A stretch of DNA of 64,000 nt from Schmidtea polychroa. Its lineage: Eukaryota. Shown in pieces: positions 1-64,000 of the stretch (positions within the stretch are counted from its first letter, which is position 1; every line of letters starts with the position of its first letter). The stretch spans positions 228,160,001-228,224,000 of the forward strand of contig CM097885.1 in the NCBI GenBank assembly GCA_044892525.1, read 5' to 3'. Under the pieces are notes generated by a model. It saw nothing but the letters and a program-made list of their open reading frames with translations. It had not been told where the DNA came from and ran no database searches. A program made the position numbers and the translations under genes.

Positions 1-222
1 TAAATCATCATAAAAAGATTGTTTCAGTTTCTTAGTTGATGAAGGCCTGGAACTGTAGGCCTCAAGTATTTCTTCCCTTTTCTTGTGACAAATGTTTGAT
101 ATTGATGAAGATGATATTTTATATTTTCTGGCCAATGATGCTTGGCTTTCTCCTTTCTCAAAAAGTGCTATGATTTCAAATTTCTGTTTGAGTGTTAGAA
201 TTGACCTAGAAGTTGATTTCAT
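1..222 (-). CDS. pogo/Tigger-family transposase N-terminus (CENP-B-type HTH), runs off the window start
   Basis: Open frame from ATG at 222: MKSTSRSILTLKQKFEIIALFEKGESQASLARKYKISSSSISNICHKKREEILEAYSSRPSSTKKLKQSFYDDL. This matches the LTLxxKxEII..GESxxxLAxxY HTH and the start of the second CENP-B HTH. Absent from the ORF track because its stop lies outside the window. Confidence 0.8.
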   Translation of the reverse strand, partial: MKSTSRSILTLKQKFEIIALFEKGESQASLARKYKISSSSISNICHKKREEILEAYSSRPSSTKKLKQSFYDDL

Positions 223-452
223 TATGGCCTAAAATTTTTAAGTAAAATAATATTTTCAATTAATCAAATAACCTTTAATCAGGTTACCATTTAATCAATT
301 ACCTTTTTAAAACAAAAATAAAAAATAAACCCAAAATAAAAAAATGTTCTCTTTAACCGATCATCGGTTAAAGAGAACATTTACACTGAAAAATTGGGGT
401 AAATGCCGATTTTGTTCTCTTTAAGCAAGTTCTCTATAAGCGAAATCTACTG
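1..452 (-). mobile_element. 5' end of a pogo/Tigger DNA transposon
   Basis: TA-flanked terminus TA|CAGTAGATTTCGCTTATAGAGAAC (452 downward), subterminal GTTCTCTTTAA repeats, and the transposase ORF above. Confidence 0.7.
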
Positions 453-796
453 TAGTATAAAGTATGGCATGTGCCGAGTTTTGCAAATGATGTTTATTCA
501 TAATATAATTATAACAGACAAATGAAAAAATTTAGAACTGAGTGTCATTAGTGATAATCCTTATGATTGTAAACATTGAAAAATATTTTGTGTACAATAT
601 TTAAAAAAGAACATTACCGCATTTGGATTATTTTTGAACAAAAACTTCAAAAATTTACTAAAAGAGATACGCTAAATTTCGGGGTAAATTTAAATAAATC
701 TAGCAAATATAACTAAAAATATCCAACAAACGTGAAATAAACTTAATAAATTTCTATGGTAATTTTTCATTTCTAAATTATAATTTATATTATATG

Positions 797-960
797 CAGT
801 GCCGCCGTAACCGGGTGTGCAAGTTGTGCACAGCTCACTGGCGGCAGGAGAGAGTAGCGGCTGGAAATGAATAATGCCCTAGGGGGAACATAAGAATTTT
901 CGCTGTATATAAGGATGAGCGGAAGGAGAATGAGGGCTGCGAGGACAGCGGAATTTTGCC
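797..960 (+). mobile_element. Probable left end of a hAT-like non-autonomous element
   Basis: Abrupt GC-rich block starting CAGTGCCGCCGTAACCGGGTGTGCA; no matching right end found. Confidence 0.3.
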
Positions 961-1971
961 TTTGTATAATTTATATGTGTTACTTGTAAAAGATTTGAGT
1001 TAGGTAGGTATGCTGTAAAGTGTTTATTATTTTTAGGTAGAATGACTTTTATATAAATTAGTTTTAAATTCCATTTTAAAATAAAAATAATAAAACGTTT
1101 TCATCAATCATTTCTTGGAAATATTACAGATTAAAACAGCTTACAGAATTAATAAATTATACATAAAATCATAGGTTTAACTTTCTATTTATGCTGTTGA
1201 TCATTGGTAAATATTTTTACGTTTAAACTAATTTTGAATCTATTTTTCAATGTTTTCTTGAATGTAAAAATAAGATTATAGCACGAAAACGGTTTGACCT
1301 GCTCCCCTATATCCGATATTGCAAAAAATTTTTGAATGATTATGCAATAAATATAAAGATTAAATATCATTTTTAACTTTCGGGAATACATGATTTTCAT
1401 CCCATGAAAATCACAAAACCGTTAAAATTTCTCAACACCGACCATTTTATTATTTTTCCACGAAAAATGATTTATTATTAAAAGTAAAAGTTTTTAATCA
1501 ATCATTTAACATATTTTTATAATAAAATTTTTGTTTTACTAGTTTTCAAATATACATTTTAAAAAGACAATAAAATATATAAAATTTAAATAATAAAATA
1601 AATAAATTATTATTATCTGTCAAAAATCCTGTTTGATGTTTTTTATAAATATTTTGTGAAACTATTTAACAGTTGGTTTTGAAGTTTTGAAAAAAGATTC
1701 TTTCGTGGTAAATTATTAGTTAGTTATAACAATAATGTTGAAATTTATCGTTGGTAGTAATTTTCTACCACCAGTCAAAATATTACAATTGGAATTAAAA
1801 ACTTCATAAGTTAAAAGCTTTTAATTATTTTAATTATTTTTTTAAAAAACTAACTTAGTGCTTATTTTTGGATAAATTAATTTATTGAACCAATAATTCT
1901 TTGATTTCAAACCATTAAATTCATCATTTATATTAAAATAGTTATTTCATCACTTTCATGAAGGTCTTCAT

Positions 1972-2548
1972 CAGTGGCGTAGCTACCATATAGCAAGAGT
2001 AAGCAATGCATAGGGACCCAAAAGACAAGGGGGGGGGGGGTCTTTTTTCCAAGTTTCCTTAATTTTCTTCAGAAAACAATGTCAAATAACGGCACGGTCG
2101 GCACCAGTCAACAGGGACCTCCAAATGATCGATTTGTGGTTTTATGTAATAAAGCTCCACTGTTTTGTTTACTTATTGCATTAAGTACATTATTTACCTG
2201 CATTTTACCTATTTATGCAATCCCCTCTGCCTCTCCCTCGCTAATAATAAACCGTATAAGCAAGCAACTTTAGTTATCTAAGTAAATCGCCCATTCATAT
2301 AGGGGTCGAAAAAATTGTTTCGTTTGTCGGCTATACACATTTGTCCCTGATACATTATTATCATTTTATAACGATTTATACTGTTATATTGTATATTGAG
2401 CTCTAATTATTTAATTAAATCGTCTTTCCAAAGAGGACCCAAAAAAATGTTTTGCCTGTGGCGCAAAACTCCTCTGTAACTATAAGCCCTCTTTCAATTA
2501 ACACTCTCCTCTCCCTTTAAAAATATCTTGTGTAGGCCTACGCCACTG
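1972..2548. mobile_element. hAT-type MITE (577 bp)
   Basis: TIR CAGTGGCGTAG / CTACGCCACTG; flanks GTCTTCAT and GTCTCAT(A), an 8-bp TSD with a 1-nt indel. Confidence 0.75.
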
Positions 2549-4199
2549 GTCTCATACCGTACAAAATAAAAAAGGTGTTCCATCAAAATTTCGAGAGTTA
2601 CGAAGTGTTCCGTCGCAGGAAAGGTTTGAGAAACCCATGTATTTTCAGTTTCCAGAAGATATATTCCAGGAACTTTCTTAATGAAATCCTTTTTTACTTT
2701 TTTAATAATTGCTAATTCTAATTGCTAAAAGCATTTCTTGTCTTTTAACTTAAACAAAATGTTTAACTCTTTAAATTGAATCACAAAACAATGTCGCAGA
2801 ATTTCGTTACAAGAAAAGTTATTTTGTAATAATGTTTTTATAGCATTTGCAGTATAAATAAGGTGACTGCATTTGGGATTTTTCCCACGAGTTCGAAATG
2901 AAAATAACTATTTATTTGATAAACTTTATCAATAAGTTTTATTTCGAATTTCTTTTGGATCAAAAAAACTAGCAATTTTGAATATTTTTCTGAACTTCTC
3001 GCGACACCCTGGTTGGTCGTTTTTGATATAAATGGTTCAAGTAAAACTTTGATTCCTTGGTTTATCAGATTTTCGAAATGTACATTACCAATTCAGTGAA
3101 CATTTTGCAAAAACAGTCATTTAAATATTTATAAAATGCACGAGGCTCATCTTTCTAAAAAAGATTTTTTTGTTTCATTGAATTTTAAAAACTATTATTT
3201 TTAGTAAAATATAAATTTAAATACATAGAAAATGATTTATTCATGGAAGTTAAAATCCGCTGCCTCCTATTAATTATAAACAATCGCACTAATTTAGAAA
3301 CAAAAAATATAACTAAATAATTTTTTATTTCCATTAAAAACTATTGAAGAATTCCTCACAATTTTCATCCAACTGATAAGTTTTTGATGAAAAAGCAAAA
3401 TCTTAAAAAATCATTGGCACTTAATAAAATTAGGCGAATAAAAAATTGAAATTATTTGTCATTGGATAATTTTCCAATTAATAATATATTAAATTAAGCC
3501 AAACAAAACAATCCATTTTAAGAAGTTTCGCTTTTTAATCAACTAATTTTCTAATGGGTTTATTTCACTTATAAATTAAAACTTCAGTAAATTTTACTAG
3601 AAAAATTTAAATATTCTTACAAGTCCAACATATTCCAAATATTTAAGATTTTCAAAATGAATTTGATTATTATTTTTGAATTTAGTATTTTATATATATA
3701 TATATATATAATTATTTATGTATAATTATTTATTTTTAAATTATACATTCTCTTTTAAAAGTCTTTAAAATTTTTTAAAAACTACATAATTCACAACCAA
3801 AAAAATTAAATTTTAATTTTAATCACCAATTCATAAATTTATAAATTTTAAAAACAAAATGCATTTAAAAACAATAACAATCTCCTTACCATTAATTTAA
3901 CATCCAAACTGTTTATATACCAAAACTATTTATTGACATTTGCATTCACTACCTTTTGCACATAATTTATTTAAAATTCATGCTTTTACTTTTCTAGTAT
4001 TCCAGAAGACTCATGAAGTTTTATAATTCGTTCAGATGAAAGGAACTCAACATTTGATTTATTGAGACTTGTCTTGATGAGAAAATGATTTCTTTCATTT
4101 TTAAAATGAAACTTAGTGATTACCTTTCAAGTAAATATATTCAATTAATACATTGGAGAACGTTAAGAAGATTTTTGAAATAAGAGAAGATAAGAAGGA

Positions 4200-5100
4200 C
4201 TTACATTGACAAAAAAATTTAAACAATTGGATTAAAGTTGAATAATATAGCTAATGAGTTTTGTTTGCAAGTATATTGAATGATGTATTAGAAATTTCAT
4301 GGAAGTCTTGACTGCTGGAGCAGATATTTCTCTGGTCGGTCAATTTGGTGTCGCTTTCAATAAATATATTGTACGAATTAGTTTTATGTTCCTACATCAT
4401 TGTATAAAAAATTGTATTGATGACACAAAAATTATATGCAAAGATTGAAATTTTGTATGTGCAGATATCCCAATCAATGCAGGATATTAGTATTCATTCC
4501 AGGAAGTGTTTGTTGAGTTTGAGTACGATGGAATATGCGGATAAAAATAAGAGCATAATATTAAGGATTTTTGGTTTTGTATTTCTTGACTATGATGCGT
4601 ATTTGGATAAGTTGAATAATGTGTGTCATTGAATTCAGTTTGTTGAAATTAAATAATTTTTGGAAGAATAGAAAATTATCTAATTTTAAAAATGAAAGTT
4701 TATTGCAAGATATATCTGGTGATTTAATTAAGAATGAATATATTGTGTTCGCTAAATATATTTGCCAGGTTGGGTCGCAAACAGCAAAAATATATGACCT
4801 CCCAATAATGCATAATGATGGTGTACCTATAAGATCTTGTTTTTTTCTATGGTTAGTACTACCCAATGTAAAACGGATACATGTGTATATGAGTTATTAA
4901 AACCGTTAATAGCATCAGAGTTTTAATGTAAATATAATTTTGAATTCATTTCTTGTATTGTACAGTGAAATAGACACGGTGTTGATAAGATTATGATTTC
5001 ATTTGATGTTTGTATTAGGTTGATTGCTGGTTTTTTTCAACAAAAATATTAATAAATTTAAACAAATAATCTTTAAATGATTATTCCGGAGCATATCTAT
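4200..5100 (+). pseudogene. Penelope-like element (PLE) reverse transcriptase relic, N-terminal half
   Basis: Frameshifted motifs ADKNKSII..DYDAYLDKLNN, TAKIYDLPIMHNDGVPIR, SMVSTTQ..YELLKPL and MISFDV correspond to PLE RT ADKG..., P.LYGLPK.HK..VP.RPI and SFDV.SLFT. Confidence 0.7.
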
Positions 5101-5199
5101 TGCGAAGTATTCTTTATATATCATAACTTAATTTCATCTTTATAATCCCTTTTAAAATTTCCTATCAGATTATTGAAATCATTAGAATTTTTATTAGGT

Positions 5200-5640
5200 T
5201 GACTGCCGAAAGTGTAAAACACCTTTTCGATGCGTGATCTTTCAATAATACTATTATTATAAATTTTTACGTTTCGTTTCTTTTGTAGTACATCGCATAA
5301 TATTGTACATTAGTCTCGATAATGAACCAGTTTTTTGATGCAAAATTCCTTTCCTATATTTTATTTCTATTTACGTCGATTTCCAGTTCGGTTCTCCATA
5401 TACAATATTGTGTAGAGTTAAGATTATCCCAGTTCAGGCACCAATTTAATTTTCGATGATCCATTCTATTAATAAACTTCCTTCCTAATATATATTGTAG
5501 CGACGGCGAACCTATGACCCACGGGTAAAACACTGACCCAAGCAACGAATTCAAGTGACCCACAATTTGTTCTGTATTTTTAATTATAAAATAATAATCA
5601 TACAAATGTGTTCGAATGTATATCTAATTAATGTATAATA
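5200..5640 (-). pseudogene. Penelope-like element RT C-terminal relic, inverted relative to the previous feature
   Basis: YDYYFIIKNTEQIVGHLNSL...GRKFINRMDHRKLNWCLNWDNLNS resembles PLE RYVDDIF...LNSLH..IKFT...F.T.VYRKPT.T..YLNF.S. Confidence 0.5.
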
Positions 5641-5940
5641 AATAAAATCATATTATATTTACATGAATTTTTGTTAAATTTTCATAACTAAAATAATACC
5701 TAACCCGTTAGTTGATATTTTCAAAAAATAAATTCAATTGCGTTTTCCTTGTCAAAAAGGTTCGCCATCGCTGATATAGTGTATCTTAATGAAAGCATAA
5801 ATACTCTAGAGCAGGTGTTCCCAACCTTTCCATAGTACCTTACCTGTACATTGTAAACAATTTGATGGCGTACTGGTAAACCTAATTTTTTTAATTGGGT
5901 ATAAAATGCAATGGCGATTTGTAATAAAGACAAGTAACTT

Positions 5941-5943
<3 letters not shown>

Positions 5944-6017
<74 letters not shown>
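5944..6017. repeat. (TA)n microsatellite
   Basis: Direct observation. Confidence 0.95.
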
Positions 6018-6019
<2 letters not shown>

Positions 6020-9000
6020 TGCTAAACATATAAATAAAATATAATTATGACTTAAAAAGTAGTTAGTGAGAAGGTTGGGAGTGTTATTATCAACTAAAGA
6101 AGAAATATCGGGTTCAATGTTTGTCAATTTAAGGCGAAGATCCGATTAAATGTCCAGCAAAGCTCTATACTTGGTTTTCATCGCAGTTGTGATGTAATTA
6201 TAATGGAATATTTGATTTCCCTAACATTTAACTCATATTATGTATGTGTGATTTATTATTTTTTATTGTCTGGGTCCTTAAATTATGTCACTGATTATTG
6301 CTAAGATTGCTGAGATTGCTGATTGTGTTGGTTTCGGCACACCGGATACTATAAATAGTACTACAATTTCTTAATAAAAGCTTTTGGAATTTATCAAATT
6401 ATTCTTATTCTTTATAGCAGTCATTGCAGAAAATCCTGTTTCACATAACTATGTGGTCGCAAATGGCATTAAAAACTTTAGAAAATTAGAAATTGTATTA
6501 TTAAAATGTATGGAGAATATTAAAATGTATTGGTTATTGTAGTCATGTTTTTTTCCTCAAAACAAATTTTTAATAGATTTTTGTTTTATATATAGTAAAG
6601 TAATTCGCGTATCAATCAACATTTCACAGATAAAAACTTTTAAAATTACGAGCAAACTTAAATGCTTTTGATATGACTGCATTTCTTGACTCTTTCAGTA
6701 TTCCTACCCATATAAGACGGATGGAATACAGATCTATTCAGTTAAAAAATTTAACTAATGTATTAATTTGTATCCCATTTCTCTTCATATAGCGCAATCC
6801 AATATATGTGTTAGACTGTATTGACCGAGTATTAATTATATCCATTTAAATTAACGAAAGATTCGATATATTCGGTGTCAAAAGTTGGATGCCGTTGAAG
6901 ATTTTCTTTACTTCGGTGTGGAGGGGAAAAGGAAATGGCCATTCAACAAAACTATGAAATAAAAAACAAAACACTTTTCAAAAGATATAATCATTTGAAA
7001 AAATTACATACTTTTGAAATCATATAGTCACTTTGTATTGTAAAGCATTCAATCCACCAGCCGTTAAATACATCTAATTTTAACGTGTGTTTAAATCAAC
7101 GAAGGCCGATGTGATTTTAATAAAACTTTATATTTGTTGTTTAAACTAGTGGTGCGCAATTTGAAATAAATTTAGTAAAATTATTATAAATGTTTCTTGA
7201 TGATAATTGATAAATTTTTAAAGACTATTTATGTGTTGTTTAAATATTCAAATTTTTGATGTGCATTTAAAAATTAAATTTTAATAGTTTTCAACAAATT
7301 TTTGAATTTATGAGAGAAATTAAATTTCCCGACAAAATTTTTCAATATTCGAATCTTGCTCCATGAAATGAAAATGTGCAATAAATTTTGCGCAACTCTA
7401 CTAGGAATTTATTCCTAATTTGGATGCAATTATAAACATTAGTTTTGGAGTATATATTTGTTTTAATTCGTGTTTAATAGAATTTTTATTTCTTAATCTC
7501 ATTAATCTGAATTTTGAATAAATATGAAATAATTTTTAAAATACAAACTTGAATTTTAAAATTCCAGCTTTAAAAATGTGTTTTACTTACCATGTTTTTA
7601 CTTTAATCCGGCGGTGGTATTCAAACTCAAACAATTGCCTACCCCTGAGATAGATTAAACTTAAAACAAACCCAGTTTAAAATGGAATGGAAATAGTTAT
7701 TTGATAATTTTAATGTATTTATATTGATTCAAAAAGAATTGAATATTAAATCAGAATAATGACTTAAAAATAAATAATTAAACTAGGAAATAAATAAATT
7801 TAAATTTATTTAATAATGATATCTCCATCATTAATTTAATTAGTTAAATCAGAAATAGTTTTCTAATTGCCATACATACTTCATCAGAATTTAATTAGTG
7901 TCACAATGCCTAATTATAGGAAAAGTTTAATACTTTGTGTTTTCCTTTTATATTATTTTTTTACTTTAAACATATAAACATAAATACGAGGTTTGTGACT
8001 ATAATGAACTCATGTCTCTNNNNNNNNNNNNNNNNNNNNNNNNNNNNNNNNNNNNNNNNNNNNNNNNNNNNNNNNNNNNNNNNNNNNNNNNNNNNNNNNN
8101 NNNNNNNNNNNNNNNNNNNNNNNNNNNNNNNNNNNNNNNNNNNNNNNNNNNNNNNNNNNNNNNNNNNNNNNNNNNNNNNNNNNNNNNNNNNNNNNNNNNN
8201 NNNNNNNNNNNNNNNNNNNNNNNNNNNNNNNNNNNTGTTGTAACATCTGTATGTATGATATTAATGTTTCTACTTGCTCTGCATACAAATAAGTTATTTA
8301 TAACAATAAGTAGATAAATTTAACAACAATTTAACCACGATTTTTTCATTGTATGAATACTGAAACTCTTCAATAATGCAAGATTCATATGAATCATGAA
8401 AAAGTGCAACAAAATCACGAAAATTTAAAAGTTTTGTTAAGAAAACTCTATTAAGGCGTATTTCGAAAACACTTGGACATTTACTAAAAATGTTGTATTT
8501 AAAGAATTGCTAAATTAAGTATTTTGCATTATGCAATAATTTAAAATAGCGTTATAAGAGATAATTGCATGTTTTAATTTGTATTATAAAATAGAAATAA
8601 CTAATTACTGTAAACCTGAAATTCAAACAGAGAAAGACCACCATTTGAAGGGTTACAATTGATAATAATAATTTATACAATTTTAAGTGTATTTTAAACG
8701 TTTTATAAAAAAATGTCCATTATAACTTTTGTGATTGAAAATTGTAATGCTACTGATATTTTAATTGTTCATATTTATTATAATTTTTTGAATGAATTCA
8801 AATTAAAAGAATATTACTTAGGACATGGGTTCCCAGACTGTAAGCTCTGGGGTCTATGGAAGTGTCCAAATATTCCAAGAATAGAAAATAAAGCAATATT
8901 TACTAGATGTGTATGTTTGAAACATTTCATAATCTTACTTGTTTCTTTGATATCCTTTTTTAAATTTGCTATAATAATGTAACTATATTGGTAAATCTTA

Positions 9001-9379
9001 GTAAAGACTTTTTATTATTATTTGAGACCTTTTCATTTTGTTAATAATTTCTGTTATTAAAAACCATGTTATTTATTTATTTTTTTTATTTAATAAAATA
9101 TAAAATAAATTTTAACTTAAATCTAAATTAATGAAATGTATATTACAAATCTTTATTAATTCTGTCACAATATTTATTAGAATTAAAATTGAATAATATA
9201 TGAGTTAAATTCAGGTTAAATAATGATGGGATAATTGGATATTCATAAAATATTCCATAAAAAACTATTGGTAACGGAACTTTTGTTTTATCAATGTTAA
9301 ATTAGTTATTTAATATTGGAGTTGAATAATAAAACAAATCAAAGTAATTAGTTTTTAAAATAAAATGATTCAAATTCAA

Positions 9380-9700
9380 TGAGCTTTGATGGGATATAAA
9401 GAAATGGGATATTCAGTAAACTGACTCAAGGATTTGATATAATAAAATAAAACTAGAAATACCAAGAATAAAAATCTTTAAAAAGAATGACACAGATTTC
9501 AAAAATGTGTAATGTCTTGGAAGGCATTCTAATAAACTTCATCTCTGATGCAATTATGACAAAAAGACAAATGGGTTTCAGTAGGGAATCTGTTCTTATT
9601 TTGTTTGATTTATATGATACACATGTAAATATTGTTGAATTAGTGAATGTGCAACAGAAATATGTGAAACATAACATCTATTTCAAGTTAATACCACAAT
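9380..9700 (+). pseudogene. Degenerate non-LTR (LINE) RT fragment
   Basis: SKMCNVLEGILINFISDAIMTKRQMGFSRESVLILFDL resembles LINE RT K.LE.I....L......Q.GF...D; many stops around it. Confidence 0.3.
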
Positions 9701-10139
9701 ATTTCATTGAGAAAATATATTTTAATTTGAATTAAAATATGCGCTATGCGTTGATAGAAATCCCAATACATGACCAATATTTTCAATCTTCTAATTTCAC
9801 TTCATTTATGAAATACTACGTCATTCATTATGATAACACAATTTTTTTATTATAAATGGAGAGTATTAAAAATAATCTATCAAAATATGCAAGCATTATA
9901 AGCCTGTTTCCAGGACCATTCAGTTTTTTAAAGTGCTTGTACATTTCATTTGAAAAGAGTTCATATTTACAAAAAAATCAAATAAATTGCGCGCTTACTA
10001 TATTTAAAGGAAGGCTGTGTAGTGCCTCTGACTTTCAAATTAATAAATATATTAATTTTATAATTAAATTTAAAATACATTATTAAATTAAACAAATTAA
10101 AATGATTGTTTAAATATTCATAAAAAACATTCATGCTTC

Positions 10140-10421
10140 TTTCGAACATCGCTACCTTTATTCAAAAAATGTATACAAAACAATAAAATTCTATCAATTT
10201 ACTGGAAGTCAGTTTCCCTCGAAAATACGTCATTCCAACATTTGAAACTTCAGATCATCAATAAGGTCGCATGCTTGCTTCTATATTGGATTAGTTATGG
10301 CAACAGGACCAATAACAGGCTCGTACTCAATCAAGACTGGAAGCTATATTAGTGAAAATACTAGAAACACTTTATTCAAAGATATCGCTTTCAATAAGTA
10401 TATTGTACGAATTAGTTTTAT
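10140..10421 (+). mobile_element. Probable 3' end / pseudo-LTR fragment of a Penelope-like element
   Basis: TCGCTTTCAATAAGTATATTGTACGAATTAGTTTTATG (about 10385-10421) matches 4351-4388 at 37/38 nt, next to the PLE RT relic; upstream frame ends ...RLVLNQDWKLY*. Confidence 0.4.
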
Positions 10422-10509
10422 GAAATATAAAATTAAGAATGAAATAATAAAATTGAACTTAAATTTCTTATTATTGATAATATTTATTTAATAAATAAAT
10501 TTATAATTA

Positions 10510-10674
10510 TCATTTTGTATTAATATAGGACTCAGATTCACCAAGAATGTCAGTTAGCATTAATGCGCTTGTTTTAGCCAGAGACTGTGGCATTTTGGAC
10601 TGGGATGACAGCGTTTCAGACGTGATAGATGATCGAGAATTGGTAAGATTTCCTATTATGTCCATATTATGTTC
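10510..10674 (-). CDS. Possible terminal exon of an unidentified minus-strand gene
   Basis: Acceptor TATGCCAG then phase-0 EHNMDIIGNLTNSRSSITSETLSSQSKMPQSLAKTSALMLTDILGESESYINTK*; raised GC. A phase-compatible 33-nt AG..GTAAGT candidate exon lies at 10939-10971. Confidence 0.35.
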   Translation of the reverse strand, partial: EHNMDIIGNLTNSRSSITSETLSSQSKMPQSLAKTSALMLTDILGESESYINTK

Positions 10675-12419
10675 CTGGCATATATAATAAAATATTATAT
10701 TTCCCAAAGATAAGAAAAGAGTTTAACCTTTTTAGAATATTTGTTTTTTGTTATATTTCTATATTTTGCTTTTATCATGTTTTCTTAATTATTTTGAAAA
10801 TGACATTTTTTATTCGAATGTAATTATTTCTTTTTAGAAAATTTTATAAAATTATTACACTGTAAAATAATTATGTTTGTTTTCAAACCCAATGTTTGAC
10901 CATCATCCTGCGGCAAAGTGGCATGTTGTTTCACTTACAATGCAGTTACAATTCCTCGGGTACGCTCTAACCTTAAATTTGTGTTTTTCATTCTATATTC
11001 CATTAAAATAATCCTTATAACTAATATGAATATTTCATATCAAAAAGAAGTTTAACTTATTTTTTTTCTTTTCTTCATTAATATAATCTTTCAATTTCCT
11101 ATTGTTTTTGTTAACTTAATGCTTTAACAAATAATAATTTAAACAGATTAAAACACTTGTTAAAAATTCAATTCATAAAATGAAATTTATCAATTTTTTG
11201 AATTTAACTAAATTTTTATATTTTTTGAATTTAAGATAATAAATTAAGATTTAATTTTTAATTTAAAAAAAATTAAAATTAGTTAATGAATAATTAAAAA
11301 TTTGTTCAAAAAAATTAAAAAATTAAAATTAAATAAGTTGAAATATATATTTACATTTCGAAATGAAGATTAGGGAAATTATAATTTATTTTGATATTTA
11401 ACAAATAAACTTTAAAAGTTTCACATATCACAACAAAAACAATGTTTTTTCATTATTTTAGAAAATAGATTTGCTAACTGGTAATTTGATATTCGTCAAT
11501 CATGTTTTACAATAATTTTGATTTTATTTCAAGGGATTTATCCCAATAAATTTCAAATAATTTCAGTAATTAAGATGACACTGTCTAAACTTCAATTCTT
11601 TATTTTCTTAATCAAAGAATAATTTTGCTTCATCAGAATTGTCAAGTTAAAAACAAATAAAACTTTTCGTAAACACGAATACAATTACATTTCGTGGAAA
11701 ATTCAAATAAATTGTTCCATCTTTTTGAATTTCTTTTATTTATATATCTTGTCAAATTTTATCAATTTACTTCATTTTAACTAATTTTTAAGTTTATAAA
11801 AATAAACTAGATATTCATAGTTTCTTGGTAGCAACAAATTGTATATTACATATATAAATAATATTGAAAGCCTTTACTGCTAGTTTCATTTACTGAGAGT
11901 TTTCGATTATAAAATAATCCCCTACAATCTATTACAAAACTTATTTGATTTTGTAATCTTTCCAATCGGTCACCTACTTATGTTTAAAGAAATTATTTAA
12001 AAAAAAACCAATTTCATTAACAATCATATTAAAAAAATTCTTAACACTAAATTTACAGAACCCGTCAATTTGGTAGATTCAATTTTTAAAATTAAAAATA
12101 CAAGAGAAATATTATTTTTTTCAATTTTTTTATGTTGGTTATTAATGATACAATGATACGCGAATATATCACTATCCTTTTTTTGTCGCCCTTTTAGTTT
12201 AGAGGAAATGTGTTGTATATACCCATTTTTACGGACACCCGTCAAATTATCATTTAATGTCAGTAAATCTAGTGTTAATGAATAAAACTCCCACAAAAGA
12301 ATTATAAACTTTACTCATTTATATAATTATAAACAGATGATTAAAATTTTCAACCTAACTTTATCAAACATGATAATGTTACCAGAATAGCTTAAGTGCA
12401 CTTGATTTATTATTCGAAG

Positions 12420-13050
12420 AAGTTTAATCTATTTAAAATTTACAACTTATTATATTGGAGTAGAGCAACGAGCTTATGAATACCATCAAAAGGGTAATCC
12501 TCGAAGCTTTATTTCTTTTCTCCCTCTTTTTGACAATTGTGCTTATTTCATTTGCATCAAAATACCGTAGCCTTTAAATGGATGAAGTTGTCTTTTTGTC
12601 TTTTACAAATAATTGATATTCAATCATAATGTTTTTAATCAAAGGTTCCACAACTTAAGTTAATGACTATCGAAAGACTTAAGTTCAGAGAATATGCTTG
12701 ATAATGGTAGTGTAATTTTTTCAGGAGTCTTCACGTGGTCTTTACTGTCATAATATAATATTATCTTTCTTATTAATTGGCCACTGAAAAAAAGCATTTG
12801 TTGGATTTATATTCAAGGAGTTTGTAGAATAAGATATAACCCGTTTCTAGATTGCATAGAAATGCTGTTTTTTCTTATGTCTTTGAAAAGTATAGCTATC
12901 AAAATTATTTGAAGAGATATTTCATTTTTGGCGCAGTTATTTATTTTTGGACTTGATATATATGTAAAATAATTTGTTATATGTTAATGGTTTCTAGTAT
13001 AGAGAAAAGAACCATGTCCTTGCTAAATTGTGAATTGAAAGTAAACCATA
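12420..13050 (-). pseudogene. Highly degenerate coding relic, possibly PLE C-terminal region
   Basis: Fragments SMQSRNG (cf. L..NGYP) and PEKITLPLSSIFSEL (cf. ITLPY...SE); many stops. Confidence 0.3.
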
Positions 13051-13829
13051 TTTGCTACAGATGTAAGAGAATAGCGGTTCTTTCTTTCTTTCTTTCTTCT
13101 TAAATGCTTCAAATTATATGTATTAATGAATTCAGTTACAAAATTAAAAATGTTTCTCCGTAAAATGCATGCGTAAATCAGTTTATAAGATTATCCATCT
13201 ATGAAATTATTTAATTAAAAATAAGTGAAACAAATTGGTGTAAGTAGACATTGGGATATATATAGTTGAGTCTCTCTTATAAAAATTGGGTTAATGTTGT
13301 TAAACTACCAAAATTACTGTGTAATATTGCCTGACTGCTATTATTGCAAATGTTCCATTTATATAATTTTCTCTCATCGTATTCTCGTGATACAATTCAC
13401 TCCACTCATTTTAAATATAACTTTATTTTATAAAATTAATTAATTGATATTAATTTCTTAATAAATTTAACTCTACGTTAGACGCCTATTTTGGTGACGA
13501 GTTTATGTCGTGTGGTTTTCGACTGTAAACTATTTCTATTGGCCTAAAATAGCGAAATTTGATTATTATTACTTTATATAATTTATAATAGTGTGTTTAT
13601 TGAAATTAGCTTTTGTATACCAAATATCATTTTTATTGAAATATTTGTTAATTTGCTAGTGAAAAAATAGACAAAATAAAAATTTATATAAATATTAATA
13701 TGATAAACAATGTATTATTTTTTATTAATACGTAAAAGATACAAATATACTGTAAAGTAAAGTTTGAATATGAAGATAAATATTGAATATTCTCTTACGT
13801 GGTTCTTGTAATCATATTTGCCATATTCT

Positions 13830-14170
13830 ACACTTGTTCTTTGAGTAGACTTATTGCGGTAAATAGTGTAGTTTTAGTTTTGCAGAAAAAGATGCAATAG
13901 TTACCTTTTGGTTTATTTTTGGTACCAGGAAGAATCTTTACAATATTGTAGGAACATGTGCACGCTTCTTCTACTTGGTTGTTTAATATTTTCCAAAATA
14001 AAATCTTTCCGGTATTCTTTATTGCTTGATTAATTATTTTTCGAAAATATTCTTGTTTTAATTCTTTGTGGAGCTTCCACTCTGTTTACATCATCTTTCT
14101 CAACTTCACAATCTTCTTAATTTAAGTGACTTCTTTTGTTACCCACCATTTCTTCAAATCACCATGTTTA
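13830..14170 (-). pseudogene. Non-LTR retrotransposon ORF2 linker relic
   Basis: KKWWVTKEV*..RKMM*TEWK...QEYFRKIINQAIK...LFWKIL resembles the WW..E...Y...A....FW pattern between LINE endonuclease and RT. Confidence 0.4.
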
Positions 14171-15978
14171 TACAGTTGAATTTTCATTAGTCTCGTTCAG
14201 AAATGTGGTCATATGTCAATTTCTGAAATTAGTAAAATATAGTTATTTATCAGAAGTAAGAACCGCTAATTATTAGAAAAATACTACATGTAAAATGCTA
14301 TAGTGTTATCAGAAATAATACGCATTGTTTTACACATGTAGATAAACTATATTTGAAATAATGAAACTTGCGGTACTACTTTAAACACTTTAATTAACTA
14401 AGAATTTTTAGATGTTATTAAAGAATTCTCAGAGGAGCACAGAGTAAAGAGGGTATAATTAAAGTTGTAATCGTTTTCAAAAGAGTTGTCTACGATTCTA
14501 AGTCGTGCAAATTAACAATAGATTGATTTAATTTAATTATTTAAACAAATAAAATGTTAAAAAAAGACGAACTTTTATTGAAAATTATTTTAAAAAGTAA
14601 ATATCAGGTACACATTAACAATTTAACGGGCGAGTGGGCTGTTCTTGGTGAATTACGGATCATGGCGTAATAATATCACACAATTTAAATGAGTATTATT
14701 TCATGGAAAATTATATTATAATTGTTTTATTATTTTAGTAAAGTTAATTAAAAATATTTTAAAAACAATATTTTTATGTATTTCTTTCACGACTACATTA
14801 AGTTTACATAGTGTGATATAAATACGGAACCCGATTAAAAATTTAAAAATATTAAGTATTTTATTTGTATGGGAAAATTGTGTGTAATTTGTTTTGGAAA
14901 ATACTAAAACTTTCTGCAATACTTAAAGTTTTTAAGCAATTGAATGGAGTGATAGGTCTCCTAATATAATTAGATCAACAGTTGAAAATCTTTAAATAAT
15001 ATTTCTTGACAGGTTTTAAAATGTTAGTTTGGTAAAAACTTTGTAAAGGCTATATAATTTTAAAAAATGATCCTTATCAATTTCAAATATTGAACTAGAA
15101 ATTGATAAGGATTATTTTTATAATCGAAAATTATTTTATTTTATTAAATATATACTTTGCAGCAAAAAGACTTATTATAATTTATAATATTATAATTTAT
15201 TTGTTTAACATTTAATTAATGCTGATACCANNNNNNNNNNNNNNNNNNNNNNNNNNNNNNNNNNNNNNNNNNNNNNNNNNNNNNNNNNNNNNNNNNNNNN
15301 NNNNNNNNNNNNNNNNNNNNNNNNNNNNNNNNNNNNNNNNNNNNNNNNNNNNNNNNNNNNNNNNNNNNNNNNNNNNNNNNNNNNNNNNNNNNNNNNNNNN
15401 NNNNNNCAACAAATTTTTTGAGCCCATTTTCTGTTTTCAATCTTGTAAAATAATAATTAATATAATAATTATAAAATGAATTATAAAGAATTTTCAAATG
15501 ATTTTTTATCATTTTATCGTATATACAATGAAAATTATTTTTTATGACATAATGAGTCTAGTTGATTTTTCTGTTGGGAATAACTATATGTCCACATCAA
15601 TTTATGAAATCTCCAATCTTCTTTCAAATTAGACAATTTAAGGCTACTGGAAAAAGTCGAACGTGTTAACTGTTTAAAAATGAGTTGAATCAAATGTTGA
15701 ATTATGTCGAATGAGAAAGACTTAGTCTCGGTGCATAATTACGAATAATCATTAAGTATTAGATTTTTCTTCTATTCAATAAAAGTTTTAATTTAAAATA
15801 TTATTAACTTGTTTTATACAAAAACTAACTTTGAAAATAATTTAATAGGAAATTTTAAAATTAGTCACTGGATGAAAAAATAAATGGAATATATGTCTAT
15901 GAACTATTTATTTCATTTTATATTATAAATGCGCCAAAGTTTAATAAATTCATTATAATATTATTATATGAATTATAG

Positions 15979-16293
15979 TAGGGGTTCCCAAAGTACGGCC
16001 CTCAATATCGATACGATATATAATATTTTTATTAAAAAATAAATAAGTAAATAGTAAAATAAATAATAAATATTACAAATAAAATACAGTTATTTTTTTG
16101 TTTTAATAAATATATAATTAAATATTTATATTTAAATTAAATTTGGTATACTAATAAACAAAATAAGAAATAATTAAATATATTTAAAACAAAAAATTGT
16201 GGTTATTGTTTTGATTTAATTGCTTTTTTTGGCCCGCCAAATATTTCGGTAATATTAAAGTGGCCCGCCTAAGAAAAACTTTGAGAACCCCTG
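15979..16293. mobile_element. hAT-type MITE (315 bp)
   Basis: TIR TAGGGGTTCCCAAAGT / ACTTTGAGAACCCCTG; perfect 8-bp TSD AATTATAG; subterminal GGCCCG motifs. Confidence 0.9.
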
Positions 16294-16476
16294 AATTATA
16301 GTATTCATTATAGTAAATTTCGACCTTTTTATTAGTAACTCAAACATTATATAAAATATGAATAATTTTCTGCACCATATTTCCAAATATTTTCATTTCA
16401 TTTTCTAACGACTTCCACAATATGCTAAAAACTTTCTAGCATTTCCTGATGCTTTTTAAAAAATTAGTTTTGTAAG

Positions 16477-16627
16477 ATATTAAATCAAATTCCTCAGTCG
16501 ACAGTTATCAAGAACCTAAGAACGGAGATGATGGGTGATCATCAAACTAATGACATTTTTTATTCATCATCCAAACACAGGATTTCAAATCCACTAATAA
16601 CCACAAAGTACAAACAACACGACTCAG
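16477..16627 (+). CDS. Host gene exon (model exon A), low-complexity protein
   Basis: AG acceptor at 16476; open ILNQIPQSTVIKNLRTEMMGDHQTNDIFYSSSKHRISNPLITTKYKQHDS+G; donor G|GTACAA. Phase 1 fits the acceptor at 22249. Confidence 0.45.
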
Positions 16628-17755
16628 GTACAATCCTAAAATACTATTAGTAAATACAATAAGGAATTAAATAATAATGTGTATGCACAGAATGACATGT
16701 TTGTGTTTGTATTGCTATATTTGAAGTGGTGGATCGAAAACTTGTGTAAAATGATATGAATGTAAAATAATTTTAAGTAAAATTGTAAAAAATAATTAAA
16801 TTTAATAAAAAATGTTTTTTAAGAATTTTTTAATTTTGCTAAATAATAAATTTAAAATCCATAGTCTTTTTGTTTCTACTTGATGTCGGTGAATCTGTCG
16901 AATTAAATAGTATAAGTGATGTTCGATTTTGGTTTTCAAATATTTATATCAGTGCCATGTTTATGTTTTTGTTATAATCTAATTAACATAATAATTAATA
17001 AAAACTTTGTTATAAATTAATAAATTAATAAAATAATTTATTAATAATAAATTAATAATAATAATAATAATAAATTAATAAAATTTTTGTTATAAAAATA
17101 CATAAATTTTCACTAAAAATATCTTAAAATTTGAATTTTAATGAACATACTAAATACAAGGAGTTTTGAAAAAAACCATTAACTCTAATTATTAGAAATG
17201 TTAAAGTAAGTAAGCGCCCAGAAAGAACTTGTTATTAGTTTCTTATATGAATATAAATACTTTTCAAAAGATAAAGCAAATATATAAATGTTAAAATTAT
17301 TTAAACACAATAAATTATAAAAGCAGAAGAAAGAATTAAGCAAATTTGTTAAACATATAATTTGTAAATATTATCATTTTATACTTTTTTTGAAATAAGG
17401 TAGGAAAATTACATTTCTTTATTTGGGCATATCTTTGGGGCCTGTATTTCACAATCATACTAAATAAATATCTTTTTTTGAATAATTTTGAATGATTTTA
17501 CTTTATCTTCCTGCGATTGTAAATTTATTTAGCTTCCCCTCTTTTCATTTTAATACTTTCTTGTTTCCCATTTATTTATAATGCGTTTGATCTCAATATT
17601 AAATAGCATTCATTATCAAAGTGTGAAAGATTAAAGTGTTTTACATGAATTAGGTTCTATTATACAAATTAAAAGTTCAATAAGTGTTATTTATTCTATT
17701 AAAAAATGTTAATTTGTAAATTTTTAGACATAAATAATAATATATTTTTTCTTAA

Positions 17756-17993
17756 CCTCTTAAGTGGTTTAGTTCGTCAAACGAAATGCGCTCCTCAGCG
17801 GCGAGTTTTGTTATCACTAGCATATATGTCTAGGGCATAGTGTTACAAAAAATAAAATAATATCTTATTGGATGATATTTATTAAGATATTATATGTTAA
17901 AAAAGTAATATTTATGATATATTTTTATTCGTCTTATGTGTTTTGTAATGCATATGTTGATGACGTATATATCCGTCATAGTCACTTAAGAGG
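17756..17993. mobile_element. piggyBac-type MITE (238 bp)
   Basis: TTAA on both sides; TIR CCTCTTAAGTG / CACTTAAGAGG. Confidence 0.85.
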
Positions 17994-18689
17994 TTAACAC
18001 TATTGAATCACTTAATTTATTCTTATTGATTTGTTTAATTTGTTTAAAATTTTATATATTTTATTTTTATTATTTTGATATATCGTTTTTGTTCTTCATT
18101 AATTTAGATTTTGTTGTTGTATTACGAAACCAAATTTTTTGAAACAATGTTCATCAATATACAAAAGCGTTTTTAATGTCAAAAAAGCACAATAAATGAT
18201 GTTTATATATAGGTTTATTGTTTCTAGATTGCCTGGCAAAAATGTCAATGAAATATAAAGAAAATATTCTTTGATTTGATCGTAAAACTGATATTTAACA
18301 TTAAAATTTGTAATATAAACATCGTCGTTGGAGAATTATTTAGAATTATAGACGTTCATCTTTACCATATATATTTGCTATTTTATACTACTTATATAAA
18401 TCTTTAAAATAGTCATATTTATCCAACCTTTAAAGCTTAGTTTTATTCTGAAAACCTATATTAATGACTTCAAATTTAACAATTTAGTTGATTTTTATAC
18501 TTTTATCCTTAATTCTTTTCCATTGAGACAGAAATGCTTTTTTAATTTCTTGTTAAATTGATGGTGAAGGGAAAGTTTACTAATTTTGAAAAGCATTTTG
18601 GTTCTTCAATTGTAATACTAAAACATTCATCTCTTAAATATTGATAACATAAAGAAATTTCAGAAACCTAGAATTCATGCATTGAAGAC

Positions 18690-18890
18690 CATTACTTCCT
18701 ATCGAAGGTAACCGCATAGTTGATTTGTCTTCTGATAAAACTGGTGAGACTCCAAACACAACTGCTTTGCATCTCATTCTTAATAAAGCAAAGCAAATTA
18801 ATAACTAGAAGAAAAAATCTTCATATACGGAAACTGGTTTCGTGTCTGGTCTACTATTCAAATGCTCAACACGCCAACCAGACTAACCAG
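18690..18890 (+). pseudogene. Possible Mutator-like (Phantom) transposase fragment
   Basis: PIEGNRIVDL ... ETGFVSGLLFKC resembles the EGRRIVDI...E..G..S...FKC pattern; contains stops. Confidence 0.35.
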
Positions 18891-19538
18891 AATTCATTTT
18901 AAATGACTTTATTATTATTAAAAACATCAATTGCTGCACACCAATCTTGATAACATAAATTAATATATTTTATTTATATTTTAATTAAACATATATGTAT
19001 AAGGGTGCCGAGGGATATTTTTATATCTATAATACAGTAATCTTCATGTGCTCCTCGTTTTCCGAAGGGGGTTAATGTGGTGGTCTTTCATGGGTGGTCA
19101 TGCAACAAATGGAATTTTGGATTAATTTTGAACAGAATTAAATAGACTAAGAAACAAATTTTATTTAACGTTTGTTTTAATATTATTTGTTTATGTTATA
19201 TTATGTTTTTTTGAAAGTAAATAAAAAATATTTTATTTAAATATTTCAAAAGCGTTTCAGAATACGATTAATGATTTATCATATTATTTATATTCTATAA
19301 ATATACATCCATATTTCAATATTAGCAATTTTATTCTCATATTTTTGCGGATGAAACATACTTTCAGGAAAGATAATCTATCTTTCATTAAATTGCATGT
19401 TTTGATTTTGATTTTATCTTTTATTGGATTATTATTAATTTCTTGACGGTGATTCTTAGATATTGATTCTACAGAATCCAGTTGGTTTATTTCATGCCTC
19501 AATTATCTGGTATTTAATTCATTACTGTCCTGAAGATA

Positions 19539-20479
19539 TGTTATGAGTGAAGCTTTCGATGGTATGTTCGTGTGTTTGTACGTATAAGCATAATTAGTAA
19601 AAAAGTATGCTGGTATATAGTTATATGTATATATTATATTTATGTTAGTAGATGCGTGTGTGTCAAGAGGTTTGAAGAGCCCAGCCGAGTCACCAGTAAA
19701 TAATCTGTCTCGGGACAGCTGGGGTGAATGTGTGTAATATGGCTACAAATAAAAATTCGAGAAATATTAACAAATAAAATACAAATAACTTAATTAAACA
19801 AATTTTATTAACAAATAGAACTAATTAAGAGACCTGAAATCTCGAATCGTAAGGACTTTGTAATATTCTTTTCTAATCTTTTCCTGGACTTGTTTAATAG
19901 AATTCTTTTTAATCTTCTTTTGATAGAGTCAATTAAATGACTTTAAATCTCGAATCTTAAGGACTCAGTAATATTCTTTTCAAATCTTTTTCTAGACTTG
20001 TTTTGTAGAATCCTTTTTAATCTTCTTCTGACAGAACAAATTAGTTGACCTGAGATCTCAAATCGTAAGGACTTTGTCATATCCTTTTCTAATCTTGTTC
20101 TGAACTTGTTTTATTGAATTCTTTTTAATCTTCTTCTGATCTTGTTTTATAATATTATTTTTGATCCTTTTCCAAACTAATCTTATAATATTCTTTTTTA
20201 TCTTTTCCTGAACTAGTTTTATAATATTCTTTTCAATTTCCTTCTGAATTTGTTCTATGGTATTCTTTTCTTAATTTTGGTTGTCCAAATGTTTATTCGA
20301 TTTATTTATTGATTTTTTTCTTTTTTTCAATTTTCTATAGCGATAATTAACTATGGTAAATTATCGTTATATAGTTTTTTTTAAATTTTTTTCCTACGTG
20401 TAACAGGTGGTGGATAAAATTAAAATCCGCATTAAATTATAATAAACAATAAAAAAATATAATATCACAATACATTACA
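19539..20479 (-). mobile_element. Solo LTR (941 bp) related to the LTR at about 60233-61017
   Basis: Element strand begins TGTAATGTATTGTGAT (identical to the 61017 LTR start) and ends ...ATAACA. It shares two structured blocks with that LTR, and its removal restores the TRIC-like frame. Confidence 0.8.
19831..20260. repeat. Three 108-bp tandem units plus 36-bp subunits inside the solo LTR
   Basis: Units start at 19831, 19939 and 20047 (GAC[CT]T[GT]A[AG]ATCTC[GA]AATC...), followed by shorter TCTTTT..TGAACT.GTTTTATAATATT repeats. Confidence 0.85.
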
Positions 20480-21500
20480 ATATCGCTTATAAATTGTGCA
20501 ATTTTTTGCCGATTTTCACAATCATATGCTTAATGAAAGAATTACAGAGATGCAAAAATATATTTTCCGTCATTGATAAAGCAAATGACCGATTTCCTGG
20601 CACATATTTAGTGTGGATCATTGAAAGACCGATGAAAGACAATGTAATCGGAGTTCTTATTTTCATGGGAAAACTGAGTTCAAATCGATTAATGATTTAC
20701 CTAATCTTCGTGCTGTATGTTGTATGAGTTCAGGTGCAGATTATGCCCAAAGTTACTTATCAAGTTATTTCTTCAATTTTACAACGCCACAACAATAGGT
20801 ATCTTTTTTATGTGTATTTTATAGCTGGTTTGATTTATTATATAAATTGCACTCACAAAGTCTTACAGTATTTGTATATTTCATTAATTTTTTCTACCAT
20901 TTCTGGCATCCTATAATAAATTTACAGCTCTAACTGTTAATGAATATTTAGCACACAGGTGAGTTTGCATGTATTTTATAATATAAATTATTCATTATTC
21001 TTTTATATTCTTATATATAAAGATCTATATGATTTATATGAGTAGATGAAACATTAAGGAAAACAAATTATTAAACAGTTTGAATTTTTATGACATCATA
21101 AATGCAAAATACAATATTGTCACACATTAATTGTTTTAATATAGGAAAATTTTAAATTCTTTATTATTGTTATTTGTGTATAATGCAGTATATGTTTTTG
21201 TGGTCTGTGGTTGTAAAACACCATTATAAGTCATTAAAATGTTGATGGCATCATCGTTCGCCCACCTAAAATACCATGATAATGAACCATTGACCCTTAA
21301 AAACGAGACGCTTCATAATTTAAAATTTGAACTTGTACTTGTGGCTTTTTGAGTTAGCTTGTTCTCTAGAGCTCAATATTTTTAAAATTGTTATTTATTC
21401 CCGAATGAAATGGTTTTTAATTAAAATGTTGAACCAACGAATGTAATTGATTTATTTTTGACGCTGATGATTTAGGGGTGTCGAAAACTCGAAATTCACT

Positions 21501-21502
<2 letters not shown>

Positions 21503-21562
<60 letters not shown>
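21503..21562. repeat. (TA)n microsatellite
   Basis: Direct observation. Confidence 0.95.
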
Positions 21563-21565
<3 letters not shown>

Positions 21566-21929
21566 AATTCTATTGTATATTGTTTGGTATTTGTTATAAA
21601 GAACACGAAAAGTCTCTATCGACAATTTATTAATAACCCAAAAAAAGAGAGATAAATGTAGATTTCTATGAAAAATTAAAGTTATTCGTACTCTGTCGAC
21701 TTTCTTGTGAACTGAATCATAATCTTGAGCTTTGTTATTACTTCGAAATCATAACTTATATTTTTGCATTTCTTTCGTTAATGTTTTAGCGGCAATAGTA
21801 TTATTTTATTTAGGTTTATTTTGGCTTTTTTACATTTGGTAATAATTGATGAATGATTAAATTTGACTAATTATATTTTCATTGGGGTTTTACTATGTTA
21901 CAAATCTTTGTAGTCTCACTAGAAGTCTA

Positions 21930-22080
21930 TTGAATTTATTAAAAAACTTGACTAATAATCAGTAAAGATATTGATGTTTTTTTATATCTTTATTGATTCA
22001 TAGTCAATATTTTTAATAAATACAATGTCAATTGAAAAGACATCAGTGGTGAAAATTGAAAAAGTTATTATAATACTAAA
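21930..22080. repeat. Foldback-type dispersed repeat (other copies about 23385-23445 and 37915-38070)
   Basis: Shared AATGTCAATTGAAAAG..ATCAG.GGTGAAAATTGAAAAA tail and imperfect palindrome AAAAACTTGACTA...TCAGTAAAGATAT...ATATCTTTA.TGATTC.TAGTCAA. Confidence 0.6.
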
Positions 22081-22249
22081 AGTCTGGTCTATATTTTGTA
22101 GTTTATTTATATTTTACATAATTAAATGATAAAATGAATAATCTATAATTTCTTTTTTTTATTATATTTTTTAAAATTATTTGAGATTAAAATAAAAATT
22201 TCTATTTTTCTAATTAAATATCGATTTAAACTTATCGTCTAGATTATAG

Positions 22250-22642
22250 CCAGATTTCAAAATAAACCAAATTCTTCCAACAAAACCACGTCCAATAATA
22301 ACACAATTACGATCAGTGGAAATAATAAGAAAAGTTTTGGTACCGGTATAAATGCTGTCTACACGAAAACCAATAATACCAATCATCATATATGTTCTGA
22401 ATGGAAACATTGTCTACCTACTACAATGACAACACTCAGTTCTTGTGTTGTTTCTCAGTCCGACCAGAACGATTTCCATAATTCAGCAATGACTGGCAGA
22501 GTTATCAGTGACGTTGAGTCCATGGAAAATCAAACCTTGGTGCACACTGGAAAGAATGGATCATGTTTGGTTTCTCTATCACCGGATTCAGTTGACTCCT
22601 CAAACATTGCAACTGATCATTGCTGTGGTATTTTAAATAATG
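22250..22642 (+). CDS. Host gene exon (model exon B), Asn/Ser/Thr-rich
   Basis: 393-nt open, GC-raised stretch (ARFQNKPNSSNKTTSNNNTITISG...ATDHCCGILNN), bounded by an in-frame stop and AG acceptors upstream and G|GTATGC donor; symmetric phase 1. Confidence 0.65.
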
Positions 22643-23150
22643 GTATGCTTTTTTAATTTACATGTTCCAAATTTGATCATATTTATCAAAAAAATGTATC
22701 CCATTTTTATCCTATACCTTAAAAATTACAAAGTACAGTGCGCATATAAAATTACGTATAATATAGGAAGTGCGAGTTTTTGACAGTAAATAGAAGTGAG
22801 CTGTCTAATTCGGACTCAACCACCCCCCCCCCCCGCCATTTAAATTTTTTCAGAAATGCGACTGTTTTGATTCACAATATTGTGCTAATGCCACATATGA
22901 CAAAATCAAATATTAATATTTTAATATTTGGGGCTTCGTTAGATTTTTGATTCATTATCATTTTTAATTTTTAATCTCTTATTTCATAATTCTTTTTTCG
23001 GTGGCATTCAATTTACCTTTGACTGTATTGTTATATTTATGTTAATTTAGATATTTATTTTTATATTAAACTGTGTTAAAAAAAATAAGCGTTTTATTAA
23101 TTCAATGTTTGCGAATCATTGTGATTAAATTAATAGTTGATGTACTATTC

Positions 23151-23306
23151 CAAGGCTGGGCAAGTGCGGCTCTTTGATGAGCTGTTGGGCTCCCATTGAG
23201 ATCTGATTTTATAGTAAATATTGAATATGACAATATGTTGTGGCTCTTTGTAATACAGGGAAAACTTGTATTTGGCTCTCGAGGACCTCATGTGTGCCAA
23301 CCCCTG
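23151..23306. mobile_element. hAT-type MITE (156 bp)
   Basis: Perfect 8-bp TSD TACTATTC; imperfect TIR CAAGGCTGGGCA / TGCCAACCCCTG. Confidence 0.85.
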
Positions 23307-24911
23307 TACTATTCTAATTTATTTATGAGTATTTCAAATAAATTAAAAGTAAATTTTAGGCTATTTAAAAATTTTCTAATAACTACAATGTCAATTGAAA
23401 AGAAATCAGAGGTGAAAATTGAAAAAAAGTTCTTATAATATTTAAAAATAATTTATTTATTTATTTATTTAATACGTTGACCAAAAACGAGTGCATAATT
23501 AAACATGTCATAAACTTCCTCAAAATTCGAAAGATGGTAGGATTTTCAAACAAAAGGTTAATAAATAATATTCATCAAGCCATTTTGTCCATATCTTGTT
23601 TAATGAGTAGTTTTAAAAAAAAGATTCGTTGAAAAATTCGTTGAATTCAACAGAAATATTATTTTTGTACTAGCATTTATCGAATACTAAGGTAAAAACC
23701 TTTGTTTTGATATTTTTTATGAAAAAAATCAAATTTTATATAAACAGTAAACTTAATAAATGATTTTACTGAAAATAATATTTTTTATTTACATACTTTT
23801 TCAACACCAACTAATTTCACCCCCTAATTAGCCCCATAAAATATTGATTTCTAATAAAATTTTGTAGACTTCTTCATTAATTCCATAGGATTTATAAAAA
23901 AGTGAAATCAGTTGTCGAGGCGGCAATTAAAATTGGAGATTATTAACAGTCTTGTTATGAATAAATTTAACATTTTTTGTATTTTTCTTGTTCTTTGATC
24001 ATTTTAGAAAACATATCTTGTGATTAATTATTCTGTTTAATTAAACTCGGTCTGTAAAATTGGAAAACTGGAAGAATTTTGTACATGAGCACGTTAAAAC
24101 AAATATTTCGTTTTCAAATTTTTTATTTCTATTTATTTCAATTGTAAAATTGTAATTCAATAACATTTCAAGAATAAATAAATTAATACAATAAATAAAA
24201 TTTTGAAACGAGTTTTTTAATCAAAATTGTATTCAATGACATTAAAAATAATTAAATTAAATTAATTAATTATATTTCTATCCATGAAATCAATAACTTT
24301 TTATTTATATTTTTATGATTATTTAATTAATTAAATTAAAAATCAACACAGTTTGACTTGTTGATCTTTTGTTATTTAGAATAAAGAATAATATTCTCAT
24401 AAATCTAATATATAGTACAGATACACTTATTGATAAGGATCTAATGAAACAAATATTTTTTGTAATAACAAATAGCCTCTTTCCTTCATAGTTGTATTCC
24501 TTGTGTAAATGCGATTTGTCATGGATTCCAAGTTCTTTTTTTCTTGTTTCTCATCACTCATCATTCATCTCATTGAAATCGCATTGAAATAGTGCATTAA
24601 TGTATTGTTATGTGAAAATTAAGAGAAAAGAAGTTGAAAATATTTTATCAATGGTGAAGCATTTTTATGATTTTATTAATAATATTAATTAATTAATTTG
24701 AGTACGCAAAAATGTAAAATTTAAGAAAAATTGATCTGTTCTCATATTCAATTTCATTTAATATCTTTTAGTTTTCGACTATAGATTAATGTTCTATTTA
24801 ACTAACATATTCGTATTGTCTTTTTTACATGTTAGAATTATTCATTTAAGTTGTTTTAAAGGATATTTGAGTGATAAATTGAATAAAATTGTATAGCCGC
24901 TATGGTGTATA

Positions 24912-36980: not shown

Positions 36981-39099
36981 GTAATTCAATGAATTTTCCA
37001 TTTTTTTCGATTGTAGATTATTTTTAATTATTCATTTCACTGCTTCATGAATTTTTAGAATTTCTGTTTATCAGATCATGCGTGTATTTTCTAATAAAAA
37101 TAATTTCCTGGCATTAAATGAGATTTCCAAAAACTGAATTGAAACTTACTCTGAACTCTTTGAATTAAGTATTAAATGAAAATGAGAATAAAATACTACT
37201 TTGGTGAAAAGATTTTTCAAATTTTCCAATTTCAATTATACACAGGCAGTGATGCCGAATAAAAATTGTTTTTTTTTCTCTAAATGATTTTAGAAAGATT
37301 ATTTATTAGGATTTTAATAATGAAACACTGAAAACAATGACAACTGTAGAACTTTAAGCGGATTATCTATAGTTTTGTTTAAATTTTGAAAATATATTTA
37401 GGCTTTAATTAAATGCTGCACTTATTTTGTGTAATTATCTGCTTAATGCTTTTACTTTTGTAGTAATCAAAAAGTTCATCTGCTCTATTTTGTACTTTTT
37501 ATATTTACATATATTTAATAGATGATTTTCACTGTCTGAATTAGTGTTGTTATACTCATCAGTTTTATTGTCAGGGATTTTTTTCTTTTATTACCCACAC
37601 TATTTACCTCATGTCATTTTATAAACAATTCGAATTTTTTGATGATGCACCTTTAGGAAACAATGATTCATCCAACAAGAGGTGGAATCAATTATATATT
37701 TGGTCACTCTTCTGTCAAGGACTTAGGTCTTTTAATTTTGAAAGAAATTATCGCTATGGTCTTAATTTTATATTTATTAAAAATAGCTTGCAGACTATAA
37801 ATCAGTAAATATATCAATGTTTTAGGTACTCACCAATTTTCGGCACTGCCTTTTTCAAGTGAATTTTATATGATTTTAACAAATTAGGGAAATCCTAAAA
37901 TGATAATTACATAATGGCATTGTATTTATAAAAAAGCTTGACTATGAGTCAATAAATATATCCATGATTTTTTATATCTTTACTGATTCTTAGTCAAGTT
38001 TTTAAATAAATTCATTGTCAATTGAAAAGTAATCAGTAGTAAAATTTGAAAAAAGTTCTTATAATAATGTCATAAAGTTACCCATCGTTTATCGTACAGC
38101 AGCCTATTGCTCACCCAAACAATGTTTTTGTACATAAAATAATAACTAGTAAAAACATCACATAAAACATGTAAATAAATATTCGATATTCTAAATTTAA
38201 AAAGTAAAGAAGTGAGAGGCGGCTAGTCGCTTAGGCGTGACCAACAACGTAAGCATTATTCGCGCGATCAACGGCGGGTTTCTACGTTCTTGTTAAAATA
38301 TATTACATTTGCACGTATATTTTCTATTTGTCAGCACAAGCGCCGTTCTATACATGATTTAGTTTATAAATCTCATCAAAATTTTATCTCGTCAGAATTG
38401 AAAATTTGTTTTAATTGTCTCTTAAATAGAAAAATTTGTTATTCTGCATAACTTTCAAAAGTTTTATTAATAATTTCTTAGAATAAATTTCTTTTTATAA
38501 TTTTATTTAATAAATTTGTAATTTTTAATGATCTTTTTTAGGAAAATAATTAGTAGAATTGTAATTGTGAGGTTATGTTTAATAAATGAATTAATATTTA
38601 ATTAATATTTAGTATAGTAACCGGAAAAGTTTTAATAAAATTTTTGTATTAATAAATCAAATTAATTTATTTTTTCTCATTTTTTCAAAAAAGAAGAAAT
38701 CAAATTGAAAATAGTTTATTATTGGTGAAGTGAGCTAAAGGTTTTACTAATAAATTAAGTAAAATATAGTGTACCTTGTCTAATTTCCCAGTTTTGTAGA
38801 GACATGAATTTTAGACAGTGAGAAATTGCGCAGTTTTTATATGAAAATTATATGAAAACTTTAAATAAAAAAATAGTCAGTTTTTGGGCTTTTATATTTT
38901 TTCTGGCATTTGCATCATTTGTTATAAAATATTTTAATGCATTCACATTTCTCCGCCTATACTATATCTTTATCATCTGATTTACTATCATAAACTTGAC
39001 TATCAAATATATCATTTCAATTTTAAACTTTTCCCACAATAATCTCTTTTCTTCCTAAATTACCTAAAATAAAAAGATAAAGATAAAGATCGTCATTTT

Positions 39100-39330
39100 C
39101 AGGGACGATATCTTTTATAAACTCCTCAACTTTCGATTTGGAATTTTGATTCCTATGCGGAAAATAAAATTTGAATGTGACCAGCCTTTTCCCAACAACT
39201 AACAAATCTTTGAAAGTTCTTTCATTTCATCCCAATTTTGTATAAGGAATATTATATCTTGTACGTTGTAGCATTTACAAGCTTTTTCTGCAATTAAACT
39301 GTCCTTCAGCTTTACAATTTCATTGAAAAA
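39100..39330 (-). pseudogene. pogo/Tigger DDE C-terminal fragment
   Basis: VQDIIFLIQNWDEMKE...SCWEKAG resembles DAI..I..AW..V...TI.NCW.KAG; frameshifted. Confidence 0.4.
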
Positions 39331-39777
39331 GATTTTAACTTTTAATGACTATAATCGAGAAGTTGAGTTTTTAGGAGGAAAACGTATTTCAACATTGTTT
39401 AATTCAAACGAAATTTTATGAGAGAAGATGAAAAAGAATTTTTTGATTGTTTTTTTCAAACTCTATATATTTTCGAAAGCCAATTAATTGATCCTAATAT
39501 GTGAAATAATTACGTCATTTTCTTTGGAAAAAATTAAAATTTTATTCAAAATAGAATAAAATTTGCGTTCCCAAAAAAACGAAAAAATCAAACAAGTGGT
39601 AAATTAGACGGGTTGAAACTTATTTTTGCTAAAAAAATATAACATTAACTAAAATTTTATGTCTACCTAGTTGTACCTAGTTGAATTAATAAAAACATTT
39701 TGAATAAATAAAATAATTTAAAATAAAATTTAAAATAAAAAATAATTTAAAATAAAAAAGTAAACATTCAGTTAAAG

Positions 39778-40004
39778 CAGGCCTGTCAAACTTAATTTGC
39801 ACCACGGGCCATATGAGCTAACTAAATAAAAATAGTAAATTAAAAATATTTCAGATTTATTCAAATACGTATATACAAATAATAGAGATAAATAATACAA
39901 ATAACCGATTTATTCAAAAATATACAAAAAAGGTATTATATATTATTAAACAAAATATACAAAAAAAATGTATTACACGACGGGCCGTGTATTTGACAGG
40001 CCTG
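39778..40004. mobile_element. hAT-type MITE (227 bp)
   Basis: 13-bp TIR CAGGCCTGTCAAA; perfect 8-bp TSD AGTTAAAG. Confidence 0.9.
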
Positions 40005-40029
40005 AGTTAAAGTATAAAAGGAATAATAA

Positions 40030-40035
<6 letters not shown>

Positions 40036-40082
<47 letters not shown>
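40036..40082. repeat. (TA)n microsatellite truncating the Merlin relic
   Basis: Direct observation. Confidence 0.95.
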
Positions 40083-40084
<2 letters not shown>

Positions 40085-40099
40085 CGTGCATTTAAACCA

Positions 40100-40402
40100 A
40101 ATAAAATTTGTTTTGTTATTCTCAGTATTTCTATTTTCAATGGGTACTAAAATACAACTTTTACCAATACGATCTATAGCGTCAAACACCCAAAGTGATC
40201 CGCTAATTCTCCCAGTATTATATTTTCATCTAAAGAAAAGATACTCGTCGATTTCAACATCTAGCGCATTTTCATTCTCGTCAATTCCCCCGATATTTCC
40301 TGTCTCTCGTAACAAGGTTACGCCATCCACTATAATACTTTTATTCATACGTAACTCCTTTGAAATTTTATTCTGTGGTAAATCTTGCTTCAAAACATTC
40401 CG
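40100..40402 (-). pseudogene. Merlin (IS1016/ISXO2-like) transposase fragment
   Basis: ISKELRMNKSIIVD..LLRE..IGG...DVEIDEYLFFR*KYNTGR....WVFDAIDR..KSCILVPIENRNTE matches Merlin IGG...VEIDES.F.KRKYNRGR...WVFG.IER...CF.VPV..R. Confidence 0.8.
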
Positions 40403-42752
40403 TCATATGACAGAATAGTAGGTATAATATAAAATTTAAGATTTTTTTTTACATTAAAGGGTAGCAATTTAATTTTTTTATAGAACTTTATAATAGGATT
40501 TTGCCGCATTTTTTTGTTATAAAAAACTGTTACTTTTTCTTGATATGAAATTTCTGTAATAAATATCAAAGAAGTGCTTTTGCTCATCAGCTAAGTAAAA
40601 AAAAGCAATTTTTTTCATTTATTGGGATTCCCCGAAACGCATAAATTGTCAAAATAAAATACCAAAAATTTCCGCGTAAATGAGAGGTTATACTTTTTCA
40701 TTGAAATGAATGAAAATTCGGCTCATATGTCTAAGTATAAAAACAAAATTATAAGTTCTGTCATTTTGACGAGTTGGTAGATATAGGTATATGTTAGGTT
40801 GTTCCTTAACATAAACAAGAGAAAAGTTAATTTGCGAGTACATTGGTTTCATATTAAAAGTCATCATAAATTTTCAAAACAATATTTACACAACAGTAAT
40901 AAAATTTATGCTTAAATATATCAAAATGACGGATTGCTAGTTCTAGCGTTAAATAAGTTTTCTCTAACCCAACTTACGATCTTTGTTCTTAAGTCATTCA
41001 TAATATTCTAATTTTCAGAAAATAATTTATTTAAAACTGTGAAACTTTTAAATAATGTAAAAGTTTTTAACATTAAAAATAGGCCTTTCTTTAATTCTGA
41101 GCAGCTTCTCTAAAAATGTCATTAACTCTATTTTCTTTCCAAAAAAATCTTTGGTTATAAATAAATTAATGTCACATCATATTACAAATAATGGGTGGTT
41201 AAATACCGGGGGTAGATCGGATTTTTTGCCATTTGTGCTAGCAAATACGTTTTGTAAAATATCCACAGATTCAACCAACTTTTTGAGGGTCACAGAGAGG
41301 TTCAAATATGGGATATATTTGACTACCGGAATTCAAGGACTCGATGACATTTTTTAGCTTTAAACTTAACTTTCTACTCAATGATGCACATAAATTGCAA
41401 ATATAAGCTTGCTAAATATTATTGTCAAGGCTCCTTTCATGTGTATGAAAATCCGATTATATATTTGCCTGACATTTATGACATTAATTGGCGACTCCAG
41501 TCTAATAGTATAAATTTTGAATCTATGCGACGGATAACATGTAAAATGCAAACGGCTTTATCTGTTAAATTTGTATTTTTATTAATTTTTGAATTCACCA
41601 AATTTAGGCAGTCAATTTTACACTTGCCTAAGTGTTGCCTAAAAATTGAAAGTTTATATACATTATTATACAGTTGATGCGATGACTAATGAACAATACA
41701 GTTTTTTTGAATATGAATTCTTGTCATTAACCCAAAAGGAGAAAAAATTACTGTGTTCCGTGTTTGGTGTGCTCGATGTCCTTCATAATACAAAAGTGTC
41801 ATAAATGCTATATGTTACTGAAGTATGAGTTGAACCTCAGTAAAACATCCAAAGATCCAACTGGTACAGATATAGCAGAACCACTGGTCCCGAAAATTGA
41901 GCGAATTTTGGTTAAAGGTTCTATAATCACTGTTTCAACTATTCGAGTTTCACTGCTCATTTTTACTTGTCAGGACCAATACAAGAAGCAAATTAAGTCA
42001 TATAAATGATGTCAGATAACAAAAAATACCAGACTAAAGTTTGCAAATTCATAGCTGCTCCTAGTTTGGACAATGTCAGTGTTTACAATAAATAAGCAAA
42101 AACAGATGAAACCATTTTGATATCGCAATGCAGTGACATGGCGTGGTCAACAGTATTCGTTATTGCTGTTAGACCTTTTTGGAATACATCAAAACATATT
42201 AAGATATTATATTTAGTACAGGTATGCCCTGGAACATTTCTTGCACAATTCCAAAATAAATCAAACAATTTCTTATTCTTACTGTAAATTCCTGTGTTTA
42301 ATTTCAAATCATTTCAAAAAATTGCAAGTTTTGTAATTATCATTCGCAATTTTGCAAAGATGTCTGAAGATATTTTTTCTATACAAAATTTGCCATCTCA
42401 ATTATAATAAAATTTGACAAATGCAATATTTATTTCAATAATAAATGTGAATTATCAGAAGAAATAAAAAAACAATTAACTCATAGTAAATGAAATATTC
42501 TTTTTTTTATTTGTTGTTTCAAAAGTTACATAATTTCGACAGTTTATTATCACAAATATTGATGGCGTCATCCGCTTATTTTATATCATATATTGAGTGT
42601 GATCAAAAAATTTCTATTTATGCGATTTCGTTTGTATTTTGTGTTTTCAACAATTTCGATTTTCAACATTATCAGTTTTACTTTGTTAGAAATTATCTCA
42701 TATCTTGTTTTTTTTCCGCGAAATTTGACTGGTTCTTATTTTTATATATTAG

Positions 42753-43011
42753 AAAAATCCTCTTGCAAACATGACGTCGCCTGTTTATAAAATGAACCAT
42801 GACACATTTCCAGCCACAACGTCTTTGTCATCTTCTCTTCCTTCAAATGCGGATGCAAAATCTTTGCCTCAATCGTTTTATAGCAGTTTGGAATCAACGG
42901 CAGTTTCAGATAATAACAACTCCTCTTATGACGAAACGAATGGAGAAATTGCAGAATCTTCAAAATCAACATCAACCAATCAACTTGATGATAAAATAGA
43001 TGAGTGCGTTA
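42753..43011 (+). CDS. Host gene exon (model exon D), truncated by the assembly gap
   Basis: Acceptor TATATTAG then phase-0 KNPLANMTSPVYKMNHDTFPATTSLSSSLPSNADAKS...NQLDDKIDECV; composition as exons B and C. Confidence 0.6.
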
Positions 43012-43964
43012 NNNNNNNNNNNNNNNNNNNNNNNNNNNNNNNNNNNNNNNNNNNNNNNNNNNNNNNNNNNNNNNNNNNNNNNNNNNNNNNNNNNNNNNNN
43101 NNNNNNNNNNNNNNNNNNNNNNNNNNNNNNNNNNNNNNNNNNNNNNNNNNNNNNNNNNNNNNNNNNNNNNNNNNNNNNNNNNNNNNNNNNNNNNNNNNNN
43201 NNNNNNNNNNNNNNNNNNNNNNNNNNNNNNNNNNNNNNNNNNNNNNNNNNNNNNNNNNNNNNNNNNNNNNNNNNNNNNNNNNNNNNNNNNNNNNNNNNNN
43301 NNNNNNNNNNNNNNNNNNNNNNNNNNNNNNNNNNNNNNNNNNNNNNNNNNNNNNNNNNNNNNNNNNNNNNNNNNNNNNNNNNNNNNNNNNNNNNNNNNNN
43401 NNNNNNNNNNNNNNNNNNNNNNNNNNNNNNNNNNNCAATATTTTGCATTTAAAATATGATGCTCAACCATATTTTGATTAAATAATTCTGGATTTATATT
43501 TAAATTGGATCATCCAAGTTAGAGGCGAAAATTAGTTTTGAAAATTATTCAATATAATTTAATAACCGACAATCAAAATTGAAAACACTTCAGAGACCTT
43601 GGAATTGGTTTTATGATTTAATGAAATTTTTGATTTCTAAATATTTTCCATAATGAATCACATTTATAGAATTTAATTGTTGAATGTCGCCTTTNNNNNN
43701 NNNNNNNNNNNNNNNNNNNNNNNNNNNNNNNNNNNNNNNNNNNNNNNNNNNNNNNNNNNNNNNNNNNNNNNNNNNNNNNNNNNNNNNNNNNNNNNNNNNN
43801 NNNNNNNNNNNNNNNNNNNNNNTCAACAAATAATATATTCACAGGTGCTTCCAAGCATTCCAAAATGCAATTATAAAATATACTTATCAATAATCGCAGA
43901 AACTAAATTTATTTTGTTTTATTTTTTTAATGATATTTCATTTATTTTTATTCTGACAAAAGAA

Positions 43965-44220
43965 TAATTGATAAAGGTAAAGACCAAAATTTGTGTTTTT
44001 ACCAGAAGTGCAGTTTATGATATATTTAGAAAGCGTATTTGCAAAGAATGGTTTTTAAAAAGTTCCAATAAAAACAAAATAGTTGATTCAATTGCGGAAA
44101 GAAAATTTGAAATAGGAGATTGCGTTTTAATTAAGAGCAATACAAATAAGAAGTCATGAAAACGATTGATAAAAACATTGAGTGGCTAAAGTCATTTAAA
44201 CAAAGAAAGAAAGGATTTGA
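43965..44220 (+). pseudogene. Relic of a gypsy integrase C-terminus related to the element at 46735-51343
   Basis: LPEVQFM, KRICKEWF, RKFEIGDCVLIK and NIEWLK correspond to LPEVQFM, KKIYSEWF, REFQIGDCVLIK and NIEWLK at 50800-51120, with internal deletions. Confidence 0.75.
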
Positions 44221-44464
44221 GAATATAATTTAATTAAATAAATAGTAATTAAATAAATGATTAAATGTATGTATGTTTGGGATTGGTGTGGTCAGCAAAT
44301 TATTTATGCTTACATTACTCTACTTATTTAAATATTGCAAATAAATGGTATTGTTTTGAATTTAACAAATACATTTTGGGAATTAAATAATTGACGTTAG
44401 AAATATTAATTGTGTTACAACTAACACAGAATTAAAAATTTCGATCTTTAGTCATAATAGAAAC

Positions 44465-44701
44465 CAGTGGCGTAACTAGTGGACGCAGGACCCTGCGTTG
44501 CGGGGGCCCAAAATTATTACTAGAAAAATATTTATAATCATTTTCTGAAACTTTTTTCCCGAAGTTATATTTGCCTACAAACATAAAACTATCATTGAAT
44601 AGCATGCTGCTGTGAATAATTATATTTTAAACTTTAACCGAAAAATTTAAGTGGAAATATTTTACATTGCGCGGGGCCCAAATTTTGAAGTTCCGCCACT
44701 G
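44465..44701. mobile_element. hAT-type MITE (237 bp)
   Basis: TIR CAGTGGCGTAAC / GTTCCGCCACTG; TSD ATAGAAAC / ATAGAAAT; subterminal GGGGCCC. Confidence 0.85.
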
Positions 44702-45449
44702 ATAGAAATAAATGAAATTGAGACATATTTTTAACATAATTTAATAATTTTTTAAACTTATTTCGTCAATAAAGAAAAATTGTAGTTTTTGTTAAAAATT
44801 TGCAATTGAATTGAGAAATGGTCATTAATTTAGAGGTTAAAGAATTATGACTTTTGCTCTTATCGCATAACATTTGTTATAGCAAAATGGCGTTGTTTCT
44901 TGACATAATATTAAGCTAGAAAATACATAAAAATTAAAAGATTGAATGTGAGAAACAGTTTTGCAATTTAATTTCAAATTTTGATTTTAAAAATTGGTCT
45001 TATTATTTTGTTCACAAAAAATCATTCAAAAAACAATTGCTTATTGGTTTTTTTTTATCATCTGCAGGTGATGTTTTGATGTTGTTGACATTCAGGTCAG
45101 TTAAGATAACTATTAAAATTTGAAAATTTAATAAAATTTTACACTACTTTCAAATTGAATCTGATATAAATAGATACTTTGTAACATTTTTTGTAAAATT
45201 TATATAAAATACACAAACCAGCAATTAACTCAAAATCGTGTATACATTTGTAATTGTCATGTGTTAGGATAAATCAATTTGTATTAAATACCCATTTCCA
45301 AATCGTCTATCGAATCTGATCATTTGACTAATAAATGTGTACAAGCATTCAGTAGTTACATGTTTTTCTGCTTAGAGTAGATTGAATTTGGAAGTGGTAT
45401 ATTAAGGGTTAATAGTGATAAAGATCAGTGGCGTATTAGTAAAATAAGA

Positions 45450-45900
45450 AGCAACGGAACGCATGGTGAGAGCAAAAAAATAGTCCGCGACTTTCCACAA
45501 ACACTTCCTGAAGGTTTTTAGGAGATCATCTTACTTTAAGCAATTACTTTAAGATTCAACATATATTATAATGTCGTAAGATGTTTGACCTGAGTATCCT
45601 TCACGGCTTCTTTCTCCAACTCGATATAATAGCTCTTTCTTTTAAAAATTCCTTTAGGCTCTAATCTTTCTCAACCTGAACAATTTTTCGCAAATGTTCC
45701 GTTATTTTTTCTTTGATTTTACAAGGCCCTCGCTTTTCCTCACCATAAACTGAGGTTTTATCACTCTGGAGGTAGTTTTACCAACAGTAAATTGTTTCTT
45801 TTGATGAGCATTCACAACCATAAACAGCATTCAGCTCTATATTGGTTTCTTTTCAACTCTTGCCTTTCATATGGAGAAAACAAAAGACTCTGCGATATTA
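45450..45900 (-). pseudogene. Second mariner transposase relic
   Basis: ELNAVYGCECSSKETIYCW*NYLQSDKTSVYGEEKRG matches the mariner HTH L..VYG....S..T...W...F..G..S..DE.R.G; many stops; TIRs not found. Confidence 0.55.
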
Positions 45901-46734
45901 CACGCTTTATAGGGGCATTGTAAAATAAGTGCTAAATATTTTAATTAAGTAACAACTGATAAAAACAAATACCGGTATATTTATCTATATTCACAACAGA
46001 ATATATATTTACAGTTTGGTTTATTTACTTCTATAAGAGTCTCACTATTCTTTGGACACACCACTAATGTTTTTTTGCAATCCTTTCACTGTATATAAAC
46101 AACTAAAGATCAGCATGTTTTTTAAAAAAAATATTTAAACTTTATTATTAAAATTTCATTTATTATCGGTATATATAAGTAATAAGCTATAAGTAATGGC
46201 TAAATTACTGGACCTACAGTTGAACGATGTCAATGAAGCACCCGACAGCCACATACAAACCTTTTGAATATATAATATGTTTTTGGTTAATAGGCAAATA
46301 AAAAAAGATTAAAATTTACATGATTTTTGTTAGTAATATGTCATGTTTATGCAGACAAAGTTTTACAGTTCCTCTACACTGAATACACTATTATGTAAAA
46401 CTTGGTTAAAACCCCGAGTGCTGCCGGGTAGTGATGTTAGTACACAAAAAGAATTACTGAAAAATTGAATACTTGATGGACGTCCTAACGAAATCGGTTT
46501 TAAAAAGTTTAGTAATTAGAAAGGTTTTTGTAATCGTTACTTTTTCTGTTTCCATATAATATAAAAATTTTCAATTTATTCAATTGTAATTTAGAGGAAT
46601 ATTATTTTCATCTAATTCTGGTTAAAATAAACTTTCTGGGCTTATTTCATCGCTGACAACATTTTATTTCAATCTATAACAAAACAATTTCAATTTATTT
46701 TATGAAAGTAATTTCCATAAAAATATTTCCGTAT

Positions 46735-47013
46735 TGTGAGGCGTTTTGTAATTTGTATTTAAATAATGGTATGATGTTGTGTATGTTTGATTGCATGCTG
46801 AAATCCTTACTTATACATTAATTATTATTTTTTAGAAACTCCTCAAACAAATTAACGTTATAATTTGTTTTAATAATATTTATGTTTTTGATTTTGTGTT
46901 TTTTTAGAAACTCCTCAAACAAATTAACCTTATAATTTGTTTTAATAATATTTGTGTTTTTTAATAAACGTGTTTTTAGTTAGCTATTAATACCCGTAGC
47001 TCTGTGGCAAATA
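46735..47013 (+). repeat. 5' LTR (279 bp, with an internal ~72-bp duplication)
   Basis: Near-identical to 51132-51343 apart from the duplicated block (copies at 46831 and 46903). Confidence 0.9.
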
Positions 47014-48018
47014 TGGCGACCACGATTGCAAATTTTATCAAATCACCAGAAACATATGACATGGATTCAGACATGGAAGATTTTATCTTAGAAACGAAAC
47101 GATTCTTCGAGATGACAAATATTGTCGATGAATACAGAAGCAAATTCGTCAAAGCTTTTCTATCAATCAATTCAACGAAGAAATATTATACAGAAAGATT
47201 AAGAAACGCTTTTGCTAAGAACAGAAGTCTTATCGATGATCTCAGCAAAGCGCTAAATTATCGTCAAGGAAATAAGGCTGCCGAAGAATTCTGCTCAAAA
47301 ATTGAGAAACTTGCAAAAAATATTTTGAAGCATAAACTTGATGAAGAAGAACTAAAGAAATTTTTGCTATTCAATTTGCTTGAAGATAAAGAAGTTAAAA
47401 AAGATCTCAAAATGCAAGATTTAAAATCATTTTATGAAATGAAAGAAAGATTAAAGAGACACGATCAAGTTTCAAAAGAAATTAATGTATTTCATGCTGA
47501 TGTAGCTTCAATGAATAAAACACAACGCTAAGCTGATGCTGTTAAGAAGAGCTTACCAAGATATAGTTATGATAACAGATCAATTCGAGAACGAGAAGCT
47601 AATCCCAGATTCAAAGATGAATATACAAGAGAACCTCAGCATAATCCAAGATTCAAAGGCGATCTTACCAGAGAACATCGATATGCTATTTCAAATGGAT
47701 GGAAACCTATGAATAGAAGTAAGCCTTATAATACCAGGGAATTTCATTCGCGAGATCATGTCCGAACAAACCAAATTTTGCGATGTTGGGCGTGCCACGA
47801 AGAAGGTCATAAAAGATCTGAATGCCCCAATATTCAATGTGCCCATTGTAAAAGATCTGGACATTTCAAACATCAGTTCCATGAGGAAATATCCAGGCAG
47901 ACGTCGAAAATTCCATAAATCAGTGGCTGCATTCGGTGACGAGGATCCAGAGGCTGATTTTGAGTACCAAAATGGGAATGCTCCACCACATGAGGAGGTG
48001 ATCGGAGCAATAAATTAA
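47013..48018 (+). pseudogene. gag: gag with two zinc knuckles (one premature stop, one frameshift)
   Basis: ATG at 47013; in-frame TAA at 47529-47531; CWACHEEGHKRSEC and CAHCKRSGHFKHQF (last C lost). Confidence 0.85.
47014..47025 (+). promoter_or_regulatory. Primer-binding site TGGCGACCACGA, probably tRNA-Arg(UCG)
   Basis: Directly follows the 5' LTR; complementary to a tRNA 3' end ...UCGUGGUCG-CCA as recalled for eukaryotic tRNA-Arg(UCG). Confidence 0.7.
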
Positions 48019-48235
48019 AGGTAATTAATGATATGAGTAAGGGTTGTATGATTTTGAATTATTGTGATAGTTTGAATGATAACTGTTGTGATGGTGTTTT
48101 TGATTATAGAAATTATATTAATATATAAATTAATAAATTTTGTATGGATGAAGTTTTATAGACCCACCCCTAACGTCAAATGAACTAAATGTTCTTAATC
48201 GTGATAAACTGAATGATATAATAGTATACGATAAA

Positions 48236-51136
48236 ATGCATGGAAGGCCCAGTGTTATCGTGATGATTAATAATGTAAAATTAGTATGCCTATTAGATAC
48301 TGGAGCTAAAATAAGTGTGATTGATTATAATATTTTTAAAAAACTTGGAAATTTGAATATGACTACAAGTAATTTAAAATATAGATGTGCGAATGATAGC
48401 CCGATTGAAATTTGCGGTAAAACTTTATTAAATGTAAAAGTTGATAAAATTTCTGATATTAAAAAAGTAGAATTCGTTGTAGCCAAAGATATAAACCCAA
48501 AGTTAATAGGAGGTATAGATTTTCTCGAAAGATTTGGAATGCAATTGCAAATAGAAAACCGTACAGACGAAATAAATACAATTATGGAAAATTCATTTAA
48601 TAACCACATAAGTGAAGATAAGATAATAAATAATTTAATTTCCACGTTCGACGGTATTTTTATGAAACATAAATGGGATGTTGGGAAAACCGAACTATTA
48701 AAGCATGAAATACTTACTAAAGGTAGTCCGATTGTAATAAACCCAAGACGACAACCTATACATTTAATAGAAAAAATTGAAGAAAATATTCAAGAAATGT
48801 TGAAATATGGCATTATATCAGAATGTACATCTCCTTGGAATTCTCCATTAGTATGTGTTAAAAAGAAAAACATTAGTGATATAAGAATATGCTTGGACTA
48901 CCGTGCTTTAAATAATATAACCGAAAGACCGATTTTTCCCATTCCAAATACTGGTGAATTATTAGATATTCTTAACGGAGCAAAGTTTTTCTCGACAATT
49001 GATTTAGGCAATGCTTATTATCAAGTAGAACTCGATGATGCATCAAAATTGAAAACAGCATTTCGACAAAAAGCAAGCAATATTACTTTAACAGAATGCC
49101 ATTTGGAATAGCAGCCGCACCAGGCAACATTTCAAAGACTTATGAATTTGGTTCTTGGAGAATTAAATTGGAATGGAACAATTGTATATCTGGATGATAT
49201 CCTTATATTTTCAAAGACATTGAATGAACATTATAGTACCATTGAAAAGGTTTTTCAAAAGATTAAATTAGCAAATCTTAAAATAAGTCCAGCAAAATGT
49301 TAATTCAAAAGGAAAGAAGTAAAATTTTTGGGTCATATCATTGGTGAAGATGGAATACGTACGGATGAAAGAAAGATTGAAACTATTAAATATTTTGAAA
49401 GACCTAAATGCGTAAAAAGTTTGAGAGGATTTTAGGCTTGGCAAATTACTATCGCAGATTTATAGAAAATTACACCAAAGATTCCAAAGTATTAGAAGCG
49501 TTATGCGGAAGTAAACAAAAGAAGCATATGTGGACTGATGAGTGTGAAACTTCATTTAGAATTTTAAAACTGAAATTGACGTCTACACCTGTATTGAAGT
49601 TCCCAGATTTTTCTAAGCCATTCATTTTGGATACAGATGCAAGTTTTGACCGCATTGGTGCTGTTCTGTCTCAAAAAGATGGAAGTAATCGCATATGGAT
49701 CCCGAGCTATGAATAAACACGAGTTGGGTTATTGTATAACAAGAAATGAATTACTATCTATATTTTATTTTACTGGTCATTTTAAGCATTATCTATATGG
49801 TAAAAAGTTTATTTTGAGGACGGATCACAAAGCCATTACATTTATGATGAAGACAAAGAAAGCTATTACCCCACAATTTCAAACTTGGATTAACAATCTT
49901 AGTGGTCTGGACATGGAGATTCAATACAGAAAAGGTGATAACCACAATAATGCCGACACTTTATCTAGAAAAGAATGTGAAACATGTGTTCAATGTCAAA
50001 TGATTCATGAAAATCCTAAAATGGGTAAATTAAAAACAAGATTGTTGACACTGATGACTGATAATATTGAAAATATATGGCAAAAGAACTCGAAAGAAAT
50101 TGAAAATATAAAAGAAAATATTAGTTTGATGCCAGATAAAACATTTTTTAAATATGTCAACGGCGTGATTATGACAAATAATAATAAAATTTGAATTCCA
50201 GAAGAAAACAAGTCTGAATTCATCATAGAATATCATAAAAAGCTCTGTCACGCGGGTGCTAATAAAGTAAAAATTTATGTATCAAACAATTTTGATATGA
50301 AAGATTTGGAGCAATCTATTCGTAATGTTGTACAATCCTGTGAAAACTGTCAGAAAAGAAAGGTTGATACAACTAAAACAAAAGAAGAAATAATTTGCAA
50401 AAGTGATTCGAAATTATTTGAAACAATCTATGTAGATTTTTGTGATCCATTACAACTTGCAATGAAAGGAGAAAGATATATTCTTGGGATTATAGATCAT
50501 CATAGTAAGTTTATTTCTTTACATACAGTGAAATCGCAAGATGAAAAAACAGTGGTAAGATTACTGAAAGAAGAGTGGATAATGAAGTTTGGAGCACCAA
50601 GGATAATAAACTGTGACAGAGGTAAATCATTTGAATCAAAGCTAATGAAAGATTTTGCAGAATTCCACAATATTGAAATTAATTATTCAAGTCCATATCA
50701 TCACTCAGCAAATGGACTGATTGAGAGACAATTCCATACAATTAGAGATGCAATACAGATAACACTCAAAGATAAAAGACATAAATCATGGGTAGATGTT
50801 CTTCCCGAAGTTCAGTTTATGTTGAATTCAACTTTTCAAAAAACTATTAGGAAGACTCCAGCTGAAATGGTGTTTGGGAAAAAGATTTATAGTGAATGGT
50901 TCTCAGAGATTGTGGAAGAAGAAAAAATCAATCAGGCGACAAATCGCGAATTTCAAATTGGAGATTGCGTATTGATCAAAGTAAATGTTCGAAATAAAGG
51001 TGATAACAGATACATGGGTCCAGGTGTGATTACTAAAAAGATTCATGATCGAAGTTATGAAATAAAATTGGAAAATGGAAGTTCCGTCAATAGAAATATT
51101 GAGTGGTTAAAGGTTTTCAAAAAGGGGGGGATGTGA
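48236..51136 (+). pseudogene. pol: pol (protease-RT-RNase H-integrase), several frameshifts and stops
   Basis: LLDTGA protease; CLDYRALN, IDLGNAYYQ and VYLDD RT; LDTDAS and LRTDHKAI RNase H; HHCC zinc finger and YVDF / CDRG / NGLIER integrase. Confidence 0.95.
51118..51131 (+). promoter_or_regulatory. Polypurine tract
   Basis: AAAAAAGGGGGGGA-type purine run immediately before the 3' LTR TGTGAG. Confidence 0.85.
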
Positions 51137-51343
51137 GGCGTTTTGTAATTTGTATTTAAATAATGGTATGATGTTGTGTATGTTTGATTGTATGCTGAAA
51201 TCCTTACTTATACATTAATTATTATTTTTTAGAAACTCCTCAAACAAATTAACGTTATAATTTGTTTTAATAATATTTGTGTTTTTAATAAACGTGTTTT
51301 AGTTATGGATTCTATTAATACCCGTAGCTCTGTGGCTAATACA
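51132..51343 (+). repeat. 3' LTR (212 bp)
   Basis: TG...CA termini; AATAAA present; matches the 5' LTR. Confidence 0.9.
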
Positions 51344-53203
51344 TATAATTACCGAATTTCCAAATAAAAAACAATCCATTTTGTACAATTGTCATTGTGT
51401 CAAGACCAGACAAACCGAATTAAAAACCCCTTCTTTCCGGAACTCAACACGTCTTGGAATGTTTTGAACCTGCAACGGATTGAATAACATTTTTTCTAAA
51501 TTTTTATACTTTTCAAAAAATTTATTAGACGAAATATTATGTCGTACATCGAATTTGAAAATTTTGACAAATATTATTAATAATTGATAATTTAATTTAA
51601 TACATAGAGCAGTGAAATTAATTAAAAATAATTAATTTGACGAAAGATTTTGACAGAATTCGTATATTTATTAATCAAAGGTTTGGAGTCGGAACTAGTA
51701 ACATTCAAACGCCTCCTGGCCTTAACTAGTTTGTTTATTTACTATGACATATGTGGTGAGACATTAATAATACAACATCATATATAATATAATCTATTTC
51801 TCCATAAACACCCATTTTTGACGAATAAAAATGTATGCATATTTGGGGCATTTTACATTTCCTTTTAGGTAGATCTAAACAAATGGATAAGACTTTACAA
51901 AATGTATCTTTTATAAATTTTATTTTTACTTATTGGGAAAATTACATTGATTCATTTTATAAATTGTGTATTAAAAATAAACTTAAATTTTTTAATAATT
52001 AACTAGCCTTATTTTGTATACTTATTTGTTTTCATTTAATTTTCGATTGTTGTTTTTTCTACTTAACATAAATTTTTGACACTGATTTTTTCCAATGCTA
52101 TTTTAAGGAAAATAGAAATGCTGAAAGTTTGTGTTAATTTGAAAAGAAATGATTATATAACTTCCTATTTCTGTTTATTTTTTCATTAAATATTTTCATT
52201 AAATTTCTGTTCCTGTTGATTGTTACCACAACGTGAATTCCAAAACATTTTATTGATATTTTGTATTATATTTTATCTGTCCATTGAAATTCGAACTAAC
52301 CAGACCCTGTCGCCGATTGCTTCTCACTCTAACGATTGATATTATTTGCGTTCAACGAGTCAATGATTGAATCACTAAAATAACCTTTCACGTCCCACTT
52401 CATCGACTTTATTTTCTCTGTTTTCACTAAAGTTTCTATCACTTAAAGTTCCAAAAGAAATTCCTGAAATCACAAAATTATATTTCAATAAATCCAGTTA
52501 CAAAACTTTAAAAGAATCACACAAATAATCCAATATTTAAATTCCAAACGAAATTATTCAAAATTCGATTCTTAATTAAATTGATAAACGAAATGATGAC
52601 TGCACATTGTCATAACACACATCTGCATACACAGACCGATGAACCAATCAGCAACATGCAAAAGCAAAAACGCTGCATACTTAGCCCGCACATACACGCG
52701 AAAACACACAAAAAAACCATCATAACCATTCACATGTTAATCGGCCGAAACAATTTCATTTAACATATAATTAAAAAAAATTTATTAAAATTTAAATAAT
52801 TAAGATCAAAATTATTATTATAATTAATTTTGAGCTACAATTGCTTTATAATATGCTAAGAAAATCCTGTGGCGTAGCAAGGACATTATGACCTTCGGGT
52901 CATAACTTGATGTAGGAACTCTCCCAGTTTTATTTATTTCACAATTTCCAGATAAATCGAATGACTATTTAAACAAACCTTTATAAATACAGAATTATAA
53001 TTCGGTTCTGTAAATTTATATCCAATTGTAATTATTGGATCAGAAATAAATAGATTATAATTTCACTATCTAAAATTTTCCTGTCAGTTCTGAATATTAT
53101 TAACTGGACAATAATACATTTCGGATTTGTTATATGAAATAATAAACACAAATTAATATAAAAATTAATAAATATAAATTAAAAATAAATTGATATTATA
53201 AAT

Positions 53204-53532
53204 CAGTGTTTCCCAAACGGTGTGCCGTGAGTTTGAACCAGGTGTGCCGCGAGACTTTTTTTCTTAAAAAAGTTGGTAATAAACAAATTTACAAAAACTA
53301 TATCAAGTTTTTTACTATGAAAAAGTCGCTTCTGTGGATCAAAATTACAAAAAAATTGTCTTTATTACCTTATAAAAATCTCTCGTAATAATATTTAATT
53401 AGTATAGTAGCTTTTTTATATATCATTGGACAGTCAAAAATTTGTAAAATTATTTGATTTTTCGGCAGGTGTGCCGCGAGCTTTTTTGAATTTTTTAGTG
53501 TGCCGTGAGCGAGAAAAGTTTGAGAAACACTG
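53204..53532. mobile_element. hAT-type MITE (329 bp)
   Basis: TIR CAGTGTTTCCCAAAC / GTTTGAGAAACACTG; perfect 8-bp TSD TTATAAAT; four GTGTGCCG subterminal repeats. Confidence 0.9.
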
Positions 53533-54339
53533 TTATAAATAATTGGTTTGGAGTAGAAATATCAAGAAATGACATTTGAGAAAGATTTTGATTTTGATTT
53601 CCAAATTCACGAAAATTCCCTTTATGTAAAGTTCCAAATCTGTAGAACAAATAATTTTTACATTATTATTTGACTCGATTAGGAATAAATGTTGTTTAAT
53701 TTGCTGCACATTTATATTCACTAATGGAACCGATGAATTTTAATGTTTGGAGTCAAATGATAAACTCCAGGACGGACCATAAATATTTGGAAAAAATTGA
53801 ATGAAGACCGATGGTCTGTTAATTGGCCCTATCAGTTTGAGAATGATATGCTGGGTGCAAATATTTATCAAAACTTTAACGAGTAAAATGATTACAGTTG
53901 AAATTGAATGGCCAGAATTCTAACATATCATCAGTAATTTATGTTTGTTTGAATGCAATCAGAAATTGTCAAGTGTAGAAAGAGTAAATCATATATCCAC
54001 TGCCAAATTTGAGGCTAGTTATAAAACATGAACCGAGTTAAAAAACAGTCTGAGAGCCACTACGAAAAAGAGTTTTGATGGGTGTTTTAAATTCTATTTG
54101 AAACAAAAAAGCTTGAATCTTTTGAATAAAAATATAAATAAGTGATAGCAGAATTTGAATAGTCTGAGGTTTTGAAGCAAAAGGAAATTAAAATAGATTG
54201 AAAATGATCAAAATCAATTAGATTTAGATTTTAACAGAATAGGTAACCTAGCATTTAATAAAAACGAATAAATTTTTAAAATGCAATCTCTTGCTCTTAG
54301 AACGATAGCTCTAAGATGTCATTCTGAAAGAAAAATCAT

Positions 54340-54495
54340 TAGAACTACTGATTTTTGACGAAAAATAACAGATTATTCTGGTTGATGGGTAATTTCTAAA
54401 GCTTGCATCGAAGATAAAAATGACGCCAGTGAGGAAATGTATTTGTATCTACATCAATACTTGTAAGGAAAGGCTCTTAGAATTATCAGTGAGTA
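54340..54495 (+). pseudogene. BEL/Pao-type gag fragment
   Basis: ELLIFDEKITDYSG*W...CIEDK...EEMYLYLHQYL*GKALRII resembles L..FDG....Y..W...F...I.....K..YL.QYL.G.A..I. Confidence 0.45.
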
Positions 54496-56656
54496 GAATA
54501 ATAGGAGCCTTTGAAGTGTTTATATAAGGACTGTGGAGGAATCAATGATGATGAACTCCGAGAAAGAATTTTACCTGATAAAATATAAAATTTGTGAAAA
54601 GTTTTGGAGTTGTTACAAAAACTACGGTACGTTGGCTAATTTGTTATTGGATCATCTCTCTATATTTTTTGAATTTTTGACAGTAGTAAAATCATAGAAA
54701 ATAAAAGAAAAAATGGTACTTCTGTGTTATCTTACTCCCAAAAATTAAATTATAAAATACAATTAAAATAACAATATAAAAAATGAGAGAATACATTATT
54801 GATGACGTTATTGAACATTATTGAACATGAATTTATTAAGGCTATCTGTGATTTATGTGATTATGTGATTATATGAGTCTATGTGGCGCAAACGTGTTCT
54901 AAGCAACAGTGCCGATGTGTTCGACACTATCCTCAACGACATTGTGGTTTTCTGGCCACCTGGATGACCATTTACAAACTCTTTACAAACATTTGCTGAG
55001 TTTGTAACTGTGATTTAGAAAATAAATATAATAATTATATGTATTCTTTTTTAATTTAATTTTTGGGGGTAAGATAACACGGAAGTACCGAAAAAATGCA
55101 TAATGGATATTATATGCACATTAGTGCTATCACCTAAACACAAAAAATTCTGAAGCATTTTCAAAATTTACAAAACAATCGACTTTTCTTTTCTCAAAAA
55201 TGTTTTTTATCTATCAGGGCCAGCCGGAGAATTTTGGAGTTAGTCCAAATCCGAGATAGTATAAGATACACTATCAAAGTGCAAACGTAGCTATCTTATT
55301 ACATAAACTATACATTAGGAGGATTAACTTTCAAGTGATTGAGTACCATTTTTTACTCCGACGAAAAGCGTGCAGTACTTTTTACGACAAACGATTTCTG
55401 ACTTGTTATGGAATAGTTAATGAATGTTTATGTATAACAATAAAATTTTCATTAAAATTATTAAACTTTTTTTTTGCAAATAACAAAAACATAAAATACA
55501 ATTTTTTTTAAAGTTACAGAAATGTCTTAATTACTTAATTACTTAATTACTTACGACAACGCGACCACTCGAAAGTTAAAAATAATATTTCATTTCATAT
55601 ATTTAATTCTTTTCATATTTTATATTTCTAATTTTTTATTTCATTCCTATTTGCAAAAAAAGCAATGTTTAATAATTCCTTTCTACTGTATTTCATGAAA
55701 TAAATTTAATACCATGCGTATAACAGTCAATTATCAAACATAATTATATTAATCTTTGACACCTTATAAATGAAAAAGGAGTTATTTTAAATTTTAGTAT
55801 TACAATGTTCACATTTTTAAGATGTCATTAAAATATTTTACAAAAAATACTTTTGAGTATTAATGGGTTTATTGCTGTGGCAATGGAGATTTATGTTACA
55901 TAAAATACAATTAATAATTTATAATCCGTGGATTACCGATTAACTCATCATTAATGGGCCTGTTATTAAAATTTTATAAAAAATATCAAGATTTACTATA
56001 AGATAAAAGATAAAAAAATCCGATAATAAAATTTCTCCATAGAAACTGAAAATATAATACAAAAACCTTAACTATAGAGAATTATTGGAAAGATAGTAAA
56101 TTTTTATGCATTTACATTTATCGAAAATTAAATTTCACATAAAAAACTATTTGTTCTTTAGATCAATAAAATTCTTAAGCATAGCCACAAAATTTATTTA
56201 TTCTCGTCTAACAAAAAATAAGTAGCGAAAATTAAATATTTCAACGAAAAATCTATATTATTATTATTATTATTATTATTTGAAATCTATTGAATAGGTT
56301 GGAAAAATAAAGTAAAAGATTTTTTATTTATTTCAACATCAATGATAATAAATAATCCATAATTTTTTTTAATAATCGAAAAATCAATAAATATTTTGTA
56401 AATTAATCCAAAAATGCTATAATGCCAAACAGAAAAAGAAAAAATATTTCAATTTTTATTTTCATAGAATTTGGATGAAATTTAAAAAACAAAAGTGCTA
56501 TAAATAAGAAATCAATAAAACGAGTTTTGATTATAGAAAATTTCTGATTTGTGAAAATTAATTTTTATTTTGGTCTACTGATTCTATTATTAAATCATTG
56601 ATTACATTTATATGGCCTCGATGATAGAAAATTCTTATTTGAGAAAATCAGACAAG

Positions 56657-56659
<3 letters not shown>

Positions 56660-56702
<43 letters not shown>
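56660..56702. repeat. (TA)n microsatellite
   Basis: Direct observation. Confidence 0.95.
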
Positions 56703-56707
<5 letters not shown>

Positions 56708-57189
56708 CAACAATCACGTGACGTCATTGATTGTATGAACCGATATAATTTTTGTGTTTTACTGATATGAAATTCATGAATAATCATGTCATATTTATCA
56801 TTTGAGCATAATTTTTATCGAGTTGCAAATAAACTCTATCAATCGATCGATTGTTCTGTGAATTGTAGTTCTATGAATTTATATTGGCGCTGCCAAAGCA
56901 TTGGAAATTAATGGATAAAATTCGGTAAGATTTATAAGATTTATAACTTCATTAAATGTTTAATATTTTCAAACGGTTTTTTTTTATTTTAATTAAATTT
57001 TAAATTCAATTTTATTCAAGTTATTTGCATGATGGCTGCAAATTTTTTTATTTGGAATATATATTTAAATTGACAGATTTTCAGATTATGTTACGTAGGA
57101 TAGGATGTAAAAATTTAAGATTTTCATGTTTAATAAAAATGAAATTAATAAATTTTCATTTATTCTTGATAAGAATCAATAGCCTAAAT

Positions 57190-57608
57190 TAGGGGGTCGC
57201 CAAACATTTGGACATTGACTTCAATTTTTATCTACTTATATTCTTTTGTAATTAATCTGGCATAAATAGCGTGTGTTTTATTTTTGCCGTGTTCTGTCTC
57301 GTCTAAGATTGTCAATAAATTTCAGGCACTTCTAGGCTACTGTGCAAAAATTAATTGGTTTTTTTTAATTTATTGTTTTGATAAAATATTTCAAACAATC
57401 GTTGTGTCACACAGGGTTCCCCACTAAATTATTTCTGTATTGGACAATGTTTTTATTATTATTTCAATTAAATTATTAACTGCGAGTTTAATAATAATAC
57501 TAATATTGTGCATGTTTTTTTCACTATATCAATAGAAATAATTTACAAAGCTTTTACTTTTTAAAAACAACAGCGTAGGTGATATTGGCCACTTTGAGGA
57601 GACCCCTG
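57190..57608. mobile_element. Old hAT-type MITE (419 bp)
   Basis: TAGGGGGTCGCCAAAC / CTTTGAGGAGACCCCTG; flanks GCCTAAAT and ACTTAAAT (6/8). Confidence 0.5.
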
Positions 57609-60232
57609 ACTTAAATCAACAGCTTTAAACACTTCATAACCCGATAATTGTCGCCTTTAAATCCGCTAAATACCGCGCGTTTAATTGGATAATTTTTAAT
57701 TCGCTGAAAACAAATTTATTCAGAGTATATATGATAATTATTATTGTTTTTAATAATGCTTTATTTTATCTCATGGAAATGTAGAAAACATATTATATTG
57801 AAATAGCCATTGCTATAAATGAATCGCTCTTTTTCGTTTGATAATTTTTATTATAAAACAAGATTAAAATTTCTTTTACTTAAAAATCAAAAGACTTTAT
57901 TATATAAAGAATTTTCTGCGTGATTTCATTAAAGCCAAACGATTTAATCTTAAACATGATCGCGTTCAATTGAACCAATCTGAATAGACATTCATTTGTC
58001 ATTGTTGATCACAAAATTGTTTTTTATTATCATCGAAAATATGACATGAAAAGTAAATATTATAGTATTGAAAATTAAATATATTAACTTTTAAAATATT
58101 TGGTTTTTAGTGTCCATCAAGAGATCCTTATGAGTCATAAATATTTTATTCAAAAGATAATGAATTTAATACTTTTCGTTACTACCCCTCCCATTATTTG
58201 TATATCTATTACTGGCATCTATTAATAGAACTCACACTTGAGTTCACTGATATATTACCAACTGACAATTAAATCGGCAAAAAACCGGTGTTACATAGAT
58301 AAAGGTGTTTCAAGGTGCGGTCCTATTTTACAATGTCATGAATTTTAACGACCACTAAATTTAAAAATCGTTTACTTTTGAATATATACTTAGGAATTCG
58401 ACATTGTGAGAAAAATTTGATTAAAAAAAATGAAATAAAATATGAAGTTTTCATAATGAAGACTCATAATTTTCGATTTTTTTTAAGATATACTAATCAA
58501 AAACTACAATAATAATTATTAATACAATCCAATTAAACAATTAACGAATTTGATCGAGATATTTCGATCAGCGAAATTTATCAAAAAAACTTGATCGAAT
58601 ATATTCGATCATCTCCGAAAATTAGAGTACTGTGAGATTAAGGTGAAACTATTGCATTTCGCCGTGGAAAATCTTTAACAATGAAGTGGAAGGATAAGAA
58701 TGAATTCCTCTGTACATTCCTCTGTACATTCCTCTGAAATGGTGCAAGTTAAACGAAGACGTGAAGCTACTACTAAAACCGTAAAAAAAATAAATAAAAA
58801 AATGGATTCTTTTTTTGCTGACTTTTGAAAATTAATTAATTGGTTAAATGGTTATTACGAACAATATCAACTATCTTTTTTATTTTTATTTTCATTTTCA
58901 ACTTTTCTGTCACTTCAAATCAGATTGGTGATTTTTAAGAAACGGTTCAACTTAAGGGAGCTAAGTCATATTTCTCAAATGATTTTCCATTTCTATTAAT
59001 TGTCAAGAAATCAAAAAGATTCATAAAAGTCAAAGAAGCTTGCTCAAGTTTCCCATTACTGACTGCAAAAATATTCAAAGATTTTGTTTTTAATTGAAAT
59101 GGAAATTTATTTCAAATTTTTAAACCTTGATTGAAATTTATTATAAATATTTGTTCGGAATTTTTAACATTTATTATTTCTTTATATTCACCACAAATTT
59201 TAATTTTTTATTAATAACTAATTTATAAGGAAAAGTTTACAATGTGTTGTCGCGAGTCTGCTGTTCAACACAGATTTAGATCCGCCCAAAATTATTTTTA
59301 CATATTAAATTAGTAACAATAAATTGATAATTTAAGCCTTTTGCTGTAAATAATGTATTTAATGAAAATGTTTTCGCAACAAAAGGCTTAAATTATCACT
59401 TTATTGTTATCACTTTATACTATTAAATTAGTATATTACTTAATTGAGGAGGGGTATTGATATTTAACTAATTATATTTTGCTTACATTTCTTAACATTG
59501 GTGAGGGGTAATAGAAAAAAAATGTCAAAAATTTATCTATTTCCTTATAGCGAGACGATTCAAATTACATTTGGTGTTAGTCAGTAAAGAATAATCGTAA
59601 ATATTTTTTTTATCTAAATATATGAAATTATTCAAGTGACATTTCGTTTTCTCATCAGATGGCTATATTATATTTTAAACAGTTTCAAGCAACTAAATCT
59701 GGTAGGAATTTAGGATTATCAATGACGCCATTTTGGGTTTGGGGGAAATGTTTAATAGCTTATAAATTGCCTAATAAATTTCTTATCATAAAAACTATGC
59801 ATGAGTTTTGGAAGAAATGTCTATTTTTTTCAAATACTAAGTGCACTTAAGTAATTTGAACCTATCCGATCCTTTAACTACTGTTTTATCACACAGCACA
59901 ACATGATATTTTATTTGGATTTTGGTCATGTAAAATTAAATAATGTGATTGTAAATCAAAGTTAAATTATTTATTTGTCTATTATGTAAATAGATATGTG
60001 GCAGTGTCATAATTATACATTATATAATAATAAAAGATTTTTAATTAAATGTCCATAACGAAATTTAATTAAAAATCATTTGCATTGTCTTTTTGCATCT
60101 TTTTGCATTGTAAAAGTTGCATTGTCTTTTTATTACTTTTATAAGTAATTGAAATATAATATAAAATACTATACAATATATTGTTTAATGTTGTAAGATT
60201 TTTTATTTTTTTAAGAAATTACTCTTGGACCA

Positions 60233-61017
60233 TGTTAGGTTAATTGTTGTATTATTATATTATTGTGGTGTGCTATGCTAGAAATTTGAAGGACCCGATA
60301 GAGTCACCGGTAAGAAAAATGTGTTGGGACTATCGGGGTGCGTGTTGTGTAACAATAAAGCAAATAAAAATAATATAAACAATAGTATATTAATCTAAAA
60401 CTTTTATTTAACCAAATTAAAAAACCTTGAGTGAGGATAGAAAAGTATATCAATTGTCTCTTGACTCGATTTTAATAGTTGGGTATTCGTTCCTTATTTT
60501 CGAATTTATATTTCTATTTAGTTTTCTTTTTGATTGTTTAGGGAATATAAGAATAGGTAATGGATGTTGTTGTAGAATTTGAACTGAACAGGAATTTGGT
60601 AGGAAAGTATATCAGTTGTCACTTGTTACAAAATTATCGGTTGTGTATTTGTCTTTTTCTATTTTCTTGGGGTCTATATTTCTGTTTAGTTTTCTTTTCG
60701 ATCGTTCAAAGAGTACGGGAAAGAAAATATCTTCCAATTCTTCAATTTAATATAGCGCTGATAATTCTAATTCTTCAGTTGTTCAATTTGATTTAATCTT
60801 CTGGAGTTTTTGTTTTTTTTAAAATTTTCTTATTGATTTTATTAATTTGTCATTTTTCTATAGTGATAATTTACTATGGTAAATTATCACTATATAGTTT
60901 ATTTATTTTTTTAAATAAAATAAAAACCTTCTCCACGTACAGCGTGCAGAATTGTTTATTACATTCATACAATGTGATTAACAAAACCAAAAAAACAGAG
61001 AATCACAATACATTACA
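60233..61017 (-). repeat. 3' LTR of the gypsy element at the window end (left boundary approximate)
   Basis: Starts TGTAATGTATTGTGAT after the PPT; shares blocks with the solo LTR at 19539-20479; candidate end ...CCTAACA at 60233. Confidence 0.7.
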
Positions 61018-61020
61018 GAA

Positions 61021-61031
61021 CTTCCCCCTTT
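61021..61031 (-). promoter_or_regulatory. Polypurine tract AAAGGGGGAAG
   Basis: 3 nt upstream of the LTR TGT on the minus strand. Confidence 0.8.
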
Positions 61032-61193
61032 AGAACCGGAGGTTAACATTTAAACAGCTTTACATATTTACAGAGATAAGATAAAGCATATGTTGTTGTG
61101 TTTTGTGATGATTTAGTTGTGTTTATGTTTTGTGTTTTACAACTAGCACATTATAAAAATTGTACAACTAAATTTTGTGGGTGCATGTGTTGT

Positions 61194-63998
61194 TTATTTG
61201 AGGCAATCGCTATAACGCTTTTTGTATTCTGGTGAGATTGTTGTGTTCTTGTCAAAAATTTTTGTTAAGTCTTTTTCGCTGAATCTGATGTGTTTCTGGT
61301 TTGTCTGTATTTCTGTTCGTTCTTGAGTTTTGTACTTTGGGTGGTTGTTTTCGTGATATGGTTTTAATCTGCGTATGTTTATTTTGATTTGTTTATTGTG
61401 TTTTAAAATTGTGCCAACGTTTTTATACATATTTAACAGTTTGTATGGGCCTTCGTACTTTGTTTCAAATCCGCTAGTGAAGGGTTTCTTTACTAAAACC
61501 ATGTCTATTATTAGTTCTGTTTGGTTTTGGGTTTTATTATTATTTTTGTTTTTTAGAATACTTTTTAGTATGGGTATTTGTGATTCTTTGGCGGTAGTTT
61601 TTATCTTGTTTTCGTTTTCGTCCTTTAAGTTTGGTAGGTTTGTATGGTGTCCAAAAACTGATTGGCTAGGGCTTTTGTTGTTTAGGCTTGAAGGGTTGTT
61701 TCGTAATCCTATTAGTATTTCTGGTAATTTTTCTAACCAGTTGTTGTTATTATTTGTTTTTGTTCTGATTGCTTGTTTTAATGATCGGTGTAATCTCTCG
61801 ACTTTTCCGTTTGATTGTGGATTGTATGCTGTTGTTCTGGTTTTGTTGATGTTATATTTGTTGCAAAGTCCTTTGAAAATGTCGGATTCAAATTGCCTAC
61901 CCTGATCGCTGATTATTGTCTTTGGGCAGCCATACCGGGCGAACCAGTTTAATTCTAATTTACTGCATATTTTTGCTGCTGATATTTCCTTTATGGGAAT
62001 GGCTTCGAACCAATTTGTTTTTCGATCTATTATAGTTAATAAGTACTTGTGTTTATTATTTGGAGGTAGAGGGCCGACTATGTCGATATGTATCGTTTCG
62101 AACGGTTCAGAACTTGGGAATTGTACAATTGTTGTTTTGAATTGTTTTGTTGTTATTTTATTCTTTTGACACTGTGGGCAATTTTTTACGAATGTTTTTA
62201 CGTCCCTTCTCATATAAGGCCAAACAACTTTGGTATGCAGAAGTTCGTATGTGGCTTTGTTTCCCGGATGGTAGATGTTGTGGTATTTTTGGAGGTATTG
62301 ATCGCGCAGTTCTGCTGGTACTACAATCCTTTTGTTATTGTCATTTGAAGTGTCGTACCATATGCCGTCTATTTCTTCCAGATGGAGTGAATTCATCCTT
62401 GGAGTTTCGATTGTTGTTTCTTTTTGTTTAGTTTTTAACTTTTCTAACTCTATGATGGGTGTTATGTTAAGTGCATTTATGTCAGTTTCTATTCTTGATA
62501 ATGCATCTGCACTTATGTTAGCAGAACCTGCTATGTATTTTATTTTGCAATTAAATTGTGAAATATAGTTTAATTGTCTTATTTGTCTCGGTGAAGGATT
62601 TTTCATGTTCATTGCGTTTATTAAGGGTTTATGGTCGGTATACACTTCGAAATCTTTTCCTTCCAAAAAGTATTGGAAATGTCTGATTGTATCATGTAAC
62701 GCTAATAACTCCCTGTCAAAAGTGGAGTATCTCATTTGGTGAGTTTTGAGTTTCTTTGAGAAGAAGGCTATTGGTCTTTTTTCGTTATTTTCTTCTTGGA
62801 ATATCGTTCCGCCCATTGCTACTCCCGAACAATCTGTGTTGACTATGTATGGTAAATCTTGGTTGGGATAGTTTAGGATGCTTGCATTTTTCAGATTTTC
62901 TTTTGCCTGCTCGAACGCTGTTATTAGTTTTTCGTTCCAATCTATTTTGATGTTTCTCTTTATTTTGTTCAGTTCATTGAGAGGGGCTAGCATTTCACTA
63001 CATCTTGGTATGTATTTGTGATAGAAATTGATCATTCCAAGGAAACGTCTTAGCTCTTTAGTAGTTTTGGGTAGGGGGTAATTTTTGATTGCTTTGATTT
63101 TGTCGTCTAAAGGTCTTGTTCCGTTTTCGTTTAACATGTGTCCCAGGAATTTTATTTCTGTTTTCAGAAATTCACATTTTTTTATGTTAATTTTTAGCTC
63201 GTGTTTGCTTAATATTTCGAACACATTTTTAATATTTTGTATATGTTCTGTTTTGTTTGCAGATGCTATCAGAATGTCGTCAAGGTATGCGACTGTGTTC
63301 TGTTGATTTCGTAATATTTGGTCCATGAAGCGTTGGAAAGTGGCTGCAGCATTTTTTAATCCGAAAGGCATTTTGTTATACTCGAACAGTCCTATGGGTG
63401 TGATGATTGCTGTTTTCTTTATGTCTTCAGTTCTGACGGGAATTTGATGATAGGCTTTTTGTAAATCGATTTTGCTGAAAATTTTGGGTTTGTTAAATCT
63501 GTTGATGATATCGTTTATTATTGGGATTGGGTATTTGTCGGCTGTTGTGATATTGTTTAATGCTCTGTAGTCTCCGCAGGCTCGCCATTCGCCGTTTGCC
63601 TTTTCTTTAAGCATGAGGGCTGATGACCAGTTTGAGTTTGAGTGTTTGACGATTTGATTTTCTAGTAGTTCGTCGAATATTTTCTTAGTTATCTCGAGTT
63701 TATTTTTGTCTAACTGTCTGACTTTTGCATGGACTGGGTTTCCGTTGCTAATTATTATGTGTTCGGTTATGCATTTGGTGTTATTGTTTGCTTCTAATTT
63801 ATTAGTTATATTTGCTACATTTTGTATCAGTTTTGTGATTTCGTTAGGTATGTGCCAGTTTGTTTCTGTTTTATTTGTTTTTTCTTCACCGTTTTGGGCT
63901 GTTATTACTCCGATGTCACAATTGATTTGTTTTTTTGATTGTTTATTTTTGTGGTGTATGTCATTTGAATTGTTTGGTATGACTTTTCCATTCTTACA
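61194..63998 (-). CDS. pol: Uninterrupted Ty3/gypsy pol (RT-RNase H-integrase), CsRn1-like; open to the window edge
   Basis: The track ORF 61194-63614 extends upstream without a stop (hand-translated ...EHIIISNGNPVHAKVRQL...SNWSSALM). Motifs WRACGDYRALN, YLDD, TDCS, YTDHKPL, H..H/C..C and HIDIVGPLP / DQGRQFES / NGKVER. Confidence 0.95.
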   Translation of the reverse strand, partial: CKNGKVIPNNSNDIHHKNKQSKKQINCDIGVITAQNGEEKTNKTETNWHIPNEITKLIQNVANITNKLEANNNTKCITEHIIISNGNPVHAKVRQLDKNKLEITKKIFDELLENQIVKHSNSNWSSALMLKEKANGEWRACGDYRALNNITTADKYPIPIINDIINRFNKPKIFSKIDLQKAYHQIPVRTEDIKKTAIITPIGLFEYNKMPFGLKNAAATFQRFMDQILRNQQNTVAYLDDILIASANKTEHIQNIKNVFEILSKHELKINIKKCEFLKTEIKFLGHMLNENGTRPLDDKIKAIKNYPLPKTTKELRRFLGMINFYHKYIPRCSEMLAPLNELNKIKRNIKIDWNEKLITAFEQAKENLKNASILNYPNQDLPYIVNTDCSGVAMGGTIFQEENNEKRPIAFFSKKLKTHQMRYSTFDRELLALHDTIRHFQYFLEGKDFEVYTDHKPLINAMNMKNPSPRQIRQLNYISQFNCKIKYIAGSANISADALSRIETDINALNITPIIELEKLKTKQKETTIETPRMNSLHLEEIDGIWYDTSNDNNKRIVVPAELRDQYLQKYHNIYHPGNKATYELLHTKVVWPYMRRDVKTFVKNCPQCQKNKITTKQFKTTIVQFPSSEPFETIHIDIVGPLPPNNKHKYLLTIIDRKTNWFEAIPIKEISAAKICSKLELNWFARYGCPKTIISDQGRQFESDIFKGLCNKYNINKTRTTAYNPQSNGKVERLHRSLKQAIRTKTNNNNNWLEKLPEILIGLRNNPSSLNNKSPSQSVFGHHTNLPNLKDENENKIKTTAKESQIPILKSILKNKNNNKTQNQTELIIDMVLVKKPFTSGFETKYEGPYKLLNMYKNVGTILKHNKQIKINIRRLKPYHENNHPKYKTQERTEIQTNQKHIRFSEKDLTKIFDKNTTISPEYKKRYSDCLK

Positions 63999-64000
63999 GT

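What the first reader, a model, noticed from the sequence alone, without database searches (positions are those of the whole stretch)
19680..19723. Covarying 44-nt RNA stem-loop conserved between two divergent LTRs (partner at 60294-60337)
On the element (minus) strand the copies align without gaps: CCCAGCU-GUCCC-GAGACAGAUUAUUUA-CUGGUGACUC-GGCUGGG and CCCGAUA-GUCCC-AACACAUUUUUCUUA-CCGGUGACUC-UAUCGGG. Four consecutive pairs of the 7-bp outer stem differ yet still pair (A-U/G-C/C-G/U.G versus G-C/A-U/U-A/A-U). The inner GUCCC and GGUGACUC are invariant and can pair with a bulged U and a UC bulge, and the 15-nt loop varies in sequence but not length. The U.G pair works only on the sense strand, which points to RNA. 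The surrounding LTR is otherwise poorly alignable. I cannot match it to hammerhead, twister, HDV-like, pistol or hatchet cores. It is a candidate undescribed R/U5 cis-element for packaging, dimerisation, 3'-end formation (no clear AAUAAA nearby) or primer handling; (U/C)GGUGAC resembles the tRNA-Trp PBS used by CsRn1-type elements.
Basis: partly seen in the sequence, partly recalled or inferred. Interest (0 to 1): 0.8.

Follow-up and report, generated by a model that had tools for sequence, protein, structure and literature searches.

The report
Conserved hairpin in retrotransposon LTR end
A small hairpin with a fixed core and a stem that changes in matched pairs sits near the end of the terminal repeats of thousands of jumping-gene copies in this animal genome, and it likely serves as a handle on the element's own RNA for packaging or copying, though neither its strand nor its job is shown.

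Summary
Both hairpins are real. They are two of over 2,200 copies in the LTRs of a CsRn1-like Gypsy group in a planarian-like genome. Outer pairs 4 and 5 occur in all four Watson-Crick combinations (1538, 585, 108, 10 copies); mismatched forms are rare (29-50 each). A tree-based test of independence had too little power. Several first-reader details fail. Pairs 6-7 are often unpaired. The loop is 12-20 nt. The bulge is U or A. AATAAA lies 78-93 nt upstream, which puts the hairpin in predicted U5. The real primer site is a tRNA-Leu type further downstream, not Trp. G-U and A-C forms are equally common (29:30, 50:49), so nothing favours RNA over single-stranded DNA. No Rfam family or known ribozyme core matches. 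Best reading (0.4): a protein-binding cis-element of the genomic RNA, probably for the Gag zinc knuckle, used in packaging or starting reverse transcription. It is an undescribed motif of a known kind.

The parts
19680..19723 (-). Hairpin, copy A (7-bp outer stem; cores at 19716-19712 and 19694-19689)
60294..60337 (-). Hairpin, copy B (cores at 60330-60326 and 60308-60303)
19539..20479 (-). LTR A, an older isolated LTR; 3' end inferred from relatives, no clean target-site duplication
60233..61017 (-). LTR B, 785 bp, 3' LTR of a full-length Gypsy copy; identical 5' LTR outside the window; 5-bp target-site duplication
19804..19809 (-). AATAAA, predicted poly(A) signal of LTR A, followed by a U/GU-rich tract
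60403..60408 (-). AATAAA, predicted poly(A) signal of LTR B, followed by a U/GU-rich tract
19832..19835 (-). AGGT motif before the poly(A) signal (initiator-like or weak donor-like; role unknown)
60424..60427 (-). AGGT motif before the poly(A) signal
61021..61031 (-). Polypurine tract before LTR B
61197..63998 (-). pol frame (RT, RNase H, integrase with GPY), open to the window edge
60859..60894 (-). Second, longer inverted repeat (16 bp) near the LTR 5' end, copy B
20336..20371 (-). Same inverted repeat in LTR A, one pair changed on both sides, two mismatches

Best explanation
The hairpin is a conserved fold-back element in the predicted U5 part of the LTR of a Gypsy retrotransposon group, and it likely works in the element's genomic RNA as a protein-binding handle for packaging or for starting reverse transcription. 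Shown: the position (75-108 nt after AATAAA in most LTRs, 57-115 nt before the primer site), a 5-bp outer stem kept Watson-Crick, a conserved GUC/GAC and CC/GG core around a U-or-A bulge, and a U-rich loop of free length. Inferred: cleavage follows AATAAA, so the mature RNA would carry the hairpin once, at its 5' end. The outer stem would hold a weakly paired GG(U/A)G, and the Gag zinc knuckle would open and bind its guanines.
For: Pairs 4 and 5 occur as GA/TC 1538, AG/CT 585, AA/TT 108 and GG/CC 10, against 29-50 for each wobble or mismatch class. Covariation score 0.395 against 0.015-0.07 for slid registers. With the core left free, the bulge varies in 21 of 100 listed copies and each paired position in 1-7 (counted by eye). 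Free loop length fits a single strand better than a spaced DNA site. In folds of 25 leaders the outer stem is probable in 20 and the core in 18. Of 30 places picked by primer site alone, 24 carry it; 5 of the 6 others have a different leader. It is shared across Pol types of 58-100% and Gag types of about 52-98% identity whose zinc knuckle is nearly unchanged. HIV-1 NC binds guanines of GGAG and GGUG loops (PMC3247676, passages). The Ty3 zinc finger is critical for packaging (PMC4974528, passages).
Against: No strand signal: G-U against A-C 29:30 and 50:49; the sense fold is more stable in only 45 of 103. The core shows no two-sided change in 100 listed copies, so its pairing rests on folding and the free bulge alone. 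The tree test found 1-2 independent contrasts on supported branches and cannot reach significance. HIV's GGAG and GGUG are exposed tetraloops; here they are predicted paired. A conserved knuckle is expected in any Gag. Transcript ends were not mapped, so the U5 placement is a prediction. Leaders are nearly identical across families, so recombination may spread the motif.
Confidence: 0.4

Rival explanations
1. The fold acts in the first DNA copy (minus-strand strong-stop DNA) or as a pause for reverse transcriptase that helps strand transfer.
For: It lies in the first 60-160 nt copied from the primer site. Constrained pairs are strictly Watson-Crick with no G-U lineage, and both strands fold equally.
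Against: The DNA fold is weak (about -5 kcal/mol). A pause would not obviously need a fixed core sequence or the conserved ACA and U-run in the loop.
Confidence: 0.2
2. It controls transcription or poly(A) choice, as a downstream element of the nascent RNA or a promoter-proximal site, together with the A(A/G)GT and AATAAA motifs.
For: Fixed order A(A/G)GT, AATAAA, U-rich tract, hairpin: 66 of 103 have AATAAA 55-115 nt upstream (controls 15 and 28), and 52 of those 66 have A(A/G)GT before it (controls 10-19). Foamy viruses use a donor before the poly(A) signal plus RNA structure (PMC3694450, abstract).
Against: The hairpin does not contain or mask AATAAA. It is identical in both LTRs, so alone it cannot tell them apart. 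The donor-like motif has G at +5 in only 5 of 52. Free loop length argues against a spaced DNA site.
Confidence: 0.2
3. The pairing is a by-product: templated repair of an inverted repeat makes matched changes, and recombination spreads one block among families.
For: Strict Watson-Crick changes without G-U lineages; LTR and internal parts are mosaic; few independent events could be shown. Templated repair of quasi-palindromes is recalled, not from a call.
Against: The motif is an island between spacers that differ in length and sequence. Repair should remove the two bulges and the mismatches at pairs 6-7, yet they persist.
Confidence: 0.12
4. It is a small self-cleaving ribozyme of a new class.
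For: A fixed core with bulges inside a covarying stem and a free loop is the general look of such RNAs.
Against: No hammerhead, pistol, twister-sister or hairpin core on the sense strand (0-2 of 103), a twister-like word in 7 of 103, and no HDV-like P1 partner above control (4 against 4 of 103). A cut in U5 would separate R from the primer site (inference).
Confidence: 0.04

Closest known systems
HIV-1 SL3 (Psi, GGAG) and SL2 (SD, GGUG) nucleocapsid-binding hairpins (PMC3247676, passages)
   Same: The 3' core reads GGAG or GGUG; the element encodes a zinc-knuckle Gag; the hairpin lies in the predicted 5' region of the genomic RNA.
   Different: In HIV these are tetraloops downstream of the primer site, bound by two CCHC knuckles. 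Here the motif is upstream of the primer site, predicted weakly paired, and Gag has one CHCC knuckle. Binding is untested.
U5-IR stem-loop of retroviruses and the similar Tf1 structure (Lin and Levin 1998; title seen only in the reference list of PMC4974528; content recalled)
   Same: A hairpin in U5 near the primer site of an LTR retroelement.
   Different: As recalled, those lie next to the primer site. This one is 57-115 nt away, shows no complementarity to the 3' half of the primer tRNA above shuffles, and has a sequence-fixed core.
CsRn1 lineage of Ty3/Gypsy (features from PMC3630058, passage)
   Same: CHCC-type Gag motif and GPY in integrase.
   Different: tRNA-Leu-type primer site instead of Trp; 5-bp instead of 4-bp target-site duplication. 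The LTR survey PMC3601003 (passages and part 1 of section 8) describes no such hairpin; its supplements were not read.
Foamy virus LTR (PMC3694450, abstract)
   Same: A GT-containing motif just before the poly(A) signal inside the LTR.
   Different: The motif here fits U1 poorly and may be an initiator; the hairpin lies downstream and does not cover it.

Membership tests
CsRn1 lineage (host element) | CHCC Gag motif | tested here: met
   C-X2-H-X9-C-X3-C in 17 of 18 loci examined
CsRn1 lineage (host element) | GPY motif at the integrase 3' end | tested here: met
   GPY in the window's pol frame
CsRn1 lineage (host element) | Primer site complementary to tRNA-Trp | tested here: not met
   The site matches 12 nt (up to 18 in a few loci) of a different tRNA-like 3' end in the genome. 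Its name, Leu(CAA), is recalled; ARAGORN did not call it. Trp-type pattern: 0 hits.
CsRn1 lineage (host element) | 4-bp target-site duplication | tested here: not met
   5 bp in element B
CsRn1 lineage (host element) | RT phylogeny | not tested
   No reference set was fetched; the element is called CsRn1-like only
Any Rfam family | Covariance-model match | tested here: not met
   No hit on either copy at gathering score or at E up to 10
Hammerhead, twister, twister-sister, pistol, hairpin ribozymes | Catalytic core words (recalled) | tested here: not met
   Sense strand 0-7 of 103 for the specific cores
HDV-like ribozymes | Nested double pseudoknot with a 7-bp P1 and a C..A J4/2 | tested here: not met
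   P1 partner 4 of 103, control 4; P3 42 of 103; J4/2 34 of 103
Retroviral-type packaging signal | Specific Gag/NC binding and need for packaging | not testable with these tools
   Only the GG(U/A)G word and the position are seen
RNA (rather than DNA) structure | Excess of G-U over A-C on the sense strand | tested here: inconclusive
   29:30 at pair 4 and 50:49 at pair 5, as decay would give

The most novel reading that the evidence does not exclude
The fixed core with two bulges is a compact catalytic RNA of a new class that cuts the LTR transcript in U5, in an autonomous Gypsy element.
Probability: 0.04. Interest if true: 0.85.

Novelty: new member of a known kind. Interest (0 to 1): 0.4.

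Why it matters
Structured signals at the 5' end of LTR-element RNA are mapped mainly in yeast Ty elements and retroviruses (search listings). This is a sharply defined 40-45 nt motif with thousands of natural variants that already mark the constrained positions. It gives a direct test of what a CHCC zinc knuckle recognises, and of whether one shared signal lets different Gag/Pol types package and recombine each other's RNA. It could be curated as a new RNA family. So far it is known from one genome and has no shown function.

Tried and rejected
Rfam: no hit. Viral contigs: 0 pattern hits and no Pol relative. Sequencing runs: no RNA holder listed. Contigs of four runs whose RNA nature is a guess gave no molecule ends and no listed joint at the donor-like or acceptor-like sites; 74 loose ends were not shown, so splicing, trans-splicing and transcript ends stay untested. 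Tree-based independence test: underpowered. Long-range pairing of the 5' arm with a look-alike word in the leader: probability 0.00 in all 23 of 25 folds where the word was found. Pairing with the 3' half of the primer tRNA: no better than shuffles on 60 of 103 LTRs (-22.4 against -23.1). Sm site, histone stem-loop and sense-strand U1 site: 0 of 103. A splice-donor decoy is unlikely because the A variant removes the GU. A Y RNA/Ro60 likeness (recalled) was dropped: the bulge is on the other strand and Rfam gave no hit. Paper searches listed no paper on this motif; Repbase and most subscription journals are not searchable here.

Full report
Observation. Both fold into the proposed hairpin, with z-scores of -2.0 and -3.0 on the element strand and -2.2 and -2.3 on the other. 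A covariance model finds only these two strong matches in the window. The only Rfam hit in the window is mir-753. That this points to a planarian is recalled, and agrees with earlier scan notes.

Context. Copy B lies in the 3' LTR of a full-length Gypsy element. It has a polypurine tract, identical 785-bp LTRs, a 5-bp target-site duplication, a 364-aa Gag with a CHCC knuckle and a long Pol frame. Copy A is an older isolated LTR of about 940 bp with no clean duplication. The primer site matches 12 nt of a tRNA-like 3' end present in the genome, up to 18 nt in a few loci. Its name, tRNA-Leu(CAA), is recalled. A Trp-type site pattern had no hit. CHCC and GPY fit the CsRn1 lineage; primer site and duplication length do not (PMC3630058, passage). 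I call it CsRn1-like.

Spread. One core pattern has 1759 hits against 31 in the control. A second pattern with another base in the bulge has 955 against 2. Of 30 places chosen only by primer site, 24 have the hairpin upstream. Five of the other six have a different leader, and one has the leader but an AT-rich stretch in place of the motif. Some of the 24 were in the model's training set, and two pairs are duplicates. Carriers include Pol types of 58-100% and Gag types of about 52-98% identity to B, in mosaic combinations, and their leaders are nearly identical. Divergence of Pol therefore does not date the hairpin.

Covariation. In 48 hand-picked rows, all chosen to hold the core, pairs 4 and 5 are paired in 48 and 45 rows, pair 6 in 34 and pair 7 in 18; slid registers score far lower. 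RNAalifold keeps pairs 2-5 and the core. Genome-wide exact counts for pairs 4 and 5 are GA/TC 1538, AG/CT 585, AA/TT 108 and GG/CC 10. Wobble and mismatch classes are 29 and 30 at pair 4, with a slightly tighter pattern, and 50 and 49 at pair 5. All four fully paired states exist, which needs at least three two-sided changes unless both arms recombined (inference). The AA/TT class outnumbers each single-step class. A tree of 136 rows built without the stem columns was too weak: 1-2 independent contrasts on supported branches. So the covariation is clear by counts but not shown against phylogeny. Among 17 copies with matched LTRs, 4 have seven pairs, 2 have six and 11 have five, so five pairs suffice.

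Core and loop. With the core left free (606 hits), I counted by eye in the 100 listed rows 21 changes at the bulge and 1-7 at each other core position, with no two-sided change. In 103 non-redundant LTRs out of 233 instances, the loop is 12-20 nt, has ACA at places 4-6 in 79, and ends in a U-run; the 2-nt bulge is UC in 89. The free bulge and free loop fit a single-stranded fold. Pairing of the core is predicted, not proven.

Strand. The equal G-U and A-C counts, and equal folding energies of the two strands (sense lower in 45 of 103), give no support for RNA over DNA.

Place in the LTR. AATAAA lies 55-115 nt upstream in 66 of 103 LTRs, against 15 and 28 in control windows, followed by a U/GU-rich tract. 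An A(A/G)GT motif precedes it in 52 of those 66. By the usual LTR layout (PMC3601003, section 8 part 1) this puts the hairpin in U5. No reads could test this. One contig of a run guessed to be RNA runs from the leader across the hairpin; this is a weak hint only.

Mechanism. A U5 element would be present once in the genomic RNA, before the primer site. In folds of 25 leaders with the primer site blocked, the outer stem was probable in 20 and the core in 18. The only tolerated core words are GGUG and GGAG, the two loops whose guanines HIV-1 NC binds (PMC3247676, passages). The knuckle is nearly the same in both Gag types, and the Ty3 zinc finger is critical for packaging (PMC4974528, passages). 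I give Gag recognition for packaging or initiation 0.4, action in strong-stop DNA or as an RT pause 0.2, transcription or poly(A) control 0.2, by-product 0.12 and ribozyme 0.04. Every step from position to function is inferred.

Novelty. No Rfam family, no known ribozyme core, no paper in eight searches, and no earlier scan note on like sequence. Notes on other LTR hairpins prompted the donor and tRNA tests; I did not check their own claims. The supplements of PMC3601003, which may show CsRN1 LTR profiles, and Repbase were not seen. Structured 5' signals in LTR elements are a known kind, so this is a new member, well defined but without a shown role. Interest 0.4.

Noticed in passing
window 60859-60894 and 20336-20371 (minus): A 16-bp inverted repeat with a 4-nt loop just after a TATA-like word near the LTR 5' end, shared by many families, with a two-sided change at one pair.
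   Followed up: partly
L126 minus strand, about 200 nt after the 5' LTR: The leader is nearly identical across families and occurs in two types whose hairpins differ by matched changes (seen by eye). A pyrimidine tract ending in YAG, like a splice or trans-splice acceptor, is present in 37 of 40 leaders.
   Followed up: partly
window 60424-60427 and 19832-19835: A(A/G)GT 14-36 nt before AATAAA in 52 of 66 LTRs; poor U1 match, possibly an initiator.
   Followed up: partly
L095, L121, L338: An LTR followed by about 18 nt matching the primer tRNA and then unrelated DNA; possibly integrated strong-stop products.
   Followed up: no
L126, gag/pol overlap: A G GGA AAC heptamer in the overlap suggests -1 frameshifting.
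   Followed up: no
G000:C2:73.95-74.09 Mb (L273, L274): 2272 genome hits to the tRNA 3'-end pattern, many in 733-bp tandem units with tRNA-Gly and tRNA-Gln genes nearby; the copy in L273 seems to lack its 5' half.
   Followed up: no
window 46735-51289 (plus): A second, unrelated LTR element with broken pol frames and short LTRs; it lacks the hairpin.
   Followed up: no
window 32737-32798 (minus): mir-753 precursor.
   Followed up: no
window 19817-20265: LTR A holds 36- and 108-nt tandem repeats in its variable middle.
   Followed up: no
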